The notes beneath the pieces were generated by a model. It worked only from the letters and a program-made list of their open reading frames with translations, was not told where the DNA came from and searched no databases. Below, one piece after another: positions 1-64,000 of a stretch of 64,000 bases of DNA. How positions within the stretch are numbered: position 1 is the first letter of the stretch; every line of letters starts with the position of its first letter. Source of the DNA: Thermoanaerobaculia bacterium (GTDB lineage Bacteria > Acidobacteriota > Thermoanaerobaculia > Multivoradales > UBA5704); NCBI GenBank assembly GCA_035490435.1, contig DATHEF010000027.1:20193-84192 (forward strand). Direction: 5' to 3'. The position numbers were made by a program, and so were the translations under genes.

Positions 1-899
1 TGTTCGTGCGCGAGCACAACCGGAAGGTGGCTGAATACGCCGCGGAGAACCCCTCCCTGACCGATGAGCAACTGTTCCAGCTCGGCCGCCGGTGGGTGGC
101 CAGCCTCATGCAGTCGATCGTGGTCAACGAGTTCCTCCCGACCCTGACCGGCGAGAAAGTGGCAAAGTACAAGGGGCACAAACCGTCGGTGAACGGTCGT
201 CTCGGGCTCGAGTTCGAGCAGTCGCTCTACCGCGTCGGCCACACGCTGCTCCCCCGCGAGTTGCAGCGCTTCGGCTCCCCGGGCGGGCACAGTCCGCTGC
301 CGGCGCTCGATCTCGGCGAGTCCCTGTTCCAGTCGCCCAACCTCTTCCAGACGTCCTCGGATCTGGACGCGCTGGTGCGCGGGTTCATTCGCCAGCCGCA
401 CGAGAAGGTGGATTGCGTCGTGTCGGACGGCGTGCGCAATACGCTGGTCGTCGATCAGCCGGGGACCGCGGGGACTCTGTTCGACCTGCCGGCGATCAAT
501 ATCGTGCGTGGCCGGGAGCTTGGCCTGCCGAGCTACAACCTCGCCCGCGTGGGCTTCGGCCTGCCCCCTGTCAATCGCTTCGCCGACGCCTTCGATACCA
601 AGGCGGCGGCGCGCCTGAGATCGGTCTACTCGAATCCGAACCAGGTGGACCTGTTCGCGGGCGGCATCTGCGAGACGGCCGCTCATCCGCGGTCCGGTCA
701 CACCGGCCCCCTGATCACGGCCGTCATCCAGCGGCAGATCAGGGACGTCCGCGACGCGGATCGCTTCTGGTACCAGAACATCCTGACGAAGGAGGAGATC
801 AGGGAAGTAGAGAGCTACAAGCTCTCGGATCTGATCCTCAACAACACGGGATTGAATCCGGATGAGATCAACAGCGACGCCTTCAAGGTGAAGCACTAG
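1..899 (+). CDS. Heme peroxidase (animal peroxidase/cyclooxygenase superfamily), 5'-truncated by window edge
   Basis: ORF is open to the window start. Contains a proximal-His-like motif YRVGHTLLP and the region INIVRGRELGLPSYN typical of peroxidase-cyclooxygenase family C-terminal halves. Confidence 0.7.
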   Translation, partial: FVREHNRKVAEYAAENPSLTDEQLFQLGRRWVASLMQSIVVNEFLPTLTGEKVAKYKGHKPSVNGRLGLEFEQSLYRVGHTLLPRELQRFGSPGGHSPLPALDLGESLFQSPNLFQTSSDLDALVRGFIRQPHEKVDCVVSDGVRNTLVVDQPGTAGTLFDLPAINIVRGRELGLPSYNLARVGFGLPPVNRFADAFDTKAAARLRSVYSNPNQVDLFAGGICETAAHPRSGHTGPLITAVIQRQIRDVRDADRFWYQNILTKEEIREVESYKLSDLILNNTGLNPDEINSDAFKVKH

Positions 900-950
900 C
901 ACCCTTGCCGGCCCCCATCCGACGATGAGGGGCCGGCGGTTGAGTTCCGC

Positions 951-1466
951 CTATTCTGCCTTCCGCTTCGCCGTCCACTCCAGATAGGTCTTGAATTCCT
1001 TGGTCGTACCCGGCTGGGCGAGCTCGAGCTTGCCACTCAGCCGGCCGTCCGGCAGCTTCTTGTAGGAGAGCCGGAACCAGGGAGTGCCTGGAACCGTCTC
1101 GGAGACGAAGGTCACCGCGCCCGGAGCCTTGGCTTCCATCCTATAGCGGATCACATGCCCTTCGCTGTCAGCGTAGATCGCCCGCACATCCCCTTCGCGA
1201 TAGAACATCATGAGGTCGTCATGATTGACGGCGGGCCGAGGTTTGGCGGCGGGGTAATCCGCGTGGTTGCGGCGGATCATGACCTTGCCTTGAACATCGG
1301 ACGTGAATTCAAAATGGCCAGCGGGGGCCGAGGCGGGGCTGTCCGGGACCCACTCCCCCAGCAGAAACCGCAAGGCTGAGAAGGGATCGCCGGGCGGTCC
1401 CTGGGCGGGAGCGGCGGTTGCGCCGCAGAGCAAGAGGATCAGAAACAGAAACGAGAGCCGTCGCAT
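951..1466 (-). CDS. Secreted hypothetical protein (171 aa)
   Basis: N-terminal signal peptide MRRLSFLFLILLLCGATAAPAQG, high-GC codon usage, no recognisable catalytic motif. Confidence 0.55.
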   Translation of the reverse strand: MRRLSFLFLILLLCGATAAPAQGPPGDPFSALRFLLGEWVPDSPASAPAGHFEFTSDVQGKVMIRRNHADYPAAKPRPAVNHDDLMMFYREGDVRAIYADSEGHVIRYRMEAKAPGAVTFVSETVPGTPWFRLSYKKLPDGRLSGKLELAQPGTTKEFKTYLEWTAKRKAE

Positions 1467-1627
1467 CGGTGTCCTCCTAAATCAACCTGAAATCTATTAC
1501 CGTGCCAGAAGGCGGGGAGATCGTAACATGGCCGCCGCAGGGGGTGGCGGGGGGTATTTCCCCCCTCTCCACAGGGTGGAGAGGGGGCCAGGGGGTGAGG
1601 ATTCGAAGGGCGGGACGCGCCAACCGC

Positions 1628-2731
1628 TCAGGGCGCCTTGGGCGCCGCCGCTACACTCTGCCGGTCGAGCAGGGCTTCCAGCCGCTGGATGCGGGCTTCC
1701 TGCGCCGCGAGTTGGGCCTTCTGCTCCTCCACCTGCGTGTGCTGCTTCTGGAGCTCGTTGAGCAGCATCGTATTGAGCGCCTGATAGCGGACCGTGAAGG
1801 GCTTCCCCTGGGCGTCGTACTGGACCAGGGCGGGATAGACCTTCGCCACCTCTTCGGCGATCAGGCCGTACTGGAGGAGACGCGAGCCGTCGTCATACGG
1901 GGCCTTGTAGTGGAAGGTGACCGGGCGGAGCTTCATCAGATCCCCGGTCGCCTCGCCCATGTCCTCCACGTCTTCCTTGAAGCGCAGCGAGGAGGTCACC
2001 GTGCCGAGTTGGCCGGAGCTGTTGACGTAGACCGCGACGCCGCTCGAGGAGGTCGCGCCGTTGACGCCGGCCAGGAACGCCCGGGTCTGGGTGTTGCCGA
2101 CGCGGATGGTGTCGGACTCGTTGCTCGGAGCGCTGTTGCCGATGTCGATGTTGTTGCTGCCGCTGCTGATGCTGGAGCCGGCCAGCCTGCCAAGTCCGAT
2201 GTTGCCGGAGCCGGTCACGCTGCCCATGGCATTGGCGCCGACCGCCGTGTTGTTGGCTCCGGTCGAGTTTCCGAACAGGGCCTGATATCCGATGGCCGTG
2301 TTGGCGTCACCCGTCGTATTGAAGTCCAGGGCGTTGGTGCCAAACGCCGAGTTGGAGTTGCCCGTCGTATTGGAGGGCAGGGCGCCGGCGCCAACCGCCG
2401 AGTTGGCCGATCCGGTCGTGTTGGAACCGAGGGCGAACGAGCCGAGCGATGCGTTGGCGCTGCCGGTCGTGTTGAAGAAGGAGGCCTCCGCGCCGACCGC
2501 GCTGTTGTCGTTCCCGCTCGTATTGGAGGACAGGGCATACTCCCCGATCGCGGTGTTCCGGTCTCCCGTCGAAGTCCCCGGGTTGCCCGCGCCGGTGCCC
2601 AGGTAGAGATCTTCGAAGCCCGTGGCATAGAGGGCGAAGGCGCCAAAAGACAGCACGGCGAGCAGGACGAACGGACGGTACCTTTTTTGAATCAGTGGCA
2701 TGCGAGGCATGGCTGAGCTCCTTGGGGTCAA
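1628..2731 (-). CDS. Tail-fibre-like repeat protein with C-terminal Peptidase_S74 intramolecular chaperone domain
   Basis: N-terminal TM/signal anchor, then ~10 degenerate 15-aa repeats (NTTGsaNsAvGagAL). C-terminal block LRFKEDVEDM...LRPVTFHYK...GLIAEEVAKVYPALV is characteristic of the endosialidase/tail-fibre auto-chaperone, followed by a coiled-coil tail. Start could be one of several in-frame Met. Confidence 0.6.
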   Translation of the reverse strand: MTPRSSAMPRMPLIQKRYRPFVLLAVLSFGAFALYATGFEDLYLGTGAGNPGTSTGDRNTAIGEYALSSNTSGNDNSAVGAEASFFNTTGSANASLGSFALGSNTTGSANSAVGAGALPSNTTGNSNSAFGTNALDFNTTGDANTAIGYQALFGNSTGANNTAVGANAMGSVTGSGNIGLGRLAGSSISSGSNNIDIGNSAPSNESDTIRVGNTQTRAFLAGVNGATSSSGVAVYVNSSGQLGTVTSSLRFKEDVEDMGEATGDLMKLRPVTFHYKAPYDDGSRLLQYGLIAEEVAKVYPALVQYDAQGKPFTVRYQALNTMLLNELQKQHTQVEEQKAQLAAQEARIQRLEALLDRQSVAAAPKAP

Positions 2732-2885
2732 ATGCCACCTACGAGCTACCTGAGCCTCAAAGGTTCAAAGTGCCGCCAGGTGGCGGGTTGATTAACTGCC
2801 CGCCATGATATTCCCAAAGCTCTATGTTAGCAAGAGACCAGGGGCTTGCTTCCCGCGTTGACTTCCCCGCAGCCGCGTAACAAAC

Positions 2886-4172
2886 TTGCCGAGGTTCCTA
2901 CCGAGGTTCTCCATGAGCTCAGCGCCGGCCGTCACTCCGGAATCCGCCCCCAGCCCCGCCGCGGGGCCGCGGCATCCGCTCACCGTGCCGCATTTCCGCA
3001 ACCTGTGGCTCGGCGCCACGATCTCGCAGCTCGGCGACCAGTTCTATCTGGTGGCGCTCCCCTGGCTGGCGCTGCAACTGACGGGATCGAGCCTGGCGCT
3101 GGGCGCGATCCTGATGACCGCCGCGATTCCACGCGCGGCGCTGATGCTGGTCGGCGGCGCGGTGATCGATCGCTTTTCGGCGCGGCGCGTGCTGATGACC
3201 ACGGGAGCGATCCGCACGGTGCTCGTCGGCACGGTGGCGGCGCTGGTCTGGCTCCGCCTCATCCAGCTCTGGGAGCTCTACGCCCTGACCTTCGCCTTCG
3301 GCGTGGCCGACGCGTTCTCCTTTCCCGCCGGGCCGGCGCTGATGCCGACGCTGGTCGAGACGAACCAGTTGCAGCCCGCGAATGCCCTGATGCAAAGCTC
3401 CACGGTGATGACGCAGATGGCCGGGCCGGCGCCCGCGGGCCTGCTGATCAAAAGCCTCGGCGTCGCCTTCGCGCTCTTCTTCGACGCTCTGAGCTTTCTC
3501 GGCGTGATCGTGGCGCTGCTCAGAATCCCCGATCCACCCAAGGTGCCGCCGGCGGCTGGAGCGCCGGCCCGCCCGAGCATGCTGCACTCCATCGCCGAGG
3601 GATTGCGGGCGGTGCGCAACGATCCACCGTTGCTGTCGTTGATGATCGTGATCGCCACCATCAACATCTGTATTTCCGGGCCGATCGGCGTCGGTCTCGC
3701 CGCGATGGCGAAATTCAACTTCCACTCGGCGGCGGCGTTCGGAACCTTTCTGTCCTGTTTTAGCGGCGGCATGCTGGCGGGGATGCTGGCCGGCGGCATG
3801 GTGAAGCGCCCGCGCCGGCGCGGACTGCAGTTCATCATCATGAGCGGGCTGTGCGGCCTCGAGCTGATCGCCATCGGCCTGATCCTGAAGTTCGCCGCCA
3901 TCGTCGCGCTGCTGGTGGTCATGGGCCTGGGCGTCGGCTTCGTCAACGTGCAGTTCGCCGCCTGGATGCAGATGCGCGTCGAGCGCGCCCTCCTCGGCCG
4001 CGTGATGAGCGTGATGATGTTCTCCGCCGTGGGCCTGGTGCCGATCTCCTACGCCGCCGCCGGCATGTTGGCGAACTGGAGCCTCCCCGCGCTGTTCGTC
4101 ATCGCGGGAGGGATCCTCGCGGGCACCTCCGCCCTGGCGGTATTCGGCAAGGCGGCGCGCGAGATCGACTGA
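2886..4172 (+). CDS. MFS transporter (EntS/DHA3-like)
   Basis: 12 predicted TM helices. N-terminal FRNLWLGATISQLGDQFYLVALPWL and MFS signature GGAVIDRFSARRVLM. Confidence 0.85.
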   Translation: MPRFLPRFSMSSAPAVTPESAPSPAAGPRHPLTVPHFRNLWLGATISQLGDQFYLVALPWLALQLTGSSLALGAILMTAAIPRAALMLVGGAVIDRFSARRVLMTTGAIRTVLVGTVAALVWLRLIQLWELYALTFAFGVADAFSFPAGPALMPTLVETNQLQPANALMQSSTVMTQMAGPAPAGLLIKSLGVAFALFFDALSFLGVIVALLRIPDPPKVPPAAGAPARPSMLHSIAEGLRAVRNDPPLLSLMIVIATINICISGPIGVGLAAMAKFNFHSAAAFGTFLSCFSGGMLAGMLAGGMVKRPRRRGLQFIIMSGLCGLELIAIGLILKFAAIVALLVVMGLGVGFVNVQFAAWMQMRVERALLGRVMSVMMFSAVGLVPISYAAAGMLANWSLPALFVIAGGILAGTSALAVFGKAAREID

Positions 4173-4220
4173 GAACGAGAGACAGCCCACGCAGGGACCG
4201 CCCTTTCCGGGAGGTCCGCC

Positions 4221-4410
4221 GGCGTTTCAGGAGCTCTCGCCAGGGTTTTTCAGACTCTCGCCAGCGCTTCCGAGACTCTCGCCGGCATTTTTCGGACTCC
4301 CGCCAACGTTTCGGAGACTTCCGCCGTCATTTCCGGGGTTATTGCCCGACTTTTCCAGAGGCTTGCCAGCGTTTGGAGAGTCTCGGAAATGTCGGCGAGA
4401 CTCTCCGAAA
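4221..4410. repeat. 8 tandem 21-bp repeats (consensus RGCGTTTYCGGAGACTCTCGCC) followed by a 32-bp palindrome GGAGAGTCTCGGAAATGTCGGCGAGACTCTCC
   Basis: Units read directly at 4221, 4242, 4263, 4284, 4305, 4326, 4347 and 4368. The palindrome spans 4375-4406. Lies in the convergent intergenic gap between the MFS gene (+) and a small membrane-protein gene (-). Confidence 0.8.
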
Positions 4411-4567
4411 CATTTCAGGGAAAGCCGGAGACGCTTCAGCGAGTCTTCGAAAGCCGGGCGAACCTCGAAAACAGGCTGGCGGACGGCAAAATAACCGGAG
4501 CGAATGTCGGGGTAAGGATTCCGCCTCAGAGAAAAACGGTCTGAGTCCTCTCCATAAGGTGGGCCCT

Positions 4568-4756
4568 CTACTTGAATACCCCCACGGCGATCAGGATCAG
4601 GACCAGCAGGAAGATTCCCAGGCAGATGCGGGCTGCGGTCATCAGGTGGGTGTTGCCTACTTGGCGGGTTCCCTTGGTCTTGATACCGGTGAGGGCGACC
4701 AGGGCGATGGCGACGACGACGATTCCGAGGATGACGATCCAGCTCATAGGGCTCAA
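4568..4756 (-). CDS. Small membrane protein (62 aa, DUF1328-like, two TM helices)
   Basis: MSWIVILGIVVVAIALVALTG...ICLGIFLLVLILIAVGV: two hydrophobic helices around a Gly/Lys loop, resembling YqaE/DUF1328-type small membrane proteins. Confidence 0.5.
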   Translation of the reverse strand: MSPMSWIVILGIVVVAIALVALTGIKTKGTRQVGNTHLMTAARICLGIFLLVLILIAVGVFK

Positions 4757-4776
4757 TATGTCACAATCGGAGACCT

Positions 4777-5886
4777 ATGAGATACGCCCTTCGCCTCTCC
4801 GTGCTCCTCCTGGCCGCCGCCCCGGCGCTCTGCGGGCAGACCCCGGCTCCGGCCGAGAGGGACTGCACGCTCCGTGACTTCCATTTCGCGAGCGGCGAGA
4901 CGCTGCCCGAGTTGCGCGTCCACTACACCACTCTCGGCACGCCCGCCAAGGACGCAGCCGGGAAAGTGCGCAACGCCGTGCTGATCCTCCACGGCACGAC
5001 CGGCGATGGAAAGGGTTTCCTTCGTGACCAGTTCTCCGGCCAGCTCTTCGGTCCCGGGCAGACCCTCGACGCGGCGAGCCACTTCATCATCCTCCCGGAC
5101 GGGATCGGCCACGGCAAGTCGAGCCGCCCGAGCGACGGGCTCCACATGCGCTTCCCGAAGTACACCTACGACGACATGGTGCGGGCGCAGCACGATCTGC
5201 TCACCCAATGTCTGAAAGTCGATCACCTCCGCCTGGTGATGGGCACCTCCATGGGCGGCATGCACACCTGGGTCTGGGGGTATACCTATCCCGATTTCAT
5301 GGAGGCCCTGATGCCGCTCGCCAGCGCGCCCGTCGAGATCGCCGGACGCAACCGGATGATGCGGAAGATGATCCTCGATTCGATCACCAGCGATCCCGAG
5401 TGGAAGCACGGCGAATATACCGCTCAGCCCCGCGGGCTCGCCTCGGCGATCCACATCCTGCTCCTGATGGGGTCGAGCCCCCTCCAGTGGCAGAAGGAGG
5501 CCCCGACCCGCGAGAAGGCCGAGGCGCTCCTGGACACCCTGATCCAGCGCCAGGCCGCGATCCTCGACGCCAACGACCTGATCTACCAGTTCGACGCCTC
5601 CAAGAGCTACAACCCCCTCCCCCACCTCGGGAAGATCCGCGCTCCCCTCTTCGCCGTCAATTCCGCGGACGACGAGGTCAATCCGCCGGAGCTCGGCATT
5701 CTCGACGAGGCGATCCACCGCGTCCCCCGCGGCCGGTACATCCTGCTCCCCATCACCGCCGAGACCCGCGGCCATGGCACCCACTCCCTGCCGGCGGTCT
5801 GGGGGAAGTACCTGGCCGAGCTCCTCGCCGGAGCGGAGGGGCCGAAGGCCAGCCTGCAAGCCGGGGGACCGCCTGAGGCCGGATGA
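4777..5886 (+). CDS. Secreted alpha/beta-fold hydrolase (homoserine O-acetyltransferase-like fold)
   Basis: Signal peptide; VLILHGTTGDG plus a nucleophile-elbow-like GTSMGG; length and architecture of MetX-like alpha/beta hydrolases. Its TGA stop overlaps the next gene's ATG (ATGA). Confidence 0.7.
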   Translation: MRYALRLSVLLLAAAPALCGQTPAPAERDCTLRDFHFASGETLPELRVHYTTLGTPAKDAAGKVRNAVLILHGTTGDGKGFLRDQFSGQLFGPGQTLDAASHFIILPDGIGHGKSSRPSDGLHMRFPKYTYDDMVRAQHDLLTQCLKVDHLRLVMGTSMGGMHTWVWGYTYPDFMEALMPLASAPVEIAGRNRMMRKMILDSITSDPEWKHGEYTAQPRGLASAIHILLLMGSSPLQWQKEAPTREKAEALLDTLIQRQAAILDANDLIYQFDASKSYNPLPHLGKIRAPLFAVNSADDEVNPPELGILDEAIHRVPRGRYILLPITAETRGHGTHSLPAVWGKYLAELLAGAEGPKASLQAGGPPEAG

Positions 5887-6692
5887 TATTATCGGCGCCC
5901 ATGGACGCTCTGAGAAGAAACAATGTCAAGCTATCGGGCCCGGAAGGGGGCCAGGCGATGATCTTCGCCCATGGCTTCGGTTGCGATCAGAACATGTGGC
6001 GGTTCGTCACCCCCGCTTTCGAGGAGACGTACCGGATCGTCCTCTTCGACCACGTCGGCGCCGGCCAGTCGGACCCCTCGGCCTACAGCCGCGGCAAGTA
6101 CGAATCGCTGAAGGGCTACGCCAGCGACGTGCTCGAGATCTGCCGCGAGCTGGGGCTGACCCGGGCGATCTTCGTCGGCCACTCGGTGAGCGCGATGATC
6201 GGCGTGCTCGCGGCGCTCCAGGAGCCGGACCGCTTCGAGCGGCTGGTCCTGGTGGGGCCTTCGCCGCGCTACATCGACGACGAAGACTACGCCGGCGGCT
6301 TCAGCCGGGAGGACATCGAGGGTCTGCTCGAAACGCTCGACAGCAACTACCTCGGTTGGTCGACCGCCATGGCGCCGGTGATCATGGGGAACCCGGACCG
6401 CCCCGAGCTCGGGGTGGAGCTGACCAACAGCTTCTGCCGCACCAACCCCGAGATCGCAAAGCACTTCGCCCGCGTCACCTTCCTCTCCGATAACCGGGCT
6501 GACCTCCCGCGGTTGACGACCCGTTCGCTGATCCTGCAATGCCGGGACGACGCCATCGCCCCGCGGTCGGTGGGCGAGTACGTGCACAGCCAGATCCCTG
6601 ACAGCGAGCTGGTGCTGCTGGAGGCGACCGGGCACTGCCCCAACCTGAGCGCTCCGCAAGAGACGATCGCCGCGATCCAGGGGTTCCTCTAG
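5883..6692 (+). CDS. RsbQ-like alpha/beta hydrolase (RsbQ/D14/KAI2 family)
   Basis: Aligns along its whole length with B. subtilis RsbQ from memory (IMFAHGFGCDQNMW, VGHSVSAMIG, LILQCRDDAIAP, GHCPNLSAPQET). Catalytic Ser-His-Asp positions are conserved. Confidence 0.85.
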   Translation: MILSAPMDALRRNNVKLSGPEGGQAMIFAHGFGCDQNMWRFVTPAFEETYRIVLFDHVGAGQSDPSAYSRGKYESLKGYASDVLEICRELGLTRAIFVGHSVSAMIGVLAALQEPDRFERLVLVGPSPRYIDDEDYAGGFSREDIEGLLETLDSNYLGWSTAMAPVIMGNPDRPELGVELTNSFCRTNPEIAKHFARVTFLSDNRADLPRLTTRSLILQCRDDAIAPRSVGEYVHSQIPDSELVLLEATGHCPNLSAPQETIAAIQGFL

Positions 6693-6703
6693 ACGGTGGG
6701 GCT

Positions 6704-8278
6704 TTGACCGACCGCGACGAAACCCAGGGGGCGGGTCCCGCCGCGCCGTTCGAGGAGAGCGTCGAGGACCTCTACGACAACGCCCCCTGCGGTTATCTCT
6801 CGGCGCTCCCCGGCGGGCTGATCGTCAAGGTCAACCAGACCTTTCTGGACTGGACGGGCTACCGGCGGGAGGAGCTCGTCGGCCGCCGGCGGTTTCAGGA
6901 CTTGCTCACCGCCGGCGGCAGGATCTTCCACGAGACGCACTACGCGCCGCTGCTGCGGATGCAAGGGGCGGTGCGCGAGATCGCCGTCGACGTAGTCTGC
7001 CCCGACGGCCGCCGGCTGCCGGCACTGATCAACTCGGTGCTCAAGAAGGATGAAGAGGGCACGCCGCTGCTCGTGCGCACCACGGTCTTCAACGCCACCG
7101 ACCGCAAGGAGTACGAGCGCGAGCTGCTGCGCGAGCGGCAGCGGGCCGAGCAGGAGGCGAAGGCCAAGTCGGACCTGATCTCGATGATCAGCCACGAGAT
7201 CCGCACCCCGCTCAACGCCATCATGGGGGTCGGGCACCTCCTCGGGGCTACCGAGCTCACCGCGCAGCAGCAGAAGTTCGTCCGCATCCTCCGCTCGTCC
7301 TCGGAGAGCCTGCTGGGCCTGATCAACGACATCCTCGATTTCAGCAAGATCGAGGCCGGCAAGGTCGTCCTGGAAGAGCGGAGCGTGGACCTCCGGCAAC
7401 TGATCCACGGCATCGCCGACAACCTCCACGTCAAGGCCGAGGAAAAAGGGCTGGAGCTCGCGGTGCACGTCGACGAGCGGATGCCGGTCTCCGTCCTCGG
7501 CGACCCGATCAAGATCGGGCAGGTGCTCACCAACCTGCTCAGCAACGCCATCAAGTTCACGTCCACGGGGTCGGTGACGGCGACGCTGCAGGTCCGCGAG
7601 CAGATCGCGGACGCGGTGTCGATCGACTTTCAGGTCGCCGACACCGGGATCGGGATCGCCCCGGACCGATTGCCGCACATCTTCGACGAATTCACCCAGG
7701 CCAACTACGACATCGGCCTGAAGTATGGTGGCACCGGCCTCGGGCTATCGATCAGCAAGAAACTGGTGGAGCTGTACGGCAGCCACATCGCCGTCGAGAG
7801 CGAGCTCGGGCGGGGAACGACGTTCTCCTTCGTCCTGCGCCTGCGGACGCCGGAGGCTGGCGAGGCGGCCGGCGAGACCGCCGGTCAGCAGGCTCTACGG
7901 GGGTTGACAGTCCTGGTGGCGGACGACAACGAGGTCAACGTGCTCGTCCTCACCGGGTTCCTGCGGGGGTGGGGCGCCGAGATCGACGTCGTATCCAACG
8001 GCCGGCACGCCGTCGAGCGGATCCAGGAGCGGGATTACGATCTCGTGTTGATGGATCTGCGCATGCCGGAGCTGGACGGCTACGCCGCCACACGCCAGAT
8101 CCGCTCCCTGGCGGACCCGCGATACGCGCGGCTGCCGATCTTCGCGGTCTCGGCCTCCACCCGGATGGGCCATCAGCACGAGCTCGACAACGCCGGTTTC
8201 ACCGAGTTCGTCGGCAAGCCGGTTAGTCCCGAGATCCTGCTCGCGAAGATCGCCCGGCACGCGCGCCGCGATTCCTAG
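6704..8278 (+). CDS. PAS-domain hybrid sensor histidine kinase / response regulator
   Basis: N-terminal PAS, HisKA H-box ISHEIRTPLNAI, HATPase G-boxes (DTGIGI, GGTGLGLSI), and a C-terminal REC domain (LVADDNEVN...DLVLMDLRMPELDG...KP). Confidence 0.9.
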   Translation: MTDRDETQGAGPAAPFEESVEDLYDNAPCGYLSALPGGLIVKVNQTFLDWTGYRREELVGRRRFQDLLTAGGRIFHETHYAPLLRMQGAVREIAVDVVCPDGRRLPALINSVLKKDEEGTPLLVRTTVFNATDRKEYERELLRERQRAEQEAKAKSDLISMISHEIRTPLNAIMGVGHLLGATELTAQQQKFVRILRSSSESLLGLINDILDFSKIEAGKVVLEERSVDLRQLIHGIADNLHVKAEEKGLELAVHVDERMPVSVLGDPIKIGQVLTNLLSNAIKFTSTGSVTATLQVREQIADAVSIDFQVADTGIGIAPDRLPHIFDEFTQANYDIGLKYGGTGLGLSISKKLVELYGSHIAVESELGRGTTFSFVLRLRTPEAGEAAGETAGQQALRGLTVLVADDNEVNVLVLTGFLRGWGAEIDVVSNGRHAVERIQERDYDLVLMDLRMPELDGYAATRQIRSLADPRYARLPIFAVSASTRMGHQHELDNAGFTEFVGKPVSPEILLAKIARHARRDS

Positions 8279-8406
8279 CCCCCACCTGGAACAGCCTCCA
8301 CCGGCGGAATTTTTCGCATGGAGGCACGACAGTTGCTTCCAAACGAGATTCTCGCCCATCCTCATCTGGGGATGACGTGGACCACTCGCTCAGGGAAGGA
8401 GCCTCA

Positions 8407-9483
8407 ATGTTCTACCACGTCAAGGAATTGCAGTTCAACGCGCGGGTTTCGAAGCCGGATCCTCGTTTCGCGACCCTCCTGCTCGAGCAGTTTGGAGGTG
8501 GAAATGGCGAGCTCAAGGCCGCCATGCAGTATTTCGTACAAGCGTTCGGTTGCCGCCAGGCCTATCCCGACAAGTACGACCTGCTGATGGACATCGCCAC
8601 CGAGGAGTTCAGCCATCTCGAGATCGTCGGCGCCACGATCACCATGCTCCTCAACGGCATCAATGGCGAGCTCAAGAACACCGCCGAGCAGAGCGACCTC
8701 ATGCGCCTGCTCAAGGGGAAGGCGGCGAAGGAGGAGTACATCCACGACGCGATCATGAACCCGCACTTCCTCGTCCTTTCCGGCGGCGGACCGACGGTGA
8801 CCGACAGCCAGGGGGTGCCCTGGTCGGGCGCCTACGTCAACGCCAATGGCGACCTCACCGTGGACCTGCGCTCGAACATCGCGGCCGAGTCGCGGGCGAA
8901 GATCGTCTACGAGTACCTCCTCCACTTCACCGACGACCCCCACGTCCATGAGACGCTCCGCTTCCTGATGACCCGCGAAATCGCCCATTTCCAGATGTTC
9001 ACGGCGGCGCTGGAGACCATCCAGCCGAACTTCCCGCCGGGCGTACTGCAGGGGGATCCGCGCTACACCCACACCTACTTCAACATGTCGAACGGCGCCA
9101 GCGCGCGCGGGCCGTGGAACGAGGGCTCGGGCCCGTGGGGGCCGGGCGAGAGCTGGGAGTACATCGACGATCCGCTCCGCCACGTCGTCGAGACGCAGGG
9201 GCTGGTCGACGAGGAGATTCGCGGCACCGACGAGACGCCGGCGGACGCGACGAAGCTCGAGACCGAGCTCGGCGTCCTGCGGAGCGGAGAGGTCAAGTCC
9301 GCCCTTCCCAAGGGCGCCAACCAGTGGTCCAGCTACCCCCAGGATCAGCTCGCCAGCCCGGGGAGCACCCCGGTCGATCCCAACGCCAGCAAGAAGGCGG
9401 GCAAGAAGACCGCCGCCAAGGCCGCCGCGAAGACCGGCGGAAAGGCCAGCTCGAAGCCGGCATCGAGGCCCAGCCCAGCCTAA
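8407..9483 (+). CDS. Manganese catalase (Mn-containing, YdbD/KatN-like) with Lys/Ala-rich C-terminal tail
   Basis: MFYHVKELQF N-terminus and di-Mn ligand context (EEFSHLE, REIAHFQMF). AGGAG RBS 7 nt upstream of the ATG at 8407. The six-frame ORF start at 8377 is probably upstream of the true start. Confidence 0.85.
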   Translation: MFYHVKELQFNARVSKPDPRFATLLLEQFGGGNGELKAAMQYFVQAFGCRQAYPDKYDLLMDIATEEFSHLEIVGATITMLLNGINGELKNTAEQSDLMRLLKGKAAKEEYIHDAIMNPHFLVLSGGGPTVTDSQGVPWSGAYVNANGDLTVDLRSNIAAESRAKIVYEYLLHFTDDPHVHETLRFLMTREIAHFQMFTAALETIQPNFPPGVLQGDPRYTHTYFNMSNGASARGPWNEGSGPWGPGESWEYIDDPLRHVVETQGLVDEEIRGTDETPADATKLETELGVLRSGEVKSALPKGANQWSSYPQDQLASPGSTPVDPNASKKAGKKTAAKAAAKTGGKASSKPASRPSPA

Positions 9484-9490
9484 CGCCTGA

Positions 9491-9520
9491 GGGGCGGCCG
9501 CGCGCGGCCGCCCCGTTTCA
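9491..9520 (+). terminator. GC-rich hairpin downstream of the catalase gene
   Basis: GGGGCGGCCGCG/CGCGGCCGCCCC perfect stem followed by GTTTCA. The T-tract is weak. Confidence 0.45.
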
Positions 9521-9553
9521 TCCTGACTCCGAATTGATCACGGCTTCAAAATA

Positions 9554-10381
9554 ATGACTCCCGAGATCGAAGTTACCTACTTCACCGACCCGCTCTGTTC
9601 GTGGAGTTGGGCGTTCGAGGCCATCTGGCGCCGCCTGCGCTACGAGCTCCAGGGGCGGATCGCCTGGCGCTACGCGCTCGGGGGGATGATCCCGGACTGG
9701 AAGAGCTTCAATGATCCGCTCCACTCGGTTCACCGGCCGGCGCAGATGGGTCCGAGCTGGTACGAGGTACGGCACCTCACCGGCATGCCGATCGACGAGA
9801 TGATCTGGGTCGAGGACCCGCCGGCCTCCTCCTACCCCGCCTGTGTGGCGGTCAAGGCCGCCGGACGGCAGAGCACGGCCGTCGAGGAGGCCTACCTGCG
9901 CCGTCTGCGTGAAGCCGTCATGCTCGAGCGGCGCAACGTGGCCCGGCGCGAGGTGCTGACGGAGCTGTTCGAGGAGTTGGCCGGCAATCCTCTCCGATTC
10001 CGGCGCGATCTCGTGGGCGGCGAGGCGCTGGAGGCGTTCCGCGAGGATCTCAAGGATGCCGGCTATCGCAACATCGGACGCTTTCCCGCCTTCGTGCTGC
10101 GGGGGGCGACCGGCCGCGCCGTCCTCCTCGTCGGCTACCGCCCCTATGCGGTGTTCCGCGAGGCGATGGCTGCCGTGGCGCCGGACCTCGCGCCGTCACA
10201 GACCGCGGCCGACCCGATCGCCTACGCTCTGCACTGGAAATCGATAACCGCCGCCGAGGTCGCCGAAGCCGTCGGCCGGCCTGTGGACGAGGTCGTCCGC
10301 CACCTGGATGGAGCGGTGGCGGACGGAGGTCTCCTGCGTGAAGGCCGGATCTATCGCGGTCCGGTGAGAGTCCCAGCCTAG
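9554..10381 (+). CDS. DsbA-like thioredoxin-fold protein (CxxS variant)
   Basis: N-terminal YFTDPLCSWSW typical of DsbA/FrnE-like proteins, but with the second Cys replaced by Ser. The C-terminal ~60 aa look like a winged-helix. Confidence 0.6.
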   Translation: MTPEIEVTYFTDPLCSWSWAFEAIWRRLRYELQGRIAWRYALGGMIPDWKSFNDPLHSVHRPAQMGPSWYEVRHLTGMPIDEMIWVEDPPASSYPACVAVKAAGRQSTAVEEAYLRRLREAVMLERRNVARREVLTELFEELAGNPLRFRRDLVGGEALEAFREDLKDAGYRNIGRFPAFVLRGATGRAVLLVGYRPYAVFREAMAAVAPDLAPSQTAADPIAYALHWKSITAAEVAEAVGRPVDEVVRHLDGAVADGGLLREGRIYRGPVRVPA

Positions 10382-10417
10382 ACCAGCAAAGTGTTCAGAC
10401 TGAAGGCTGGATCGTTT

Positions 10418-11674
10418 TTAGTTTTTCCTGGCCTTGATCAGGACCGCGATCTCGTCGGGGCGGGGGTTCACGAAGTCGAGGCGGACACGGCCGTCGGCGG
10501 TCGTGGAGACCATGGCGGGGATCGAGCTCGCGGTCAGCGACCAGCCGGCCGGCAGGACCACCGCGTTGCGGGGGCGGCCGAGCGTGCGGTCGAACACCAG
10601 CTCGTCCCCCTCCAGCCGGTAGCTCTTGGGATCGGTGTAGGTCTCGGCGATGCGGAGACGGACCGACCCACCCGGCTGAACCGCGGGGAAGCGGATGACC
10701 ACCACCTCGGAGCCGGCCGGGATCTCCCCTGCCGTTTCCCCTGGATGAAGCCCCGCCTTCAGGAGCGCCTCCCCGGTCTGGGTCTCCACCGGGAGGGTCT
10801 CGCCGGTGTCGAGGACGCGCGCCGACGGCCTGGAAGCCGCGCTCCCCGTGCGCACGACGTTGAGGTAGCGGTCCACGCCGGGCCGCGACTCCGTGTAGTC
10901 GTGGTAGAGGTCGAAGGCGTGCGTCTCGGGCGGCTGCAGGAAATAGACGATGGTCCGGTCCTGATGCGCCCGCTCGGAAAGCCGCTCCTCCTCGGGCGCT
11001 CCCGACTGCCGCGCGGCCGCCGACCGCCGCGCCTCGATCGTCACCGGCAGCGCCTCCGGGCCGGTGTGCATCAGGCTCACCCGCAGGCGGCCGTCCGGCT
11101 GGGTGAGGATCTGGGCCGGCACGTTGCACGCGAGCACCTCGTATCCCGCCGGCATCACGATGGCGTTGCGGCGGATGCCCAGCGTGCGGGTGAAGACGAT
11201 CCGGTCCGCCCCTTGCCGCAGATAGCTCTTCGGGTCCTGGTAGGTCTTCTCGATCAGCAGCCGGATGCCGCCCTCCGGCGGGACCGGATGCGGCAGGTGG
11301 ATCCGGATGTAGTGAGTATCCAGGTCGGCGCCGGGGAGGCCGCTGCGCCGGGCCTCCCCGCCGCTCACCTCCTCGAACTGAAGCGGCCGGGAGGTCGCCC
11401 GGTCGCGCACCGACTCGCCGCTCGCCGCGCTCCCCTTGCGGATCGGATTGAAGAAGACCTTCGCGCCGGGATCGATCGCGGTGACCTCGTAGAGGATGTG
11501 GAACGAGGCCGACTCCGGATCGAGCAGCTCATAGAGCGAGTACTCGTCGGTCTCGAGCGGGCGCTCCTCCGTCCGTGCCTGCTGAGGAGCGGCGGGCGGC
11601 GTCACGGGACGCGGCGGCTGAGCGCAGGCCGCGAGCAGGGGGAGGATCAGGACGAGAGATTCCAGGCGTCGCAT
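10418..11674 (-). CDS. Lipoprotein with internally duplicated domain (hypothetical)
   Basis: Lipobox LLAAC. Two homologous ~110-aa halves (IRLLIEKTYQDPKSYLRQGADRIVFTRTLGIRRNAIVMPAGYEVL // VRLRIAETYTDPKSYRLEGDELVFDRTLGRPRNAVVLPAGWSL). Confidence 0.6.
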   Translation of the reverse strand: MRRLESLVLILPLLAACAQPPRPVTPPAAPQQARTEERPLETDEYSLYELLDPESASFHILYEVTAIDPGAKVFFNPIRKGSAASGESVRDRATSRPLQFEEVSGGEARRSGLPGADLDTHYIRIHLPHPVPPEGGIRLLIEKTYQDPKSYLRQGADRIVFTRTLGIRRNAIVMPAGYEVLACNVPAQILTQPDGRLRVSLMHTGPEALPVTIEARRSAAARQSGAPEEERLSERAHQDRTIVYFLQPPETHAFDLYHDYTESRPGVDRYLNVVRTGSAASRPSARVLDTGETLPVETQTGEALLKAGLHPGETAGEIPAGSEVVVIRFPAVQPGGSVRLRIAETYTDPKSYRLEGDELVFDRTLGRPRNAVVLPAGWSLTASSIPAMVSTTADGRVRLDFVNPRPDEIAVLIKARKN

Positions 11675-11694
11675 CGCGGAATCATAGCCTCCCG

Positions 11695-12057
11695 TCAGCG
11701 GCGCGCGAGCATCACCAGCGCGAGGGCGATCAGCCCCGGGACCGCCTGCACCCAGAGGATCTTCCGGCTGGCAGTCAACGCTCCGAAGACGCCGGCGATG
11801 ATCACGCAGAGCAGAAAGAAGATCTTGATCGAGAGACCGGTCCCGCCCAGGCTCAGCCCCCAGAGCAGGCCCGCCGCCAGGAAACCGTTGTAGAGCCCCT
11901 GATTCGCGGCCAGGGGCGCCGTCGCCTCCGCGAGCTCGGGGCGCAGGCCGAAGGCCCGGCGGCCGAGCGGCTTTTTCCAGAAGAACATCTCCAGCACGAG
12001 GATGTAGACGTGAATGGCGGCAATAAAAACCACGGCGACGTCGGCGGCGATCTTCAT
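11695..12057 (-). CDS. DUF1304 family membrane protein
   Basis: 120 aa with 4 TM helices. ILVLEMFFW...LYNGFLAAGLLWGL motif typical of DUF1304. Confidence 0.6.
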   Translation of the reverse strand: MKIAADVAVVFIAAIHVYILVLEMFFWKKPLGRRAFGLRPELAEATAPLAANQGLYNGFLAAGLLWGLSLGGTGLSIKIFFLLCVIIAGVFGALTASRKILWVQAVPGLIALALVMLARR

Positions 12058-12081
12058 CGGTTTCCTTTCAGGACGAGGGTG

Positions 12082-13752
12082 CTACCGCGGTTCCCGGGCG
12101 CTTTTCGCCAGCCCGGCGATGACGTCGGTCAGCTCGTGGGGATCGACCGGCTTGGCGAGATGGACCTGGAAACCGGCGGTGAGGGCCCGCCGGCGGTCCT
12201 CCGGGCTGGCGAACGCGGTCACCGCCACGGCCGGGAGGTCCTCGGCGTCGTAGCCGAGGGCGCGGATCTCGCGGATCAGGTCGTAGCCGTCGCGCTCGGG
12301 CATGCCGATGTCGCTCACCAGGACGTCGGGGGTGAAATCCGCGAGCAGCCCGAGGGCCTGATTGACGGAGGCGGCCGCGGCCATCTCCGCCCCCTGCAGG
12401 GACAGCAGCTCGGTGAGGGCGTCGAGAGTCGCCTCGTCGTCTTCCACCGCCAGCACGCGCAGGCCGGCGAGCGGCGCTCCTCTCGCGCGGCGGCCGGCCG
12501 GCTCGGCTGCGGCGGCCTCGACGACGGGGTGCTCCTTCGTCGCCTGCTGGGGCTGCACGAGCGGCAGGGTGACGGTGAACGTGGCGCCCTCCCCCTTGCC
12601 GGGGCTGGCCGCCGAGATGGCGCCGCCGTGCAACTCGACGAGCTGGCGCACGATCGCCAGGCCGAGGCCCAGCCCCCCCTGCCGCCGGGTCGTCGAGGCA
12701 TCCGCCTGCCAGAAGAAGTCGAAGATGTGGGGCAGCATCTCAGGCTCGATCCCCTCGCCGCCGTCGCGTACCTGGATGCGGACCTCGCCGCTCCCCTCCT
12801 CCAGGCGGATCTCCACCCAGCCGCCCCGCGGCGTGAACTTGACGGCGTTGCCCAACAGGTTGACCACGATCTGCTCCAGGCGGCCGGGATCGGCGAGCAC
12901 CGGGCCGGCGCCCGGATCGAGGAGCCGCTCGATGCGGACCTCCCGGGCCTCGGCGGCCGGGCGTACGGAGGCGAGGGCGGCCTCGACGATCTCCACGAGA
13001 TAAGCGGGGCGCATCTCGAGCCGCAGCTTGCCGGAGATCACGCGCGAGATGTCGAGCAGGTCGCCGATGAGCTGGGCCTGGAGCCTGGCGTTGCGTTCGA
13101 TCACGTCGAGGGCGCGCGATTTCCCGGCGGCGTCGAGCTGGCCGGAGCGCAGGATCTGCGTCCAGCCAGTGATGGCGTGGACCGGTGTGCGCAGCTCGTG
13201 CGAGAGGGTGGCGAGGAACTGGTCCTTCATCTGGTTCGCCGTTTCGGCCTCGGCGCGCGCCCGCTCGGCGTCCTCCTTGGCGGCCCGCAGGCTCTCCTCG
13301 GTCCGCTTGAGCTCGGAGATGTCGGTCGCCGAGACCGAGATCCCGACTTCGGTGGGCTCGACGACGACCCGGAACCAGCGCTCGCTGATGTAGCTCCGCT
13401 GGTCGAACTGGCTGGCCACCCCCTCCTCCATCGCCCGGCGGTAGTGGCCGTCCATCTCGGTGCCCGCCAGCTCCGGGTAGGCCTCCCAGAGGGAGCGCCC
13501 GATGATCTGCGAGGCCGGCCCGCGGCCGTAGCGCTCGATGAATTTCCGGTTGACGTAGAGAAACCGCCAGTCGCGGTCGACGGCGAAGAAGGAGCCGCTG
13601 ATGTTCTCGAGGGCGCGCAGCCGCAGGAAGTCCGCCGCTTCCGGCTGGCTCCTGGCGCCCGCCGCCTGAACCGAGGCCCGGTACAGGAGGTACGCCAGCA
13701 GGACGATCACCCCCATCAGCAGCGCTACGATCGCGATCCCGGCGGCCGGCAT
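12082..13752 (-). CDS. PAS-domain hybrid sensor histidine kinase / response regulator
   Basis: TM anchor, PAS, H-box LSHELRTPVHAI, G-boxes, and a REC domain (LAVEDDEAT...DVLVSDIGMPERDG...AKP). Confidence 0.9.
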   Translation of the reverse strand: MPAAGIAIVALLMGVIVLLAYLLYRASVQAAGARSQPEAADFLRLRALENISGSFFAVDRDWRFLYVNRKFIERYGRGPASQIIGRSLWEAYPELAGTEMDGHYRRAMEEGVASQFDQRSYISERWFRVVVEPTEVGISVSATDISELKRTEESLRAAKEDAERARAEAETANQMKDQFLATLSHELRTPVHAITGWTQILRSGQLDAAGKSRALDVIERNARLQAQLIGDLLDISRVISGKLRLEMRPAYLVEIVEAALASVRPAAEAREVRIERLLDPGAGPVLADPGRLEQIVVNLLGNAVKFTPRGGWVEIRLEEGSGEVRIQVRDGGEGIEPEMLPHIFDFFWQADASTTRRQGGLGLGLAIVRQLVELHGGAISAASPGKGEGATFTVTLPLVQPQQATKEHPVVEAAAAEPAGRRARGAPLAGLRVLAVEDDEATLDALTELLSLQGAEMAAAASVNQALGLLADFTPDVLVSDIGMPERDGYDLIREIRALGYDAEDLPAVAVTAFASPEDRRRALTAGFQVHLAKPVDPHELTDVIAGLAKSAREPR

Positions 13753-13754
13753 CT

Positions 13755-16238
13755 CTACGCCTCGCGGGCCACTTCGCGCAGGGTGGCCTGCAGCGCGGGC
13801 AGGTCCACCGGCTTGGTCAGGTGCTTGAGGAAGCCGGCCTCCAGGCTCTGCCGGATGTCTTCCTCCATGCCGTAGCCGGAGAGGGCGATGCCGCGCAGGC
13901 CGTGGCGCGCCGACAGCTCGCGCATCAGGTCGAGGCCGCTGCCGTCCGGCAAGCCGAGGTCGCTAATGACGAAGTCGAAGGCGCCGTCCGCGCCCGCCGC
14001 CGTGATCAGCGCCTCGGCGACGGAGCCCGCAGTGGTGACCTGGTGCCCGTTCAGGGAGAGCAGGTCGGCCATCGCCTCGGCGGTATCGGCGTGATCCTCG
14101 ACCAGGAGAATCTTCAGATTTTGGATTTTGGATTTTGGATTTTGGATTTCCAGCCCTGGTTCGTTGGCGGCGGGGATCGCGACGGCTGTGCGATCGCAAG
14201 GAAGGGAGAGGGTGAAGGCAGCGCCCTGCCCCAGCCCCGCGCTCGCGGCGGTGAGCGCGCCGCCGTGCATCTCGGCGATCGCCTTGCTGATGGCGAGCCC
14301 GAGTCCCAGCCCGCCGGTCCGGCGCGGGCTGCGTGCCCGCCCCTGCTCGAAGGCGTCGAAGATGTGAGGAATCGCCGCCGGATCGATGCCGATGCCGGAG
14401 TCGGCGACCTGGATCAGCAGGCTTCCCGGCTCGGACCACGACCGCACGGTGATTGCGCCGCCGACCGGCGTGAACTTGACGGCGTTGCTGAGCAGGTTCC
14501 AGAGCACCTGGGTCAGCCGCGGGGGGTCGGCCCAGAGGCGATGGTCCTCGGCCGCCAGCTCCGCGATCACCCGCAGGCGGCCGGCGGCGGCTTCCCGCTC
14601 GCAGCAGATCTCGATCGTGTGCTCGATGACCTTGCGGGCGTCGGTGACCTCCAGGCGCAGGTCGAGCTTGCCGCGGGTGATGCGGGTGAGGTCGAGCAGG
14701 TCGTCGATCAGCCGCGCCTCGAGCTCGACGTTGCGCCGGATCATGTCCAGCGGCCGGCGCAGCTCGGCGGGGAGGCGCTCGTCCCCGGCGAGCCCGGAGG
14801 CGAGGAGCAGCACGGGGGTCAGCGGCGTGCGCAGCTCGTGGCTGAGAGTGGCGAGGAAGTGATCCTTCGCCTCGTTGGCGGCCTCGGCCTCGGCGCGCGC
14901 CTCGCTCTCGCGGTCGAGCAGCCGGGCGCGCTCCTCCTCGGCCTGATGGCGGTCGGTGACGTCGAGCATGGCCCCCAGCATCCGCACGGGAGTCCCTGAT
15001 TCGTCATGGAACCCCCGGCCGTTGGTGAGGATCCAGCGCGCTTCGCCGTCCGGCCGGACGATCCGGAACTCGAGCTCGTAGCCTTCGCGGCTTTCAAGGG
15101 CCTGCCGGATCGCCTCCCCGACCCGCCCGGCGTCCTCGGGGTGGATGACGGCGGTGAAGTCCTCGATGCGCCCCTTGAAGTCCGCCGGCGAGATGCCGTG
15201 AATCGCGAAGACCTCCTCCGACCAGTTCAGGCGCTGCCTCGCGATGTCCCAGTCCCAGACGCCGCAGCGGCCGGCGTCGAGGGCCAGGCGCAGGCTCTCC
15301 TCGCTCCGCCGGGCCCCTTCCTCGGCCTGCCGGCGCTCGGCGAATACCGCGGCGAGGAGCATCGAGGTCACCACCGACACGGCCGTATAGCTGTAGAGAT
15401 ACATCAGCCGCTCCTCCACCGTGCCGAGCGCGAAGGGGGCCAAGCCCCTGGCCGTCGCCCAAAAGGCAATCACGACCGCCAGAAACGTCGCGATCGCCGC
15501 TCCCCGGGGACCGAACCGCAGGGCCGCCCAGACGAGGAACGGGAAGAGGGTGAAGGCGAGCGGCGGATGGAGGACCGGGTTGGCGCTCCAGGAGCTCAGC
15601 GTCAGCGCGCCGGCGAGGAACAGGCAGAACCCCAGCGCCGCCGCTTCGACGAGACGCTCCCGGCGCGCCGGCCGGAAAGGGCGCGCGAAGCCGGTCAGCA
15701 GCACCGGCGCCACCAGCAGGACGCCCATGGCGTCGCCCAGCCACCAGGAGAACGCGGACTGGAGCACGCGCGCCGAGGGCACCCGCCAGGCGAGGTTGAG
15801 GGCGGCGACCCCGACGACGGCGCTGATCAGCGGCGCGACCACCACCCCGAGCGTCAGCAGGGCGAGGATGTCGCGCACCCGCTTCAGGCGGTTGCGGAAG
15901 CCCAGCCGGCGCAGCAGCCACCCTCCCGCGAGCGCCCCCAGGGTATTGCCTGCCGCGATCACCGTCGCCGCGACCGGCGGCGTTCCGGTCGAGAAGCTCA
16001 CCAGCAGTGAGCCGAGGAAGATGGCGGGCCACACCCAGGCGCCGCAGAGGAGCACGGCCGCCAGGGCGATCCCGGTGGGGGGCCAGAGCAGGGTCATCCT
16101 CTGCTGGACGAGCGGCACCAGCAGCCCGATCTTGCCGCCGGCGAAGCAGAGGGTGGCGATGAGGACGAGGACGGCCACGCGCTGACCGGGGCTCAGATCG
16201 CGAGCGCCGAACCGCGCGCCGTACAGGTCTTCATTCAT
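13755..16238 (-). CDS. MASE1-PAS hybrid sensor histidine kinase / response regulator
   Basis: ~300-aa polytopic N-terminal MASE1-like domain, PAS (WDWDIARQRLNWSEEVF), H-box LSHELRTPLTPV, HATPase, and REC (LLVEDHADT...DFVISDLGLPDGSG...TKP). A 4-bp gap to the downstream kinase suggests an operon. Confidence 0.85.
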   Translation of the reverse strand: MNEDLYGARFGARDLSPGQRVAVLVLIATLCFAGGKIGLLVPLVQQRMTLLWPPTGIALAAVLLCGAWVWPAIFLGSLLVSFSTGTPPVAATVIAAGNTLGALAGGWLLRRLGFRNRLKRVRDILALLTLGVVVAPLISAVVGVAALNLAWRVPSARVLQSAFSWWLGDAMGVLLVAPVLLTGFARPFRPARRERLVEAAALGFCLFLAGALTLSSWSANPVLHPPLAFTLFPFLVWAALRFGPRGAAIATFLAVVIAFWATARGLAPFALGTVEERLMYLYSYTAVSVVTSMLLAAVFAERRQAEEGARRSEESLRLALDAGRCGVWDWDIARQRLNWSEEVFAIHGISPADFKGRIEDFTAVIHPEDAGRVGEAIRQALESREGYELEFRIVRPDGEARWILTNGRGFHDESGTPVRMLGAMLDVTDRHQAEEERARLLDRESEARAEAEAANEAKDHFLATLSHELRTPLTPVLLLASGLAGDERLPAELRRPLDMIRRNVELEARLIDDLLDLTRITRGKLDLRLEVTDARKVIEHTIEICCEREAAAGRLRVIAELAAEDHRLWADPPRLTQVLWNLLSNAVKFTPVGGAITVRSWSEPGSLLIQVADSGIGIDPAAIPHIFDAFEQGRARSPRRTGGLGLGLAISKAIAEMHGGALTAASAGLGQGAAFTLSLPCDRTAVAIPAANEPGLEIQNPKSKIQNLKILLVEDHADTAEAMADLLSLNGHQVTTAGSVAEALITAAGADGAFDFVISDLGLPDGSGLDLMRELSARHGLRGIALSGYGMEEDIRQSLEAGFLKHLTKPVDLPALQATLREVAREA
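14117..14151. repeat. 7-bp microsatellite (GATTTTG x4 + GATTTCC) inside the kinase/receiver linker of the MASE1 hybrid HK
   Basis: Read directly. An AT-rich heptamer array in a 70% GC gene, encoding IQNPKSKIQNLKI on the minus strand. Confidence 0.9.
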
Positions 16239-16316
16239 GACGGTACAATCTCATCCATGCCCTACGCAGGGGAAGGGGGAGCTGCTGGCCCTGGAACGCC
16301 CCTGAGCCCCGCCTCA

Positions 16317-18023
16317 TCACTTCGGCAGCCGCCGCCGCACACCCGCCAATAGCGACTCCACCTCCTCGATCCGGGCCAGCTTCGCCAGGATCAGGTAGGA
16401 CAGTCCGTAGGTCCCCAGCACCAGAAGGGCCGTGAAGATGGGCCGGAGTGGCGGCAGCAGCCACCAGACCAGGGCTCCAGGCAGCGCCGCCGCGAGCGCC
16501 AGCAGCGCCATTCGGGCGTCTTCCCGCCAGGGGAGCTCGAAATCCGGCAGCCTTCTCCGTAGCGCGGCGCGGAGTTGGTAAAGCTCCATCCAGGCGCCGA
16601 AGCCGGAGGCGAGGGCGAGCCCGACAGAGCCCAGGTAGCGTGTCTGCCCGGGCAGCGGCCCGACCAGCGACGAGAGCTGGAAGCGGTCGAGGAAAAACAT
16701 CAGGGGCACTGCCACCAGCACCGAGGTCCCCACCCGCATCGCCGCGATGCGGGCCGGCGAGCGGGTGTCGCCGAGGGCGTAGAAGGTGTTCTGCAGCAGG
16801 CGCGAGGTGGTGGTGGCGAGGATGCCCGTCGAGTAGCCGCAGAGCACCAGGTAGACCAGCCAGTTAGCCGCCAGGTTGAAGTTGCCTCCGCGGTAGAAGC
16901 CGATCACCAGGAAGCCGAAGGCGAGATAGCCGATCACGGTGGGGATGTTCAGGAAGGCGACGTAGCGCAGCGCGCGCCGGACGCGGGCGAGCAGCGCCGG
17001 CGCCATCCCCTCGCCGCGCAGGCGCGACATCTCCGGCAGCTCCGAGGCCGCCACCGAGATGCCGAAGAGGCTGATCGGCAACAGATAGAAAATCTGCGCG
17101 AAGCGGTCCGCCGAGGCGGCGCCGGTCGCCAGCAGGGTGGCGAGGAAGAGGTCGATAAAGCCGGCGACTTGCACCACCCCCCGGCCGGCCACCGCCGGCC
17201 ACCACGCCGCCAGCGCCTGCCGCACCCCCGGCACGCTGAGCGAGAGCGACGGCCGGAAGCCGCGCAGGATGCCCAGTACCGTGGGGAGTTGTACGGCGAA
17301 CTGCAGCAGGCCGCCCGCGAGGGCGCCCCAGCAGGCCACCTTGAAGAGCTGGACCTGTCCGGAGGCCCCGCGGGTGCCGGCGAGCCAGTGGCTGGCGATC
17401 AGCAACGCGGCGACGATCGCCGAGTTCCAGAGCACCGGCGCGAAGTACGGCAGGAAGAAGCGGCGATTGCTGTTGAGGATCGCCAGCGCCCAGACCGACA
17501 GCACGAGCAGGCCGGCCATCGGGAAGAGGATGCGAACGCCGGTCACCGTCAGGGCGAAGCGGTCCACAGCCATCGTGCCCGCGGCCACGGCGGCGGCGTC
17601 GTGCCGGAAGCCGGGCGCCAGCGCGAAGACGATCGGCTTGGCGAGCAGGATGCCGAGCAGGGCGAAAGCCGCCGCCGCCGCCGCCATCAGGCCGAAGATG
17701 GCGCCGGCGAACTTTCCCGCCTCCTCGTCCCTCCCCTCCTCCAGCAACCCGCTGTAGATGGGGATGAACGACGCCGAGAGCACCCCCTCTCCCAGCAGGT
17801 TCTGAATGATGTTGGGGACCCGCATGGCGGCGGTCAGCGCGTCCTGGTGGGGACCGACGCCGAGATAGCGGGCAAAGGCCCCCTCGCGCACGAACCCCAT
17901 CAGCCGGCTAAGCACGATGCCGGCGAAAACGCTGGCCGCTCCCGCTCGCGAGCGGGGGCGGCGCAGCGGCGCCTGGGGCGGCTCCGACGGGGTCGGGTCG
18001 GCGCTCTCTATAGGCTCGCTCAC
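16317..18023 (-). CDS. murJ: Lipid II flippase MurJ
   Basis: N-terminal LSRLMGFVREGAFARYLGVGPHQDALTAAMRVPNIIQNLLGEGVLSASFIPIY matches the MurJ N-terminus; 14 TM helices. Probable GTG start at 18023 overlapping the upstream TGA (GTGA). The 1206-aa six-frame ORF is an artefactual 5' extension. Confidence 0.8.
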   Translation of the reverse strand: MSEPIESADPTPSEPPQAPLRRPRSRAGAASVFAGIVLSRLMGFVREGAFARYLGVGPHQDALTAAMRVPNIIQNLLGEGVLSASFIPIYSGLLEEGRDEEAGKFAGAIFGLMAAAAAAFALLGILLAKPIVFALAPGFRHDAAAVAAGTMAVDRFALTVTGVRILFPMAGLLVLSVWALAILNSNRRFFLPYFAPVLWNSAIVAALLIASHWLAGTRGASGQVQLFKVACWGALAGGLLQFAVQLPTVLGILRGFRPSLSLSVPGVRQALAAWWPAVAGRGVVQVAGFIDLFLATLLATGAASADRFAQIFYLLPISLFGISVAASELPEMSRLRGEGMAPALLARVRRALRYVAFLNIPTVIGYLAFGFLVIGFYRGGNFNLAANWLVYLVLCGYSTGILATTTSRLLQNTFYALGDTRSPARIAAMRVGTSVLVAVPLMFFLDRFQLSSLVGPLPGQTRYLGSVGLALASGFGAWMELYQLRAALRRRLPDFELPWREDARMALLALAAALPGALVWWLLPPLRPIFTALLVLGTYGLSYLILAKLARIEEVESLLAGVRRRLPK

Positions 18024-20890
18024 CGCGGCAGGTCGTTCCAGTTCAACAGGGCGTTGTAGACGAACCGGAAGTCGGCGAGGTTCAGGTAACGGTGGAGCGG
18101 GTCGAAGGCGTAGAGGATCACCCGCCCCTTGCCGGTGGGGACATCGAGGATCGCCGGCTTGCCGTCGAGCTCCTCCTTCCCGCGGGCGAGCCCGGAGAGC
18201 ACGAAACGGTCGTCCTTCTTCTCCGCTTTCGGCTTCGCCGCCGGAGCGGCCGCCGGAGCGTCGAGATCCTCCACCTCGATCCCGGAGGCGGAGCCCGGCT
18301 TTTTGTCCCCCTCCTCGTCCTCCTCCCCGTCGGGCTTCCTGGTGCCGAACTGCAGCACCACCCGGGCTCGATCCACCTTCGGCACGTCGAACACCGGGCC
18401 GTTGCCGCGGAAGACCTGGGTCAGCTCCTCGTAGCCGTAGACCAGCGGATGCTCCGGCCGCACCACCTTGACCCGCACCTCCGATCCCGGCGTATTGGCG
18501 CCCAGCCGCGTGCTGGAGACCCCGCGCACGATCCCGCCGTCGACCGGCAGCGTCCCGCCGCTGCCGAGCGCGATCAGCACGCCGCCGCCACGGACGAACT
18601 TGTCCAGATTGAGCAGCCCCTCGAAACCCATGCCGCCGGTGATGTCCTCCGAGCCGTCGGGGATCCCCTGGCTGGGGAACTCCGGGGTCTTGGTGTAGGC
18701 GAGCGGACCGTACTTGGGATCGATGCCGTGCACGAGATCGGAGAGCTCCCCGTAGGTCCTGGGGTAGAGGACGACGTCGAAACGCTCGGCGAGGTTCCCC
18801 CGCTTGAGGTCGTCGTCGTTGATCAGCGTGTAGGGGACCTTGGCGCGGTCGAGGGTGTAGCGCACCCAGCCGGCGTCCTGGGTGTCGATCCAGTTGTGGA
18901 GCACCGCCAGGCGCGGCAGGTCGACGAGATGGCGCCGGACCTCCGGCGCCGAGGCGACCGCCGCGAACGACAGGCCGGTCTGACGCGCGACCTCCCCCAC
19001 CGCCTCGCGCGGCGCCTGGACGATCCAGCTCCCCGGCGGATAGGTGACGCCCCCGGCGGTGAAGGCGGCCTCCGCCACGTCCACTTGGTTGGTCCCCAGA
19101 ATCACGCGTCCCGCCAGCAGCGCCGTCTGCCCGGTGTCGCGCAACAGGAAAAGCTCGCCGGCGCCGTCGATCCTGCCGGTGGGGACGACGTCGGCCGCCA
19201 CCCGCTCCATGGCGCCGTCGAGGATCTTCTTGTCCGCCACCGCCTCCGCCTTGACGCCGTAGAGCAGCGGCCAGGTCCAGGCCACGTCGTCGTAGGGCGG
19301 GTTCGGCTCGTCCGCCGGGAACTTCTGCTCTTCGAGGAGGTCGTTGGCCATGCGGCCATAGGGCTGGTCCAGCCGCACCACGTAGGTCCCCGCGCCCCAA
19401 GTCCGGGCGCCGGCCTTCGCCTCGGCGGTCAGCCGGTGAACCTCGATCCGGTGCTGGCGGAGCTGGTTGACCAGATAGGCCAGCCGGGCCGGATCGCGCT
19501 GATCGGCCGGAAAGACCCAGGCGTAGGGGGCCGTGGTCTTCCCCTTCACGAGCGCGTGGTCCCCCTTGGTCCAGAAATCCTCGAGCAGCTCCTCGCGATG
19601 GAGGGCGGCGTACTCGAGGGCCGAGAGGGCCCCCGCCTCCATGTAGTTGGTGTTGTTGCGCAGCGACCAGCGGAGCTTCTTCGCCGGCGGCGCCGGGCGG
19701 TACCACTGAACGTCGGTCACCGGCCGGCCCGCGAACTTCGCCCGCGAGAGGTCGCGGTCGAAGGTGCCGGCCGAGCCGTTGCCGAAGGTCTCGTAGAAAC
19801 GCCCTACCGAGTGATGGAGGTTGGCCACCGAGTTGAGATAGCCGGGCCACCAGCCGTCCCAGAAGGCCCAGGTGAAGATCCCCGGCAGACCCTGAGCGGA
19901 GAGGGCTCCGGCCTCGTGATAGCCGAATTGCGTCCACTCGCTGATCGTCACCGGATCGATCGCCCGGTTGTAGGGTCCGTAGCCGGTCATGATGTAGAGC
20001 AGCGGCAACGACTCGTGGAGGTCGTGCATCACCTGCGGATGGAACTCGTAGAAGGTCTCGTGGACGGCGCGGGTGAGCGCCTGGGTGACCTGCATGCCGT
20101 CGCGGTTGTTGTCGTGCAGCACGTAATGCCCCCAGTAGGGCGGGGACATGATCTCGTCGAGATCCTCGTAGGAGCCCTTGCGGTCGCGCAGGTGGCGGTA
20201 ATACCAGTCGACCTGCCGGTCGCGGCCGTCCGGCTCGGTGACCGGGGTGATCATGACGATCGTGTTCTTGCGGATCGCCTGGATCTCCGGCTTCTCCGAG
20301 ACCGCCAGCCGGTAGGCGAGCTCCATCAGCATCTCGGGGCTGCCGGTCTCGGTCGAGTGGAGGCCGCCGGTGAACCAGTAGAAGACCTTCCCCTCGGCGG
20401 CCAGCTTGCGGGCCTCCTCGCGCGGGGTGCGGCGGGGGTCGGCCAAGCGGGCGGTGACGTCCTTGTAGCGGTCGAGCGCCGCCAGGTTCTCAGGGTCCGA
20501 GACCAGGGCGACGATCATCTCGCGCCCCTCCTCGCTGGTGCCGATCACCTTGACCTGGACGCGGTCGGTCGCCCCGGCGAGGCGGCGGAAGTAGTCGTGA
20601 ACGTCCTTGACGCGCGACAGCTCGTCCGGCGCGCCGGCGAGATGCCCCAGCGCCTTGGTGGGCGACGGCACCGTCTCCGAGTCCGGCACGTAGGCGACCG
20701 ACTCGGGGAGGTACTCGGGAGCGGTCGTGTACTCCTTGATCTTCTCGACGCTCCCCGGTTCCGGTCGGTCGGGGGCCCAGGAGCCGGCGGCCGCGGGAGC
20801 CGCCATGGGAGCCGGGGGAGGCGTTTCCTGGGCGAAGACGGTGCTGGCGCAGAGAAGGGGGAGAAGGAAGATCACAGATCGGACGTTCAC
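18020..20890 (-). CDS. Secreted M14-family zinc carboxypeptidase (956 aa)
   Basis: Signal peptide; M14 zinc site FYWFTGGLHSTETGSPE (HxxE); length and domain order of large bacterial M14 peptidases. Confidence 0.8.
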   Translation of the reverse strand: MNVRSVIFLLPLLCASTVFAQETPPPAPMAAPAAAGSWAPDRPEPGSVEKIKEYTTAPEYLPESVAYVPDSETVPSPTKALGHLAGAPDELSRVKDVHDYFRRLAGATDRVQVKVIGTSEEGREMIVALVSDPENLAALDRYKDVTARLADPRRTPREEARKLAAEGKVFYWFTGGLHSTETGSPEMLMELAYRLAVSEKPEIQAIRKNTIVMITPVTEPDGRDRQVDWYYRHLRDRKGSYEDLDEIMSPPYWGHYVLHDNNRDGMQVTQALTRAVHETFYEFHPQVMHDLHESLPLLYIMTGYGPYNRAIDPVTISEWTQFGYHEAGALSAQGLPGIFTWAFWDGWWPGYLNSVANLHHSVGRFYETFGNGSAGTFDRDLSRAKFAGRPVTDVQWYRPAPPAKKLRWSLRNNTNYMEAGALSALEYAALHREELLEDFWTKGDHALVKGKTTAPYAWVFPADQRDPARLAYLVNQLRQHRIEVHRLTAEAKAGARTWGAGTYVVRLDQPYGRMANDLLEEQKFPADEPNPPYDDVAWTWPLLYGVKAEAVADKKILDGAMERVAADVVPTGRIDGAGELFLLRDTGQTALLAGRVILGTNQVDVAEAAFTAGGVTYPPGSWIVQAPREAVGEVARQTGLSFAAVASAPEVRRHLVDLPRLAVLHNWIDTQDAGWVRYTLDRAKVPYTLINDDDLKRGNLAERFDVVLYPRTYGELSDLVHGIDPKYGPLAYTKTPEFPSQGIPDGSEDITGGMGFEGLLNLDKFVRGGGVLIALGSGGTLPVDGGIVRGVSSTRLGANTPGSEVRVKVVRPEHPLVYGYEELTQVFRGNGPVFDVPKVDRARVVLQFGTRKPDGEEDEEGDKKPGSASGIEVEDLDAPAAAPAAKPKAEKKDDRFVLSGLARGKEELDGKPAILDVPTGKGRVILYAFDPLHRYLNLADFRFVYNALLNWNDLPR

Positions 20891-20951
20891 AGAGGGGTCT
20901 CCTTGGAAGGATTGCTACGATATCGGTTCCCGGACGGCGGGACAAGGCGGC

Positions 20952-20979
20952 TTGACGCTCTTGACTTGACACTCTTGAC
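20952..20979 (+). promoter_or_regulatory. Four closely spaced TTGAC pentamers (two CTCTTGAC direct repeats) upstream of the antitoxin gene: candidate operator/-35 cluster
   Basis: gCTTGACgCTCTTGACTTGACaCTCTTGACgg located 17-45 nt upstream of the antitoxin ATG at 20996. Confidence 0.45.
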
Positions 20980-20995
20980 GGACCACACTCATCCC

Positions 20996-21499
20996 ATGAC
21001 GCGAGCCCACGCCGCCGCCAAAGCCTTCGAGGAAGCCCTGGAGGAGTTCTCCCTTCCCGAGGATGCTCCTGAGCTCAAAAATCCGGAAGCCCTGGGGAGG
21101 CGAGCCGCCTTGCTGGCCGTGGCGGAGGCTTCCTGGGGTCAGGTGCTCGGCCCCTTGCTGGATGTCGAGCAGGCCCAGACCCTTCTCAACGTAAAGAGTC
21201 GGCAGGCCGTCAGCGACCTCGCGAAGAGAGGCCGCCTGCTGGCACTCGGCGGTACCGGAGGACGCAAGCTCTACCCGGCGTTCCAGTTCGGCCCCAGCGG
21301 CCGCCCACATCCCGAGGTCGCGAAGGTCCTTTCCATCTTCGACGGAGTCGTGGAGACGCCCTATACGATCGCCTCCTGGTTTGTCAGCCCTCAGGATCTT
21401 CTGGAGGGAGAAAATCCAGCGGCTTGGCTCCGGTCTCGACGTGATCCGGAAATGGTTTTCGAAGCTGCGAGGCGTGCGGCAGACAAACTGGCCCACTGA
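20996..21499 (+). CDS. Xre/MbcA/ParS-type antitoxin (N-terminal HTH + C-terminal DUF2384 toxin-binding domain)
   Basis: HTH-like QAQTLLNVKSRQAVSDLAKRGRL. The C-terminus WFVSPQDLLEGENPAAWLRSRRDPEMVFEAARRA fits the DUF2384 pattern (W..P...L.G..P...L). A RES gene follows immediately. Confidence 0.7.
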   Translation: MTRAHAAAKAFEEALEEFSLPEDAPELKNPEALGRRAALLAVAEASWGQVLGPLLDVEQAQTLLNVKSRQAVSDLAKRGRLLALGGTGGRKLYPAFQFGPSGRPHPEVAKVLSIFDGVVETPYTIASWFVSPQDLLEGENPAAWLRSRRDPEMVFEAARRAADKLAH

Positions 21500-22087
21500 C
21501 CCCTGAGCCCTCTCTCCTCCCCTCCACCCGATCTCCGGCGGTTCCCTCGCCGCGATCTGCCAAGCGGATTTCCGCTTTTCCGGATCCACCTCGCCCGCTT
21601 CGGGCCCTGGTGGTTCTCACGGAGCGGCTACGGCCGTTTCGATCTCCGTGGGCCGGACGGGGTGGGTACCTGCTACCTCGCGGAACAGCCAGAGGGCTGT
21701 TTTCTAGAGGTCTTCAGGGAATTTTCCACCATTCCCGAGACAGAGGTACAGATCCGGAATCTTGCGAAGATCGAGATGGAACGCCCTCTCTCACTCGCGG
21801 ACTGCACTACGGAAAGCGCGCGCGTCTGGGGCATCACGGCGGAGATCCATTCAAGCCCCGACTATAAGAAGACCCAGGATTGGGCGGCGGCGTTCGCCCG
21901 TGCGGGATTCGACGGGATCTGCTACCTCTTGCGACACGATCCGGCGCAGCGCCTGACAGGTATAGCGCTCTTCGGACCGGAAGGCTCACAGCCTGGTTTT
22001 CCCGTCGCTGCCAGCGAACCGATCGGAACCGACCTGCTCCAGCGTGTGGAGGATCGCTTCGGGATTCGTGTCAAGCAACCTCTCTGA
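21500..22087 (+). CDS. RES-domain toxin (ParT/MbcT-like); start codon not identifiable
   Basis: The frame is open from the antitoxin TGA and is the same frame. Encodes LFRIHLARFGPWWFSRSGYGRFD...GTCYLAEQPEGCFLEVF (RES Arg/Glu motifs). The first ATG/GTG/TTG in frame is the GTG at 21662, downstream of the conserved Arg (21635). Confidence 0.6.
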   Translation, partial: PLSPLSSPPPDLRRFPRRDLPSGFPLFRIHLARFGPWWFSRSGYGRFDLRGPDGVGTCYLAEQPEGCFLEVFREFSTIPETEVQIRNLAKIEMERPLSLADCTTESARVWGITAEIHSSPDYKKTQDWAAAFARAGFDGICYLLRHDPAQRLTGIALFGPEGSQPGFPVAASEPIGTDLLQRVEDRFGIRVKQPL

Positions 22088-22088
22088 C

Positions 22089-23426
22089 CTACCGTAACCG
22101 CACCACCACCACCGTCATATCGTCCGCCTGTTCCTGGTCCCCCTTGAAGTTCGAGAGGTCGCCCAGGATGGCGTCGCGGACCTCGCGGGCGGTGCGGCTG
22201 GCGGCGGCACGGGCGACGGCCCGCTGGAGGCGCGCGTCGCCGTAATCCTGATCCTGGTCGTTGCGGGCCTCCACCAAGCCGTCGGTGTAGAAGATCAGCA
22301 GGTCCCCGGGCGCGATGGGGTGCTTGACCAGCTCGTAGCTGGCGTTCAGGAAGGTGCCGAGAGGGGGCGCCCCCTCCCCCACCTCAGCGAAGCGGCCGGA
22401 GCGCGGATCGTAATGGAGCATCGGCGGATGGCCCGCGGTCACCAGGGTCACCGAGCCCTCCTCCCGGTTGATCACGGCGCAGAGCAGGGTGACGTAGGTC
22501 CGCTTGTCCGTGGTCCGCCGGACCATGTGGTTCAGACGGTCGAAAACCCCGAGCGGCGAAGCGAGATCCTCCTCCAGCAGGTAGAGGCAGCTCCGCACCC
22601 CCGAGAGCAGCAGCCCGCTCGCGAGGCCGTGCCCGGCCACGTCGCCGATCACCAGGACGAGCTGGGAGTCACTCAGCTTGAAGTACTCGTAGTAGTCGCC
22701 ACCCACCTCGGTCGCCGGGAGCGAGGCCGCGGCGAGGTCGATCCAGCTCAGTTGGGGCGCGGTCTGGGGGAGCATGCTGAGCTGGATCTTGCGCGCGTAG
22801 TCGATCTCCTCGCGCATCCGCAGCCGCTCGCGAGCTCGCGAGTACTCGCGGCGCCAGACGTTGAGGAACCGTTTGCGGTCGAGCTGGGAGATCCCCATGG
22901 CGGTCACCAGGCAGATCACGCTGATGATCGAGACCGCGATGACCGCGTCCTGGTCCGCTGGAACCGAGACCCGCCGCAGCCCCACCCATTCCAGGGGGAA
23001 GACCGCGGTCACCCAGAACACGGCGAACAGCATGAGGTGCTCGGAGACCCGCAGCCGGAAGGCCAGCAGCAGGAAGCAGACCAGGATGAACGGCACGTGC
23101 TCGCCGTTGTCGATGTAGCTGGTCGCGAGCTTGAGCACCACGATCTGGAAGAACAGGAAGACGAGCAGGATCTGGCGGAAGTTGCGGGCAAAGATCTCGC
23201 GGTCGCGCAGGATGAAGAGCGCCACGCAGGCCAGGGAGTCGGCGATGTAGATCGCGAGGCCGTAGCCGTCGTGCAGGGTCACCGAGGAGGCGATGCCGCC
23301 CAGGCAGAGGAGCGGCACCAGGGCCAGCAGCCAGCGGAAGGCGCGATAGTTGCGGGCGTCGAAGTGGCGCTGGACGGCGAGCGGCTCGGGCAGCAGCACG
23401 AGCTCGTCGAGGGTGGGGGCTTTCAT
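22089..23426 (-). CDS. Membrane-anchored PP2C-family Ser/Thr phosphatase (SpoIIE/RsbU-like)
   Basis: ~8 TM helices, then PPM motifs (GGDYYEY, VIGDVAGHG, DGL, DDMTVVVVRL). Confidence 0.8.
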   Translation of the reverse strand: MKAPTLDELVLLPEPLAVQRHFDARNYRAFRWLLALVPLLCLGGIASSVTLHDGYGLAIYIADSLACVALFILRDREIFARNFRQILLVFLFFQIVVLKLATSYIDNGEHVPFILVCFLLLAFRLRVSEHLMLFAVFWVTAVFPLEWVGLRRVSVPADQDAVIAVSIISVICLVTAMGISQLDRKRFLNVWRREYSRARERLRMREEIDYARKIQLSMLPQTAPQLSWIDLAAASLPATEVGGDYYEYFKLSDSQLVLVIGDVAGHGLASGLLLSGVRSCLYLLEEDLASPLGVFDRLNHMVRRTTDKRTYVTLLCAVINREEGSVTLVTAGHPPMLHYDPRSGRFAEVGEGAPPLGTFLNASYELVKHPIAPGDLLIFYTDGLVEARNDQDQDYGDARLQRAVARAAASRTAREVRDAILGDLSNFKGDQEQADDMTVVVVRLR

Positions 23427-23436
23427 GGCGGCGGAT

Positions 23437-24339
23437 CTACTTGAAGAGCCAGCGGATCGCGCCGCTCAAGAGACCCGAGACGAGCTCCCCGGCCAGCGAT
23501 CCCGAACGGCCGTGGCCGCCGAGCAGCAGACGCTCCGACTCCGCCTGATTCCACGGTTGGAGACTCTCCCCGAGCCTCTGCTGCCGCGTCTCGATCTGCT
23601 CCTGCTCCCGCTGGACCTTCTCGGCCCGCGCCTCGCCCCCCTCGCGGATCCAGCGCAGCAGGCGGTCCAGCTCATGGAGGTCGAACCAGATCCCGTGGCG
23701 GGCGCAGACGTCGACGATGACGCCGCTCTTCCTGCCGTAGTTGCGGCGGTTCATCAGCGCGCCGCAGGTCACGCAGGGACGATACTGGAGCGGCTGCGCT
23801 GGGGCCGCCTCCGCCTCGGCGGGACCGCCGCCGCCGAACCCCTCCGAGAGCTGGCCCGACCGCGCGCGATCGGCCATCACCTCGAAAATCTCCTTCTCGA
23901 GCCAGAGCCCGCCGCAGGCGGAGCACTCGAAGAGAGCCACGTTGGCCCGCCCCAGGCGGCGGCTGGACAGGGGGCGCCCGCCCTTGCAGGCGGGGCACCG
24001 GTAGCCGTCCTCGCCGGCCGCCGCCTGGGCGGCCAGGACCGGAGTGCCGCAGTGATGGCAGAAGCGGGCCCGGCCGCTCACCCGCGCCATGCAGCCGGGG
24101 CAGATGGTGTCGAGGTCGCGGTCGTGGAGGGTGAACTCCGCGGCGCAGAAACGGCAGGCCGCCGCCATCCCCTCCCGCGGCGCGCCGCAGGAGGAGCAGC
24201 GCACCACGGCCGCGTCGTGCGCGTCGGGCAGGGGCACGGTCACCGTGGCGCCGCAGGAGCACGGGAAGGCGGAGCCCACCGGACGCGCGGTGGCGTCGAA
24301 CTGGCGATGGCAATCGGGGCAGGCGACGAGGAAACGCAT
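23437..24339 (-). CDS. Zinc-ribbon domain protein (multiple CxxC pairs, C-terminal zf-TFIIB-like ribbon)
   Basis: CPDC..CSCG, CSSCG..CRFC, CPGC..CHHCG, CPACKG..CSACGGLW, and CVTCGALMNRRNYG...VCARHGIWFDLHELDRL. Confidence 0.6.
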   Translation of the reverse strand: MRFLVACPDCHRQFDATARPVGSAFPCSCGATVTVPLPDAHDAAVVRCSSCGAPREGMAAACRFCAAEFTLHDRDLDTICPGCMARVSGRARFCHHCGTPVLAAQAAAGEDGYRCPACKGGRPLSSRRLGRANVALFECSACGGLWLEKEIFEVMADRARSGQLSEGFGGGGPAEAEAAPAQPLQYRPCVTCGALMNRRNYGRKSGVIVDVCARHGIWFDLHELDRLLRWIREGGEARAEKVQREQEQIETRQQRLGESLQPWNQAESERLLLGGHGRSGSLAGELVSGLLSGAIRWLFK

Positions 24340-24363
24340 GCGATCAGTCCCGCCTCACATCAA

Positions 24364-26781
24364 TCAGTCCTGCCGCAGGGCGACCAGGGGATCGACGCGC
24401 GTGGCGCGCCGGGCCGGCAGGTAATTGGCCACCAGGGCCACCGCGGCAAGGCCCAGCGGCACGGCGACGAAGGTGAGCGGGTCGGTGGCGCTCAGGCCGT
24501 AGATCTGGCCGGCGAGGAAACGGCTGGCGAACCATGCCAGGACGAGGCCGAGCGCCAGTCCGATCAGCACCTGCGTCATCCCCTGCCGCACCACCAGCCC
24601 GAGGACCTGTTCGCGCCGAGCCCCCAGGGCCATGCGAATACCGAGCTCATGTGTCCGCTGAGTTACTGAATAGCTTACCACGCCATAGACCCCGACCAGG
24701 GCCAGCACCAGGGCGAGCCCGGCGAACAGGGCGAGCAGCACGGCCTTGAAACGGCTCTGCGCCAGCGAGGCCGACACCACGTCGCTCAGCGTCGCCACCT
24801 TGTCCAGCGGCAGATCCGGATCGAGCGCTCGCACCGCCTCCCGGATCGGCCCGGTCAGAGCGCCCGGGTCCCCCGCGCCGCGCACCACCAGCGTGGCGCT
24901 GCTGATCGGGTCCTGGAACTGGGGCCAGTAGGCCTCCGAGCCGGCCTCTTCGGCGAGAGCCTGGTGGCGGACGTCTCCGACCACTCCCACGACCGTGTAC
25001 CAGCGCGCCTTCGGATCCTTGGTGTCGTCGAAGGTGATCCGTTTGCCCAGCGGGTCCTCGTTCGGCCAGACCTGGGCCGCCATGGTCTCGTTGACCAGGA
25101 GCACCGGCATCCCCGACTCGTTGTCCCGCTCGTCGAACATCCGCCCGCGGCGCAGGGGGATGCCGAGGGCCCGGAACGCGCCGGGGGTCGCCGTCCGCAC
25201 GTTGGTGCTGGGCACCGCGCTGGGAGGGGGATCCGGCCGGCCCGCGACGGAGAAGGCGAGGATCATGTTGCCGCCGCCGAGCGGCAGGGGGAAGAGGAAA
25301 CCGGCGTCCTCGACGCCGGGGAGGGCGCGCACGCGTTCCAGCAGTCCGCGATAGAAGACGATCTGGCGCTGCGGCTCCGGGTACTTCGCCTGCGGGAGCT
25401 CCAGCTTGACCGTCAGCACCCCCTGGGGACGGAAGCCGGGGTCCACCGCCTGCAGCCGCGCGAAGCTCTGGATCAGCAGTCCGGCCCCCACCAGCAGGAC
25501 GAGGGTCAGCGCGACCTGGGCCAGCACCAGGGCATTGCGCACCAGCCGGCCGCGGACGCCCCCAGCCACCGCCCGCCCCCCCTGCTTGAGCGATTCGGAA
25601 AGGTGGCTTCCCACCCCCGCGAGAGCGGGCACCAGCCCGAAGAGCAGCCCGGTCGCCAGCGACACCGCGAAGGTGAACAGCAGGACGCCGCCGTCGAGGC
25701 GCACCTCCCGCGACCGCGGAATGCCGTCCGGGTTGAGCGCGATCAGCGCCTGGATCCCCCAGTGGGCGAGCAGCAGGCCCAGCGCTCCCCCGGCCAGGAA
25801 CAGGACCAGCGTCTCGGTGAGCATCTGGCGCAGCAGACGCACCCGGTCGGCGCCGAGAGCCGCCCGCAGCGCGATCTCCCGTTCCCGGGCCGCCACCCGG
25901 GCCAGCAGGAGGTTCGCCACGTCCGCGCAGGCGATCAACAGGACGAAGCTGACGAAGACGAGCAGGATCAGGAGAGCCGTCCGGATCTTTTCGACCTGGA
26001 GCTCCGCGAGGGGGATCAGCAGGGTGCCCCAGCCGGTGTTGGTGTCCGGATACTGCCGTTCGAGCCGCCCGGCGACCGCCGCCATCTCCGTCCCCGCCTG
26101 CTTCAGGCTGATCCCCGGCTTCAGGCGGCCCAGGACCAGGAGGTAATGGGCGCCGCGGCCCTCTTTCGCGGCGTCCACCGCCAGCGGCAGCCAGATCTCG
26201 CTCTTGGACGGCAGCTCCACCCCGGGGGGCGCCACGCCGATCACCGTGCGGGCTTCGCCATCCAGCGTCACGGCGCGCCCGACGATCCCCGGATCGGCGC
26301 CGAAACGCCGCCGCCAGAGCCCCTCGGAGAGCACCACCACCCGTTCGCCGCCCACCCGGTCCTCGCCGGGGTTGAATCCCCGCCCGAGGAGAGGCTCCAT
26401 CTTCAGGGTACGGAAGAAGTCCGCCGACACCCGGGCACCCTGGAGGGCCTCGGGGCGGTCCCCCGCCGTCAGGTTGAAACGTCCAGGACTGAGCGCCACG
26501 AGCCCCTCGAACGACCGGCTCTCGCGCCGCCAGTCCTCGAAATCAGGCACCGAGACGCTGAAGCGCGGAAATCCGGCCTCGGGGTTCTTCGTCATCACGA
26601 CGACCAACTGGTCCGGCTGCGGATAGGGCAGCGGCTTCAGCAGCACGCCGTTGACGACGCTGAAGATCGCGCTGTTGGCGCCGATCCCGAGCGCCAGCGC
26701 GAGCAGGGCGGCCAGGGTCGTCCCGGGGCTCTTGGCCAGGGTGCGCAGCCCGAAACGGATGTCCTTCCAGAAACTGCTCAA
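24364..26781 (-). CDS. ABC transporter permease, FtsX/MacB-like duplicated orphan permease (ADOP family)
   Basis: 805 aa. Two FtsX-type 4-TM bundles, each preceded by a large periplasmic domain. N-terminal MSSFWKDIRFGLRTLAKSPG is the hallmark ADOP start. No adjacent ATPase. Confidence 0.85.
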   Translation of the reverse strand: MSSFWKDIRFGLRTLAKSPGTTLAALLALALGIGANSAIFSVVNGVLLKPLPYPQPDQLVVVMTKNPEAGFPRFSVSVPDFEDWRRESRSFEGLVALSPGRFNLTAGDRPEALQGARVSADFFRTLKMEPLLGRGFNPGEDRVGGERVVVLSEGLWRRRFGADPGIVGRAVTLDGEARTVIGVAPPGVELPSKSEIWLPLAVDAAKEGRGAHYLLVLGRLKPGISLKQAGTEMAAVAGRLERQYPDTNTGWGTLLIPLAELQVEKIRTALLILLVFVSFVLLIACADVANLLLARVAAREREIALRAALGADRVRLLRQMLTETLVLFLAGGALGLLLAHWGIQALIALNPDGIPRSREVRLDGGVLLFTFAVSLATGLLFGLVPALAGVGSHLSESLKQGGRAVAGGVRGRLVRNALVLAQVALTLVLLVGAGLLIQSFARLQAVDPGFRPQGVLTVKLELPQAKYPEPQRQIVFYRGLLERVRALPGVEDAGFLFPLPLGGGNMILAFSVAGRPDPPPSAVPSTNVRTATPGAFRALGIPLRRGRMFDERDNESGMPVLLVNETMAAQVWPNEDPLGKRITFDDTKDPKARWYTVVGVVGDVRHQALAEEAGSEAYWPQFQDPISSATLVVRGAGDPGALTGPIREAVRALDPDLPLDKVATLSDVVSASLAQSRFKAVLLALFAGLALVLALVGVYGVVSYSVTQRTHELGIRMALGARREQVLGLVVRQGMTQVLIGLALGLVLAWFASRFLAGQIYGLSATDPLTFVAVPLGLAAVALVANYLPARRATRVDPLVALRQD

Positions 26782-26834
26782 GAGAAACCTCCGGGAGTCT
26801 GTACCACTCCCGGAATCCTATCGCGTTCGGGGGC

Positions 26835-29429
26835 TCAGGAGAGCAGCGCTTCCCCCGCCGGCTCGCGCAGGTTGTAGCGCGAGCTCATCACCCGCCCGTA
26901 GGCGCCGGCGTTGGCGATCAGGATCACGTCCCCCTCGGCGGTGGGCGGCAGGCGGCGCGAACGGCCGAGGATGTCGCCGGTCTCGCAGATCGGGCCCACG
27001 ACGTGGGCGATCCAGGTGGCCGGCTCGCCGAGCCGCGAGAGGTTGACCAGCGGATGGTAGGCGCCGTAGAGCGCCGGCCGGATCAGCGAGTTCATCCCGG
27101 TCTCCAGGCCGATGTAGATCACCTCCCCCTTGTGCTTGACCTGCGTTACCCGCGCCAGCAGCACCCCGGCGGTGGCCACCAGGAAGCGCCCCGGCTCGAG
27201 CCAGAGCTCGAAGCGGGGGTTGGCGGCCTGGAATTGCCGCAACTGCTCGCCCAGGGCGTCGAGATCGAGCGGGCTCTGCTCCGGCTGCTCCGGCACCCCC
27301 AGGCCGCCGCCGAGATCGAGCACCCGCACGCCCGGGAAGCGCTCGGCGGCCTCGGCCAGGAAGAGCGCCACCTCGCTCCAGGCCTCGGGAGTGCGGATAC
27401 CGCTGCCGGCATGGGCGTGGAGACCGACGACGCGGGCGCCGCAGGCGTCGAGCAGCGCGCGGGCCTCCGCCATCTGCTCCGGCGCCAGGCCGAACTTGGA
27501 CTGCGCCCCGGCGGTGCGGACGTGGGCGTGATGCCCCCTCCCCCGCCCCGGATCGAGCCGCAGGAAGACCTCGCGGCCGCGGAAGACCTCCGGCCACTCG
27601 CGCAGTGGATGGACGTTGTCCACGGTCACCCGCGCCCCCGACTCGAAGCCCCGCCGGTACTCCTCGCGCGGCGCGAAGTTGGGAGTGAAGAGGAGCCGCG
27701 CGGCGTCGAGCTCGGGGAAGAGGGCCAGCACGTGGTCCAGCTCGGCGGCCGAGACACACTCGAAGCCGATTCCGGCGTCATGGAGGACCCGCAGCACGCC
27801 GGGATGGCAGTTCGCCTTGACCGAGTAGAAGACCCGGGCCACGGCGTCGAGCGCCCGCAGCGACTCCGCGGCGGAGCGCAGGGTCGCCGCGTCGTAGGCG
27901 TAGACCGGCCCCTGCCCGGCCGCGAGCTCCAGCAGCTCGCTCCGGCGGGCGTGCCACCACGTATGGGGATAGACCGGGGCCTCTTCCGCAACGCCCCCGG
28001 AGAGCTCGCTCCAGGTGGGGCCGAACAGCGCGCTCTCCCCCTTCCGCGCGAACAGCAGCCCGTGGAGCTGGCGGATCAGCCGCTCGCTCTGCTCCTCATC
28101 GACCATGAAGGTGAGGTTGAGATCGCTCGCCGACTGGGTCAGCAGGTGGACCTTGAACTCCTCGAAGGCCTCCATCACCGGCCCCAGCTCATGGAGGATG
28201 GCGCGGATCCCCCGCCCCACCAGCGACAGCGAGGCCGTCGGCGCAATCACGCGCGGCTCGCAGAAGAGCGCGAGGTCGGCCAGCAGGCGGGAGATCACCG
28301 GCTCGTCGAGCAGGTTGGCGCCGGGGTCGAGCGAGACCGTGACGTTGGTCTCCGAGGTCGAGACCGAATCGATCGACAGGCCGTGTTTGGCGAAGACGGT
28401 GAAGGCGCGGGCGAGGAAGCCGACCTCCTGCCACATGCCGACCGTATCCATGGAGACCAGCGTGATGCCGCCGCGCGAGGAGATTGCCTTGACCTGCGGT
28501 CCGCCCGCCGCGCCGACGGCGGAGATCACAGTCCCCGGCGCGTCCGGCCGGTCGGTCGAGAGGACGTGGAGCGGGATGCCGTGCCGGCGCAGCGGCGGGA
28601 TCGAGCGCGGATGGAGCACCTTGGCCCCCATGCTGGCGATCTCCTGCGCCTCGTCGTAGTCGAGGGCGCGCAGCAGCCGGGCCGAGGGGAGGAGCGCCGG
28701 GTTGGCCGTGAACAGGCCGGGCACGTCGGTCCAGATCTCGCAGCGCGCGGCGCCCAGGCGGGCGGCGAAGTAGGCGGCTGAGGTGTCCGAGCCGCCGCGG
28801 CCGAGGAGCACCGTCTGCCCCTCGCGGTTGCGGGCGATGAACCCCTGGGTGATCACCGCCCGGGCCGGCGTCTCGCCGAGATGGGCGATCAGCGCCTCGT
28901 CACGCTCGAAGTCGCAGGTGGCCGAGAGGTAGGCGCGCGGACTGGGGGCCGGCGGCTCCTCGCGGGCCACCAGCGAGGTCCGGGCGTCGTGCCAGGCGGT
29001 CGCGATCCCCCGCGATTCCAGGAAAGCGGCGCCGAGACGGGTGGACAGCAGCTCGCCGAAGGCCAGCACCCGCGCCTTGAGAGCGGGCCCCGCCTCGCGC
29101 AGGAGGGAGGCGGCGAGGGCGAGACGGGAGAGCTCCTCGAAGTCGGACCGCAGCAGCTCGGCAGCGGCGACCCCGAGCCCCGCCCCCAGCTCAAGGTGAC
29201 GCTCCTCGATCGCCGCCAGCGGCTCCTCGTGACCCCCTCCCATATCGGCGACGGCGGAGGCGAGGAGCGCTTCGAGCCGGTCGGAGACACCTGAAAGGGC
29301 CGAGCAGACGACGAGGGGGCGCAGCCCCTCGCCGATCCGCCGGTGGACGAGATCGGCGATCGTCGCCCAGCGCTCCGGCGTCGAGACGCTGGTGCCGCCG
29401 AACTTGAGGACCACCCAGGAGGGAGCCAC
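26835..29429 (-). CDS. Bifunctional aspartate kinase / diaminopimelate decarboxylase (LysC-LysA fusion)
   Basis: N-terminal aspartokinase (VLKFGGTSV, ACT region), then a PLP fold-III decarboxylase half (YVYDAATLR-like VYAYDAATLR, SVKAN, GGGLGV, EPGR). Confidence 0.85.
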   Translation of the reverse strand: MAPSWVVLKFGGTSVSTPERWATIADLVHRRIGEGLRPLVVCSALSGVSDRLEALLASAVADMGGGHEEPLAAIEERHLELGAGLGVAAAELLRSDFEELSRLALAASLLREAGPALKARVLAFGELLSTRLGAAFLESRGIATAWHDARTSLVAREEPPAPSPRAYLSATCDFERDEALIAHLGETPARAVITQGFIARNREGQTVLLGRGGSDTSAAYFAARLGAARCEIWTDVPGLFTANPALLPSARLLRALDYDEAQEIASMGAKVLHPRSIPPLRRHGIPLHVLSTDRPDAPGTVISAVGAAGGPQVKAISSRGGITLVSMDTVGMWQEVGFLARAFTVFAKHGLSIDSVSTSETNVTVSLDPGANLLDEPVISRLLADLALFCEPRVIAPTASLSLVGRGIRAILHELGPVMEAFEEFKVHLLTQSASDLNLTFMVDEEQSERLIRQLHGLLFARKGESALFGPTWSELSGGVAEEAPVYPHTWWHARRSELLELAAGQGPVYAYDAATLRSAAESLRALDAVARVFYSVKANCHPGVLRVLHDAGIGFECVSAAELDHVLALFPELDAARLLFTPNFAPREEYRRGFESGARVTVDNVHPLREWPEVFRGREVFLRLDPGRGRGHHAHVRTAGAQSKFGLAPEQMAEARALLDACGARVVGLHAHAGSGIRTPEAWSEVALFLAEAAERFPGVRVLDLGGGLGVPEQPEQSPLDLDALGEQLRQFQAANPRFELWLEPGRFLVATAGVLLARVTQVKHKGEVIYIGLETGMNSLIRPALYGAYHPLVNLSRLGEPATWIAHVVGPICETGDILGRSRRLPPTAEGDVILIANAGAYGRVMSSRYNLREPAGEALLS

Positions 29430-30424
29430 TACCCCTTCGCGGCCTGGATCGCCTCGGTCAACGCCGGCAGCACCTCGTGGAGATCGCCGACGATGCCGTA
29501 GTCGGCGATGGTGAAGATCGGCGCGCCGGGGTCCTTGTTGATCGCCACGATCACCGTCGAGCCCTTCATGCCGACCAGGTGCTGGATGGCGCCGGAGATG
29601 CCGGCCGCGATGTAGAGCTTGGGGGCGACCGTCTGTCCCGAGGAGCCGATCTGGCGGTCGCGCGGCAGCCAGCCGTTGTCGATCACCGGCCGGCTGGCGC
29701 CGATCTCGGCCCCGAGTGCCTTGGCGAGGTTCTCGACCGGGCCCATCTTGTCCGCCCCGCCGACGCCGCGGCCGACGGCGACGATGATCCCCGCCTTGGT
29801 GAGGTCGACCGTGTCGCCACCCACCTCCTCGTAGCCGAGGATCTCGCGGTCCGGCTTGACGCCCGAGAGGTCGACGTCGAGCGGCTTGACCTCGGCCTCG
29901 CCCGCCTCGCCAAGACGGGCGGCGCCGTCCACCTGGAAGGCGCCGGACTGCACCGAGACCAGCACCGTCCCCTCACCTCTAACGCGCACCTTCGACTGCA
30001 GCTTGCCGCCCATCACCGGGCGGGTCCAGACCAAGCCGCCGTCCGCCGACTGGAAAGCGGTCACCTCCGGCAGCAGCCCAGCGCCGATCGTCTCCGCCAG
30101 GCGGGGCATGTAGTCGACCGTCTGGTAGGTGTGCGGGAAGACCACGAAGGCCGGCGCCGCGGCCTGGATCGCGGGTCTCAGCGCGCCGATGTAGGAGCCG
30201 GGGGTGTAGACTCGGAGGGCGTCGTGGTCCGCCACGTGGACGGCGGCGAGGTCGAATCTGGCCACCTCGGCCGCCGCGAGACCGACGCCGGCGCCGAGCA
30301 GCACGGCCTCGGCCTTGCCGCCGAGCTCCGCCGCCAGCTTCTGCGCCGCGGCCACCGCTTCCCAGGAGATGCGGGGGAACTGCCCCTCGCGATGTTGCAG
30401 GACGACCCAGACAAGATTCGCCAT
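29429..30424 (-). CDS. etfA: Electron transfer flavoprotein alpha subunit
   Basis: FAD-binding C-terminal motifs ([39 protein letters not shown]). ATGA overlap with etfB. Confidence 0.9.
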
Positions 30425-31218
30425 CAGAGCACCCTCGCTTCCTTCTGCAGTTTCTCGACCAGCTTCGCCGCCGCGGCTTTGGCGTCACCCTCCAGCATCT
30501 GAGCCCCCTTGCCCGACTCCGGGAAGCTGACCGAGACGATCTCCAGCCGCGAGCCCGCCGCTCCCACCTTCCCGGCGTCGAGCCCGAGGTCGGCCGGCGA
30601 GGCGGTGGCGATCTCCTTCTTCTTGGCGGCCATGATCCCCTTGAGCGAGGCGTAGCGCGGGTGGTTGATCCCCGCCTGGATCTCCAGCACGGCGGGCAGG
30701 CGGACGCGCGACACCTCGTTGACACCGCTCTCCATCTCGCGGGTCACCTTGGCGCTCGTATTGCTGTCCTCGATCTCGACCCCCATCACCAGCCAGACGT
30801 GAGGCCAGCCGAGGCGGCCGGCGACCACCGAGCCGGTGCCGCCGTAGCCGACGTCGTCCGACTGCGAGCCGGTGAGCACCAGGTCGAAGGCGTCGCGGGA
30901 GATGGCGGCCGCGAGCGCGCGGCCGGTCGCCAGGGCGTCGCCGCCGGCGAACGCGGGGTCCGAGAGATGGACGGCGCGCGCCGCTCCCACCGCCAGGGCC
31001 TTGCGCAGGGCCTCCTTGACCCGCTCGGGACCGAGGCTGAAGACGACGACCTCGCCGCCGGTCTTCTCTGCGATGCGGAGCCCCTCCTCGAGGGCGTACT
31101 CGTCGCTCTCGTTGATCACGAACGGCAGGTCCTCCTCCTCCACCCACCGCCCGTCGCGGCTGACGCGCAGCCGCGCCTCGGTGTTGGGGACCTGCTTGAT
31201 ACATACGGCGATCTTCAT
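30424..31218 (-). CDS. etfB: Electron transfer flavoprotein beta subunit
   Basis: MKIAVCIKQVPNTEARLRV N-terminus; full-length EtfB similarity. The six-frame ORF carries a spurious 33-aa extension. Confidence 0.9.
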   Translation of the reverse strand: MKIAVCIKQVPNTEARLRVSRDGRWVEEEDLPFVINESDEYALEEGLRIAEKTGGEVVVFSLGPERVKEALRKALAVGAARAVHLSDPAFAGGDALATGRALAAAISRDAFDLVLTGSQSDDVGYGGTGSVVAGRLGWPHVWLVMGVEIEDSNTSAKVTREMESGVNEVSRVRLPAVLEIQAGINHPRYASLKGIMAAKKKEIATASPADLGLDAGKVGAAGSRLEIVSVSFPESGKGAQMLEGDAKAAAAKLVEKLQKEARVL

Positions 31219-31267
31219 GGGATCTCCCTTGATGCTTGGTTCTAGAGGGGGATTCCTGTGGTTCTTC

Positions 31268-31330
31268 GTAGGGGCGGGGCTTGTCCCCGCCCTTATCCCC
31301 CACCCGGGCGGGGACAAGCCCCGCCCCTAC
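31268..31330. repeat. Perfect 25-bp inverted repeat (GTAGGGGCGGGGCTTGTCCCCGCCC / GGGCGGGGACAAGCCCCGCCCCTAC); each arm is itself a hairpin
   Basis: Read directly. Sits between the glutaredoxin-like gene stop (31340) and the etfB start (31218). No flanking T-tract. Confidence 0.85.
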
Positions 31331-31339
31331 GGAAACAGC

Positions 31340-31840
31340 CTATACCGCCTTTGCCCGCCCGTTCAAAAGGCGGCGCAGCAGCGGCGGAGCCGGGTTGAAG
31401 GCCCACACGCGGTCGTCGAACCGGAGCGTGGGCACGACCCGCCGGCCGCCGCTGCGCTCGAGCACCATCGCCTCGGCGGCCGGGTCCTCGTCGATGTCCA
31501 CCTCGGCGAACGGGGCCTCGGCCTCCTCCAGCACACGCTTGGCGCGCCGGCAGTCCGGGCACCAGGAGGAGCTGTAGACGACCACGCCGCCGGCGTGGAT
31601 CCCCTCGCCGGTCGCCAGCTTGACCGTCTCCGCGGCCGAGAGGCGGACGCCGACGATGCGGATCTTGCCGTCCGGCTCGGTGAGAAGCACGGCCGGCAGG
31701 TCGTCGGGCGAGAGCCCCAGCCGGGCGAGGCGGCCGGCGGCCTCGGGATCGGCGGCCAGATCGACGCGGTCCCCGCACTCGGCGGGGGGCGCGGGCTGGC
31801 GGGTTGAATCGTAATAGACGTGACAGTCCAGATGGCTCAT
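31340..31840 (-). CDS. Glutaredoxin-family protein with ~80-aa N-terminal extension
   Basis: VVVYSSSWCPDCRRAKRVLEE...VPTL is a glutaredoxin/NrdH-like CxxC fold. ATG at 31840 overlaps the upstream TGA (ATGA). Confidence 0.65.
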   Translation of the reverse strand: MSHLDCHVYYDSTRQPAPPAECGDRVDLAADPEAAGRLARLGLSPDDLPAVLLTEPDGKIRIVGVRLSAAETVKLATGEGIHAGGVVVYSSSWCPDCRRAKRVLEEAEAPFAEVDIDEDPAAEAMVLERSGGRRVVPTLRFDDRVWAFNPAPPLLRRLLNGRAKAV

Positions 31841-32535
31841 AGGTTTGGTCCCGGGACCCTCACCGCGGAGCCATTGACGGCTACCGCGGCGGCGGTCGTG
31901 AGGAAGTGGATGACCGACGCGACATCCTCGGTCTTTGCCCATTGGGAAGGATCGGCGTCAGGCATCGCCGTCCGGTTCGCGGGGGTGTCCATGGTGCCGG
32001 GGAGCACGGCGTTGGCCCGTCCTCCGAACGGCGCCATCTCGCGCGCCAGCGACTCGACCATGCGCAACACCCCGGCCTTGGTGGCGGCGTACCCTCCAAC
32101 CCCGGCCTCTCCCAGGAGAGCCGCCGGAGCCGACACCGCGACCACCACGCCGCCGCCCGCCCGCTCGAACCGGCGGGCGCACTCGCGGAAGACGCGGAAC
32201 GTGGTGTCGAGATTGAGCTTGAACAGATAGGACCAGTCGGCGTCCGAGAGGTCGGCGAGGCGCGACCAGCGGAAGCCGCCGACCAGATGGACCACGGCCC
32301 GGGGCACCCCCGCGCCGCTCTCCTCCTCGTCGAACAGCCGCTCCACCTCGGGGGTGGACGACAGGTCCGCGCGCCGCGCGGTCAGCACGTCCGCGGATCC
32401 CAGCGGCGTCAGCTCTGCCAGGGCGGCTTCGGTCGCTCCAACGGCGAGGACACTGTCGCCAGCCGCCAGGAACCGCTCCACCACGCTCCGCCCGAGGGCG
32501 CCCGAAGCGCCGGTGATGAGAACTCGACCGCTCAT
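31837..32535 (-). CDS. SDR-family oxidoreductase
   Basis: TGASGALG Rossmann motif and YAATK catalytic motif. Confidence 0.85.
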   Translation of the reverse strand: MSGRVLITGASGALGRSVVERFLAAGDSVLAVGATEAALAELTPLGSADVLTARRADLSSTPEVERLFDEEESGAGVPRAVVHLVGGFRWSRLADLSDADWSYLFKLNLDTTFRVFRECARRFERAGGGVVVAVSAPAALLGEAGVGGYAATKAGVLRMVESLAREMAPFGGRANAVLPGTMDTPANRTAMPDADPSQWAKTEDVASVIHFLTTAAAVAVNGSAVRVPGPNL

Positions 32536-32644
32536 GCTCTCTCCAGGGTTGGGTACGGCAAGGGCACGGCCCCCGCCCAGCCCTATGAGTGCCGGGAGGG
32601 ACCGCGAGCGAGACTATCATGGTCGAGGCAGGAGAGTGGGCGGG

Positions 32645-32673
32645 TTGACGGGAGGCGTGCGGAGACGTAAAAT
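32645..32673 (+). promoter_or_regulatory. Near-consensus sigma70-type promoter TTGACG-17-TAAAAT driving a leaderless ATG at 32680
   Basis: Hexamers and 17-nt spacer read directly. The ATG lies 6 nt after the -10. Confidence 0.6.
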
Positions 32674-32679
32674 CGCGTC

Positions 32680-32865
32680 ATGACGAAACGCGTTATCCTG
32701 CCTCCACTCAAGAAGGGCTCACGGACCCCCGAGGAGATCCGCGAGGCGGTGAGGGTCGTGATGACAACCCGGGATGCAGCGACCTGGCAGAAGGTACAGC
32801 GGTTCGATCCGGACCCCATCGTGATCGTCGCGGACCCGCCTTCAGGCACGCGTGAAGACCGTTAA
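32680..32865 (+). CDS. Small hypothetical protein (61 aa) at the head of the low-GC islet
   Basis: Positioned exactly at the leaderless promoter, with no recognisable domain. Same frame as the downstream TIR-like ORF, separated from it by a TAA and 8 codons. Confidence 0.4.
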   Translation: MTKRVILPPLKKGSRTPEEIREAVRVVMTTRDAATWQKVQRFDPDPIVIVADPPSGTREDR

Positions 32866-32889
32866 CCAATCCCTCTATCCCCTTTTCCC

Positions 32890-33528
32890 TTGTCCGAACC
32901 AGGTTCGCGTCCCACTGGGACTGCCTATCGTCAGAGCGTTTTCATCAACTGCCCTTTCGACCTTCAGTACCAGCCCCTCTTCGAAGCCATCGTCTTCGCG
33001 GTTTCCGACTGCGGATTTCAACCTCGTAGCGCATTGGAAATTGATGACGGAAGCCAGATCAGGATTCAGAACATCTTCAGCATCATCTCCGGCTGCAAGT
33101 TCGGTATCCACGATATCTCGAAGACGGAACTAGACGCGGTCAACCAGCTTCCGCGGTTCAACATGCCCCTGGAACTGGGCGTTTTTCTCGGCGCCAAGAG
33201 ATACGGACAGGGCGGACAGAAAGAAAAGATCTGCCTGATCCTGGACCGAGCCAGCTACCGGTACCAGAAGTTCCTCTCGGATATCGCTGGACAGGACATC
33301 CGTGCTCACGGAGATGACCCTAGAATGGCGATTTCCCTTGTAAGGAACTGGCTTCGCAATGCCTCGCCGCTGATCACCATGCCGGGGGGTGAAGCGATCG
33401 GTGACCGTTACCATGAGTTTCGTAACGCGCTCCCCTCCCTCTGCCGTACCCTGAAACTCTCGACGCTCGAGCTGACCTTTACCGACTACAGGTGGCTCAT
33501 CGCTGCATGGCTCGATCAGAATCCTTAA
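32890..33528 (+). CDS. TIR-like / SLOG-fold nucleotide-binding domain protein (COG4271-like) with unknown C-terminal domain
   Basis: ~50% GC against a ~70% background. Has VFINCPF beta-strand 1, helices, and an NMPLELGVFLG motif like the conserved NVLFELGYALG of TIR-like/deoxyribosyltransferase-fold proteins. Only a TTG start is available. Confidence 0.45.
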   Translation: MSEPGSRPTGTAYRQSVFINCPFDLQYQPLFEAIVFAVSDCGFQPRSALEIDDGSQIRIQNIFSIISGCKFGIHDISKTELDAVNQLPRFNMPLELGVFLGAKRYGQGGQKEKICLILDRASYRYQKFLSDIAGQDIRAHGDDPRMAISLVRNWLRNASPLITMPGGEAIGDRYHEFRNALPSLCRTLKLSTLELTFTDYRWLIAAWLDQNP

Positions 33529-33539
33529 TTCTCTAGAAG

Positions 33540-33568
33540 TTGGGCCAAACCCCCGGCCGGGCTACAAT
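33540..33568 (+). promoter_or_regulatory. Sigma70-type promoter TTGGGC-17-TACAAT with leaderless ATG at 33578
   Basis: Read directly. The ATG lies 9 nt downstream of the -10. Confidence 0.5.
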
Positions 33569-33577
33569 CCCCCGGCC

Positions 33578-34393
33578 ATGCCGTCCCGCCGCATCTTCCC
33601 GCCCGAGCCCGCCGTCACCGGGGAGACCCGCATACAGCGCTGGCGGCGCAAGCGGCGCACCTACGTCCTGCGCTGGTTCGACCGCGCGATCCTCTCCCTC
33701 TACCGGATGATCCACTGGCTCGACCGCAAGGCTCCCGTCGAGAGGCGCTACTTCCGGGTGGCGATCTTCGGCTCCAGCCGCATCCAGCCGGAGGACGAGA
33801 CCTATGCCCAGGTGCGCGAGCTCGCCCGCCAGCTCTCCTACATGGGGTGCGACATCGTCACCGGCGGCGGCCCCGGCCTGATGCGGGCGGCCAACGAGGG
33901 GGCCCGGGCCGGCGCCTACCACTACAAGACCCGCTCCTTCGGGCTCACCATCCTCCTGCCCATGGAGGAGCAGCCCAATCCCTTCATCGACGAGGTGGCC
34001 CAGCACTCGATGTTCTTCTCCCGCCTCCACCAGTTCATCCGCCTCTCGCACGCCTACATCGTGATGGACGGCGGCATCGGCACCACCCTGGAGGCGATGA
34101 TGGTCTGGCAGCTCCTGCAGGTGCGGCTGATGAGCGGCCGGACGCTCATCTTCGTGGGGCCGATGTGGCGGGGCTTGCGGAGCTGGATCGAGCGCGAGAT
34201 CATCGGACGCGGACTCGCCTCGCCGCCGGATCTCGACCTCGCCGTCTGGGTGGATACCGTCGACGAAGCCCTGGAGGTGGTGACGCGCGCGCTCGCGGAT
34301 TTCCTCCGCCAGCACAAGGTGATCCTCCCGCCGGCGCTGGAAGAGCCGCCCGGAGGGGCCCCCGTGATCCCGGTCGGCCCCGAGGTCGAGTGA
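33578..34393 (+). CDS. LOG-family protein (cytokinin riboside 5'-monophosphate phosphoribohydrolase-like, TIGR00730)
   Basis: Rossmann motifs VTGGGPGLMRAANEGA and IVMDGGIGTTLE. Confidence 0.8.
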   Translation: MPSRRIFPPEPAVTGETRIQRWRRKRRTYVLRWFDRAILSLYRMIHWLDRKAPVERRYFRVAIFGSSRIQPEDETYAQVRELARQLSYMGCDIVTGGGPGLMRAANEGARAGAYHYKTRSFGLTILLPMEEQPNPFIDEVAQHSMFFSRLHQFIRLSHAYIVMDGGIGTTLEAMMVWQLLQVRLMSGRTLIFVGPMWRGLRSWIEREIIGRGLASPPDLDLAVWVDTVDEALEVVTRALADFLRQHKVILPPALEEPPGGAPVIPVGPEVE

Positions 34394-34398
34394 GCTTG

Positions 34399-34671
34399 GC
34401 GACCCGCGGTTTCAACTCTCCGACCCACGGTCCGAGGACTCCGACCCGTGGGTTCAAGATCCCGACCCGCGGGTCCGACTCTCCGACCCATGGATCCAGC
34501 ACTCCGACCCACGGGTCCACTTCTCCGGACCACGGGTCCAAGACTCCGACCCCCGGGTCCGACTCTCCGGACCGCGGGTCCGCCCCTCCGACCCACGGGT
34601 CCGGCTTTCCAATTCACGGGTCCGACTCCGCGGACCACGGGTCCGGCGCTGCAAACCGCGGGTCCGGCCGC
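34399..34671. repeat. 13 tandem 21-bp repeats, consensus CGACCCRCGGGTCCGACTCTC, each containing the 12-bp palindrome GACCCNNGGGTC
   Basis: Units enumerated directly from the sequence. The array fills the gap between the LOG gene and tolQ. No start-codon-bearing ORF spans it. Confidence 0.85.
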
Positions 34672-34765
34672 GGCTCCGAATTCGCGCCCGGCACATCCTT
34701 TGCTCATGCCGAGGTGACATGGTACGTTCCGGCCGCGTAGCGCGTAGAAGGGTGAAAGGGGACGC

Positions 34766-35491
34766 ATGCTCTCAATGGCTCTGATCTTTTTCCAGGCCGG
34801 TCCCGCGGGGTCTGGCATGTTCCGCTTCTTTCTGCAGGCGGGGCCGATGGCGAAGTTCATCCTCGCCCTGCTCGTGCTGTTCTCGATCGGCTCCTGGGCG
34901 ATCATCTTCGGCAAGCTGGTGCAGTTCCGCCGCGCCGACCGCCAGAGCGAGAAGTTCCTCGAGACCTTCCACCGCAGCCAGCGGTTCAGCGAGGTCAACG
35001 CCCAGTCCAGCAAGCTCAGCGCCTCGCCGCTGGTGGGGATCTTCCAGGCCGGTTATGCCGAGATCGACGCCCAGATCAAGAACGCCCCGGACCCGGAGCG
35101 GCCCGGCGAGAAGCGGGCCTACCGCATCAGCTCGGTCCCCGCTCTGGAGCGGACGCTGACGCGGGCGGTCAACGGCGAGCTCCAGGGGGTCACTCGCTGG
35201 CTGGGTTTCCTTGCCACCACCGCCTCCGCGACGCCGTTCATCGGCCTTTTTGGCACGGTGTGGGGGATCATGCAGGCCTTCAACGACATCGGCCTCCAGG
35301 GCTCGACCTCGATCGTGGCGGTGGCGCCGGGCATTGCCGAGGCGCTGATCAACACCGCGGCCGGCCTCGCCGCGGCCATCCCGGCCCTGATCAGCTACAA
35401 CTACTTCTCCCAGTACTCCCGCCGGCTGCGGATGCGCATGGAAGACTTCTCCCTGGAGTTCCTGAACCTCGCGGAGCGGAACTTCACGTAG
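34766..35491 (+). CDS. tolQ: TolQ/ExbB proton-channel protein
   Basis: MotA/TolQ/ExbB signature TAPFIGLFGTVWGIM and 3 TM helices. Confidence 0.85.
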   Translation: MLSMALIFFQAGPAGSGMFRFFLQAGPMAKFILALLVLFSIGSWAIIFGKLVQFRRADRQSEKFLETFHRSQRFSEVNAQSSKLSASPLVGIFQAGYAEIDAQIKNAPDPERPGEKRAYRISSVPALERTLTRAVNGELQGVTRWLGFLATTASATPFIGLFGTVWGIMQAFNDIGLQGSTSIVAVAPGIAEALINTAAGLAAAIPALISYNYFSQYSRRLRMRMEDFSLEFLNLAERNFT

Positions 35492-35539
35492 GCCCGGTGT
35501 CTTTTCCCCGGGTCGCGGTGTCTAAGAGGTAGGAAGACG

Positions 35540-35980
35540 ATGGCATTCAATTTTGGCAGCGGCGGCGACGACGAACCGGTCCTCGCCGACATCAACGTCA
35601 CCCCGCTGGTGGACGTGATGCTGGTGCTTCTGATCATCTTCATGATCGCCGCCCCCATGCTGCACCAGGGGGTCGAGGTCGCCCTGCCGAAGGCGAACGC
35701 CCCCAACCTGCCTTTGCGGGTGCAGGACCCGCTGGTGGTCTCGATCGACCGCAACGGCCGCATCTACCTGCGGGAGTCGGCGGTGGAGAGCGACGAGCTG
35801 GTCGCCCGCATCAAGGCCCAGATCTCCGCGCGCGGCGACGATACGGTGTTCCTCAAGGGGGACCGCGACGTCCCCTACGGCAAGGTCATCGAGGTGCTCG
35901 ACATTCTCCACCAGGGGGGCATCGTGCACGTGGGCATGGTCACGGATCGCCGGACGGAAAGGGGACGGCGCGCGTCGTGA
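35540..35980 (+). CDS. tolR: TolR/ExbD
   Basis: INVTPLVDVMLVLLIIFM TM helix with the conserved Asp; periplasmic domain. Confidence 0.85.
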   Translation: MAFNFGSGGDDEPVLADINVTPLVDVMLVLLIIFMIAAPMLHQGVEVALPKANAPNLPLRVQDPLVVSIDRNGRIYLRESAVESDELVARIKAQISARGDDTVFLKGDRDVPYGKVIEVLDILHQGGIVHVGMVTDRRTERGRRAS

Positions 35981-36864
35981 GCCTGGCGGTCGACCGCATC
36001 CTCGAGCGGCGATCGCGGCGCGAGGGTCGCCGGCCGGAGGCGATGAGCCTCGCCGCCGCCGCGGTTCTCCACCTGGCCGTGGTGGCGCTGGTCCTGCTGC
36101 TGCCGCGCCTCAACCCTCCTCCCCCACCCCTGGCGTTCGTGCCGGTGCAGATCGTCCCCGCCCAGGCGCTGGGGGTCCGCAAGCCGGCGAGCCGGCCCAA
36201 GGCCGAGAAGCCCGCGCCGCCCAAACCGGAGCCGGCCGAAGAGGAGCCGGAGCCCCCGGCGCCCGAGCCGCCGAAGCCGAAGCCGGAACCCAAGCCGGAG
36301 CCCCCCGAGCCGAAGCCGGTCCGCGAGGACGTGCCGGTGCTCCCCGACAAGCCGGTCAAGAAGCCCGAGAAGCCGAAGCCGGCCGACACCAGCGAGCTCC
36401 CCAGACCGGCGGCGCCGGCCAGCAAGAAACCGGCCGTCCCCAAGCCGCCGGCGAGCGGCGGCACCGGCAACAACCCCGCCGGCACCACGCCCAAGGGGGA
36501 CGACAACGGCGAGGCCGGCCGGCGCGGCGCGCCCGACGCCAACCCGCTCGGCACCTCCTCGTTCGGCTCGCAGATCGCCGGGCTGGACAACCCGGACTTC
36601 AAGTTCGGCTACTACATCGACCAGCTCCTGGGGGCGATCGACTCGAAATGGGTGCGGCCGCCGCTCGGCAACGAGGTCAAGGCGACAATCTCCTTCCGCA
36701 TTCAGCGGGACGGCAGCATCACCGATCTCCAGGTAGCCCAATCCTCGGGCTACAATTCCTTCGATCTCGCGGCGTTGCGCGCGGTCCAGAACGCGTCCCC
36801 CTTCCCGCCCCTGCCGCGGGCGTATCGCAACGATTCCCTGGGAGTCAACCTGATCGTCCGCTGA
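35977..36864 (+). CDS. tolA: TonB-family energy transducer (TolA position in operon)
   Basis: N-terminal TM, Pro/Lys/Glu-rich spacer, C-terminal TonB domain (VKATISFRIQRDGSITDLQVAQSSGYNSFDLAALRAV). Confidence 0.7.
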   Translation: MSLAVDRILERRSRREGRRPEAMSLAAAAVLHLAVVALVLLLPRLNPPPPPLAFVPVQIVPAQALGVRKPASRPKAEKPAPPKPEPAEEEPEPPAPEPPKPKPEPKPEPPEPKPVREDVPVLPDKPVKKPEKPKPADTSELPRPAAPASKKPAVPKPPASGGTGNNPAGTTPKGDDNGEAGRRGAPDANPLGTSSFGSQIAGLDNPDFKFGYYIDQLLGAIDSKWVRPPLGNEVKATISFRIQRDGSITDLQVAQSSGYNSFDLAALRAVQNASPFPPLPRAYRNDSLGVNLIVR

Positions 36865-36870
36865 GGTGAC

Positions 36871-38232
36871 ATGAAACCGAGATTCGCTATCCTGACCGTT
36901 CTTCTTTCCTGCCTGCTCCTCGCCGGGCTGGTGCTCTCCGCCCAACAGACGCCACCGCCGCAGGAGCTGCAGCCCGGGCAACCGCCGGGGCAGGTCACGA
37001 TCACGCTCGACCGCGGCGGCGCGCAGCCACGCAAGATCAAGCTCGCCTTCCCCGCCTTCCGCAGCCTGGGACAGCTCACCGGCGCCGGCGGCGCGGTCCG
37101 CGAGCTCGAAGAGACGGTGCGGCGCGACCTCGACGTCTCGGGCTACTTCGAGATTCAGGGGCCGGACGCGCTCTCCGGGCTCTCGCTCACCGGCGACGTG
37201 CAGAAGGACCTCGTGGCCTACCGCTCGACCGGCAACGAGGTGCTGCTGCTCGGCGACCTGCGGGTGGAAGGGGAAAAGCTGGTCTTCGAGGGGCGGGTGC
37301 TCGACCTCGGCAGCGGCCAGGCGGTGCTCGCCAAGCGCTACAGCGGCCCCTTCTCGGTCAGCCGGCGGATGGCCCATACCTTCGCCGACGAGGTGATCCG
37401 CTTCCTGGTCGGCAAGAAGGGGATCGCCCTCTCCGAGATCGCCTATACCTCGGACCGCGGCGGCAGCAAAGAGATCTACGTCATGGACTACGATGGGGAG
37501 AACCCGCGCAAGATCACCGGCCACCGCTCGACCTCGATGTCCCCGGCGTGGAGCCCGAACGGCGGGTCGATCGCCTACACCTCCTTCTTCAACGGCGGGC
37601 CGGGCCTTTATCTCGCCGACCTCGGGAGCGGCCGCAAGCGCCCGATCATCACCTCCGGCTCGCTCAACACCAGCCCAAGCTTCGCGCCCGACGGCGGCCG
37701 CGTCGCGTTCGCGCGCTCCTTCGACGGCAACGTCGAGATCGTCGTCACCGATCTCAGCGGCGGCAACCTGCGCCGGCTGACCAACTCGAACGCCATCGAG
37801 ACCAATCCGGCCTGGAGCCCCAAGGGAGGGGAGATCGCCTTCACCTCCAGCCGGGCCGGCAATCCGCACATCTACCTGATGGACTCCGAGGGGGCCAACC
37901 AGCGGCGCATCACCTACGACGGCACCTACAACGACGGCGCGTCCTGGAACCCGGAAGGGGACCTGATCGCCTACACCAGCCGGCGCGACGGGCAGTTCCA
38001 GATCGCGGTGACCAACGTGGTGACCCTGGAGAGCCGGGTGCTCACCTCCGGCCCCGGCGAGAACCAGTCGCCGACCTTTTCGCCGGACGGCCGCAAGATC
38101 GCCTTCACCTCCAGCCGCGGCGGCGGCAAGCAGATCTACGTCATGGACCTCGACGGCGGCAACGTCCGCCAGCTCACGACCGAGGGGAGCAACGATCTCG
38201 CCGATTGGTCGCGGAGCGTGCCAGAGAGGTAA
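36871..38232 (+). CDS. tolB: TolB periplasmic beta-propeller protein
   Basis: Signal peptide, TolB N-terminal domain, repeated PD40 units (SPxWSPDG...IAF/YTS). Confidence 0.9.
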   Translation: MKPRFAILTVLLSCLLLAGLVLSAQQTPPPQELQPGQPPGQVTITLDRGGAQPRKIKLAFPAFRSLGQLTGAGGAVRELEETVRRDLDVSGYFEIQGPDALSGLSLTGDVQKDLVAYRSTGNEVLLLGDLRVEGEKLVFEGRVLDLGSGQAVLAKRYSGPFSVSRRMAHTFADEVIRFLVGKKGIALSEIAYTSDRGGSKEIYVMDYDGENPRKITGHRSTSMSPAWSPNGGSIAYTSFFNGGPGLYLADLGSGRKRPIITSGSLNTSPSFAPDGGRVAFARSFDGNVEIVVTDLSGGNLRRLTNSNAIETNPAWSPKGGEIAFTSSRAGNPHIYLMDSEGANQRRITYDGTYNDGASWNPEGDLIAYTSRRDGQFQIAVTNVVTLESRVLTSGPGENQSPTFSPDGRKIAFTSSRGGGKQIYVMDLDGGNVRQLTTEGSNDLADWSRSVPER

Positions 38233-38301
38233 ACGTTTGATAGAGTTGAGAGACGACGTATTCCGAGCTGTACCGACCAGCGTTTTGAACGAGGAGAGAT
38301 C

Positions 38302-38901
38302 ATGAACCGAAAGTGGATGATATGGATGGTGATGGCGACCCTTCTGACCTTCCTGTATGGATGCCCGAAGAAGAAGCCCGCCACCCCGCCGTCCGACCTG
38401 AACGTGGAGACCACCACCGTGCCGGCCTCCCCCAGCACCCCGCCGCCGGCTCAGGACGTGCAGCAGCCGGCGACCCCCGAGGTGAACGACCAGACGGAGG
38501 ATCTGCTGAAGTCGGCGGATCTCCAGGTGGTCAACGACGAGCTCAAGCGGCGCGGCTTCAGCCCGGACATCTACTTCGACTACGACGAGGCCACCCTGAG
38601 CGACGACACCCGGGACAAGCTGTCGCGCAACGCCGACCTGCTGAAGAGCCAGGCGCAGTTCTCGATGACCCTCGAGGGGCACGCCGACTCGCGGGGCACC
38701 AACGAGTACAACCTGGCCCTCGGCGAGCGCCGCGCCAACGCGGTCAAGCAGTACCTGGGATCGCTTGGCGTGGGCGCCGACCGCATGCGCACCCTCTCCT
38801 ACGGCAAGGAGCGCCCCGTCTGCACCGAGGAGGTCGAGAGCTGCTGGTCGCAGAACCGCCGCGTCCACATGATCATCACCGGGCGCTCGAACGTCGGTTG
38901 A
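38302..38901 (+). CDS. pal: Peptidoglycan-associated lipoprotein Pal (OmpA-C domain)
   Basis: Lipobox LYGC. OmpA-like domain IYFDYDEATLSD...LEGHADSRGTNEYNLALGERRA. Confidence 0.9.
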   Translation: MNRKWMIWMVMATLLTFLYGCPKKKPATPPSDLNVETTTVPASPSTPPPAQDVQQPATPEVNDQTEDLLKSADLQVVNDELKRRGFSPDIYFDYDEATLSDDTRDKLSRNADLLKSQAQFSMTLEGHADSRGTNEYNLALGERRANAVKQYLGSLGVGADRMRTLSYGKERPVCTEEVESCWSQNRRVHMIITGRSNVG

Positions 38902-38911
38902 GCGGGCTGTC

Positions 38912-39772
38912 ATGAAGCACCACCGCGCTCTTCCCCTCGCCGTTTGCCTCGTGGCGGCGCTGGCCGCCACGGGGTGCGTCTCGACCCAGGACATCGAGGG
39001 CCTACAGTCGCAGCTCTCCGACATCCAGCGGCAGATGCTGCAGCTCCAGAAGCAGGCCCAGGAGGCCCCGAGCAAGCAGGAGGTCGCAACCCTCGGCAGC
39101 AACGTCGGCCAGCAGATGCAGGGCCTGCTCAGGACCGAGGCCGACATGCAGGTCAAGCTGCAGGACCTCGGCGGCCAGATCGAGGCTCTGCAGGCCAAGC
39201 TCGAGGACACCAACTACCGCCTCTCGCAGCTCTCGCAGCAGATCGCGACGACCAACCAGGAGCTCAAGAGCTTCCGCAACCAGCCCGCGGCCCCGCAGGC
39301 CGCGCCGGCTGACGACGGCGCCCCGCCACCGCAGTCCCCGCCGCCGGCACAGCCGCCGGTGCCAAGCGGCGGCGGCGGCGCCGGGATCGATCCCAAGAGC
39401 CTCTACGACGCGGCCTACAACGATTACCTGAAGGGGAACTTCGACCTCGGGGTGCGCGAGTTCCAGGAGTACCTGGCGAACTTCCCCGCCACCGACCTCT
39501 CCGACAACGCGGCCTACTGGATCGCCGAGTCCTACTACCGGCAGCGGCGCTTCCGGCAGGCGATCGACCAGTTCGACGTCGTGCTGAACCGCTATCCCAA
39601 GGGGGACAAGGTGCCGAGCGCCCTGCTCAAGAAGGGGTACTCGCTCCTCGAGCTCGGCCAGCGCCCGCAGGGTGTGGTCCAGCTCCAGCACGTCATCCGC
39701 CAGTACCCCACGAGCGACGAGGCCAACCTCGCGCGGCAGCGGCTGCGCGAGGTCGGGGTCGACGCCGGTTAA
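38912..39772 (+). CDS. cpoB: Tol-Pal system protein CpoB/YbgF (coiled-coil + TPR)
   Basis: Lipobox/signal, long coiled coil, C-terminal TPR (YDAAYNDYLKGNFDLGVREFQEYL...YWIAESYY). Confidence 0.8.
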   Translation: MKHHRALPLAVCLVAALAATGCVSTQDIEGLQSQLSDIQRQMLQLQKQAQEAPSKQEVATLGSNVGQQMQGLLRTEADMQVKLQDLGGQIEALQAKLEDTNYRLSQLSQQIATTNQELKSFRNQPAAPQAAPADDGAPPPQSPPPAQPPVPSGGGGAGIDPKSLYDAAYNDYLKGNFDLGVREFQEYLANFPATDLSDNAAYWIAESYYRQRRFRQAIDQFDVVLNRYPKGDKVPSALLKKGYSLLELGQRPQGVVQLQHVIRQYPTSDEANLARQRLREVGVDAG

Positions 39773-39783
39773 ATACCGGTTAG

Positions 39784-39835
39784 TTGACAGGCCCGGAGGC
39801 AGATGCTATAAAGCTTTGTCGCACTTCGGTGCGAC
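39784..39835 (+). promoter_or_regulatory. rpsT promoter TTGACA-17-TATAAA plus 5'-UTR hairpin GTCGCACTTCGGTGCGAC
   Basis: Hexamers at 39784-89 and 39807-12; hairpin at 39818-35. S20 is known to autoregulate at its leader. Confidence 0.6.
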
Positions 39836-39900
39836 TTCGTGTTTCACGGGAACTCTTTCCCTCCGACAACCGAAACCCAAGCGAGAGCGACGAAGGAAAT

Positions 39901-40167
39901 ATGGCGAATACCAAGTCGGCTGAGAAGCGCATCCGTCAGAACGTTCAGGCCCGGGAGCGCAACCGCGCGCACCGTTCGACCCTGCGCACCGCGATCAAGA
40001 AGCTCCGCACCGCCGTCGCGAGCGGCGATGCCACCCGCGCGCAGGCGCTCCTGCCGGAGACGCTGGGCATCATCGACAAGACGGCCCAGAAGAAGGTCAT
40101 CCACTCGAACACCGCCTCGCGCTACAAGTCCCGCCTGGCCCTGAAAGTCGCCGCCCTCGGCAAGTAG
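39901..40167 (+). CDS. rpsT: 30S ribosomal protein S20
   Basis: MANTKSAEKRIRQNVQARERNRAHRS... is canonical S20, 88 aa. Confidence 0.95.
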   Translation: MANTKSAEKRIRQNVQARERNRAHRSTLRTAIKKLRTAVASGDATRAQALLPETLGIIDKTAQKKVIHSNTASRYKSRLALKVAALGK

Positions 40168-40182
40168 GGCGGTCGTTCATGA

Positions 40183-40240
40183 AAAAGCCCCGAAGGGGCG
40201 ACACCCAACGTTGAGTGTCGCCCCTTCGGGGCTTTGAGCT
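40183..40240. terminator. Bidirectional intrinsic terminator (twin GCCCCGAAGGGGC / GCCCCTTCGGGGC hairpins with flanking T/A runs) between rpsT and lptE
   Basis: Read directly. GCCCCTTCGGGGCTTT on the plus strand; GCCCCTTCGGGGCTTTTTC on the minus strand. Confidence 0.75.
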
Positions 40241-40253
40241 TTCAGGGCAACTC

Positions 40254-40793
40254 CTAGAAACCTTCGAGCAGGTCCGTCACCAGCGTCTCGGCGAAGCGCT
40301 TCGAGGCGCGGTCGATCGTCTCGTTCTCACGGTCGAAAAAATCGGCGGCGGTGGGGTCGAGAGGATAGTTCTCGCGGAAGGTGTAGCGGTCGCTCTTCCA
40401 GATCACCTTCCCCTCCGTCCCCACCCGCTTGAAGGTGATCTGGGCGGTGATCGCGATCTCGTACTCGTTGGCGCGGCCGGTGGCGTCGAAGGTGACCGGA
40501 GTCACCGCGAAGCCGGTCACCGCGCCGACGATCTCGGCGTTGGCCTGCGCTTCGCTGGCCACGATCGAGAAGCGCTGGCGGGTCACCAACTCGGTGGCGA
40601 TCGCCTGGGTGAGCGACTGCTCCACCTGCTGGCGCTGGGTCTGGTTGACCAGCGGCTGGAGATAGACCGCCTTGACGTCCGCCGGCACGTTGCTGCTGCG
40701 CCCTACCAGGGCGTAGCCGCAGCCGGAGAGGGCGAGCAGCAGGGCCGCGAGCGACCCGGATAGCAACGCTTTTTTCATCCAAATTACTTTCAT
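40254..40793 (-). CDS. lptE: LPS-assembly lipoprotein LptE
   Basis: Lipobox LSGC; LptE-like fold size; sits directly downstream of leuS. ATGA overlap with the leuS stop. Confidence 0.7.
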   Translation of the reverse strand: MKVIWMKKALLSGSLAALLLALSGCGYALVGRSSNVPADVKAVYLQPLVNQTQRQQVEQSLTQAIATELVTRQRFSIVASEAQANAEIVGAVTGFAVTPVTFDATGRANEYEIAITAQITFKRVGTEGKVIWKSDRYTFRENYPLDPTAADFFDRENETIDRASKRFAETLVTDLLEGF

Positions 40794-43282
40794 GCGGTCT
40801 TCCTCGTCACCAGGTTCATCAGCCGCCCCGGAACCAGGACGGCCTTGGCCACCTCCCGCCCCGCCAGGTGCTCCTGCACCTTCGGGCTGGCGAGAACTAT
40901 GGCGCGCACCTCTTGCTCGCCGGCGGTGGCATCCACCTCCACCCGGTCGCGCAGCTTGCCGTCGACCTGGACGACCAGGGAAATGCGGTCGCGGTGGAGC
41001 TTCGCCTCATCGTACCGCGGCCAGGAGGTGTCGAGCAGGCTACCTGTGTACCCGCGGCGCTCCCAGAGCTCCTCGGTGATGTGAGGCGCCAGGGGGTGCA
41101 GGAGCTGCACCAAAGTGTCGAACGCCGCCTCGCAGCACAGCCGCGAAGCGGTCTTCTCCTCCAGCGCCCGCGACAGGCTGTTCGACAGCTCCATCAGCGA
41201 CGCCACGGCGGTGTTGAAAGAGAAGCGCTCGAAGCTCTGCGTCACCCGCTGAATGGTGGCGTGGCGGTCGCGCTCGAGCTCGACGTCGGACGGCGCCGTG
41301 GGCGGGGCCTCGGGCAGCCGCTCCTGCATCCGCCAGACCCGCGAGAGGAACCGGTAGGCGCCCGATACCGCCTCGTTGCTCCACTCGGCTTCCTTCTCCG
41401 GCGGACCGATGAAAAGCGTGTAGACCCGCTCGGTGTCGGCCCCCATCTCGTCGATCAGCTCGTCCGGCGAGACCGTGTTGCCGCGCGACTTCGACATCTT
41501 CTCCACCCGCCCGGACTTGTCCGAGAAGCGGGTGATCATCCCCTGGTTGAACAGGTTCTGGAACGGCTCCTCGATCCCCACCATCCCGAAGTCGTGCAGC
41601 ACCTTGCAGATGAACCGCGCGTAGAGCAGGTGGAGGATCGCGTGCTCGATGCCGCCGATGTACTGGTCGACCGGCATCCAGCGGTTGGCGATCTCGGGAT
41701 CGAACATCCGCGTCGCGTCGCGCGGCGAGAGGTAGCGCAGGTAGTACCAGGAGCTGTCGACGAAGGTGTCCATGGTGTCGGTCTCGCGCCGGGCGGGGCC
41801 GCCGCACTTCGGGCACCGGGTCTCGACGAACGACTTCGAGCGCGACAGCGGGTTCCCCTCGCGGCCGGTGAACTCGACGTCATAGGGGAGCTCGACCGGG
41901 AGCTGATCGTCCGGCAGCGGCACCATGCCGTCCTGCTCGCAGTAGACGACCGGGATCGGGGTCCCCCAGTAGCGCTGGCGCGAGATCAGCCAGTCGCGCA
42001 GCCGGTAGACCACCTTGCGGCGGCCGAACCCCTGCGCCGCCATCCAGTCGATGAACTTGCCGATCGTCTCCTCGCCGTCCGCCAGGCCGTCGAACGGCGG
42101 AGCATTGCGGATCACCCCCTCGTGCAGGATGGGCTCGGCCAGGCTCGCCGGGTCGATCGCTTCCCCCTCAGGATGGTAGACAAGGCGTACCGGCAATCCT
42201 TCCTGGCGGGCGAAGGCGAGGTCGCGCGCGTCGTGGGCCGGCACCGCCATGATGGCGCCGGTGCCGTACTCGGGCAGCACGTAGTTGGCGAGCCAGACGG
42301 GGATCTCCTCCCCCGTCGCCGGGTTGACCGCCATCGCGCCGGTGTCGCGCCCCTCCTTGGGATTCTCCTCGGCCGAGCGCTGGATGCGCGGAGTGTTGCG
42401 CACCGTCTCGATCCAGGCCTCGATCCCGGCGCGGTCGGGGTGCCCGGCGATCAGCCGCGCGGCGAACGGATGCTCGGGCGCCAGCACCAGGAAGGTGGCG
42501 CCGTGGATGGTGTCCGGACGGGTGGTGAAGACGGTCAGCGTCTCCTCCATGGCGGGCAGCCGGAAGTCGACCTCCCCACCCTCGGAGCGGCCGATCCAGT
42601 TGCGCTGCATCACCTTGACCTTCTCGGGCCACCCCTCCAGGCCGTCGAGCCCGGCGAGCAGGCGGTCGGCGAAGTCGGTGATGCGGAAGAACCATTGCTC
42701 GAGGTCGCGCTGGACGACCGGCGTGCCGCAGCGCTCGCAGGCGCCGTCCACCACCTGCTCGTTGGCGAGCACGGTCTGGCAGCTCGAGCACCAGTTGACC
42801 GGCGCCATCTTCTTGTAGGCGATCCCCTTCTCCAGCATGCGCAGGAACAGCCACTGGTTCCAGCGGTAGTAGTCCGGGAAGCAGGAGGCGATCTCCTTGG
42901 ACCAGTCGTAGAGGATCCCCCAGCGCCGGAACTGCTCCTTCATCACCTTGATGTTGGCCAGCGTCCAGTCGTTCGGATGGATGCCGCGCTGGATGGCGGC
43001 GTTCTCGGCCGGCAGGCCGAAGGCGTCCCAGCCCATCGGGTTGAGCGCCCGCTTGCCGTTCATCCGCAAGTAGCGGTAGAGGGAGTCGCCCAGGATGTAG
43101 TTGCGCCCGTGCCCGACGTGGAGGCGGTCCCCCGACGGATAGGGGAACATCATCAGCATGTAGTACTTGTCTTGGGAATGGCTGTCGCCGGCCTGGCGCA
43201 GGTCCACCTCGGCCGCCCGTGTCTTTTCCCAGCGGTCCTGCCATTTGGCCTCGACGGCCTTGTGGTCGTATGGCGTGCTCAT
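40790..43282 (-). CDS. leuS: Leucine--tRNA ligase
   Basis: MSTPYDHKAVEAKWQDRW start, HIGH (PYPSGDRLHVGH), KMSKS (KMSKSRGN), 830 aa. Confidence 0.95.
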   Translation of the reverse strand: MSTPYDHKAVEAKWQDRWEKTRAAEVDLRQAGDSHSQDKYYMLMMFPYPSGDRLHVGHGRNYILGDSLYRYLRMNGKRALNPMGWDAFGLPAENAAIQRGIHPNDWTLANIKVMKEQFRRWGILYDWSKEIASCFPDYYRWNQWLFLRMLEKGIAYKKMAPVNWCSSCQTVLANEQVVDGACERCGTPVVQRDLEQWFFRITDFADRLLAGLDGLEGWPEKVKVMQRNWIGRSEGGEVDFRLPAMEETLTVFTTRPDTIHGATFLVLAPEHPFAARLIAGHPDRAGIEAWIETVRNTPRIQRSAEENPKEGRDTGAMAVNPATGEEIPVWLANYVLPEYGTGAIMAVPAHDARDLAFARQEGLPVRLVYHPEGEAIDPASLAEPILHEGVIRNAPPFDGLADGEETIGKFIDWMAAQGFGRRKVVYRLRDWLISRQRYWGTPIPVVYCEQDGMVPLPDDQLPVELPYDVEFTGREGNPLSRSKSFVETRCPKCGGPARRETDTMDTFVDSSWYYLRYLSPRDATRMFDPEIANRWMPVDQYIGGIEHAILHLLYARFICKVLHDFGMVGIEEPFQNLFNQGMITRFSDKSGRVEKMSKSRGNTVSPDELIDEMGADTERVYTLFIGPPEKEAEWSNEAVSGAYRFLSRVWRMQERLPEAPPTAPSDVELERDRHATIQRVTQSFERFSFNTAVASLMELSNSLSRALEEKTASRLCCEAAFDTLVQLLHPLAPHITEELWERRGYTGSLLDTSWPRYDEAKLHRDRISLVVQVDGKLRDRVEVDATAGEQEVRAIVLASPKVQEHLAGREVAKAVLVPGRLMNLVTRKTA

Positions 43283-43305
43283 CCCTCGGCTCTTTCTGTG
43301 TTCTC

Positions 43306-43818
43306 TTACGTCAGGCTGCCCGGAAAGGTGTGCTGCTTCAGCAGGCCGTCCAGCAGGCCGTTGACGAAACGGCCCGACTGCTCGGAGCCGAACTTCTTGG
43401 CGAGCTCGATGGCTTCGTCGAGCACCACCAGCTTGGGGGTATCCCGCTCCTCGAGCATCTCATAGACGGCGAGGCGCAGGATGTTGCGGTCCACCGGGGG
43501 CATCCGCTCCAGCCGCCAGTTGTCGGCCTGGCCGCGGATGAGCTCGTCGATCCGCTCGCGGTTGTCGACCGCGCCGCGGACCAGCAACTGGGCGTATTCG
43601 AACGCCTCCTGCACCCGCTGCTTGCGCCGGGTGTGCTCTTCCCGCTCGTCGGGCGTGGGCAGCCCCCGCTTCTTGTCCTGGGAAGCCGCCTCGCGCGCCA
43701 GATATTCCGAGAGATCGAACGAGTTGAAGATGTTTGGCAGCGAGCTCCCTCCCAGATCGTTCTGATACAGCATCTGGACCGCCATCTCCCGCGCCATTCG
43801 CCGCTTTCCTGCCGTCAT
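43306..43818 (-). CDS. nusB: Transcription antitermination factor NusB
   Basis: MTAGKRRMAREMAVQMLYQ matches the NusB N-terminus. The upstream 31 codons of the six-frame ORF are probably not translated. Confidence 0.8.
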   Translation of the reverse strand: MTAGKRRMAREMAVQMLYQNDLGGSSLPNIFNSFDLSEYLAREAASQDKKRGLPTPDEREEHTRRKQRVQEAFEYAQLLVRGAVDNRERIDELIRGQADNWRLERMPPVDRNILRLAVYEMLEERDTPKLVVLDEAIELAKKFGSEQSGRFVNGLLDGLLKQHTFPGSLT

Positions 43819-43932
43819 GTACCTCGCCTCAAAGAGCCCAGTCGAAAACGTCATCGAAGTCGATTGAAAACAATGGCCGCTCCCGCGACCGGGAACGGCC
43901 GTCCGAATCATAGCCGCCGCAGGGACGATCCG

Positions 43933-44421
43933 CTAGCGTCCGGAGCCGCCGCGGAGCCGCGCGAAGAGATCCGCCATCTCGAGGGCGGCGAGCGCCGCCT
44001 CCCAACCCTTGTTGCCCGCCTTGCCGCCGGCCCGCTCGGCCGCCTGCTCCGAGCTGTCGCAGGTCAGCAGGCCGAAGCCCACCGGCACCCGGTGGCGCTC
44101 GGCCACCGCCGCGATGCCGCGGCTCGCCTGGCTGCAGATGTAGTCGAAATGGGGCGTCTCCCCCCGGATCACCACGCCGATCGCGACCAGGCCGTCGACC
44201 TTGCCGGCCACCGCCAGCTCCTCGAGCGCCGGCGGGATCTCCCAGGCGCCCGGAACCGACACGAGATGGATCTCCCCCGGCTCGACCCCGTGCCGGCGCA
44301 GGCAGTCGACGGCGCCGGCGACCAGCAGGTCGCCGATGCGCGAGTTGAAGCGCGACGCGACGATGCCGAACCGCCGGCCGGCGCCGCTCAGAGCCCCTCT
44401 TGTCTCTTGGATTTCACTCAA
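43933..44421 (-). CDS. ribH: 6,7-dimethyl-8-ribityllumazine synthase
   Basis: FGIVASRFN...VPGAWEIP...GVVIRGETPHFDYV-like motifs; classic ribH-nusB pairing. Confidence 0.9.
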   Translation of the reverse strand: MSEIQETRGALSGAGRRFGIVASRFNSRIGDLLVAGAVDCLRRHGVEPGEIHLVSVPGAWEIPPALEELAVAGKVDGLVAIGVVIRGETPHFDYICSQASRGIAAVAERHRVPVGFGLLTCDSSEQAAERAGGKAGNKGWEAALAALEMADLFARLRGGSGR

Positions 44422-44499
44422 AATAGTGCCTTTCGGAAGCGCGGGCAGTATAGGAAGGGGCCGCCGCGGGAGTCAATCCAGGAACCGGCTAGAGACCGG

Positions 44500-45210
44500 C
44501 TAGAGACCGGCGAGGCCGGTCCCCCCCGCCATCTGCCGCAGGAAGATCCCGTAGCTGGGCGCGAAGAGCGACTTGACCAGCAGGTCGATCACGATCCCCG
44601 CCAGGGCGAGCGCCATCAGGCGCAGCTCCCAGCGTTCGAACGGCCAGGCCCGGCGCGCCGGCAGGGGCCGCGAGAACAGCGCCCCGAGCAGCACGAAGGC
44701 GCACACCCGCACCACCGACCAGGGCACCCAGGCGGCGAACGACCCCAGCAGCGGATGGCCGCTCGCCGCCGCATAGCTTCCCACGAAGTAGCTCATGTAG
44801 GCCACCAGGAACGCCCCGAGGGCGAGGCCGAGGTAGCCGCCGCTCGCCCAGGTCAGCAGGACGAAGACGCCGAAGTGCAGGAGATGCTGCGGAATGAAGA
44901 CGCGCGGATCGTTCTCCGGCGCCACCCCGGTCGAGATCCAGCCGAACATCTCCCGGCGGTAGTCCTCGCCGTGGAGGATGCCGCCGCGGGCCGCCTCCGG
45001 CGCCCAGAGCGTCAGCAGGATCACGCCGGCGCTCAGGGCACAGGCCCAGATCATGCCGAACGTCCAGGCGCCGAGGTAGTCCCGCGTCCGCACCCGCTCG
45101 CGGAAGGCCGGCCAGAGGGTCAGCGGCGCGATCAGCGGCAGGGCCCACTGCCCGCCGGGCACATAGGCCATGAGAGGGAGAAAGAGAGTGAGCGGCAGCA
45201 GCCAGCTCAC
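44500..45210 (-). CDS. Integral membrane protein (hypothetical, ~6 TM)
   Basis: Hydrophobic throughout. Probable GTG start at 45210 overlapping the SDR TGA (GTGA). The six-frame ORF is over-extended into the SDR gene. Confidence 0.5.
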   Translation of the reverse strand: MSWLLPLTLFLPLMAYVPGGQWALPLIAPLTLWPAFRERVRTRDYLGAWTFGMIWACALSAGVILLTLWAPEAARGGILHGEDYRREMFGWISTGVAPENDPRVFIPQHLLHFGVFVLLTWASGGYLGLALGAFLVAYMSYFVGSYAAASGHPLLGSFAAWVPWSVVRVCAFVLLGALFSRPLPARRAWPFERWELRLMALALAGIVIDLLVKSLFAPSYGIFLRQMAGGTGLAGL

Positions 45211-45923
45211 AGGGCGCCCCCGGCCGGCCCCAGGTGGACCTCCTCGACCAGGGTCGCGGGATCGGCGTCGAGGATGTAGCCCAGGGCCCGTGCCACCTCG
45301 CGGGGGGGCACCATGGCCGCGCGGTTCCACTCGCCGGGGAGGCGGTCCCAGATCGGCGTGTCGGTCGCTCCCGGGTAGAGCGCGCTGATCCGCACGCCGC
45401 TCCCCGCCAGTTCCTCGCGCAGCGCCGCCACCAGGCCGGCCAGCCCCCACTTGCTGGCGCAGTAGGCCGACCAGCCGGCGAACCCCCGCCGGGCGGCGAC
45501 CGAGAGGATTGGGAAGATCCACCCCCGGCCGCGCTCCTTCATCGCCGGCAGCAGGGCGCGGAGGAGCAGGAAGACGCCGGTCAGGTTGGTGTCGACGATC
45601 GCCGCGAAGTCGTCCGGCTTGGTCTCCTCCACCGGCGCGATGATGGTCGCTCCGGCGGCCGGCACTACCACGTCGGCCGCGCCCCAGCGCGCTCCGATCT
45701 CCTCGGCGCAGCGCTCCAGCGCCACCTCGTCGCGCACGTCGCAGGGGAGGATGAGCCCGTCCGCTCGCCGTCCCGCGAGGTCGAGAGTTTCCTCCAGGGG
45801 CGCCAGCCGCCGGCCCAGCAGCGCCAGGGCGTACCCCCGCCGAGCCAGCTCCAGGGCGATCTCCCGCCCCAGACCGGAGCCTCCACCGCTCACCACGGCG
45901 ACGCCGCGCGATTCCGTGCTCAT
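45207..45923 (-). CDS. SDR-family oxidoreductase
   Basis: VSGGGSGLGREIA and YCASKWG motifs. Confidence 0.85.
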   Translation of the reverse strand: MSTESRGVAVVSGGGSGLGREIALELARRGYALALLGRRLAPLEETLDLAGRRADGLILPCDVRDEVALERCAEEIGARWGAADVVVPAAGATIIAPVEETKPDDFAAIVDTNLTGVFLLLRALLPAMKERGRGWIFPILSVAARRGFAGWSAYCASKWGLAGLVAALREELAGSGVRISALYPGATDTPIWDRLPGEWNRAAMVPPREVARALGYILDADPATLVEEVHLGPAGGAL

Positions 45924-45944
45924 GGCGCGTAGCCTATCAGCAGG

Positions 45945-48176
45945 TCATTTCGGCAGGTCAGCCGCGGCTACCAACGCCTCGCGATGGATCGCCTCCGACT
46001 CTGCCCAGCGCCCCTGACGGTAGAGCGCGGTGGCCAGATGCGCCAGCGTCATGGCCAGGTCGGGGTGCTCCTGGCCAAGAATCCGCCGCTGCGCCCGCAG
46101 GGAAGCTCGCAGCAGGTTCTCCGCCTCCTTGAACTTGCCCGCCTCGATCAGGACCTCTCCGACGTTCGTCTGAAAGCGATAGAGGCCCGGATCCTGGGGA
46201 TCCAGAACCTTGCGCTCGACGATCAGCCCCTGCCGGGCAATCCTCTCGGCGGCGGCGTAATTTCCCAGACCCTTCTTCGATTTGGCGAGCAGGAGCAGAC
46301 TCTCGGCCACGGTCGGCCCGATCGCTCCCTCGACCCGCATCGCGATGGAGAGGGCCTCCCGGTGCAGCTTCTCGGCTTCGGTGGATTCCCCTTTCGTCAC
46401 CAGGAGATCGCCCAGTTGATTCAGCGCCTTCGCGGTCTCCAGGCGGCGGTCGCCCAACCGGCTCCGTTTAATCGCCAGGGCGCGGCGGAGCAGCTCCTCG
46501 GAGTCGGCGTAAGCGGAACGGTCCTGCTTGAGCCGGCCCAGATGCTCCAGGCTGTCCGCGACCTCCATGGACGATGGCCCGAAGGTCGCGCTACGGAGCT
46601 CGAGGCCCCGCTCGAGCAGCGGCTCGGCGCGGTCGTAGCGGCCAAGGCCCCGCTCGACCTCGCCAATGGCATCCATCAGCGCCGCCTGGATGTCGGGCTG
46701 TCGCGAGAGATCCCGCGAGACCCGCTCGGCCCCGCGGGTCATGATCTCGTCCGCCGTCAAGCGCTCCCCCTTGGTGTGATAGGGATCGGCATCCTTGAAG
46801 GTGTCCAGCAGGAAGGTCAGGGAGTAGCGGGCCTTGTCGCGCTCCCGGGCGATCCGCCGCCCCTGCACGATCAGGCTGCCGATGAACCCCGCGACGAGCA
46901 GGACCACCACCGCGGCGGCGGCCACGCCCGCGCGATGGCGCCGCACGAATTTGCGGGCGCGGTATGGCAGCGTATCCGGCCGCGCCATCACCGGCAGGCT
47001 CTGGAGATGGCTATCGAGGTCCCGGGCGAGTTGCGCCGCCGAGCCGTACCGCCGCCCGGGATCCTTGCGCAGCGCCATCAGTACGATGTTGTCGAGGTCC
47101 CCCCGCAACCGCCGTTGCAAGGCGTGTGGCCGCATTCCACGAGCCTGGGCTATCGCCTCGGGCGAAAGCGCGCCGGCGACGGCGCGGAACAGGGCGACGC
47201 TCGGCCGCTCCGGCTCCTGCTCGCAGATCGCGCGCTCGATCTCGTGCGGCAGGCCGTTCACCACCCGGTAGGGGCTGCGGCCAGCGAGCAGCTCGTAGAG
47301 CAGGACGCCCAGCGCGTAGACGTCGCTGGTGGTGGCGATCGCCTCCCCCCGGACCTGCTCCGGGCTGGCGTAGACCGGAGTCATCATCCGCAGCCCGGTC
47401 CGCGTCATATTGGGGACCGTCGAGGCGCCGGGCTCCAGCCGCTTGGCGATGCCGAAGTCGAGCAGCTTCGGCTCCCCCGCGGCGGTGACCAGGATGTTGG
47501 CCGGCTTCAGATCGCGATGAACCAGCAGGTTCTGATGGGCGTACTGGACGGCGGCGCAGATCTGGCGGAAGAGATCGAGCCGCTGGTCGATCGAGAGCTG
47601 ATGGGCGTCGCAGTACTCGTCGACGGGCACCCCCTCGACGAGCTCCATGACCAGATAGGGGCGGCCGTCCTCCGTGCTGCCGCCGTCGTAGAGGCGGGCG
47701 ATGTTGGGGTGCTCGAGGCGGGCCAGGATCTGCCGTTCGGCAAAGAAGCGATGGAGCGCCTCGGGGCTCTGCAGCCCTGAGCGGATGACCTTGACCGCGA
47801 CGTCCCGCTCGTAGTGCTCGTCCTCGCGGCGGGCGAGATAGACAGTGCCCATCCCGCCGTCGCCCAGCCGGCGCAGCAGCCGGTAGGGGCCGAGGCGCCC
47901 CTCCAGCTCCGGCACGAAACCCAGCAGCTCGCCCGCCGGGCGTTCGAGGAATGTGGCGCTGGCGCTCTCCTCATCCGCGGCGAGGAGCTCCTCGACCGCC
48001 CGCAGCAGCTCGGCGTCCCCCTGGCATGCCGCCGCGAGAAAGGCCTCCCGCTCTCCAGCCGGCCGTTCCAGGGCCTCGGCGAAGAGGGTATCGATCTGCC
48101 GCCAGCGGTCCGGCTGGATCAAGCCTCCGTCCCCGGCTGCAGCTCCTTGTAGAGCCACGCCTTGGCCCGCCGCCAT
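45945..48176 (-). CDS. Ser/Thr protein kinase with C-terminal TPR domain
   Basis: Hanks kinase motifs (GGMGTVYLAR, VAVKVI, HRDLKPANILV, DFGIA, SPEQ), TM segment, ~300-aa TPR array. Start is uncertain; the ATG at 48176 overlaps the sigma gene by 58 nt. Confidence 0.85.
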   Translation of the reverse strand: MAAGQGVALQGAAAGDGGLIQPDRWRQIDTLFAEALERPAGEREAFLAAACQGDAELLRAVEELLAADEESASATFLERPAGELLGFVPELEGRLGPYRLLRRLGDGGMGTVYLARREDEHYERDVAVKVIRSGLQSPEALHRFFAERQILARLEHPNIARLYDGGSTEDGRPYLVMELVEGVPVDEYCDAHQLSIDQRLDLFRQICAAVQYAHQNLLVHRDLKPANILVTAAGEPKLLDFGIAKRLEPGASTVPNMTRTGLRMMTPVYASPEQVRGEAIATTSDVYALGVLLYELLAGRSPYRVVNGLPHEIERAICEQEPERPSVALFRAVAGALSPEAIAQARGMRPHALQRRLRGDLDNIVLMALRKDPGRRYGSAAQLARDLDSHLQSLPVMARPDTLPYRARKFVRRHRAGVAAAAVVVLLVAGFIGSLIVQGRRIARERDKARYSLTFLLDTFKDADPYHTKGERLTADEIMTRGAERVSRDLSRQPDIQAALMDAIGEVERGLGRYDRAEPLLERGLELRSATFGPSSMEVADSLEHLGRLKQDRSAYADSEELLRRALAIKRSRLGDRRLETAKALNQLGDLLVTKGESTEAEKLHREALSIAMRVEGAIGPTVAESLLLLAKSKKGLGNYAAAERIARQGLIVERKVLDPQDPGLYRFQTNVGEVLIEAGKFKEAENLLRASLRAQRRILGQEHPDLAMTLAHLATALYRQGRWAESEAIHREALVAAADLPK

Positions 48177-48724
48177 TCGCGGCCGACCGTCTCGGGCGAG
48201 ATGCCGAGCTGCGTGGCGGTCTCCTCGAGAGTCAGACCGCCGAAGAACCGGAGCTCCACCACCGCGGCCTTGCGCGGATCGATCGCCTCCAGGCTCTGCA
48301 GCGCCTCGTCCACCGCCAGCAGATCGGCGCTCTTCACGGATGCCAGGTCGGCGATCTCGGCCAGCGTCACCTTCTCCGCCTTCCCACCCCGCTTCTGCCG
48401 GTTCTGGTGGCGGGCGTAGTCCACCAGGATGCGCCGGATCAGGTGGGCGGCGAAGGCGAAGAAATGCTCGCGGCTGGGCCAGTAGAAGCCCTCCTGCCCG
48501 TCGAGGCGCATATAGGCCTCGTGGACGATCGCGGTCGCCTGGAGCGTGTGGTCGCCGCGCTCGCGGCGGAGCTGTTGCGAGGCGATGCGGCGCAACTCGT
48601 CATAGATCAGGGGCAGGACCCGCGTCGCCGCCTCCTGATCGCCGGCGCTCCACTTCTGGAGCAACTGCGTGACCCCTACCCCGGCCAGGTTGGTAACTCT
48701 CGTGCCTGGAACTTGCTCCTTCAA
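48119..48724 (-). CDS. ECF-type sigma-70 family RNA polymerase sigma factor
   Basis: Region 2 (LIYDELRRIASQQL...HEAYMRL) and region 4 HTH (LEETATQLGISPETVGREWRRAKAWL). Directly upstream of the kinase. Confidence 0.85.
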   Translation of the reverse strand: MKEQVPGTRVTNLAGVGVTQLLQKWSAGDQEAATRVLPLIYDELRRIASQQLRRERGDHTLQATAIVHEAYMRLDGQEGFYWPSREHFFAFAAHLIRRILVDYARHQNRQKRGGKAEKVTLAEIADLASVKSADLLAVDEALQSLEAIDPRKAAVVELRFFGGLTLEETATQLGISPETVGREWRRAKAWLYKELQPGTEA

Positions 48725-48851
48725 TCGCGCGCCTCCCGGAACCGTCGATCTCTGGATTCAGACTCCTCGCTATGCCTATTTCACATAAAGTATAGCTGAG
48801 ATCGCCTGCGAGAAAGACGGGAACGGCCAGGAGGGAAAGGAGGAGGGAAAT

Positions 48852-48928
48852 TGGTCGGGACGCCGGGATTTGAACCCGGGACCCCCTGAACCCCATTCAG
48901 GTACGCTACCAGACTGCGCTACGTCCCG
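48852..48928 (-). tRNA. tRNA-Pro (anticodon GGG)
   Basis: Cloverleaf folded by hand: acceptor CGGGACG/CGTCCCG, D-stem GCGC, anticodon stem CCTGA/TCAGG with loop AUGGGGU, T-arm CCGGG-TTCAAAT-CCCGG, 3' ACCA encoded. Confidence 0.9.
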
Positions 48929-48945
48929 ACCGGAAAAGCGGTGTC

Positions 48946-49464
48946 TCAAGGCGATTTCGGCCCGAGGAGGGTGAGAATCTCACGTGCCTCCTGGAGGGTC
49001 TCTTCGATCCCCGAGAGGAGACGTTGTACCCGTTCGGCGGCATCCGTGTCAAGCTCGGCAGCCGCCGGGGGCCCAGGGACAGGAGGCTCAGGAACGGGCT
49101 CCGGGGCGATCACCGGCAGCGTCGCCTGCGCCGGGGGCGCCGCGGCGGCCTCTTCCTCGGATTCCGCTCCTTCCCCCTCCGGCTCTCCCAGGGCGCCGGA
49201 TGCTATCTCCCCCTCGAGCTTCTTCTTCGCCCCGGCGATCGTGTACCCCTCTTCGTAGAGGAGCTCCTTGATCCGCCGGATGATCTCCAGCTCTTTCTCG
49301 CTGTAGACGCGCTGGCCGGACCGGCTCTTGCTGGGGGTGAGCGCCGGGAACTCGGTCTCCCAGTAGCGCAGCACGTAGGGCTGGATACCGAGGGCTTTGC
49401 AGGCCTCCCCGATCTTGTAGTAAAGCCGCTTCTGGACCCGGGCCTTCGACGCCATCCGGGTCAC
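48946..49464 (-). CDS. MerR-family transcriptional regulator
   Basis: N-terminal [27 protein letters not shown] is a MerR signature. The alternative ATG at 49455 is also possible. Confidence 0.8.
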
Positions 49465-49802
49465 TCGGGCTTACTGGGGAGCTTGTGGGAAAGAGTGTCG
49501 GGATGCATCTCGTCGCGCAGGCGCCGCGCCGGCTTGAAGCTCAAGCCCTTGTGCGGCCGAATGAACATCCGCTCGCCGCTCACCGGGTTGACCCCCATCC
49601 GACCCGGCCGGCGAGTAACCTCGAAGGTGCCGAAGTTCTTGATCCGGACCGGCCGGCCATCCGCCAGCGAAACCTTCACGGTCCGGAAGATGGTGTCGAC
49701 GATCTCCGCCGCCTCGTCCTTGGTCAGACCGCCGTGACGGTCGTAGACCACGTCGACGAGATCGGCCTTGGTGACACCGGGGTGGGGTTTCTTGATGGCC
49801 AT
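49461..49802 (-). CDS. ihfA: Integration host factor / HU-family DNA-binding protein (IHF alpha-like)
   Basis: [21 protein letters not shown]...[43 protein letters not shown] is a canonical IHF/HU fold with beta-arm. Confidence 0.85.
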
Positions 49803-49867
49803 GGGCTCGGGAAAGGGACTTGCCTCAGCAGCCGGATGGGCTGAAGGAGTCCCTGAAGTATAGGAGA

Positions 49868-51136
49868 TCAAACCGGCACGAGCAAGGGAGATCCCAGCGC
49901 CGTCAGGTAGCCCTCCCGGTAGCGCGCCGCGACCGCGTCCCAGGTCAGCTCCGCCTCGGCCTTGCGCCGCCCCCGCTCCCCCATCGACCGGGCCGCCGCG
50001 GGGTCCGCGAGCAGCCGCCGCAGGGCGCCCAGCAGGGCCGCGGGATCGCGCTCCGGAACCAGCAGGCCGGTCCGGCCGTCCTCCACCGCCAGCGGGATCC
50101 CCGAGATCCCCGAGGCCACCACCGGCAGGCCGCTCGCCATCGCTTCCAGGATGACGTTCGGCAGGCCGTCCACGTTCCCCTTGCCGTCGTGCACGGCCGG
50201 CAGCACGAAGAGGTCCGCCGCCCGGTAGAGGTCCGGCAGGGTGTCGCGCAGCACCGGCCCCGGCAGATGGACCCGTCCCTCCCAGGGCCGGACCGCCTCG
50301 CGGAACGGTTCGAGCAGATCGCCGCCGCCGGCGAGTACCACCCGCAGCTCCGGAAACTCCGCGAGCAGCGCCGGCAGGACCTCGATCAGCACCTGGAACC
50401 CCTTCTTGGTCGCCATCCGGCCGACGCCGAGGAGGAGCGGCGCGCCGTTCGGAACCCCCAGCCGCCGGCGCCAGAGGGGCCGCCGTTCCGGCGCGGGAGA
50501 GAAGGCCGCGACGTCCACTCCGTAGGGGATCACCCGCGAACGCTCGGCCGGGAATCCCAGCGCGCGCACGCGGTCCACCAGCTCGGGCGAGCAGCCGGTC
50601 AGCAGGCGGGCTCGCGACAGCGCCCAGCGGGCGAACGTCCGCACCCCCGCCTTCTCCGCCAGGAACACGTCGCTGCCATGGAGCCCGATGGCGAGCGGCG
50701 TCCGCTTCTCCCTTGCCAGCGGCCCCGCCGCCGCGGCCACGATCCCATTGGGGACGATCCAGTGGGCGTGGACGAGATCGAACCGCCGCCGCCCGAGCTG
50801 CCGGCGGACCGCCCGGCGCGCGGCGAGGGCATAGAGCGGCGCGGCGAGCGCCGCCGCCCCCTTCACCCGCTCGTCCGCCTCCAGGCTGCGGCCGTAGCCC
50901 AGCACCTCGCGGCGCTCCGGGGCGTAACGGAAGGAGACGACCTCCACGCCGCCGTCGTCCCAGGCGGCGGCCACCCCTTCGGCGTGCGGCGTCAGCACGG
51001 TCACCCGGTCGCCGCCGCGGACCAGCCCGCGGGCGAGGTCGCGGATGAACGGGCCGGCCGTGTCCCCCTCGAAACGGGGGTAGGTCTGGGTGAGGAAGAG
51101 AAGTTGGAGGGGGCTCTCGCCCCTCACTCCAGCCAT
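49868..51136 (-). CDS. Glycosyltransferase family 4 (GT-B, retaining)
   Basis: C-terminal EX7E-type region (EAMASGLPVVASGISGIP...DGRTGLLV) and an N-terminal GT4 acceptor domain. Start at Met MAGVRGE, 13-nt overlap with the upstream gene. Confidence 0.8.
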   Translation of the reverse strand: MAGVRGESPLQLLFLTQTYPRFEGDTAGPFIRDLARGLVRGGDRVTVLTPHAEGVAAAWDDGGVEVVSFRYAPERREVLGYGRSLEADERVKGAAALAAPLYALAARRAVRRQLGRRRFDLVHAHWIVPNGIVAAAAGPLAREKRTPLAIGLHGSDVFLAEKAGVRTFARWALSRARLLTGCSPELVDRVRALGFPAERSRVIPYGVDVAAFSPAPERRPLWRRRLGVPNGAPLLLGVGRMATKKGFQVLIEVLPALLAEFPELRVVLAGGGDLLEPFREAVRPWEGRVHLPGPVLRDTLPDLYRAADLFVLPAVHDGKGNVDGLPNVILEAMASGLPVVASGISGIPLAVEDGRTGLLVPERDPAALLGALRRLLADPAAARSMGERGRRKAEAELTWDAVAARYREGYLTALGSPLLVPV

Positions 51137-52113
51137 TCCTTGATCGAATAGCTGTCGCGGCGGCGGAAGTTCTTGAAGGTGATCATCTCGCCGATCAGGC
51201 CGGTGGTCAGCACCTGGATACCGAGCACCATCAGCAGGATGCCGAGCTGGAGCAGCGGCCGGTTGCCGAGATGCCCGCCGCCGAACCAGAGGATGGCGAG
51301 ATAGGAGCAGATGCCGAATCCGCCCACCAGGAACAGCAGCCCGACGGCGCCGAAGAGATGGAGCGGCCGCCGCGTGTAGCGGGTGATGAAGAGCACCGTG
51401 ATCAGGTCGAGGAGCCCCTTGTAGAAGCGGTCCCAACCGTATTTGCTGATGCCGTGCCGCCGCGGGTGGTGGGTGACCTCGATCTCGCCGACCGCGAACC
51501 CCCGCCGGCTCGCCAGCACCGGGATGTAGCGGTGGAGCTCGCCATAGACCGAGATCTCCGCCAGCACCTCCCGGCGGTAGGCCTTGAAGCCGCAGTTGAA
51601 ATCGTGGAGATCGACCTGCGCCAGCGCCCGCGTCACCCAGTTGAACAGGCGCGACGGGAGGGTCTTGCTCATCGGATCGTGCCGCCGCCGCTTCCAGCCG
51701 GAGACGAGATCGAGATCCTTCTCCTCCAGAGTGGCCAGGAAGCGGGGGATCTCGTCCGGATCGTCCTGCAGGTCGCCGTCCATGGTGATGATGACGCGGC
51801 CGAGCGAGTGGTCGAAACCGGCGGAGAGGGCCGCGGCCTTGCCGAAGTTGCGCCGCAGCCGGACCAGCTTGACCCTGGGGTCGCGCGTCCGGGCCTCGCG
51901 GACCCGCTTGGGCGTGCCGTCGCCCGAGCCGTCGTCGACGAAGACGATCTCGAAGCTCTTGCCCAGCCGCTCGAGGACCGCGGCCACCCGGGCGGCCAGC
52001 TCCCCCACCGAATCCGCCTCGTCGCGCACCGGGACGATCACCGTGACGTCGAGCTCGCTCGGCTCGGGCGACGTCTCCACGGGAGGACGGATCGGGATCG
52101 GCTGGCTGGTCAT
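51124..52113 (-). CDS. GT2 polyprenyl-phosphate glycosyltransferase (ArnC/GtrB/DPM1-like)
   Basis: VTVIVPVRDEADSV, DDGSGDGT, ITMDGDLQDDP motifs and two C-terminal TM helices. Confidence 0.85.
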   Translation of the reverse strand: MTSQPIPIRPPVETSPEPSELDVTVIVPVRDEADSVGELAARVAAVLERLGKSFEIVFVDDGSGDGTPKRVREARTRDPRVKLVRLRRNFGKAAALSAGFDHSLGRVIITMDGDLQDDPDEIPRFLATLEEKDLDLVSGWKRRRHDPMSKTLPSRLFNWVTRALAQVDLHDFNCGFKAYRREVLAEISVYGELHRYIPVLASRRGFAVGEIEVTHHPRRHGISKYGWDRFYKGLLDLITVLFITRYTRRPLHLFGAVGLLFLVGGFGICSYLAILWFGGGHLGNRPLLQLGILLMVLGIQVLTTGLIGEMITFKNFRRRDSYSIKEWLE

Positions 52114-52177
52114 CGGGCCGCATTGTAACAGGCAGCCCTATGATCACCTCTATAATCTCCGCCTATAATCCCCGCCC

Positions 52178-53878
52178 ATGCAGCGCTTCGGAAGCTGGGC
52201 CGTGCTCGGCCTGCTGCTGGCGGCGACGCTGGCCGGGGCGCTGACCTTCGACCGGCGGAGCTGGCCGGGGCAGGTCGGCGACGAGGCCACGTACCTCATG
52301 CAGGCCCAGAGTCTGGCCTGGGACTTCGACCTCCGCTACTCGCGGCGGGATTACGACCGCTTCGTCGAGCAGTGGAGGACGAAACCCGACGGGCTGATCC
52401 TGCAGAGCGGCGACGGCGGCCGCACGCTTGTCTACGCCAAGCCCGCCTCCTATGCGCTCTGGATCGCTCCCTTCCTGCGCCTCTCCCCCACACGAGGCGC
52501 CGCGATCGCCAACGTTCTGCTCCTGGCTCTCGCCGCCGTCCTCGCCGCGCGTACCCTCGAGCGGCGCCTCGGCCCCGCCGCCCCGCTCTGGGTGGCGGTC
52601 TGGATCTTCGGCTCGGTCGCCTTCGCCTACGTCTTCTGGGCCCACGCCGATCTCTTCCTGATGAGCCTCGCGGCGATCGCCCTCGCCCTCGCCTATGGCG
52701 GCGTCGAGGAGTCTACCGGCCGGACGGCTCTGCGCTGGGCCGCCGCTGGCCTTCTCCTCGGCTTGGTCCTCGCCGCCCGTCCCTTCTACGGAACCCTGCT
52801 CGTGCCCGCCGCGCTGGCGGTGCCGGCATTGCGGCGGAACCTGGGGATCGCCGCCCTGGCGGCTGGAACGATCGTCGCCGTGCTCGGCTCCGGCCTCACC
52901 CACCTGGCCGAGACGGACTCCTGGACCCCCTACTCCGGCGAGCGCCAGAGCTTCGACGCCAAGTCCGGCTTCCCCGAGGTTGATCTCCCCCCGGGGAGCT
53001 GGCAGGAGCGGGGCGCCGGGCGCGGCAATCGCTCCTGGCTGCCGTCGGACATGGTCGGAACCCGGCTGACGGCGTGGAACGCGCTCTATTTCCTAACCGG
53101 GCGGGACGTGGGGATCCTCCCCTACTTCCTGCCGTTCCTGCTCGGGCTCGCCGCCTTCCGCCGGGGCGAGGGGCGGGGCGCGCTGATCCTCGCGGCACTC
53201 GCGGCCATGGCGTGTTTCCTCCTCACCCGGCCCTTCAACTTCTACGGCGGCGGCGGCGCGATCGCCAACCGCTACTTCCTGCCGGTCTACCCCGCCTTCT
53301 GGTTCGCCGCTGGCCGGCCCGCCCGCGCCTGGTGGGGGCTGCTGGCGGCGGCGCTCGCCGCGCCCTTCCTGCTCGCCCTCTGGCGCGAGCCGCGCGCCTT
53401 CCTCCTCGACGAGAGCAACGGCTACCGCTACGTCACCAGCGCCGCCCGTCGCCTGCTCCCCTTCGAGACCACCCAGTCGCACCTGAAGCCCTCCGGCGGC
53501 GAGGACCTCACCCACAACGGCCTCTGGATCAAGCCGCTCTCGACCAGCCTCCGTCCCGAGGCGAACGGCGCGCTCCTCCGGCTCGGCCCCGCCGGCAGCG
53601 GCGAGCTCCTGGTCGGCAGCTCCCACCCCCTCCCCGGCCTGCGGATGATCGTCGATCCTCCAGCGCCGCCGAGGATCGCCATCTCCGGCGCCGAGGTGAG
53701 CGCCAGCCGCCTCCGGCCACGCGGCGGCTCCGTCCTCCTGCTCCGGCTCCAGGGCCCCCGCGCCGTCCACCGGATGTGGTGGAGCGAGGACGAGAATCCG
53801 GTCTACCTCTACCAGCTCCGCCTGGACGCGCCGGCGGGCTTCGCCTTCCAGCTCCAGCCATTGGCCCGGACCCCCTGA
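52178..53878 (+). CDS. Polytopic membrane glycosyltransferase, GT39/GT83 (ArnT/PMT)-like
   Basis: ~11 N-terminal TM helices with an early periplasmic loop (GQVGDEATYLMQAQSLAWDFD), typical of lipid-linked-sugar-utilising GT-C enzymes. Divergent from the ArnC-like gene. Confidence 0.55.
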   Translation: MQRFGSWAVLGLLLAATLAGALTFDRRSWPGQVGDEATYLMQAQSLAWDFDLRYSRRDYDRFVEQWRTKPDGLILQSGDGGRTLVYAKPASYALWIAPFLRLSPTRGAAIANVLLLALAAVLAARTLERRLGPAAPLWVAVWIFGSVAFAYVFWAHADLFLMSLAAIALALAYGGVEESTGRTALRWAAAGLLLGLVLAARPFYGTLLVPAALAVPALRRNLGIAALAAGTIVAVLGSGLTHLAETDSWTPYSGERQSFDAKSGFPEVDLPPGSWQERGAGRGNRSWLPSDMVGTRLTAWNALYFLTGRDVGILPYFLPFLLGLAAFRRGEGRGALILAALAAMACFLLTRPFNFYGGGGAIANRYFLPVYPAFWFAAGRPARAWWGLLAAALAAPFLLALWREPRAFLLDESNGYRYVTSAARRLLPFETTQSHLKPSGGEDLTHNGLWIKPLSTSLRPEANGALLRLGPAGSGELLVGSSHPLPGLRMIVDPPAPPRIAISGAEVSASRLRPRGGSVLLLRLQGPRAVHRMWWSEDENPVYLYQLRLDAPAGFAFQLQPLARTP

Positions 53879-53881
53879 CCC

Positions 53882-54925
53882 ATGCGCAAGAAACTGGCCC
53901 TCTCCGCCGTCTCGATCCTGATCACGCTCCTCCTCGCCGAGGGCGCCATGCGCCTGCTCGGCGTCGGCGCGATGGGCCGCGGGTCTTCCTGGTTCGCCGG
54001 CGGCAATCACCCGCGCTTTCTCTTTCAGTCCGACCCGGTAAGCGTCTACACACTCCGCCCCGGGTTCCACGGTAGAGAGGTCGCGCTCGGCGGGGAGTTC
54101 GACGTGCCGGTCGCCATTGATGGGCAGGGATTGCGCGTCCAGCCGCACACCGCTCCGCCCTACCCCAGCGTGCTGACCGTCGGCGACTCGATGACTTTCG
54201 GCGAAGGGGTGACGGACGCTCAGACCTACTCGGCGGTGCTCGAGCGGACGCTCGGGGTACGCGTCAACAACGCCGGCGTGCCGGGCTACAGCAGCGCGCA
54301 GATGCTCGGCCACCTGCGCCGCTACCTGCCCGCTCTCCGCCCCGAGGTGGTGGTGATGACCCTCTCCCCGCTCTGGGACCGGCAGCGCTGCGCCTCCCCC
54401 TTCGTCTACAAGGAGGGGTACATCGTGGGCCGGGGGTATGCCGACCGCCTCGTCCTGCTGGACGGCAATCTCTATCTGCGGGAGACCCGCCTCCCCGTCC
54501 TCGGCACCGCGACCGCCTACGCCGAGCGCTACTCGAACCTGATGCGGCTGGCGATCCCCGCCCTGGCGGGAGCCGCTCGCGGCGTGGTCCGGTCCCGGCA
54601 GAAGGAGACCCCGGACCTCGCGGACTTCGAACCCACCGTCCGCAATCTCCAGGCGGCCCGGCAGCTCGCCAACCGCTCCGGCGCCCGCTTCCTGGCGGTG
54701 CTGATCGACGATCGGGGAGAAGAATTCCGCCGCGACCGCCAGCTCCTCGAAAAACGCCTCAGGGAGCTCGGCATCCCCTGGGTGGCCGCCGACGACCTCC
54801 TCCCCGGCGCGCGCTGGCCGCGCCTGCGCTACCCGCGCGACACCCACTGGAACGCCGCCGGCCACGAAGCGGTGGGAAAAGCGCTGGCGCCGCGGATCAG
54901 GCCGCTCCTCGTTCCTAGCGGTTGA
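53882..54925 (+). CDS. SGNH/GDSL-family hydrolase (signal-anchored)
   Basis: Block I TVGDSMTFGEGV, a candidate block III (VNNAGVPGYSS), and a C-terminal DTHWN catalytic His. Confidence 0.65.
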   Translation: MRKKLALSAVSILITLLLAEGAMRLLGVGAMGRGSSWFAGGNHPRFLFQSDPVSVYTLRPGFHGREVALGGEFDVPVAIDGQGLRVQPHTAPPYPSVLTVGDSMTFGEGVTDAQTYSAVLERTLGVRVNNAGVPGYSSAQMLGHLRRYLPALRPEVVVMTLSPLWDRQRCASPFVYKEGYIVGRGYADRLVLLDGNLYLRETRLPVLGTATAYAERYSNLMRLAIPALAGAARGVVRSRQKETPDLADFEPTVRNLQAARQLANRSGARFLAVLIDDRGEEFRRDRQLLEKRLRELGIPWVAADDLLPGARWPRLRYPRDTHWNAAGHEAVGKALAPRIRPLLVPSG

Positions 54926-56288
54926 AAGGGTACTCGTTGATCCAGTGGAAACCCCGGGTCATCAGCCGGAACTTGGGAATGTCGGCCCGGTTCAGCACCG
55001 CCCGGACCTTCTTGCCGTCGAACGTCCCTTCCAGCAGGAGGCGCCCTTGCTCGGGTCGCTGGTACGTGAGGGTCGATTTCCAGGCCGGATCATCACGCCG
55101 GGTCAGGGCGAACGTCCGTTTGGCGGCGTCCAGCCTCAGAGAGTAGCGTTCGCGGGAGTCGCTCATCTGTTGAATCGCGACACTCCGGGGGTAGTCGAAG
55201 ACCCACCGGCGCCACCGGGCTCCGTCCGTCGTCAGCGGCGGCCGGGCCTGCCCGTCGTCGACGAGCTCGTCGACGTTCCAGATGCCGTAGAACGGCGATT
55301 TTCTCGCCGGGTCCCCATAGGTCTTGTAACCGTCGTACGTCGTGTCGACGATCAGGGCGGCGAAGCCCACGACGAAGAGCGTGCGGAAGACCAGCGCGCC
55401 GCGGTGGAGCCCTCTTCTCGCGAACAGAGGGCGATCTTCGGCGGGCTCCACCGGACGGTTGAGCACGAACAGGTTGGCGAGCCGCCGCAGGTCGGGAAGG
55501 ATCAGGAAAAGCGCCATCGCCAGCAGGTGGAACGAAAAGATTTTCACCGGCACGTCGTAGCTGAAGTTGAGAAGGACCACGTTGGCCATCGCCCCCGCGC
55601 TCACCAGCGCTCCCAGCAGCAGGGTGCGGCGCATGGTGAGGAGCAGCCCGCCGAGCGTCTCGGTCACCCCGGCAAACAGGGTGTAGCTCGTGGAGGCGCC
55701 CATGAACGTCCAGAGGAGCCCCATCGGTGAGGCATCGCCGAAGGGCTGCAGCAGGCGGTCGAGCGAGGGCGGGCCGAACTGGCCGCCCGGAACGATCTTC
55801 AGCAGGCCGTACAGGATCATCACCATGGCGAGCCCGAAACGGACGTAGATCCTGAGCCATTCATACAGCCGCGCGTAGTTGGCCCGCCGCCGGTCGAGGA
55901 GCGTCCAGACCAACGCCGCCATGACGGCGACGATCGCGAAGCAGAGGATCTCGAGATAGTTGTACGTCGTGTCTCCGCTGCCATTGGTGAAGACGGTGAT
56001 GTTCTGTTGGAAAGCCTGCCTGCCGACCCAGGGCACGACCGCTTGCCAGAAGTCCCCGTACCCCTTGACGATGCTGTCGCTATAAGGGACGTAGCTCAGA
56101 AACTCCAGATAGGACGGCACCAGGTAGAGCAGGAGGTAGGAGAAACCAAAGCGAAAGAGGAGCCGCTTCGCGGGGCTCCACTCGGGAGCGGCAGCCCGCG
56201 CCGGCTCCGTGCTCTCCCCCGCCGGCGGGGATTCCAGCAGCCCATCCGGCAGTCCCTTCGTAACCATCGATCGGTCTAATACGGCCAT
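54915..56288 (-). CDS. Membrane protein with C-terminal soluble domain (HTTM/DoxX-like?)
   Basis: N-terminal ~300 aa polytopic (LLFRFGFSYLLLYLVPSYLEFL...), C-terminal ~150 aa hydrophilic. No catalytic motif recognised. Confidence 0.4.
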   Translation of the reverse strand: MAVLDRSMVTKGLPDGLLESPPAGESTEPARAAAPEWSPAKRLLFRFGFSYLLLYLVPSYLEFLSYVPYSDSIVKGYGDFWQAVVPWVGRQAFQQNITVFTNGSGDTTYNYLEILCFAIVAVMAALVWTLLDRRRANYARLYEWLRIYVRFGLAMVMILYGLLKIVPGGQFGPPSLDRLLQPFGDASPMGLLWTFMGASTSYTLFAGVTETLGGLLLTMRRTLLLGALVSAGAMANVVLLNFSYDVPVKIFSFHLLAMALFLILPDLRRLANLFVLNRPVEPAEDRPLFARRGLHRGALVFRTLFVVGFAALIVDTTYDGYKTYGDPARKSPFYGIWNVDELVDDGQARPPLTTDGARWRRWVFDYPRSVAIQQMSDSRERYSLRLDAAKRTFALTRRDDPAWKSTLTYQRPEQGRLLLEGTFDGKKVRAVLNRADIPKFRLMTRGFHWINEYPFNR

Positions 56289-56341
56289 AACGCCCCCCCC
56301 GGGTTTTTTCCGCTTCCTTCATCGATGAGGGATATTTTTTT

Positions 56342-57115
56342 CTATTGTAGCGTCCGGCGGACGAACGCCGCCATCTCCTCGAGGGTCCGCGCCGGACGCT
56401 CCCGGTGCGGCGAATGCCCGCAACCGGCGAGAGCGATCGCCTCGACGGGCCCGCCGGACTGCCGCTGGATCGCCTCGACCTGCCGCCAGGTGCCGTACTC
56501 GTCGTCCTCCCCCTGAAGAATCAGGATCGGCGCTTGGATCGACGGCAGATACTCCTCGATGTTCCAGGCGCGGAACTCCGGATCGAGCCAGACGTCGTTC
56601 CACCCCCGGAACGCGACGTCCACATTGGCGCCGTGGTGGCGCGCCAGACGCTGCCGCAGGTCCGTGGTGCGGTAGACCTCCGTCATTTTCGCGATGCTCG
56701 CGAGGCCGTGCGGCTCGGTGAAGACGTGCGGCGCTTCCAGGATGAGCCCACGCAGCCCGGCGGGCTTCCCTCCTGAATAGATCAAGGCAATCGAGGCGCC
56801 GTCGCTGTGCCCGATCAGGATGCTGTCGCGGACGCCGGCCCGCACGAGGACTTTCGAAAGAGTTTCCGCCTCGTCGTGCATGAAGCGGACCGGCCGCGGC
56901 AGCGCGACCGGAGCGGATTTCCCATATCCCGCGCGGGAGTAGACCAGCGCGCCGCAGCCGGTCTCCCCCGCCAGCCGGTCGGGAAAATCTTTCCAGAGGG
57001 ACGTTGAGCCGAGACCCTCGTGCAGGAACACGAGGGTCGGCGCGCTCTCCGGCGGCGGACCGATCCGCCGGGCCTCGAGGCGGATACCATCCACGTCGAG
57101 AAAGCCCGGCTCCAT
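56342..57115 (-). CDS. Alpha/beta-fold hydrolase
   Basis: LVFLHEGLGS and the nucleophile elbow GHSDGA. Confidence 0.8.
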   Translation of the reverse strand: MEPGFLDVDGIRLEARRIGPPPESAPTLVFLHEGLGSTSLWKDFPDRLAGETGCGALVYSRAGYGKSAPVALPRPVRFMHDEAETLSKVLVRAGVRDSILIGHSDGASIALIYSGGKPAGLRGLILEAPHVFTEPHGLASIAKMTEVYRTTDLRQRLARHHGANVDVAFRGWNDVWLDPEFRAWNIEEYLPSIQAPILILQGEDDEYGTWRQVEAIQRQSGGPVEAIALAGCGHSPHRERPARTLEEMAAFVRRTLQ

Positions 57116-57142
57116 CGATCTCCCGCCGTCCGCCGGTAGGGC

Positions 57143-57268
57143 CTACTTGTACGCCTCGACGTGGACGTTGGCGGCCTCGGGAGTCAAGGAAAGCGGCCGG
57201 TCGACGGCGTGCGCCACGCCGGCCGTACAAAGAGCAAGAAAAAGACTATGAAGGACAGTCCTGGGCAT
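57143..57268 (-). CDS. Possible small secreted peptide (41 aa), not in the six-frame list
   Basis: ATG at 57268, TAG at 57143. MPRTVLHSLFLALCTAGVAHA|VDRPLSLTPEAANVHVEAYK has a signal-peptide-like N-terminus with an AHA cleavage motif. Same strand as, and just upstream of, the hydrolase. Confidence 0.25.
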   Translation of the reverse strand: MPRTVLHSLFLALCTAGVAHAVDRPLSLTPEAANVHVEAYK

Positions 57269-57351
57269 GCGGTCTCCCTGGAACAAATGGCTAGATGGGC
57301 CCTCAGATGCTACAGGGAGCGGGAGGAGGTGTCCAGGCGCTAGACTGAGCC

Positions 57352-58455
57352 ATGCTCTCCCCCGCCGTCGACCGGGCCCGCGCCCTGGTCCTGCGCCATG
57401 GCTGGAACGCCATGGCCTACCAGATCCTCAACCCCGGCATGCGGCTCTGGTTCTCCTCCAACGGCGAGGGCGTGGCGGGCTATGTCTGCGCCAACAACTA
57501 CCGCGTCGTCGCCGGAGCCCCGATCTGCCCGCCGGAGCGGCTCGCCGAGACCGCGGCCGAGCTCGCGGCCGATACGCGCCGTGCCGGGCAGCGGCTCTGC
57601 TACTTCGGCGCTCAGGACCGTCTCCACCACCTCATGGCCGAGCGCGGTCCGGCCTCGGCGCTGCTCCTCGGCGCCCAGCCGGTCTGGGATCCCCGGCGCT
57701 GGCATTCGATCCTCGACGGCAAGGCCTCCCTGCGCGCGCAACTGGCCCGGGCGCGCAACAAGGGGGTGACCGTTCAGCCGGGGCCAGCCGCCGACCGCCC
57801 CGCGCTGCAGCGCTGCCTCACCGAATGGCTGCGGACGCGCGGGCTGCCGCCGATGCACTTTCTCGTCGAGTGGAACCTCCTCCCCCGCCTCCTCGACCGG
57901 CGCCTGTTCGTGGCCGAACGCGCCGGGCAGACCCTCGGCTTCCTGATCGCCTCCCCCGTCCCCCGCCGCGACGGCTGGCTGATCGAACAGATCATCCGTG
58001 GCCGGGCGGCGCCGAACGGAACCACCGAATTGCTGCTCGACACGGCGATCCGCGCGCTCGCGGCGGAGGGAGCTGGCTACGTCACCCTGGGCCTGTCTCC
58101 CCTCTCACGGGCCGTGCCGCGATATCCGATCCCGCAATATCCGGTCCCGCCCTGGCCGGTCCGCCTGCTGCTCGCGTGGGTGCGCGTCCACGGCCGGCGC
58201 TTTTACAACTTCGAAGGATTGGAAATTTTCAAGCGGAAGTTTCAACCCGAGGATTGGGAGCCGATCTACGCGATCACGGACCGGCGGCGGATCTCCCTGC
58301 GCACCCTCTACGCGATCGCCGGCGCCTTCGGCGGCGCGTCGCCGGTCTGGTTCATCGGGCGAGCGCTGCTCCGCTCGCTGGCGCAGGAGGCGCGCTGGGC
58401 CGCCGGCCGGAAAAGAAAACGCCCCACCCCCGGACCGCGGGATGGGGCGTCGTGA
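57352..58455 (+). CDS. DUF2156 protein (standalone MprF C-terminal aminoacyl-phosphatidylglycerol synthase-like domain)
   Basis: Resembles the cytosolic aa-tRNA-dependent transferase domain of lysyl-PG synthase (GNAT-like tandem fold) and lacks the flippase TM domain. Confidence 0.55.
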   Translation: MLSPAVDRARALVLRHGWNAMAYQILNPGMRLWFSSNGEGVAGYVCANNYRVVAGAPICPPERLAETAAELAADTRRAGQRLCYFGAQDRLHHLMAERGPASALLLGAQPVWDPRRWHSILDGKASLRAQLARARNKGVTVQPGPAADRPALQRCLTEWLRTRGLPPMHFLVEWNLLPRLLDRRLFVAERAGQTLGFLIASPVPRRDGWLIEQIIRGRAAPNGTTELLLDTAIRALAAEGAGYVTLGLSPLSRAVPRYPIPQYPVPPWPVRLLLAWVRVHGRRFYNFEGLEIFKRKFQPEDWEPIYAITDRRRISLRTLYAIAGAFGGASPVWFIGRALLRSLAQEARWAAGRKRKRPTPGPRDGAS

Positions 58456-58479
58456 TCGCCCAGGGTGCCTTGCTCTAGC

Positions 58480-61400
58480 TCAGATCGCCGTCTTGCGGCG
58501 GCGGAGCGTGCTCCAGGCGGCGAGCAGCAGGAAGAACCCGAGCGCCATCAGGCCCATCTCGGACAGCGTCGGAATCGGCGGGATGACCCCGCCGGCCACG
58601 ACGACGAACGTGGTCGGGTCGGCGGCGCCGGCGGCTGCCGGGCTGTCGGTCTGGACCGTCGTCTCGTTGCTGCCGTCGAGGTCGGCGTCATAAGAGACGC
58701 TCCCCTGGTTGCTGATCGTGGTGCCGGCGGCGGTGCCGGCGTTGATGGTGGCGGTGATGGTGATCGTCACGCTGCCGGCCGCCGGGATGCTGCCGTTCCA
58801 GTTGACGGTGCTGGCCACGGTCGTCGCCGTGCCGCTGGTGGCGTTGGCGCTGACCAGGGTCAGGCCGGCGGGCAGGGTGTCGGTGAACTCGTTGCCGGCG
58901 TTGTCGGGCGATGCCGAGCTACCGGTGTTCGAGATCACGATCGTATAGGTCACCGTGCTGCCGGCCACGAAGGTGCCGCTCACGGTCTTGGTCGCCGAGA
59001 GGGTCGCGCCGCCGACCGTGAACGTGGTCGGATCATTGGCCCCACCCACCGACGGATCGTCGCTGGTTCCCGACGACTCGTTGGTGCCGTTGAGATCGGC
59101 GTCGAAGGCGATCGACGCCTGGTTGGAGACCGTGGTGCCGGGGGCGGTGCCGGCATTGACCGTGGCGGTGATGGTGATCGTCACGCTGCCGGCCGCCGGG
59201 ATGCTGCCGTTCCAGTTGACGGTGCTGGCCACGGTCGTCGCCGTGCCGCTGGTGGCGTTGGCGCTGACCAGGGTCAGGCCGGCGGGCAGGGTGTCGGTGA
59301 GCTCGTTGCCGGCGTTGTCGGGCGAGGCCGAGCTGCCGGTGTTCGAGATCACGATCGTGTAGGTCACCGTGCTGCCGGCCACGAAGGTGCCGCTCACCGT
59401 CTTGGTCGCCGAGATCGCCGCGCTGCCGACCACGAAGATGGTCGGATCGCTCGCGCCGCCGGCGCTGGGGTCGTCGGTGGAGTTGCTGGCCTCGTTCGTG
59501 CCGTCGTTGTTGGCGTCGTACGAAACGGTGCCCTGGTTGCTGATCGTCGTGCCTTGAGCGCCGGCGTTGACCGTCGCGGTGATGGTGATGGTGACGCTGC
59601 CGCCGAGAGGCGCCAGCGAGCCGTTCCAGGTGGCCGTGTTGGCCGCGGTCGCCGCCGTGCCGCTGGTGGCGGTGGCACTGACCAGGGTCAGGCCGGCGGG
59701 CAGGACGTCGGTGAACTCGTTGCCGGCGTTGTCCGCCTGGGCGGCCGTGCCGCTGTTGGTGAGCGTCACGGTGTAGGTCACCGTGCCGCCGACCTGGAAG
59801 GTGCCGGTCACCGTCTTGGTCGCCGTCACGTTGACCGTGCCGGTAAAGCCCGCGCAGACGAAGTGGACGGGGGTGACGAACATCGACCAGGCGTTGAAGC
59901 TGCCGTTGCCGGCCGGACAGCCGCCGGCCGCCGCCGAGAACATGTCCGCGGCCAGCGCCGACCAAGTCCCCTTCGAGCTGGTGCCGTCGTAACGCGACAG
60001 GCTGCCGATGGGATCCGCCGGGCGAGTCGGATCGACGAGGACTGTCCAGGGAGAGTTGTAAACCGGCAGCCAGGACTTGGAGTACGGTGCGATGGCGGCC
60101 GTCGCCTGCACCATGTCGTTGGTCGCGATCGCCGCGACGTCGTCGTCGATCACCATGTTGGTGATGGCCGGGCCGCCGCAGTCGAAGAGACCGTCCAGCA
60201 GCGCGACGAGGTCGGTGCCGACGCCGCCGGGCGAGCGCAGCATCACCGCCATGTCGCCGGTGGCGGGGCCGGTGAGGCTGTCGACGCGGAAGTCGACGTC
60301 GGCGATCTCGAAGTCGTCGGTGACGTTGATCTGGTGGAAGACGCCGCGCGCCCGGTTGTCCGCGATGACGAGGTCGGGGTTCGGATCGCCCGTGTAGGTG
60401 ACGACCGGATCGGTGCCGCTGCGGGCGCCCATCCGCACGCGGAAGGTGGTCGAGCTGGTGCCGAGGCTCGACGTCGTGGTGAGGGTGAAGTCGATGGCGC
60501 TGCCGCAGACGACCGACGGGTCGACGGTGATGAGGAAGGTATCGCCGGTCGCCGTGCCCTGCGGCGCGATCGCGCCGTAGGTCGAGCTGTTGTCGAAGAT
60601 CGTCACGCCGGGCGTCGAGGTCGAGAGCGTCGCCGTGGCGCTGGCCACCGCCTTGCTCGCGGCGCGCCACGGGTTGGTCAGCTTGACCGTGAGCTTGACC
60701 GGCTCGCCGGGATCGATCGCGCCGTTGTTATTGGCGGCGCTGTCGTCGATGGTGACGTCGGTGAGCGGATCGACGACTTCGAGGAAGGGCACGAGGAACG
60801 ACTCGTGGACGGCCTCGTGGCTGCGCAGGTAGCGCCCCTGGACCGTGAACGGAGCCTGGGCGCCGTAGCCCAGCCCGCGGTCGGCGAAACCGGCCCAGAT
60901 CGACGCCTCGTTGGCGCAGGCGTTGGTGGCGCAGTCGGCATCGAAGACCGCGTCGCGGGCGTCGGTAAAGCTGGGGTTGACCGGCGTCATCTTCAGCGCG
61001 TCGGTCACCAGTTGCAGCATCGTCTGGTTACCGGTCGGCACGTCGCCGTTGGCGCCGGCGGGATCGGCGATCACCCGGCTGCGCACCTCCCACAGACTGA
61101 GCGCCCAGATCTCGCCCGAGTTGTGGACCTCCATCGCACCGCCCAGGTTGCTGCCGAGCGGGTCCGGGGGGGAGAAGCCGCCGCTGAGGTCGTTGGTGAC
61201 GTCGTCGACGTCGGCCCAGGTCAGCGGGTTGACGGTGTTGTCCGTCGCATAGGGGAACCGGCGGATGCCGTAGATGTAGTTGTCGAAATAGGCGAGGCCG
61301 CCGAACTTGTAGGTCGCGTAGGCGCCCGTCCCGTAGTGCCCGTTGGGATCGTCGGCGTTGGTGGCGTTGAGCAGGGACAGGGCATAGAAGTCGCTCCACC

Positions 61401-63174
61401 CCTCGCCCATGCCGCGGGCGGGGTCCCAGTTGAGCCCCGCGGCGTTGCCGACCAGGCGGTTGCTGGTGCCGTGCGTCAGCTCGTGAATCAGGACCTCGTT
61501 GTCGATGTCGCCGTCGCGGTCGATCGTCGGACCGGTGAAGCGGAACATCTGCGCCCGGCCCGAGGTGCCGTCCGGCGCGGTCGAGAAGTTGGCGTTGTTG
61601 GTCCCGGAGCCGTCCTGCGCGTCGGCGTTGACGCGATCGTTGCCGAGGCCCATGCCGCTGAAGTTGGTCTGCTGGAAGTTGGCGCTGGCCTCGTCGAAGC
61701 CGAGCTCGTAGAGCTGGTCGTGGTACCAGTTGGCGACGTAGAAGAGCGAGGTCACGATGCCCCGGCGAAAGCTGTTGTTGGCCGGCGTCGACGGGCTCGT
61801 ATCGAGGGGAGTGTTCGAAGCCGTCTGGCCGGCTTCGGGGTTCCCTCCCTGCGGAGGCGGCAGGAAGCCGGTCTCAAAATCGCGCGGCGCGGTACCCAGG
61901 AAGTCGCGGTTGCGCGTGTTGGCGTCCGGGTTGCCGGTTGGCCGGCCACCGCCATCGAGCACGCTGTTGACGTCCGAGTCGCAGATATTGGCGTTGGCGC
62001 CGCCGGTGCGGTCGAGGCAGGCCAGCACGTTGTTGCCCAGGGTCTGGCTCTCGTTGGCGGTGCAGACGCCGCCCGGGCAGTCGTTGATCCAGCCGTTCGG
62101 GCTGGCGATCGGATCGTAGGCGGTATGCATGCTGACGATCACCGGCGCGATCTCCGGGAACTGCGTGCCGGAGCCCGGCACGATCGTGCTCGGCGACTGC
62201 GGCGCCGGGCTGTCGGCCGGGGTCTTGCCGTCGGTCTGCACGTAGACCCGGAAGCGCGCGTCGTGGGCCGAGGCGTAATCGCGGATGTCCTTGCGCCAGA
62301 GCACGGCGCCGGTCTCGGCGTCGACCATGGCGTACCAGTCCTGGTCGCCGGTGGTGAACACGACCAGCGACCACGCCGGCACCAGCACGCCCGGAGAGAG
62401 CGGGAAGAGCACCTGGCGGGCGGTGACCGGCCCGGCGACGAACGGATCGTTCTCCGCCAGTTGGATCCGCCCGTCCGTCTCGGAGGCGACCGTGAAGGCG
62501 GCCGGAGCCGCGGTCTTGCCGTCGGCCTCGAGCAGCCGGCTGACCGCCGCGGCCGGGGTCAGGAGGTCCGCCGGCTTCACCACCGGCGCGAACGACCGCG
62601 CGTGCGGGACCATCAGGCCGACGCTCTTCAGCAACCGGCCCTCGCGGTCGAGGAGGAAGCGGGTCTCGCTCTGGAACACCGGCCGGCCGTCGATCTGCTG
62701 CTCCATCCGGAGCATGCGCAGCCCGCTCGCGCCGCCCGGGCTGTCGCCGAGGACGACGAGATCGGCGACGTCGGCAGGCGAGAGCCCGTAGAGGTTGCCG
62801 TTCTTGAGCAGGAAGTCGCGCACGATGGCCTCGCTGCTGAGGCCCGGCGCGGCGCCGGTCAGCGCTCCCCGCTTATTGACGACCTCGGCCGGGGCGCCGG
62901 TGTCGCCGGAGAGCTTCACCACGAGGCCGGGCAACGCGCGCTTGAGCTTCGCGGCCGCGGCGGTGATCTCCGCCGCCTGGCCGCGGAGCGCCGCCGGATT
63001 CGCGGCGGCCCGCTTGGAGGAGTCCTGAAGATTGACCCGGACGTCGACCATGCGGCCGAGCGGGGGTCTGCTTTTCATCGGTGGCGCCGTAATGGCCGCA
63101 AGGGGAAGAGCGCATACGAGTAGTACTAGGGCCAGGATGATGCGACGGCCTGAGCCGCCCCTGAGGTCAAACAA
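58480..63174 (-). CDS. Secreted M36 (fungalysin) metallopeptidase with FTP propeptide, three DUF11 repeats and IPTL-CTERM sorting signal
   Basis: Signal peptide; HELTHGTSNRL (HExxH) and EGWSDF (M36 signatures); three ~138-aa TKTVSGTF...TITITATVNAG repeats, two nearly identical at DNA level; C-terminal IPTLSEMGLMALGFFLLLAAWSTLRRRK. Confidence 0.8.
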   Translation of the reverse strand: MFDLRGGSGRRIILALVLLVCALPLAAITAPPMKSRPPLGRMVDVRVNLQDSSKRAAANPAALRGQAAEITAAAAKLKRALPGLVVKLSGDTGAPAEVVNKRGALTGAAPGLSSEAIVRDFLLKNGNLYGLSPADVADLVVLGDSPGGASGLRMLRMEQQIDGRPVFQSETRFLLDREGRLLKSVGLMVPHARSFAPVVKPADLLTPAAAVSRLLEADGKTAAPAAFTVASETDGRIQLAENDPFVAGPVTARQVLFPLSPGVLVPAWSLVVFTTGDQDWYAMVDAETGAVLWRKDIRDYASAHDARFRVYVQTDGKTPADSPAPQSPSTIVPGSGTQFPEIAPVIVSMHTAYDPIASPNGWINDCPGGVCTANESQTLGNNVLACLDRTGGANANICDSDVNSVLDGGGRPTGNPDANTRNRDFLGTAPRDFETGFLPPPQGGNPEAGQTASNTPLDTSPSTPANNSFRRGIVTSLFYVANWYHDQLYELGFDEASANFQQTNFSGMGLGNDRVNADAQDGSGTNNANFSTAPDGTSGRAQMFRFTGPTIDRDGDIDNEVLIHELTHGTSNRLVGNAAGLNWDPARGMGEGWSDFYALSLLNATNADDPNGHYGTGAYATYKFGGLAYFDNYIYGIRRFPYATDNTVNPLTWADVDDVTNDLSGGFSPPDPLGSNLGGAMEVHNSGEIWALSLWEVRSRVIADPAGANGDVPTGNQTMLQLVTDALKMTPVNPSFTDARDAVFDADCATNACANEASIWAGFADRGLGYGAQAPFTVQGRYLRSHEAVHESFLVPFLEVVDPLTDVTIDDSAANNNGAIDPGEPVKLTVKLTNPWRAASKAVASATATLSTSTPGVTIFDNSSTYGAIAPQGTATGDTFLITVDPSVVCGSAIDFTLTTTSSLGTSSTTFRVRMGARSGTDPVVTYTGDPNPDLVIADNRARGVFHQINVTDDFEIADVDFRVDSLTGPATGDMAVMLRSPGGVGTDLVALLDGLFDCGGPAITNMVIDDDVAAIATNDMVQATAAIAPYSKSWLPVYNSPWTVLVDPTRPADPIGSLSRYDGTSSKGTWSALAADMFSAAAGGCPAGNGSFNAWSMFVTPVHFVCAGFTGTVNVTATKTVTGTFQVGGTVTYTVTLTNSGTAAQADNAGNEFTDVLPAGLTLVSATATSGTAATAANTATWNGSLAPLGGSVTITITATVNAGAQGTTISNQGTVSYDANNDGTNEASNSTDDPSAGGASDPTIFVVGSAAISATKTVSGTFVAGSTVTYTIVISNTGSSASPDNAGNELTDTLPAGLTLVSANATSGTATTVASTVNWNGSIPAAGSVTITITATVNAGTAPGTTVSNQASIAFDADLNGTNESSGTSDDPSVGGANDPTTFTVGGATLSATKTVSGTFVAGSTVTYTIVISNTGSSASPDNAGNEFTDTLPAGLTLVSANATSGTATTVASTVNWNGSIPAAGSVTITITATINAGTAAGTTISNQGSVSYDADLDGSNETTVQTDSPAAAGAADPTTFVVVAGGVIPPIPTLSEMGLMALGFFLLLAAWSTLRRRKTAI

Positions 63175-63464
63175 CTTGCCACCTCCCGATTGGATGTGTA
63201 CAGGACTCTGATTACCGACTTTCTGGGGAGGCTACCATGATTCCACCCCGATCGTGGTCTCCGGCGCGTGGAACGACCGGAGCCCTGGCGGCTCCGGCAG
63301 ATCTCGGTCGCGACTGTCTCCAATTTGCCTCCGGCCAGCACAAAGAAGGGTAACCAGCTTACGACGAGCGGGCCCTGAACGATTCAGCGTATCTCTCTCG
63401 TCCGGTTTTCGGGCGGGATTTTACCTGTGGATCCTCGACCTCGAGGAGACTAAGGAGGTTTGCA

Positions 63465-64000
63465 TGAAGCGTATCGTATTGGTGGGTGTGATCGCGTCGG
63501 CGTTGGCGGCGATTCCAGGAATCGCCGCCCCACCGGACTTCTTCGCGGCGGGGCCGCAGGCCAATTCGGAGACAGTCGGCACGCCACGGGATCCGGGCGC
63601 GCGCGCCGCGGAGATGAAGGCGCTGCAGCAGCGGTTGACCGCCGGCCAGGTCGAGAAGGCGCTGGGCCGGCCGGTCGTGATCCAGCTCACCGCCGCCGAC
63701 CGCCACCAGATCAACGACGCCAACACCAGCCGCGCCCAGGGCAAGTACCTGGTCGGGGTGGCGAAGCCGGTGGGCACGACCATCAACTTCTCGCCCGCCC
63801 GCTCGCTCGACAAGAGAGTCGCCTCCCTGAGCGTGGGCGCCGCCCGCGGTACCGGCAGTGACGGCTTCGTCTGGACCGCCGCGGTGCAGGTCCCCGGCGC
63901 CAACGCCCTCCGTCTCCACCTGACCGGCGTCGACCTGCCGCGCGGAGCCGAGCTCTACGTCTACAACCGCTCGGGCCAGGCCTTCGGCCCCTACACCGGC
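63465..64000 (+). CDS. Secreted hypothetical protein, 3'-truncated by window edge
   Basis: AAGGAGG RBS 7 nt upstream of the ATG at 63465; signal peptide MKRIVLVGVIASALAAIPGIAAP; open to the window end. Confidence 0.55.

Follow-up and report, generated by a model that had tools for sequence, protein, structure and literature searches.

The window analyzed here, a 64 kb stretch of Thermoanaerobaculia DNA, carries on its minus strand (13755..16238) the gene of an 827-aa hybrid histidine kinase, which an exact-sequence look-up identified with NCBI HTG33038.1 (MAG TPA, Thermoanaerobaculia bacterium). Its Pfam domains, all of which score above the curated cut-offs, are MASE1 (residues 24-303), PAS_3 (337-423), HisKA (457-522), HATPase_c (571-681; 14196..14528, minus strand) and Response_reg (710-820). 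As is typical of hybrid histidine kinases, a HisKA domain with its phospho-acceptor His (H467, in SHELRTP), an HATPase_c domain and a C-terminal receiver (REC) with its phospho-acceptor Asp (D760, in SDLGLPDG) are joined in a single polypeptide, and both phospho-acceptor residues are invariant in a 44-sequence alignment. The REC coding region, including the stop codon, occupies 13755..14111 (minus strand; aa 710-827), and an AlphaFold model gives the REC fold a pLDDT of 80-90, with strand beta-1 at residues 709-713. Between HATPase_c and REC lies a linker that starts with a GC-rich part (aa 682-696; 14152..14195, minus strand), which varies in sequence and length among the orthologues in a comparison of 50 homologues, and continues with a heptad array (14117..14151, minus strand). 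A second hybrid kinase gene (PAS-HisKA-HATPase-REC, 556 aa; 12082..13752, minus strand), defined from its translation and the gene table of L001, adjoins the first. Its kinase-REC linker is ordinary, GC-rich and array-free, and thus provides an internal contrast.

On the coding strand, the array reads GGAAATC+(CAAAATC)4+TG and contains five AAATC cores spaced 7 nt apart. On the forward strand, GATTTTG can be read directly at 14117, 14124, 14131 and 14138, followed by GATTTCC at 14145-14151, and Tandem Repeats Finder reports a repeat at 14117-14149 (period 7, 4.7 copies, unit GATTTTG, 100% matches, score 66). A three-unit pattern with up to three mismatches was expected 0.00 times on the basis of 100 dinucleotide shuffles and occurred only at the array site, and a relaxed AAATCNNAAATC scan of the 64 kb window found no second array. 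Local GC is 0.50-0.52 at the array and 0.65-0.79 in the remaining gene. These results bear out an earlier sequence-only reading of this DNA, which had described four GATTTTG copies and one imperfect copy as an AT-rich tract in a high-GC gene. The translation that it gave, and its placement of the tract between HATPase and REC, agree with the codon reading and the Pfam boundaries: the array encodes E697-N707 and the first base of L708 (peptide EIQNPKSKIQNL, aa 697-708), and the codons gaa atc caa aat cca aaa tcc aaa atc caa aat ctg aag att specify EIQNPKSKIQNLKI (residues 697-710). The tract is therefore a tandem repeat within an ORF (codons 697-708), with 4.7 perfect copies of a 7-nt unit, a length that three does not divide. 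AlphaFold models residues 684-705 as coil with pLDDT < 50 (32-58 over the whole segment), and the array-encoded peptide is predicted to be disordered rather than structural.

In simulations, losing one unit or gaining two leads to an immediate TGA (products of 705 or 712 aa, ending ...KSKI-stop), gaining one or losing two appends 55 residues out of frame (products of 760 or 753 aa), and adding or removing three keeps the reading frame. The TGA that comes into frame in the first of these cases (14114..14116, minus strand, within cTGAag) lies flush with the 3' end of the array. It can be found at this position in six of the 11 orthologue DNA sequences and is absent from L005, L206, L207, L208 and L215. 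The next landmark is the codon of I710 (ATT; 14109..14111, minus strand), the first residue of REC beta-1, which begins 5 nt after the last AAATC core and is ATC in L002 and ATG in the orthologue L214. Programmed ribosomal frameshifting was ruled out, since the array offers no slippery site (neither C CAA AAU nor A AAU CCA conforms to X XXY YYZ) and the orthologues all keep the frame, the zero frame being open across the array in 78 members of the family.

We found a natural one-unit change in two MAG contigs, L213 (GCA_045807625.1) and L002 (GCA_045807585.1), which share 98.3% identity over 7.7 kb. Exactly one CAAAATC unit separates them at the array, and it is their sole indel inside any coding region of that stretch. 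L213 encodes an intact 700-aa hybrid kinase. In the short L002 allele, the kinase ends after 573 aa (...ENPKSKI-TGA) at the stop flush with the array, and the part cut off, which corresponds to the REC region of the window kinase, is annotated as a separate 123-aa ORF that NCBI starts at the ATC of the I710 position. One-unit loss in nature thus yields a REC-less kinase and an orphan REC ORF that has no canonical start. The sequence-only reading had anticipated that a unit whose length is not a multiple of three would shift the frame on a one-unit change, which the simulations and this strain pair confirm. It had also predicted a REC-less kinase, which is what L002 encodes, through deletion of the receiver, which is not what happened, as REC was split off as an ORF of its own. 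The comparison of copy number in related strains that it proposed therefore revealed a tract that is neither invariant nor variable only in frame-preserving steps.

This frame-changing difference in copy number rests on a single strain pair, and the family otherwise comprises 78 distinct in-frame proteins in the standard register and one register-shifted in-frame allele. No allele with one extra unit was seen in the family, nor any in-frame variant with three units more or fewer among the 78 proteins, so the copy number appears otherwise fixed. The ON and OFF alleles in common supply and the broad copy-number spectrum that characterize contingency loci were not found in this family. In a REC-only protein search for further orphan REC genes, short matches were nearly all contig-end fragments, and L002 alone had an orphan REC on a long contig. 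A strain comparison anchored on the identical DUF1304 neighbour recovered contigs that do not carry the kinase or duplicates of the source contig. The same MAG-derived family includes two members with frameshift-type truncations elsewhere (P0073 and P0125) and a third, P0264, that is truncated elsewhere with its array in frame. The array is a real but apparently rare fuse/split site. The frameshift switch envisaged by the sequence-only reading is partly supported: its mechanics hold, as L002 and L213 demonstrate, but one split against 78 in-frame alleles, only four perfect units and the conservation described below count against true phase variation.

The array is kept at the nucleotide level across orthologues of 65-93% identity. 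Among nine orthologue DNAs, which share 74-97% amino acid identity in the first 34 REC codons, 24-33 of the 33 array nucleotides are identical (27-33 when the decayed L005 array is left aside). The four-fold sites adjoining the array are near saturation, with 8/17 to 15/22 identical in most orthologue pairs. Even in L207, which belongs to a different, PAS-less subfamily, the array is 33/33 identical to that of the window, compared with 13/19 four-fold sites. GC3 amounts to 2-5/11 in the array versus 33-39/40 in the flanks (about 92%), and where the window has its seven AT-ending codons, 59 of the 63 codons compared have kept an A or T at the third position. L215 keeps the five-unit array in a shifted codon register and encodes NPKSEIQNPKSLS, so that here conservation extends to the DNA but not to the peptide.

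Among 68 array-bearing proteins, we counted 64 substitutions at the two variable heptad positions (about 17 possible changes) and 34 in the cores of units 2-5 (about 50 possible changes); these counts ignore phylogeny, and in protein terms, too, exchanges of Q/E and K/E count as conservative. The arrays of L204, L205, L206 and L208 have point interruptions, with the AAATC cores and the five-unit length intact. Decay of the array in L005 (90% identity), the second gene of L205, P0022 and P0029 indicates that any function it has is dispensable. Homologues at 40-60% identity, from other Acidobacteriota, Verrucomicrobiota and other groups, already have the fused MASE1-PAS-HK-REC architecture, joined by linkers of the ordinary, GC-rich kind, and the array must therefore have entered a pre-existing linker. 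The same homologues rule out a fusion relic, in which the array would be an old intercistronic leader between kinase and response-regulator genes. A kinase-alignment profile search of genome contigs was dominated by generic kinase motifs, with one close orthologue, L005, among the matches listed.

The heptad is also widely dispersed outside this gene family. A 19-mer of the heptad turned up in at least 119 stretches of metagenome DNA, while the 34-mer of the window, AATC(CAAAATC)4TG, can be found unchanged at 21 unrelated metagenome loci. Heptad arrays elsewhere occur in fixed forms, with five units in 56, four in 20, three in 13 and six in 13 of 107 non-redundant arrays. A start codon follows on the same strand within 25 nt downstream in 38 of the 107, and at about 25 array loci an inverted copy lies within 150 nt upstream, whereas the array of the window is intragenic and lacks such a copy. 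Several contigs bear two to four separate arrays. In leader-type arrays, an ATG follows 1-6 nt after the array, for example as CAAAATC-TGAAC-ATG in L115 and L148 or as TGAAATC-CCC-ATG ahead of a response regulator in L137. In-frame arrays were observed between the Pfam domains of UPF0261 and of a Mur ligase, and another lies within BacA. RpoC, at 90% identity, places one of the array-bearing organisms among the Blastocatellia, a class of Acidobacteriota. CAAAATC arrays thus resemble the dispersed heptameric families of other bacteria in occurring as many arrays at unrelated loci, in their preferred unit number, in their inverted pairs and in their mostly intergenic location near ORF ends. Many copies per genome, as in these families, were not seen in Thermoanaerobaculia: neither the rest of the 64 kb window nor about 60 kb of orthologous loci contained a further array, and this lineage seems to carry the array only at the kinase locus. 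The strings CAAAATCCAAAATC, GATTTTGGATTTTG and NPKSKIQ had no match in the literature searched.

No sign of a structured RNA was seen at the array. Against Rfam 15, the kinase locus gave only a chance match to mir-1290 (22 bits versus a gathering score of 82), 20 array-bearing loci gave nothing except tRNA and rRNA, and RNA folding yielded z = -0.1, with the array unpaired in the predicted mRNA fold. Scans for an internal promoter or terminator likewise found none. The complementary strand of a perfect array has exactly four GG tracts, (GGATTTT)3GG, but 19 of 54 five-unit arrays contain a TGAAATC unit that removes one of them, and a G-quadruplex can thus, judging from these sequence forms, hardly be the cause of the preferred length.

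The explanation that we favour, with a probability of roughly one half, is that the heptad element is constrained at the nucleic-acid level and is also a slippage hotspot, which would make it a rare fuse/split site. The array would then be a copy of the dispersed element AATC(CAAAATC)4TG and not a fortuitous microsatellite. In other soil bacteria, including the Acidobacteriota class Blastocatellia, this element mostly forms 5' leaders before start codons and sometimes inter-domain linkers. The kinase copy probably arose within an already fused, disordered kinase-REC linker, and may since have been kept by selection on its nucleotides, with the encoded peptide as a passenger. The most likely reason would be recognition of the single-stranded, A-rich array, on mRNA or DNA, by a putative partner. 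Conservation at the nucleotide level, together with identity to a dispersed non-coding element, points to a nucleic-acid-level role beyond mutability, and because the unit is 7 nt long the array is also a slippage hotspot; the site could thus act as a place for rare and in principle reversible fuse/split mutations. As the lineage seems to carry the array only at this site, judging from the 64 kb window and about 60 kb of orthologous loci, it is a poor fit with a trans-acting factor that serves many sites of this genome. A partial precedent for a transcribed 7-nt repeat that is both a cis-element and a mutational hotspot is the (ATCTTTC)n repeat of Haemophilus influenzae hmw1A/hmw2A (PMC12721329). 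The hmw repeat lies in the 5'-UTR, has at least 11 units, tunes expression in a graded manner and forms a long hairpin cleaved by RNase III (PMC12721329), whereas the kinase array lies inside an ORF, has five units and is predicted to be unstructured.

A real, though minority, possibility is that the tract is a true contingency locus, which is maintained for reversible slippage between a hybrid kinase (ON) and a REC-less, split form, so that some cells carry a rewired phosphorelay. The position of a unit that is not a multiple of three within an ORF, the frame-breaking one-unit polymorphism between strains that are 98.3% identical and the flush TGA, which would give a clean REC-less kinase in the window and in six of 11 orthologue DNAs, are all consistent with this proposal. 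Cycles of unit loss and regain would also homogenize the units, and could thus account for perfect tracts in divergent lineages and mimic nucleotide-level conservation. Two-component systems offer precedents. In Campylobacter jejuni, slippage frameshifts affect flgR and flgS, and flgR pseudorevertants with compensating indels recall L215, which looks like a past unit change mended by a 2-nt compensation (PMC3930126). These tracts are A/T homopolymers whose ON and OFF states are both seen at high frequency (PMC3930126), and nucleotide-level conservation over distant species has not been reported for them. In Bordetella pertussis, phase variation of bvgS arises at a C6/C7 homopolymeric tract, as described in PMC1891110 (citing Stibitz et al. 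1989). There, too, a short repeat in the coding region of a hybrid sensor kinase truncates the protein on a one-unit change, and a tract as short as C6 suffices for switching. The bvgS gene differs from the Thermoanaerobaculia kinase in that its repeat is a homopolymer and not a heptamer, in that truncation inactivates BvgS whereas a break at the kinase array coincides exactly with a domain boundary, so that kinase and REC ORF both stay complete, and in that reversible switching was demonstrated in culture, whereas the length change of the kinase array is known from consensus assemblies of one strain pair. The host of the kinase array is, moreover, an environmental, high-GC acidobacterium.

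Several observations count against maintenance for switching. Only one split allele stands against 78 in-frame alleles, with neither a +1 allele nor an in-frame variant of three units more or fewer, and a single disrupted allele is weak evidence where P0073 and P0125 are truncated elsewhere. The perfect units number only four, and the flush TGA is missing from the five orthologues named above. Mutability by itself would not predict that the point-interrupted arrays keep their cores and length, nor that non-coding copies, for which frame is irrelevant, prefer the same five-unit length.

It is doubtful, though conceivable, that AATC(CAAAATC)4TG is an undescribed fixed-length cis-element of Acidobacteriota and other soil bacteria, whose five AAAUC/AAATC cores would be bound by a single-strand-binding factor with multiple sites, such as ribosomal protein S1 or cold-shock proteins in a stack, each of which covers about 7 nt. 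Such an element could act as a Shine-Dalgarno-independent module for translation start or control, through which REC would be separately initiated and regulated from within the ORF of the hybrid kinase, and one-unit slippage would convert a fused into a two-protein phosphorelay and back.

Decidedly doubtful is the related proposal that the array is an embedded site for ribosome loading or regulator binding, which supports low-level initiation at I710 and so supplies some free REC beside the hybrid, and the only REC in the split allele. Arrays of another heptamer, TAACTGA, that lie before start codons have been proposed as translational elements (PMC4679880). At unrelated loci, CAAAATC arrays precede ATG by 1-6 nt without a Shine-Dalgarno sequence, and the geometry of the window, CAAAATC-TGAAG-ATT, matches these leaders. 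The predicted mRNA fold leaves the array unpaired, L214 has ATG at the I710 codon and NCBI starts the orphan REC of L002 there. No canonical start is conserved, however, as I710 is encoded by ATT or ATC in nearly all members; both are very weak initiators, which counts against initiation at this codon, and the REC fold alone accounts for Ile at the start of beta-1.

We consider it improbable that the constraint lies in the protein or its codons, with EIQNPKSKIQNL as a functional linker motif or with rare AT-ending codons that pause ribosomes for co-translational folding. The peptide is strongly conserved beside a hypervariable linker (without exception at L708, and in at least 90% at each of N707, I705, K702 and P701), six of its 11 codons end in A or T and are thus rare where the genomic GC3 is about 92%, and the array sits at a domain boundary. 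A need for the peptide would not, however, hold the synonymous sites of the 59 codons in 63 that stay AT-ending, L215 retains the DNA array with an altered peptide register, and the segment is predicted to be disordered (pLDDT 32-58). Selection for rare codons would keep neither the common ATC and TCC nor the 7-nt periodicity, and does not explain identity to a 34-mer in non-coding DNA of unrelated organisms. Several lineages have, in addition, replaced the motif by ordinary GC-rich linkers. A slowly decaying neutral relic, either a heptad element or a slippage product with no present function, is highly improbable: linkers tolerate insertions, as in-frame arrays in linkers of unrelated proteins and the decay in L005 and the second gene of L205 attest, but the array is more conserved than the four-fold sites of the highly conserved REC segment despite near-saturation and GC bias, and counts uncorrected for phylogeny point to an array that evolves more slowly than the flanking synonymous sites.

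The sequence-only reading commented that such phase variation is rarely reported in signalling proteins of environmental high-GC bacteria. In signalling genes, few cases of frameshift switches are known, among them the two-component precedents of the bvgS C6/C7 tract (PMC1891110) and of C. jejuni flgR/flgS (PMC3930126). Here, a heptamer tract lies exactly at a domain boundary of a hybrid kinase whose host, a soil acidobacterium of high GC content, is uncultured, and in one natural strain pair a one-unit change separates the kinase from its receiver. The array could therefore offer a cheap route by which phosphorelay architecture changes between fused and split, possibly back again. In pathogens, frameshift switches of surface and restriction genes are textbook knowledge. 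The kinase array is, in addition, conserved at the nucleotide level against strong GC pressure across a gene family and matches a dispersed heptad element of preferred length that elsewhere lies before start codons, and so ties the puzzle of over-represented bacterial heptameric repeats to a tractable case, namely kinase output with or without a tethered REC. Rickettsia palindromic elements, reportedly described by Ogata and colleagues in 2000, are said to be inserted in frame in protein-coding genes. Like the heptad element, they are reportedly dispersed, intergenic as well as in frame in unrelated ORFs, and tolerated as passenger peptides; they are, however, said to be palindromes about 100-150 nt long, which lack a tandem structure and could not cause frameshifts.

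Heptad direct repeats have also been described as regulatory sites. According to the abstract of bioRxiv 10.1101/2021.05.14.444153, TTTTGAT repeats in the Vibrio cholerae ctxAB promoter are crucial for the regulation of ctxAB transcription, as they recruit transcriptional regulators, and promoter activity correlates with the number of repeats. TTTTGAT is AT-rich and resembles GATTTTG, although the ctxAB repeats are a promoter element of a different unit in AT-rich intergenic DNA, and no promoter-like site was detected at the kinase array. Further counterparts are the dispersed heptameric repeats GGGAATC in Xanthomonas and GGGGA(C/T)T (STRR-type) in Nostoc (PMC4692102), and the TAACTGA arrays of Beggiatoaceae, cyanobacteria and Bacteroidetes, for which translational regulation has been proposed (PMC4679880). 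These, too, form many short arrays scattered over genomes, with frequent convergent inverted pairs and preferred unit numbers (4 for Xanthomonas GGGAATC and 2-6 for TAACTGA), and are mostly intergenic near ORF ends or starts, with occasional copies in ORFs at the protein periphery or between modules. The A-rich CAAAATC unit differs in that the G-quadruplex explanation of preferred length does not transfer to it, and the kinase copy differs in being in-gene, conserved across a gene family and the only copy in the 64 kb window. Reading from the sequences, GGGAATC, the Nostoc unit on its opposite strand (CCCAATC) and CAAAATC have a common ...AATC core.

The heptamer repeat described in the sequence-only reading was recovered by Tandem Repeats Finder as GATTTTG x4.7 (14117-14149, 100% matches), and direct reading added the imperfect copy GATTTCC at 14145-14151, in agreement with that description. 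The host gene (13755-16238, minus strand) encodes an 827-aa hybrid kinase with a MASE1-PAS-HisKA-HATPase_c-REC architecture, in which all domains score above their respective Pfam cut-offs, and NCBI HTG33038.1, a protein of a Thermoanaerobaculia MAG (Acidobacteriota), has exactly this sequence. On the coding strand the array reads GGAAATC (CAAAATC)4 TG and is translated as EIQNPKSKIQNL (residues 697-708), which lies, as had been proposed, after HATPase_c (end 681) and before REC (start 710). GC falls to 0.50 at the array, against ~0.70 for the whole gene. Dinucleotide shuffles of the window gave zero three-unit matches, and relaxed scans detected no second array in the 64-kb window. In an AlphaFold model built with a 44-sequence alignment, residues 684-705 form coil with pLDDT <50, and REC strand beta-1 begins at residue 709.

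We simulated changes in unit number in the window. Loss of one unit or gain of two brings translation to an immediate stop at a TGA that directly abuts the array, leaving a kinase of 705 or 712 aa, respectively, without REC. A gain of one or loss of two adds a 55-aa out-of-frame tail, and changes of three units in either direction retain the reading frame. A one-unit difference of this kind was found between two related MAG contigs, L002 (GCA_045807585.1) and L213 (GCA_045807625.1). The L002 kinase, P0054, has 573 aa, lacks REC and has the C-terminus ...ENPKSKI; its DNA reads gag aat cca aaa tcc aaa atc TGA gg atc ctc, and a 123-aa REC ORF is annotated separately, starting at the ATC after the TGA. 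Its cluster sibling P0140, encoded by L213, is an intact 700-aa hybrid kinase. The two contigs are 98.3% identical over 7.7 kb, with two nucleotide differences in the REC segment, and the sole indel in coding regions is one exact CAAAATC unit. One-unit slippage thus occurs in nature and separates the kinase from its REC domain. The proposal of a frameshift switch that removes the receiver therefore stands as to the molecular event, which the copy numbers of these relatives bear out; as to a switch in regular use it is weakened, with one split allele among ~80. Among long contigs, a REC-only search revealed no orphan REC other than that of L002. Frameshift-type truncations also occur at other positions of this MAG-derived kinase family (P0073, P0125). 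The family proteins P0073, P0124/P0125 and P0264 are truncated or split in their PAS and HATPase regions, at a distance from the array. They are either real pseudogenes or products of indels introduced in sequencing or assembly, and they imply a non-zero background of disrupted alleles in these MAG data.

A search covering 5.8 billion proteins delineated a Thermoanaerobaculia family with 60-93% identity to the window kinase, including a PAS-less subfamily of ~700 aa whose genes occupy the equivalent syntenic position. The shared gene order is Peptidase_M14, MurJ, the array-bearing kinase and a second hybrid kinase. The linker 5' of the array is hypervariable, and the 12-aa motif immediately preceding REC is conserved, with L708 invariant and N707, I705, K702 and P701 each at least 90% conserved. 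The motif occurs in its standard register in 78 distinct proteins, and no in-frame variant with three units more or fewer was present among these 78. Homologues at a greater distance (40-60% identity), which come from several phyla, are fused hybrid kinases with ordinary, GC-rich linkers. Since these proteins are already fused, the array arose in a pre-existing linker, and we rejected the idea that it is a relic of gene fusion.

We compared DNA across the kinase-REC junction in nine orthologous loci. GC3 is 2-5/11 in the array vs 33-39/40 in the flanks, and of the codons at the seven positions with AT-ending codons in the window, 59/63 still end in A or T. Pairwise identity of the array is 24-33/33 (27-33/33 when the decayed locus L005 is left out), while most pairs share only ~50-70% of the four-fold sites in the strongly conserved REC segment next to it; between the window and L207, a locus of a different subfamily, the array matches at 33/33 positions and four-fold sites at 13/19. 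Locus L215 keeps a five-unit array in a changed codon register and encodes NPKSEIQNPKSLS instead, and across the array-bearing proteins amino-acid substitutions concentrate, within each heptad, at its two variable positions. Taken together with the predicted disorder, these results demonstrate that constraint acts on the nucleotides rather than on the peptide, which is a disordered passenger. The array has decayed in some lineages (L005, the second gene of L205, P0022 and P0029).

The five heptads of L215 (120-200) lie in the shifted register next to a 7-nt spacer, CCTCTCC, and their arrangement resembles a change in unit number that a 2-nt compensation then corrected. At L214 (1-120), another orthologous locus, codon 710 is ATG, not ATT/ATC, and lies five nt after the array. 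The second, downstream hybrid kinase has an array-like linker at L204 (~5150-5230; GAAAACC CAAAACC CAAAGTC CAGAATC), a linker fully decayed to GC-rich codons at L205 (~5070-5145), and no array in the window (12082-13752). This distribution implies that the kinase-REC module was duplicated long ago or underwent gene conversion.

The exact 19-mer ATCCAAAATCCAAAATCTG matched at least 119 stretches in JGI metagenomes, with almost no kinases among the matches listed. From these we analyzed 107 non-redundant arrays of at least three units, which are not all independent, since part of them are orthologous loci of related organisms. Their lengths peak sharply at five units (56 arrays, as against 13 with three, 20 with four, 13 with six and 5 with more), and among the matches listed the five-unit arrays take two fixed forms, xxxAATC(CAAAATC)4TG and xxxAATC(CAAAATC)2TGAAATC-CAAAATC, in 29 and 19 cases, respectively. 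The exact 34-mer of the window recurs at 21 or more unrelated metagenome loci with flanking GC of 0.45-0.67. The window array is thus a copy of a dispersed element with a preferred length. AATC(CAAAATC)4TG and its TGAAATC-unit variant are widespread and are seen at unrelated loci (L085-L203) whose flanking GC spans ~0.3-0.76, for example L115 (766-799), L148 (134-167) and L092 (2965-2998).

Among the 107 arrays listed, 38 have a same-strand start codon within 25 nt downstream, often 1-6 nt from the array and without a Shine-Dalgarno sequence. Opposite-strand starts number 21, ten of them inside the repeat at offsets -3 to -1, which are probably artefacts of TTG in the repeat. Around 25 arrays among the matches listed have an inverted copy just upstream, and tRNA or rRNA genes adjoin some arrays. 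On L137 (1562-nt contig, GC 0.76), the array (~1431-1466, array orientation) overlaps the 3' end of selA (...IQNPKSKI-TGA), ending as in the split kinase allele, and 3 nt after it an NtrC-like response regulator (MAAARILIVED...) begins with its ATG. By its RpoC, which shares 90% identity with those of Blastocatellia MAGs, the carrier of L112 is an acidobacterium of the Blastocatellia; its array lies in the rpoB-rpoC spacer, ~100 nt before rpoC begins. Here inverted arrays, GATTTTG-type then CAAAATC-type, surround a GC-rich loop, and together they could fold into a long AU/GU-rich hairpin shortly before the ribosome-binding site of rpoC. In-frame arrays occur in a UPF0261 protein (between its N- and C-terminal domains), in a Mur ligase (between the M and C domains) and inside BacA, and a DUF1156 protein contains several array-derived peptides in a single ORF; the ORFs with in-frame arrays are L092 2494-3666 (+), L171 1819-3357 (-), L120 30-1055 (+) and L138 5901-8993 (-). 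In-frame copies in unrelated proteins encode peptides such as NPKSKIQNPKS. This pattern suggests that tolerant linkers repeatedly acquire arrays, either by insertion or by de novo formation.

An excess of heptameric SSRs is reported for bacteria; GGGAATC in Xanthomonas, most commonly four units long, forms inverted pairs and is 89-93% intergenic, and GGGGA(C/T)T is a dispersed family in Nostoc (PMC4692102). The TAACTGA family of Beggiatoaceae, cyanobacteria and Bacteroidetes has arrays of 2-6 copies, in most cases immediately before start codons and sometimes between protein modules, with S1, Csp or CsrA as proposed binders (PMC4679880). A transcribed heptamer SSR serves as an RNA cis-element in hmw (PMC12721329). 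Frameshift switching in two-component genes is described for C. jejuni flgR/flgS (PMC3930126) and for bvgS (PMC1891110). CAAAATC strings were absent from the literature searched. Each kind of phenomenon is known; what is new here is SSR frameshifting in a sensor kinase combined with a dispersed heptamer array.

We infer, with a probability of about 0.5, that the AAATC-periodic array is recognised in single-stranded form on mRNA or DNA, and that fuse/split mutability is a consequence rather than the selected function. That the array is a contingency locus kept for frameshift switching is a tentative alternative, and it has a place here because cycles of unit loss and regain would homogenise the units too and because in L215 the frame looks to have been restored following a change in unit number. 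Internal initiation might release free REC, given the spacing of array, 5 nt and ATT/ATC (ATG in L214), although we regard this as doubtful. A function of the array as a peptide or as rare codons fits the synonymous-site data poorly and is improbable, and a neutral relic, which also fits them poorly, is very improbable. For an uncultured organism, the case as a whole has unusually good support, and the locus ties the unexplained abundance of bacterial heptamer arrays to a specific, testable site.

Other repeats occur in the window. A tandem array with a 21-nt period (34400-34666, ~11.7 copies, 70% matches, unit CGACCCACGGGTCCAACTCTC) begins just past the stop of the ORF at 33578-34393 (+). Its unit holds the palindrome GACCC-NN-GGGTC, and the array resembles a row of small hairpins in intergenic DNA. 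A long tandem repeat at 58663-59825 has a 414-nt unit in 2.8 copies (83% matches), and shorter repeats, with units of 51 nt and of 21 or 42 nt, lie at 2295-2425 and 4216-4332. These are probably repeated protein domains in large ORFs.

Follow-up and report, generated by a model that had tools for sequence, protein, structure and literature searches.

How a RES toxin is produced from a gene that has no usual start codon is the question raised by this locus, located on the plus strand of the 64-kb window (the whole stretch of DNA analysed). An antitoxin gene (20996-21499; ATG 20996 to TGA 21497-21499, 167 aa) is followed by a RES frame that stays open from 21500 until its own TGA, 22085-22087 (195-aa open frame), and the first-pass annotation was right to place both in the same frame. 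It was also right that the first ATG, GTG or TTG of the RES frame is GTG 21662 (21662-21664), downstream of the conserved arginine of the GRFD motif (CGT 21635), and that the only earlier in-frame NTG codons are CTG 21503 and CTG 21557. Three readings had been put forward: read-through or recoding of the TGA, non-canonical initiation at a CTG, and recent inactivation of the toxin. CUG starts are very rare in bacteria and gene callers ignore them; the toxin is therefore annotated publicly as a 137-141-aa fragment devoid of its presumably essential arginines, at the window locus as well as at its orthologues.

The operon and its two proteins

In a genome of Thermoanaerobaculia-like (Acidobacteriota) type, the locus forms a chromosomal type II toxin-antitoxin operon: it comprises small adjacent co-directional genes, a short gap between them and a promoter-proximal repeat array. 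In the window the antitoxin ORF lies directly 5' of the RES gene and in the same orientation, an arrangement that recurs in essentially every related locus whose upstream sequence is long enough to show it. The gap is 3 nt in the window and ranges from -4 to +24 nt across the family. The window junction (21497-21502) reads as the antitoxin stop TGA and a CCC spacer. A terminator-like hairpin is present at 21490-21509 on the minus strand.

The assignment of the second gene to the RES toxins, and more precisely to the MbcT type, is supported by both a profile match and a fold match. Pfam RES (PF08808) was detected at residues 26-162 of the 195-aa open frame (E=4e-16), covering profile positions 2-142 of 157 with a score of 59.8 bits for a gathering cut-off of 23.2. 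Sequence searches of the toxin against the PDB gave no match with phmmer and only noise with the family profile, so a fold search was needed to link it to MbcT; NCBIfam has no family for either protein of the operon. The AF2 model of the toxin (pLDDT 88, pTM 0.86), whose N-terminal strands are confidently modelled, has MbcT (6fkg_B) as its best Foldseek match in the PDB (E=1.7e-6, TM 0.65/0.69), and the top matches are all RES toxins: MbcT, NatT, VPA0770, P. putida RES and ParT. Five residues, numbered from the CTG, are invariant or at least 90% conserved in the family alignment: R27 (21581), R45 (21635), Y58 (21674), E69 (21707) and S117 (21851). In order and spacing, not by superposition, they appear to parallel R27, R47, Y58, E69 and S126 of MbcT, in which the substitutions R27A, R47A and Y58A abolish toxicity (PMC6436930); the five are candidates for the Arg-Glu-Ser triad and the NAD-site Arg and Tyr of RES toxins. 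The toxin is MbcT-like and would presumably degrade NAD+.

The antitoxin had been described as an Xre/DUF2384 protein. A faint likeness to MbcA/DUF2384 stands, but the helix-turn-helix is of another kind. The protein begins with a helical region, continues with a winged helix-turn-helix of HTH_17/Rv2175c type (approximately residues 54-94) and ends in a helical domain that faintly resembles MbcA/ParS-C. HTH_17 is only sub-threshold in the window antitoxin (22.4 bits for a cut-off of 27) and reaches E=2e-6 in a relative. The DUF2384 match was not reproduced in the upstream protein: PF09722 (Xre_MbcA_ParS_C) is absent from it even at E<=10, and weak matches to PF09722 and PF23125 were found in 5 of 19 relatives (best E=0.006). 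Of the 120 antitoxin homologues listed, almost none has a precomputed Pfam annotation; PF09722 is assigned to one, and NCBI gives the name DUF2384 to one. Against the PDB, phmmer returned no match for the antitoxin, and its profile matched Rv2175c (2kfs, E=0.004). The AF2 model (pLDDT 85) gave the same protein by Foldseek (2kfs, E=9e-5) and a weak match to MbcA (6fkg_C, E=0.015, TM 0.28/0.39), and its helix-turn-helix superposes on that of BldC with an rmsd of 1.0 A and 30% identity. The matches are thus to HTH_17, Rv2175c and BldC, and not to an Xre (cro/C1-type) domain.

The initiation codon of the toxin gene

Alignment of the homologues, which had been proposed as a way to place the toxin start, puts it on CTG 21503 (21503-21505). 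Full-length homologues (about 190-196 aa) open with M/L/V-SPLS.PP.DL..FP, and their residue 1 aligns with the leucine encoded by this codon. At the nucleotide level the family start motif is NTG AGC CCn CTn ('xSPL'), and CTG 21503 occupies its first codon. The start column holds NTG in all 61 distinct related loci (27 CTG, 29 TTG and 5 GTG), and CTC, CTT or CTA in none of the 61. A search of orthologues for an ATG or GTG at the equivalent position had also been suggested; it was positive for GTG (5/61) and negative for ATG (0/61). All 27 loci of the CTG group have CTG at the start, against 58 of 198 codons (about 29%) at eight other conserved leucine columns of the same genes: the third base of the start CTG is constrained, compared with other leucine codons. 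The other early candidate, CTG 21557, was rejected as a start; relatives have CTT, CTC or TTG there.

Selection on the coding sequence points to the same codon. In 16 aligned CTG loci, the stretch from the preceding in-frame stop to the GRFD arginine contains no ATG, GTG or TTG. In comparisons involving lineages with dS near 1 or above, dN/dS is 0.03-0.35 for codons 2-25 (the 24 codons after the CTG) versus 0.08-0.25 from codon 55 to the end, and purifying selection covers the 53 codons upstream of GTG 21662. The spacer 5' of the CTG is unconserved and contains indels. A neighbour-joining tree groups more than 20 loci, mostly from Thermoanaerobaculia, in one deep CTG clade whose most distant members have about 55% identity to the window protein. 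Its sister clades use TTG or GTG, and there are at least three further separate CTG occurrences (L050/L066, L032 and L082) among TTG/GTG relatives. Antitoxins start with ATG in 45 of 47 loci.

Non-canonical initiation, specifically at CTG 21503, is strongly supported by the 61/61 NTG column and by the N-terminal alignment. The proposed coding sequence (21503-22087) has 194 codons followed by the TGA. It combines the features expected of a CUG start: no canonical start 5' of essential residues, an intact ORF under selection, and a codon homologous to canonical starts. The NTG constraint, the position of the codon and the purifying selection downstream of it were established by comparison and strongly support translation from CUG 21503, which the initiator tRNA would presumably decode. 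Each of the three readings had been called unusual, which is overstated in one respect, weak GTG starts being known for res genes (PMC8065639, PMC6436930). In a limited literature search, which does not by itself prove novelty, we found no paper on CTG-start RES toxins or leaderless RES-Xre operons.

Two alternatives keep the full open frame and account for it otherwise. If read-through or recoding of the antitoxin TGA were the only route to full-length toxin, the product would be an antitoxin-toxin fusion. The window itself invites this idea, since only one TGA, followed by C (UGA-C), separates its two in-frame ORFs, and in-frame arrangements are slightly over-represented among the CTG lineages (13/25, binomial p=0.04, with no phylogenetic correction). 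However, the 12 other lineages are out of frame (gaps of 1, 4, 5, 7, 8, 11, 13, 14, 16 or -4 nt), the antitoxin stop varies between TGA, TAA and TAG, and the spacer residues are unconserved. Nor would read-through account for the fixation of NTG at codon 1, which is never CTC or CTT. Around the antitoxin stop and the toxin start (21460-21560) the RNA is no more stably folded than shuffled sequences are (z=0.44), which makes a stimulator of recoding or read-through unlikely. We therefore do not regard read-through as a conserved mechanism, and consider it very improbable as the sole source of toxin; given the mild in-frame excess, it may make a minor contribution at the window locus. Recoding of the TGA, by an alternative code or as selenocysteine, was rejected, as orthologues end the antitoxin with TAA or TAG. 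The other alternative is that the start was lost (ATG to CTG), leaving the toxin as a silent or decaying pseudogene and the antitoxin as an orphan regulator. It would fit the lack of a canonical start, and in one orthologue (L003, identical to L009) the N-terminal region has lost 1 nt, which shifts the frame, and the C-terminus is altered, so that some copies may be decaying. Yet the window ORF is intact, dN/dS stays at 0.03-0.35 along the entire gene (N-terminus included), no catalytic-type residue has been lost and the third base of the CTG is constrained. Decay was rejected because the deep clade, mostly Thermoanaerobaculia, retains the CTG; a state that persists so widely under purifying selection does not correspond to a recent inactivation, and a silent toxin gene is improbable here.

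The remaining alternatives concern the annotation and the assembly. Translation beginning at GTG 21662, codon 54 of the proposed gene and the start chosen by gene callers, would yield the 141-aa RES fragment as annotated. The automatic calls at the window and orthologous loci favour it, and the fragment retains a match to Pfam RES (E=1.5e-11), but only from profile position 33. The GTG falls after R27 and R45, whose apparent counterparts are essential in MbcT, and after two core beta-strands of the AF2 model (E16-19 and E24-30). It would also leave 53 codons under purifying selection untranslated, and the residue at its position varies between V, L and M among orthologues, unlike a conserved start. 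We give scarcely any credence to this codon as the real start. Finally, a sequencing or assembly error could hide a true ATG or a frame shift, as the first-pass annotation had allowed. Nothing beyond the odd annotation speaks for such an error, whereas many projects and samples have independently yielded MAGs and metagenome contigs with the identical junction, the same CTG and no canonical start, and the CTG is found in 27 distinct sequences; its probability is negligible.

Proposed promoter, repeats and probable translational coupling

The four TTGAC pentamers noted earlier in two direct repeats are indeed present, at 20952, 20961, 20966 and 20975 (spacing 9-5-9), and form a tandem 14-nt direct repeat, CTTGAC(G/A)CTCTTGA x2 (20951-20978); the element as a whole spans 20951-20979. 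The 15-mer pattern of this repeat occurs nowhere else in the 64-kb window (chance expectation 0.24; 0/100 shuffles with two or more matches). The layout cTTGAC-n4-TTGACTTGAC-n4-TTGAC recurs in full in 19 of 49 distinct loci, and another 11 retain three of the four pentamers, at protein identities as low as about 45%. Conservation among these 49 loci strongly supports the earlier suggestion that the repeats are the antitoxin operator: they overlap the proposed promoter and are likely to be bound by the HTH_17-type domain, and the operon would be autoregulated.

The second pentamer provides a candidate -35 (TTGACT, 20961-20966), 17 nt upstream of a -10-like element (CACACT, 20984-20989). A strict sigma-70 scan of 20700-22400 found no promoter because this -10 matches at only 3 of 6 positions, and the promoter is proposed solely from family-wide conservation: a [T/C]AnnnT element (TAGACT, TACGCT, TATGCT, GATAAT, TATAAT...) is present at -16 to -5 of the antitoxin start in 48 of 49 loci. 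No SD-like pairing was found 5' of the antitoxin starts (mean -1.3 kcal/mol). The candidate -10 ends 6 nt before the antitoxin ATG, which implies a leaderless or nearly leaderless mRNA; the transcript probably starts at or next to the ATG. From this locus one would recognise an HTH_17/Rv2175c-like type among the RES-associated antitoxins, marked by conserved direct repeats as operator and by a promoter whose transcripts are probably leaderless.

The CTG at 21503 has no Shine-Dalgarno sequence, and among the 27 toxin starts of the CTG group only one is preceded by an SD with a duplex energy of -6 kcal/mol or below. In 25 CTG lineages the toxin start lies between -4 and +18 nt from the antitoxin stop, at a median of 7 nt, and the intervening sequence is variable; these distances fit within the range of roughly 20 nt in which termination-reinitiation works (PMC10666635), and from this geometry alone we infer that the two genes are translationally coupled. 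Our main reading, to which we assign a probability of about three in four, is therefore a toxin-antitoxin operon whose MbcT-like toxin is made from CUG 21503, without an SD, probably by reinitiation after the antitoxin stop. The promoter, with its -35 and spacer under the four TTGAC repeats, probably drives the antitoxin gene; a ribosome terminating on this ORF would most likely reinitiate at the CUG, 3 nt past the stop, and produce a 194-residue toxin without the help of an SD. What speaks against this reading is that E. coli initiates very poorly at CUG. A near-cognate start together with reliance on antitoxin translation would hold toxin output at a small, constant proportion of the antitoxin made, and the conserved CTG most likely serves to keep toxin production very low.

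A lineage-wide extension of this reading is tentative, and we would sooner doubt it than adopt it: toxin would come only from a ribosome that has just finished the antitoxin. The leaderless mRNA would load 70S ribosomes at the antitoxin AUG, SD-less reinitiation at the CUG would follow, and the family would tune the toxin fraction through the first base of the start codon (C, T or G, almost never A). If true, toxin synthesis would be hard-wired as a very small share of antitoxin synthesis. Under the main reading, the CTG clade, its TTG/GTG sisters and the ATG-started antitoxins would offer a clean natural example in which start-codon choice sets the toxin:antitoxin ratio, and the CTG start would extend the experimentally known effect of GTG in res genes. 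In practice, annotation pipelines should permit CTG at stop-proximal positions in toxin-antitoxin operons.

Comparison with known systems

MbcT-MbcA of M. tuberculosis (Rv1989c-Rv1990c), a RES-Xre NAD+ phosphorylase system, likewise has the antitoxin gene first and the RES toxin second. The toxins are alike in length and, by order and spacing, appear alike in the R27/R4x/Y58/E69/S series. MbcT is the best PDB match of the toxin model, and MbcA gives a weak match to that of the antitoxin (E=0.015). Both toxin genes have a weak non-ATG start, GUG in MbcT (PMC6436930) and CUG here. The two systems differ so far in sequence that HMMER does not connect them in searches of the PDB, and the 167-aa window antitoxin carries an HTH_17/Rv2175c-type winged helix-turn-helix instead of an Xre-type one. 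MbcT is an NAD+ phosphorylase, an activity that the window toxin would share by analogy.

The antitoxin finds its best match, by sequence profile and by fold, in Rv2175c (2kfs) and the BldC-type HTH_17 proteins. BldC binds direct-repeat arrays head-to-tail, a mode that fits the TTGAC direct repeats of the window. To our knowledge, the Rv2175c/BldC-type proteins include no antitoxins and are not encoded beside RES genes, whereas the antitoxin type of the window always precedes one.

The RES fold is also common to Xre-RES of P. putida (PrsT-like, 6gw6/9r35) and to PA14_51010/51020 of P. aeruginosa. In the P. putida system the antitoxin is reported to autoregulate by binding in the promoter and to recognise palindromic sites (PMC12204516); the window promoter has four direct TTGAC repeats instead. 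The Pseudomonas toxin starts with GTG and its level limits toxicity (PMC8065639), whereas the window toxin starts with CTG and has no SD. More generally, GTG is the start codon of the res genes in P. luminescens, M. tuberculosis, P. putida and P. aeruginosa, and replacing it by ATG raises both protein level and toxicity (PMC8065639, PMC6436930).

CTG starts have been verified in E. coli hda and yfjD (PMC3531124) and reported for a Rhs toxin, in the internal ORF of Salmonella Rhs-CT (PMC7043789). These cases resemble ours in having a near-cognate CUG start, first inferred from conservation, with low expression, and the Rhs case also concerns a toxin. Unlike them, the window CTG lies within a few nucleotides of an upstream stop and has no SD. 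Furthermore, hda, yfjD and Rhs-CT are single enterobacterial genes, whereas the window CTG is invariant throughout a deep clade within a toxin-antitoxin family and alternates with TTG and GTG in its sisters.

Reading frames and probable start codon of the RES toxin

The antitoxin ORF (ATG 20996 to TGA 21497-21499, 167 codons) is followed in the same frame by an open frame running from 21500 to TGA 22085-22087, whose translation is PLSPLSSPPPDLRRFPRRDLPSGFPLFRIH...GRFD.... As the first-pass annotation described, the two ORFs share one frame, and the first ATG, GTG or TTG of the RES frame is GTG 21662, downstream of the codon for the Arg of GRFD (21635). The RES assignment is borne out by Pfam (PF08808, open-frame residues 26-162, E=4e-16, profile position 2 onward); for the product from GTG 21662 the profile match begins only at position 33. 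Two overlapping "ORFs" of 1206 aa and 1135 aa in a mechanical list (16317-21499, both strands) are high-GC artefacts, the latter being the antitoxin frame extended upstream through the antisense of a peptidase gene.

A search of 5.8 billion proteins gave 664 relatives, most of them 190-196 aa long with 97% of the open frame covered. The N-terminus of most relatives reads M/L/V-SPLS.PP.DL..FP and aligns residue for residue with L-SPLSSPPPDLRRFP of the window; CTG 21503, one codon past the antitoxin stop, therefore sits where the family starts. Annotations of the closest relatives (73-96% identity) give 137-141-aa fragments starting at an internal V, L or M: gene callers hit there the same missing-start problem as in the window. 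Further Thermoanaerobaculia/Acidobacteriota MAGs were gained by a genome scan, and 80 more loci by a metagenome scan with the family alignment. All orthologous loci (neighbourhood-sharing relatives and MAGs) retain CCTGAGCCC, CTG included, and the few bases from antitoxin stop to CTG differ in sequence and length.

Codon 1 was counted in the 61 distinct loci whose alignment extends to residue 1: it is TTG in 29, CTG in 27 and GTG in 5, and CTC, CTT, CTA and TTA are found in none of the 61. The comparison with related genomes proposed in the first-pass annotation returns CTG, TTG or GTG at the equivalent position in 61/61 loci. At eight other conserved Leu columns of the same 27 CTG-group genes, CTG is used in just 58 of 198 cases, so the third base of codon 1 is constrained beyond Leu coding. 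In 16 aligned CTG loci the whole stretch from the preceding in-frame stop to the catalytic Arg contains no canonical start. On comparative sequence criteria the finding is real and, among the three readings first proposed, the second one, CTG initiation, is right, with CTG 21503 as the probable start codon; orthologues have CTT or CTC in place of the other CTG put forward (21557). Within the CTG clade, one sub-lineage (locus L019; proteins P0014 and P0020, 202 aa) has acquired an ATG further upstream, apparently when part of the N-terminus was duplicated (MSPLVSPGN-LSASSLPPPP), with the internal CTG AGC still retained.

Inactivation, sequencing error and read-through

In the NJ tree the window falls within a single deep CTG clade of >20 loci; the extra CTG cases (L050/L066, L032, L082) sit among TTG/GTG relatives. 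dN/dS is 0.03-0.35 for codons 2-25, from the CTG to the first RES strand (dS ~0.5-1.3); over the remaining codons it is 0.08-0.25 (dS >1). Together with the NTG constraint, these values and the deep CTG clade rule out a toxin recently inactivated by loss of its start, and a sequencing error as source of the CTG is ruled out by the comparative data on the same codon. One copy, L003 = L009 (NODE_1334, coverage 4x), lacks one nucleotide (GATCTT-CAAGC) in the part encoding the toxin N-terminus, at about position 2900 of L003, and its called protein (P0009) has a divergent C-terminus; this copy is either decaying or a low-coverage assembly error.

The remaining reading was a fused antitoxin-toxin made by TGA read-through. 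The in-frame arrangement is mildly over-represented among 25 CTG lineages (13 in frame vs one third expected, p=0.04, relatedness ignored), but the other 12 are out of frame, the antitoxin stop is variously TGA, TAA or TAG, and the RNA around the stop in the window has no significant structure; read-through does not qualify as the conserved way of making full-length toxin. The distance from antitoxin stop to CTG in these lineages ranges from -4 to +18 nt (median 7), and the antitoxin TGA overlaps the toxin start as CTGA in L082 and L085 and as GTGA in L039 and L055. The junctions of the window (CACTGAcc-CCCTGAgcc, 21490-21510), of L066 (GCCGCTGA-GCCGCTGA-GCCC) and of L068 (CACTGAGCC...GCTGAGCGCC) look as if an ancestral junction with CTGA overlap had undergone small tandem duplications, which could be a route from stop/start overlap to short spacer. 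Recoding, fusion and a pseudogene are all rejected as accounts of the RES toxin locus.

The two proteins and the upstream region

The toxin model (pLDDT 88, pTM 0.86) is confident, also in the N-terminal strands E16-19 and E24-30. In the PDB it is closest to RES toxins, the top match being MbcT of Mycobacterium tuberculosis (6fkg_B, E=1.7e-6, TM 0.65/0.69), whose R27, R47, Y58, E69 and S126 are paralleled in order and spacing by the conserved R27, R45, Y58, E69 and S117 of the toxin (CTG numbering); R27A, R47A and Y58A abolish MbcT toxicity (PMC6436930). A 141-aa protein begun at GTG 21662 would be missing R27 and R45 as well as two core strands.

The upstream protein had been called an Xre/DUF2384 antitoxin. 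PF09722 is absent from it even at E<=10, Pfam gives a sub-threshold HTH_17 match alone, and the NCBIfam search gave no match. For the antitoxin model (pLDDT 85) the best match is Rv2175c (2kfs, E=9e-5), and the match to MbcA is weak (E=0.015); the HTH of the model overlays BldC at 1.0 A, the family profile also retrieves Rv2175c (E=0.004), and PF09722 and PF23125 give weak matches in 5/19 relatives. We therefore consider it a RES-associated antitoxin with an HTH_17-type, not Xre-type, DNA-binding domain, whose homology to the MbcA/ParS toxin-binding domain is remote at most.

The TTGAC pentamers at 20952, 20961, 20966 and 20975 make up a tandem direct repeat of 14 nt that occurs nowhere else in the window and exceeds chance expectation. 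Upstream of the antitoxin start, 49 distinct loci follow the layout cTTGAC-n4-TTGACTTGAC-n4-TTGAC-n3-5-[T/C]AnnnT-n5-7-ATG, with all four pentamers retained in 19, three in 11 more and a -10-like element in 48. The family layout, in the window at 20951-20995, is a direct-repeat spacing of 9-5-9, then TAnnnT 5-7 nt before the ATG; L052 has seven TTGAC copies. Of the Xre operator suggested earlier, the four repeats stand as the probable operator in view of their conservation, and the Xre attribution does not, given the antitoxin domain. A candidate -35 (TTGACT, 20961-20966) lies 17 nt upstream of a candidate -10 (CACACT, 20984-20989) ending 6 nt before the ATG; a strict sigma-70 scan did not call this promoter. 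The antitoxin mRNA is likely leaderless, because it has no SD and its ATG is near-universal (45/47 loci), and the conserved layout suggests a leaderless TA mRNA with a direct-repeat operator. BldC binds direct repeats head-to-tail, a mode that the TTGAC repeats would fit; palindromes are described for the P. putida Xre-RES system, whereas the repeats here are direct.

Genomic setting and toxin expression

The TA module is flanked by an M14 peptidase gene (18020-20890, minus strand) and a SpoIIE/PP2C phosphatase gene (22089-23426, minus strand). Three relatives share this neighbourhood (M14 peptidase, antitoxin, RES, SpoIIE phosphatase), and synteny is the same in the orthologous genomes (L001-L004; toxin identity 74-97%). 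GC is 63-65% in the module vs 67-72% in the flanks. The module appears chromosomal and vertically inherited.

The aligned toxin start is CTG, TTG or GTG, ATG being present only in L056 and L019, with a different N-terminal arrangement. CTG-group starts have no SD as a group (duplex energy <= -6 kcal/mol in only 1/27); 59% of TTG-group starts reach this energy. An SD-like GGCGG lies upstream of the start in 59% of TTG-clade loci and in none of the CTG clade, the weaker start codon accompanying the weaker ribosome-binding context. The TTG clade (e.g. L028, L042, L054) mostly has a fixed 3-nt gap, TAA/TAG CGC TTG; some of its protein clusters carry the NCBI name Actinomycetota.

Stop-start distances of the CTG group fall inside the ~20-nt range of termination-reinitiation (PMC10666635). 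Known res genes start with GTG, and GTG to ATG changes give more toxin and more toxicity (PMC8065639); in E. coli, hda and yfjD have verified CTG starts (PMC3531124), and a CTG start has been reported for an Rhs toxin (PMC7043789). ATG antitoxins, no SD, short stop-start distances and these GTG/CTG precedents make CUG initiation, presumably coupled to antitoxin translation, the most likely origin of the toxin, and such coupled initiation would give very low toxin output. The weak-start principle of RES toxin-antitoxin modules is already known and is here extended to a conserved, probable CUG start, paired with a non-Xre antitoxin and a putative direct-repeat operator.

Follow-up and report, generated by a model that had tools for sequence, protein, structure and literature searches.

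The lowest-GC stretch in 64 kb of DNA from a Thermoanaerobaculia bacterium (64,000 nucleotides, hereafter the window) lies at 32540-33570 and carries two small open reading frames, which raises the question as to whether this islet is a recent import and what its two reading frames might do. An initial annotation had put its GC content at ~50%, a figure that is somewhat too low; the contrast itself is real, with a GC of 0.55 against 0.688 for the window. In 640-bp subwindows across the 64 kb, the GC minimum starts at 32901 (0.55, z = -4.2), and in 300-bp subwindows the floor is 0.54. The first reading frame, of 61 aa (32680-32865, forward strand), has a GC of 0.624, and the second, of 212 aa (32890-33528, forward strand), a GC of 0.554 and a GC3 of 0.68, below that of its flanks. 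As the initial annotation had described, the two are separated by a single TAA and eight codons, share a frame, and the longer one starts at a TTG.

Expression signals and a conserved partner gene

The pair is preceded by a sigma-70-type promoter, TTGACG-17-TAAAAT (32645-32673, forward strand), which agrees with the consensus at 10 of 12 positions and consists of a -35 hexamer TTGACG at 32645-32650, a 17-nt spacer and a -10 hexamer TAAAAT at 32668-32673. It is the only site returned by a promoter scan of 32300-33800, where 0.4 sites are expected by chance. The ATG of the small gene at 32680 is 6 nt past the -10 hexamer, a position that implies, from sequence, a leaderless mRNA for the first cistron. 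The TTGAC-N-17-TAnnnT-6 nt-ATG geometry is kept in the window and in the related loci L002, L007, L008, L009, L017 and L023 despite sequence change, which supports this assignment. No intrinsic terminator was found between the two genes, the sole forward-strand site falling inside coding sequence, and no Rfam RNA family was found in 32400-33700.

Translation of the second gene is likely to be either weak or coupled to that of the first. The 24-nt intergenic spacer (32866-32889, forward strand; 24-87 nt in syntenic relatives) is pyrimidine-rich, and a Shine-Dalgarno sequence was found before the enzyme gene neither in the window nor in any relative. There is no ATG or GTG between the TAA and the conserved VFINCPF, leaving the TTG at 32890 as the sole canonical start, in agreement with the weak start described earlier. 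Homologues begin MGTAY..., and alignment together with DNA comparison against L002 and L001 places an ACT codon (32914-32916, forward strand) at the position of the ancestral ATG, both in the window and in L001. With this ATG lost, initiation would shift to the TTG, which lies in frame 8 codons upstream and is kept in L002. In P0001 the start is evidently not ATG, the N-terminus reading A-G-T-A-Y after a TTG-encoded start. Gene overlaps of the ATGA type, or abutting genes, are seen on alphaproteobacterial plasmids as well as in L097, and it is this overlap, together with the missing Shine-Dalgarno sequence and the TTG start here, that suggests weak or coupled translation of the enzyme.

The central point, absent from the initial annotation, is that the 61-aa reading frame is, judged by its orthologues upstream of the TIR-like gene in syntenic loci, a conserved partner gene. 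Its product is basic over the N-terminal half (pI 10.9), with a tail that is acidic and rich in Pro (pI 4.9), and an identical protein (P0368) from a Thermoanaerobaculia MAG is annotated as 'hypothetical protein [Thermoanaerobaculia bacterium]'. In relatives, the reading frame preceding the enzyme gene encodes 57-114 aa (57-71 aa in the window and its clade), of which the first ~30 residues are conserved. An HMM iterated on six-frame translations of 82 loci defined a conserved ~26-residue motif, KRVILPPLKKGSRTPEEIREAVRVVM (32686-32763, forward strand), with the general form R-x-[IV]-x-x-P-x-K-x-G-x-[VLR]-[ST]-x-x-x-[IV]-[RK]-x-A-V-x-x-V. In 61 of the 82 loci, covering at least 14 phyla, the motif adjoins the TIR-like gene and is read in the same direction. 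Only four matches lie elsewhere in these loci, three of them extra copies close by, and the whole 64-kb window contains a single match. There is no Pfam or NCBIfam model for the motif, and a profile search with it returned 181 proteins, the window's own included, all of them hypothetical.

The context of the motif differs among lineages. In most phyla it is upstream of the enzyme gene, at one end or the other (N- or C-terminus) of a small protein that is often Lys/Ala/Ser-rich. In Poribacteria it is found 8-52 nt downstream, where it heads either small proteins or larger ones, namely CD-NTases, a TPR protein, DUF2188 proteins and URI/GIY-YIG-like proteins. The motif-CD-NTase fusion matches the PADLOC Cyclase model (1e-127) as well as Pfam DncV-like/SMODS; the Pfam matches occur in the partner proteins of three Poribacteria loci (L031, L056 and L065), and the PADLOC Cyclase model matches 2 of 114 neighbour proteins scanned. 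An AF2 run on both proteins of the window, joined by their natural in-frame spacer with X in place of the stop (alignment A5), gave no confident contact, with the partner modelled at a pLDDT of 32-52.

The 212-aa TIR-like protein

The 212-aa protein has no match in Pfam (E <= 1), NCBIfam, PADLOC or PDB sequences. An identical product is called in other assemblies, and a 90% database holds more than 7,897 homologues, all 'hypothetical'; clustered at 50% identity, the results of an exhaustive profile search come to 3,346 representatives, of which 781 fall below 1e-30. The proteins stand alone, at ~204 aa, and are distributed over at least 14 phyla with 51-61% identity to the window protein across phyla. 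Hosts include Acidobacteriota, Planctomycetota, Poribacteria, Verrucomicrobiota, Gemmatimonadota, Latescibacteria, Desulfobacterota and Nitrospirota, as well as Bacteroidota/Chlorobi/Ignavibacteria/Rhodothermales, Cyanobacteria, Alpha- and Gammaproteobacteria, and others.

The AF2 model (pLDDT 81, pTM 0.82) consists of a TIR/NDT-like alpha/beta domain (about residues 15-140; 32932-33309, forward strand) followed by a three-helix C-terminal domain (about residues 144-210; 33319-33519, forward strand) modelled at a pLDDT of 90-97. In Foldseek searches against the PDB the alpha/beta domain is flavodoxin-like, with generic matches in which CheY-like receivers come top, as high as TIR/NDT, so that the fold by itself is generic. 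In a search of viral models, the third-ranked match is a Cap12/Pycsar TIR protein. Structure searches returned no known counterpart of the C-terminal domain, the matches ending at the alpha/beta domain; this helical domain may serve in docking or oligomerisation. A recurrent C-terminal extension of ~100 residues is seen on some proteins with the enzyme domain.

Scored over 92 diverse family members, residues N20, R58, H74, D75, S77, R89, N91, E95, G97, S130, D131, D136 and H140 are invariant or nearly invariant. A profile of the family core only (A8) had one PDB match, Cap12 SfSTING (7un8), at an E-value of 0.51 that is suggestive only. This alignment sets the family's pRfNmplElGlFlGa against KPRDNVVFEFGLFLGA, and if an inferred 8-residue offset in chain numbering is assumed, the putative active-site motif R89-F-N91-M-P-L-E95 (33154-33174, forward strand) falls on Cap12 R78, N80 and E84, the ribose/phosphate-coordinating and catalytic residues of that enzyme (Morehouse et al., PMC9402430). 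Sub-threshold matches to PF10137, the Cap12/Pycsar TIR family, occur in 26 of 118 diverse members (best E 4.2e-4), and no other family recurs; at E <= 0.1, neither DUF4062 nor any other TIR-like model outside PF10137 is among the recurring Pfam families of the 118. Neither the single protein nor alignment A1 gave a meaningful match when searched against PDB sequences. PDB profile matches obtained with alignment A2 were discarded, as they came from fused TIR_2 segments and not from the family core. Six cluster representatives carry a canonical TIR_2 domain (at times SEFIR-like) N-terminal to the family domain, and hhalign found no relation between these TIR_2 domains and the family (probability 1% or less).

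We therefore regard the 212-aa protein, by sequence comparison, as representing a new TIR-like family that is nearest to PF10137 and is not a member by the curated test, since the window protein does not reach the gathering score of 24.7 bits. The initial annotation had labelled it TIR-like/SLOG. The TIR/NDT-like part of this label holds up in the AF2 model and the Cap12 alignment; SLOG/LOG membership does not, the protein matching SLOG/LOG no better than other Rossmannoid folds.

Age and mobility of the locus

The pair sits in a conserved gene order, ETF-Grx-SDR-[small + TIR-like]-LOG-ExbB-ExbD-TonB, which the window shares with L001, L002-L006, L008, L009, L011, L017 and L023. L095 has the same order without SDR, and L007 lacks LOG and retains the pair. 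The initial annotation had taken the low GC as a sign of horizontal acquisition. As a recent event this does not survive comparison with relatives: the pair occupies the same locus in at least nine Thermoanaerobaculia/Acidobacteriota genomes, and the TIR-like protein diverges from 98.6% down to 57% identity, with relatives ranked as they are by the flanking proteins (98% to 65-77%), a pattern that fits a gene descending vertically but evolving faster. Measured against L001, the TIR-like gene has three times the dS of LOG, and its GC3 is 0.65-0.74 against 0.86-0.96 for the flanks in all seven genomes compared. Judged from these sequences, the low GC of the pair is old and persistent rather than the trace of a recent import. 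Beyond this clade, the gene is GC-poorer than its surroundings in nearly all of 80 genomes from many phyla.

The downstream gene (33578-34393) does belong to the LOG family, as the initial annotation said (PF03641, 1.2e-16; PF18306, 4.6e-9), and a functional link between it and the pair had been proposed. LOG adjacency was not seen in other phyla; only one syntenic clade has it, and L007 has lost it. On this comparative evidence, the link is one of local synteny only. Elsewhere, the enzyme gene is present on 17 plasmids, once as cargo beside TniA/B/Q transposition genes. A phage collection held no homologue of the enzyme gene, a result that is uninformative either way. Neighbourhoods across phyla are heterogeneous and most neighbours are ordinary metabolic genes. 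Those in Poribacteria are rich in Eco57I-type restriction-modification, AbiJ-NTD4/DUF7014, AAA_21/AAA_15 ATPases and PIN/DUF433 pairs, and the ThsB, CapP and PbeA models match one neighbouring protein each. Thermoanaerobaculia pass the pair on stably within a housekeeping locus (ETF-Grx-SDR | LOG-ExbBD-TonB) and not in a defence island, which is unusual for defence genes.

A putative two-gene conflict module

How does the pair compare with known systems? By analogy, it would work most like the Cap12/Pycsar TIR effectors and DUF4062/Swarozyc. With Cap12/Pycsar it shares the flavodoxin-like TIR fold and the motif pR-x-N-x-x-x-E-x-G-x-F-x-G that aligns to the Cap12 residues, and the model and alignment together place the putative catalytic Glu on helix alpha-C with the predicted substrate-coordinating R and N, as in the PF10137 fold. 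Unlike Cap12/Pycsar proteins, the family carries the unrelated three-helix domain, and Pfam and fold searches found no STING, SAVED or cNMP-binding sensor in it. A cyclase gene, as in CBASS and Pycsar, was found neither in the window nor in most family genomes; the constant partner is instead a small protein bearing the novel motif, and the bona fide CD-NTase that adjoins the enzyme gene in the three Poribacteria loci has this motif at its N-terminus. The pair does not qualify as Thoeris, with its ThsB TIR and ThsA-type effector: PADLOC has no match for the pair, and the partner lacks an effector domain. A Thoeris survey set aside stand-alone TIRs and TIRs in CBASS, Pycsar and pAgo contexts (10.64898/2025.12.03.692087).

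Swarozyc/DUF4062 is described as a TIR-like NADase with a helical 'stalk' and a catalytic E97 in KpSwz (bioRxiv 10.64898/2026.05.01.722283). Both families are TIR-like and distant from canonical TIR/NDT, both have a conserved Glu (E97 in KpSwz, E95 here) with a helical part after it, and both are recently recognised orphan TIR-like families of about 200 residues. Swarozyc is reported to be activated by the phage portal (10.64898/2026.05.01.722283); in the present family a small, conserved gene is an almost obligatory partner.

A further comparison is with type II toxin-antitoxin and NADase-immunity pairs, which in general are built from a pair of short genes in the same orientation, the upstream one encoding a small protein. 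The present genes are likewise closely spaced or ATGA-overlapping, with weak translation signals for the second gene, and are found on plasmids and among toxin-antitoxin genes. The partner differs in matching no antitoxin family and in having only ~26 conserved residues, and searches of Pfam, NCBIfam and PADLOC with the pair returned no toxin-antitoxin family model. The partner may also lie downstream or be fused to large sensor-like or enzymatic domains, so a docking peptide fits better than a classical antitoxin.

Our preferred reading is that the islet is a self-contained two-gene conflict module of abortive-infection or toxin-antitoxin-like type, made up of a TIR-like NADase effector and a small regulatory or docking partner; we give it a probability of roughly 0.55. 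The initial annotation had suggested a compact defence or nucleotide-signalling module, and a conflict module is the most plausible account in view of the partner gene, the domain fusions, the copies on plasmids and, in other lineages, neighbours belonging to defence islands. One promoter would give a leaderless mRNA with the small motif protein as cistron 1 and the enzyme as cistron 2. The ~26-residue motif, predicted to form a short strand and then an amphipathic helix, would bind the cistron-2 product, a 212-aa protein combining a putative TIR-like N-glycosidase domain, which appears to retain the set of catalytic residues R-x-N-x3-E known from the TIR NADase Cap12, with the helical domain. 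Once released or activated, probably via oligomerisation by analogy with other TIR enzymes, the enzyme would most likely cleave NAD+ or a related nucleotide and so arrest the cell. The small partner could either keep the enzyme inactive, like a labile antitoxin, or dock a sensing module onto it, and weak or coupled translation of the second gene would hold the enzyme level below that of the partner. The partner of this clade would then be a minimal and probably labile version, while the same motif, which in other lineages heads CD-NTases, TPR proteins, DUF2188 and nuclease-like domains, may there tether sensor-like or signalling domains. What we infer for the pair is that the two proteins bind each other, that the enzyme is an NADase, that it is toxic and that the pair acts in defence.

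Several other explanations have to be weighed. The pair could serve housekeeping salvage, with the 212-aa protein an NDT/DNPH1/MilB-type N-glycosidase or transferase beside the LOG (PpnN-like) nucleosidase and the small reading frame an accessory or regulatory peptide. We consider this unlikely, because L007 retains the pair without LOG, LOG adjacency is missing in other phyla, and the family is patchily distributed with >50% identity across phyla and a GC below that of its host almost everywhere. The pair behaves in genomes as a mobile two-gene module, with plasmid copies and transposon cargo, and its obligatory partner motif fused to CD-NTase and TPR proteins, the canonical TIR fused to the family domain and the lack of any sequence-model match to NDT/DNPH1/MilB (the NDT Pfam model matches 0 of 118 members) speak against salvage as well. 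The TIR-like protein might instead be a ThsB-like signal producer or scaffold, and the partner, often basic and H1-like or DUF2188, an effector or nucleic-acid sensor. Certain bacterial TIRs are indeed known as signal producers (10.64898/2025.12.03.692087); many partners are Lys/Ala/Ser-rich and basic or have DUF2188 or URI-nuclease-like domains, and the partner in the three Poribacteria loci, being a CD-NTase, generates signals of its own. Even so, this seems quite improbable: at 57-71 aa, the partner in the window and its clade has no effector-like domain, no nucleotide-signal receptor domain (SLOG, Macro, SAVED or STING) was found in the pair, and the conserved R-x-N-x3-E favours catalysis, although this motif does not distinguish hydrolysis from cyclisation.

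Two explanations concern the gene structure itself. Given that the ancestral ATG has become ACT and that only a TTG without a Shine-Dalgarno sequence is left, the enzyme gene might be a decaying pseudogene within an old foreign insertion. The dN/dS against L001 is however 0.03 (27 synonymous and 3 non-synonymous differences, with all 212 codons intact) within the ATG-less lineage, which indicates a functional enzyme gene, and both the conservation of the same in-frame TTG in L002 and the retention of all invariant residues make decay very improbable. A split gene, or programmed stop-codon read-through joining the 61-aa and 212-aa reading frames, had been raised in the initial annotation, and in the window the shared frame, the one TAA with 8 sense codons after it and the second reading frame without ATG or Shine-Dalgarno sequence could suggest it. 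The start-to-start offset nevertheless varies (0, 2, 0, 2, 2, 1, mod 3) in seven syntenic relatives, so that the shared frame in the window is a matter of chance and the idea is rejected. The variable spacer, the stand-alone family members and the downstream position of the partner in Poribacteria agree with this, and none of the long cluster representatives examined has an N-terminal motif-domain fusion; we regard a split gene as scarcely credible.

The proposed conflict module would have wider implications. TIR and TIR-like NADases are central immunity effectors of bacteria, plants and animals, and orphan TIR-like families, DUF4062/Swarozyc for example, are still becoming recognised systems. 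Here, a large enzyme family lacking Pfam, NCBIfam and PADLOC models, together with its partner motif, appears to be undescribed, and we found no description of either in the literature; describing the family would annotate thousands of 'hypothetical proteins'. There is also a methodological lesson. Low GC here marks an old, stably inherited module rather than a recent transfer: with the same locus throughout the clade and divergence ranked like that of the flanks, the equation of low GC with recent acquisition fails. That the module consists of two small genes makes the whole model directly testable. It is possible, if on balance doubtful, that the pair represents a widespread undescribed immune or addiction system, in which a new TIR-like NADase family is wired through a portable docking motif of ~26 residues instead of a diffusible nucleotide, the motif being used alone or grafted onto CD-NTase, TPR, DUF2188 and nuclease modules, and that the pair has been fixed at one Thermoanaerobaculia locus for the whole history of the clade with its foreign codon composition kept. 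The presence of the motif at the head of CD-NTases and TPR proteins would then mean that peptide docking wires sensors to a TIR effector.

Base composition of the TIR-like gene

In seven genomes that inherited this locus from a common ancestor, the GC content at third codon positions (GC3) of the TIR-like gene is 0.65-0.74, vs. 0.86-0.96 for the flanking genes; this comparison took in the window gene (32890-33528) and its homologues at loci L002, L007, L008, L009, L011 and L017. The TIR-like gene, whose synonymous divergence is 3x that of the LOG gene, has not ameliorated in GC3 during the lifetime of the clade.

The other GC-poor stretches of the window are at 4172-4780 and 8377-9483 (GC 0.59-0.61). 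The former is a gap of ~600 nt, with an MFS-type transporter ORF on one side and a hydrolase ORF on the other, and the latter is an ORF whose translation, judged by eye, reads like a manganese catalase.

The downstream LOG gene

The initial annotation assigned the LOG gene its own leaderless promoter. Within 33540-33580, a TACAAT (33563-33568) lies 9 nt upstream of the LOG ATG and is itself preceded, 17 nt upstream, by TTGGGC; this promoter-like site scores under the threshold of the promoter scan. The TACAAT-9 nt-ATG arrangement appears to be kept in L002 and L009, as read from six-frame translations running through the LOG start, making a very short leader on the LOG mRNA probable, in agreement with that assignment. 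At locus L007 (4001-4719; Acidobacteriota chromosome OY970373.1), the order SDR, small partner gene, TIR-like gene and ExbB is retained, but the module is followed by ExbB with LOG missing in between. Adjacency of LOG to the module is therefore dispensable.

In the LOG-ExbB intergenic region of the window (34400-34665), the 21-nt unit CGACCCACGGGTCCRACTCTC is repeated ~12 times in tandem (TRF score 171-201), each copy with the palindromic core GACCC-AC-GGGTC. The array is absent from L002, where the LOG-ExbB gap is 81 nt; at L090 the gap equals that of the window in size (373 nt).

Partner paralogues and the C-terminal extension

In Poribacteria, locus L052 has three paralogous motif-bearing partner genes (4621-4902, 5138-5389 and 6573-6962) downstream of a single TIR-like gene, and chromosome OZ246979.1 has two copies of the module (L051 and L056). 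Some Thermoanaerobaculia partner proteins of 114-138 aa (L017, 3609-3953; L023; P0342; P0311; P0344) contain the motif twice, the first copy reading KR.I.PPLK.GSRTPEE.R.AV.KV and the second, further along, KR.L..P......A.I.AAVEKV.

A C-terminal extension of ~100 residues, without a Pfam match, recurs on the TIR-like proteins P0133, P0152, P0188, P0197, P0148 and P0193, with the pattern ...FxILxKxGSGLSYxQ...LEYQxGSLDEHY... This extension may represent an alternative sensor domain, built into the TIR-like protein itself.
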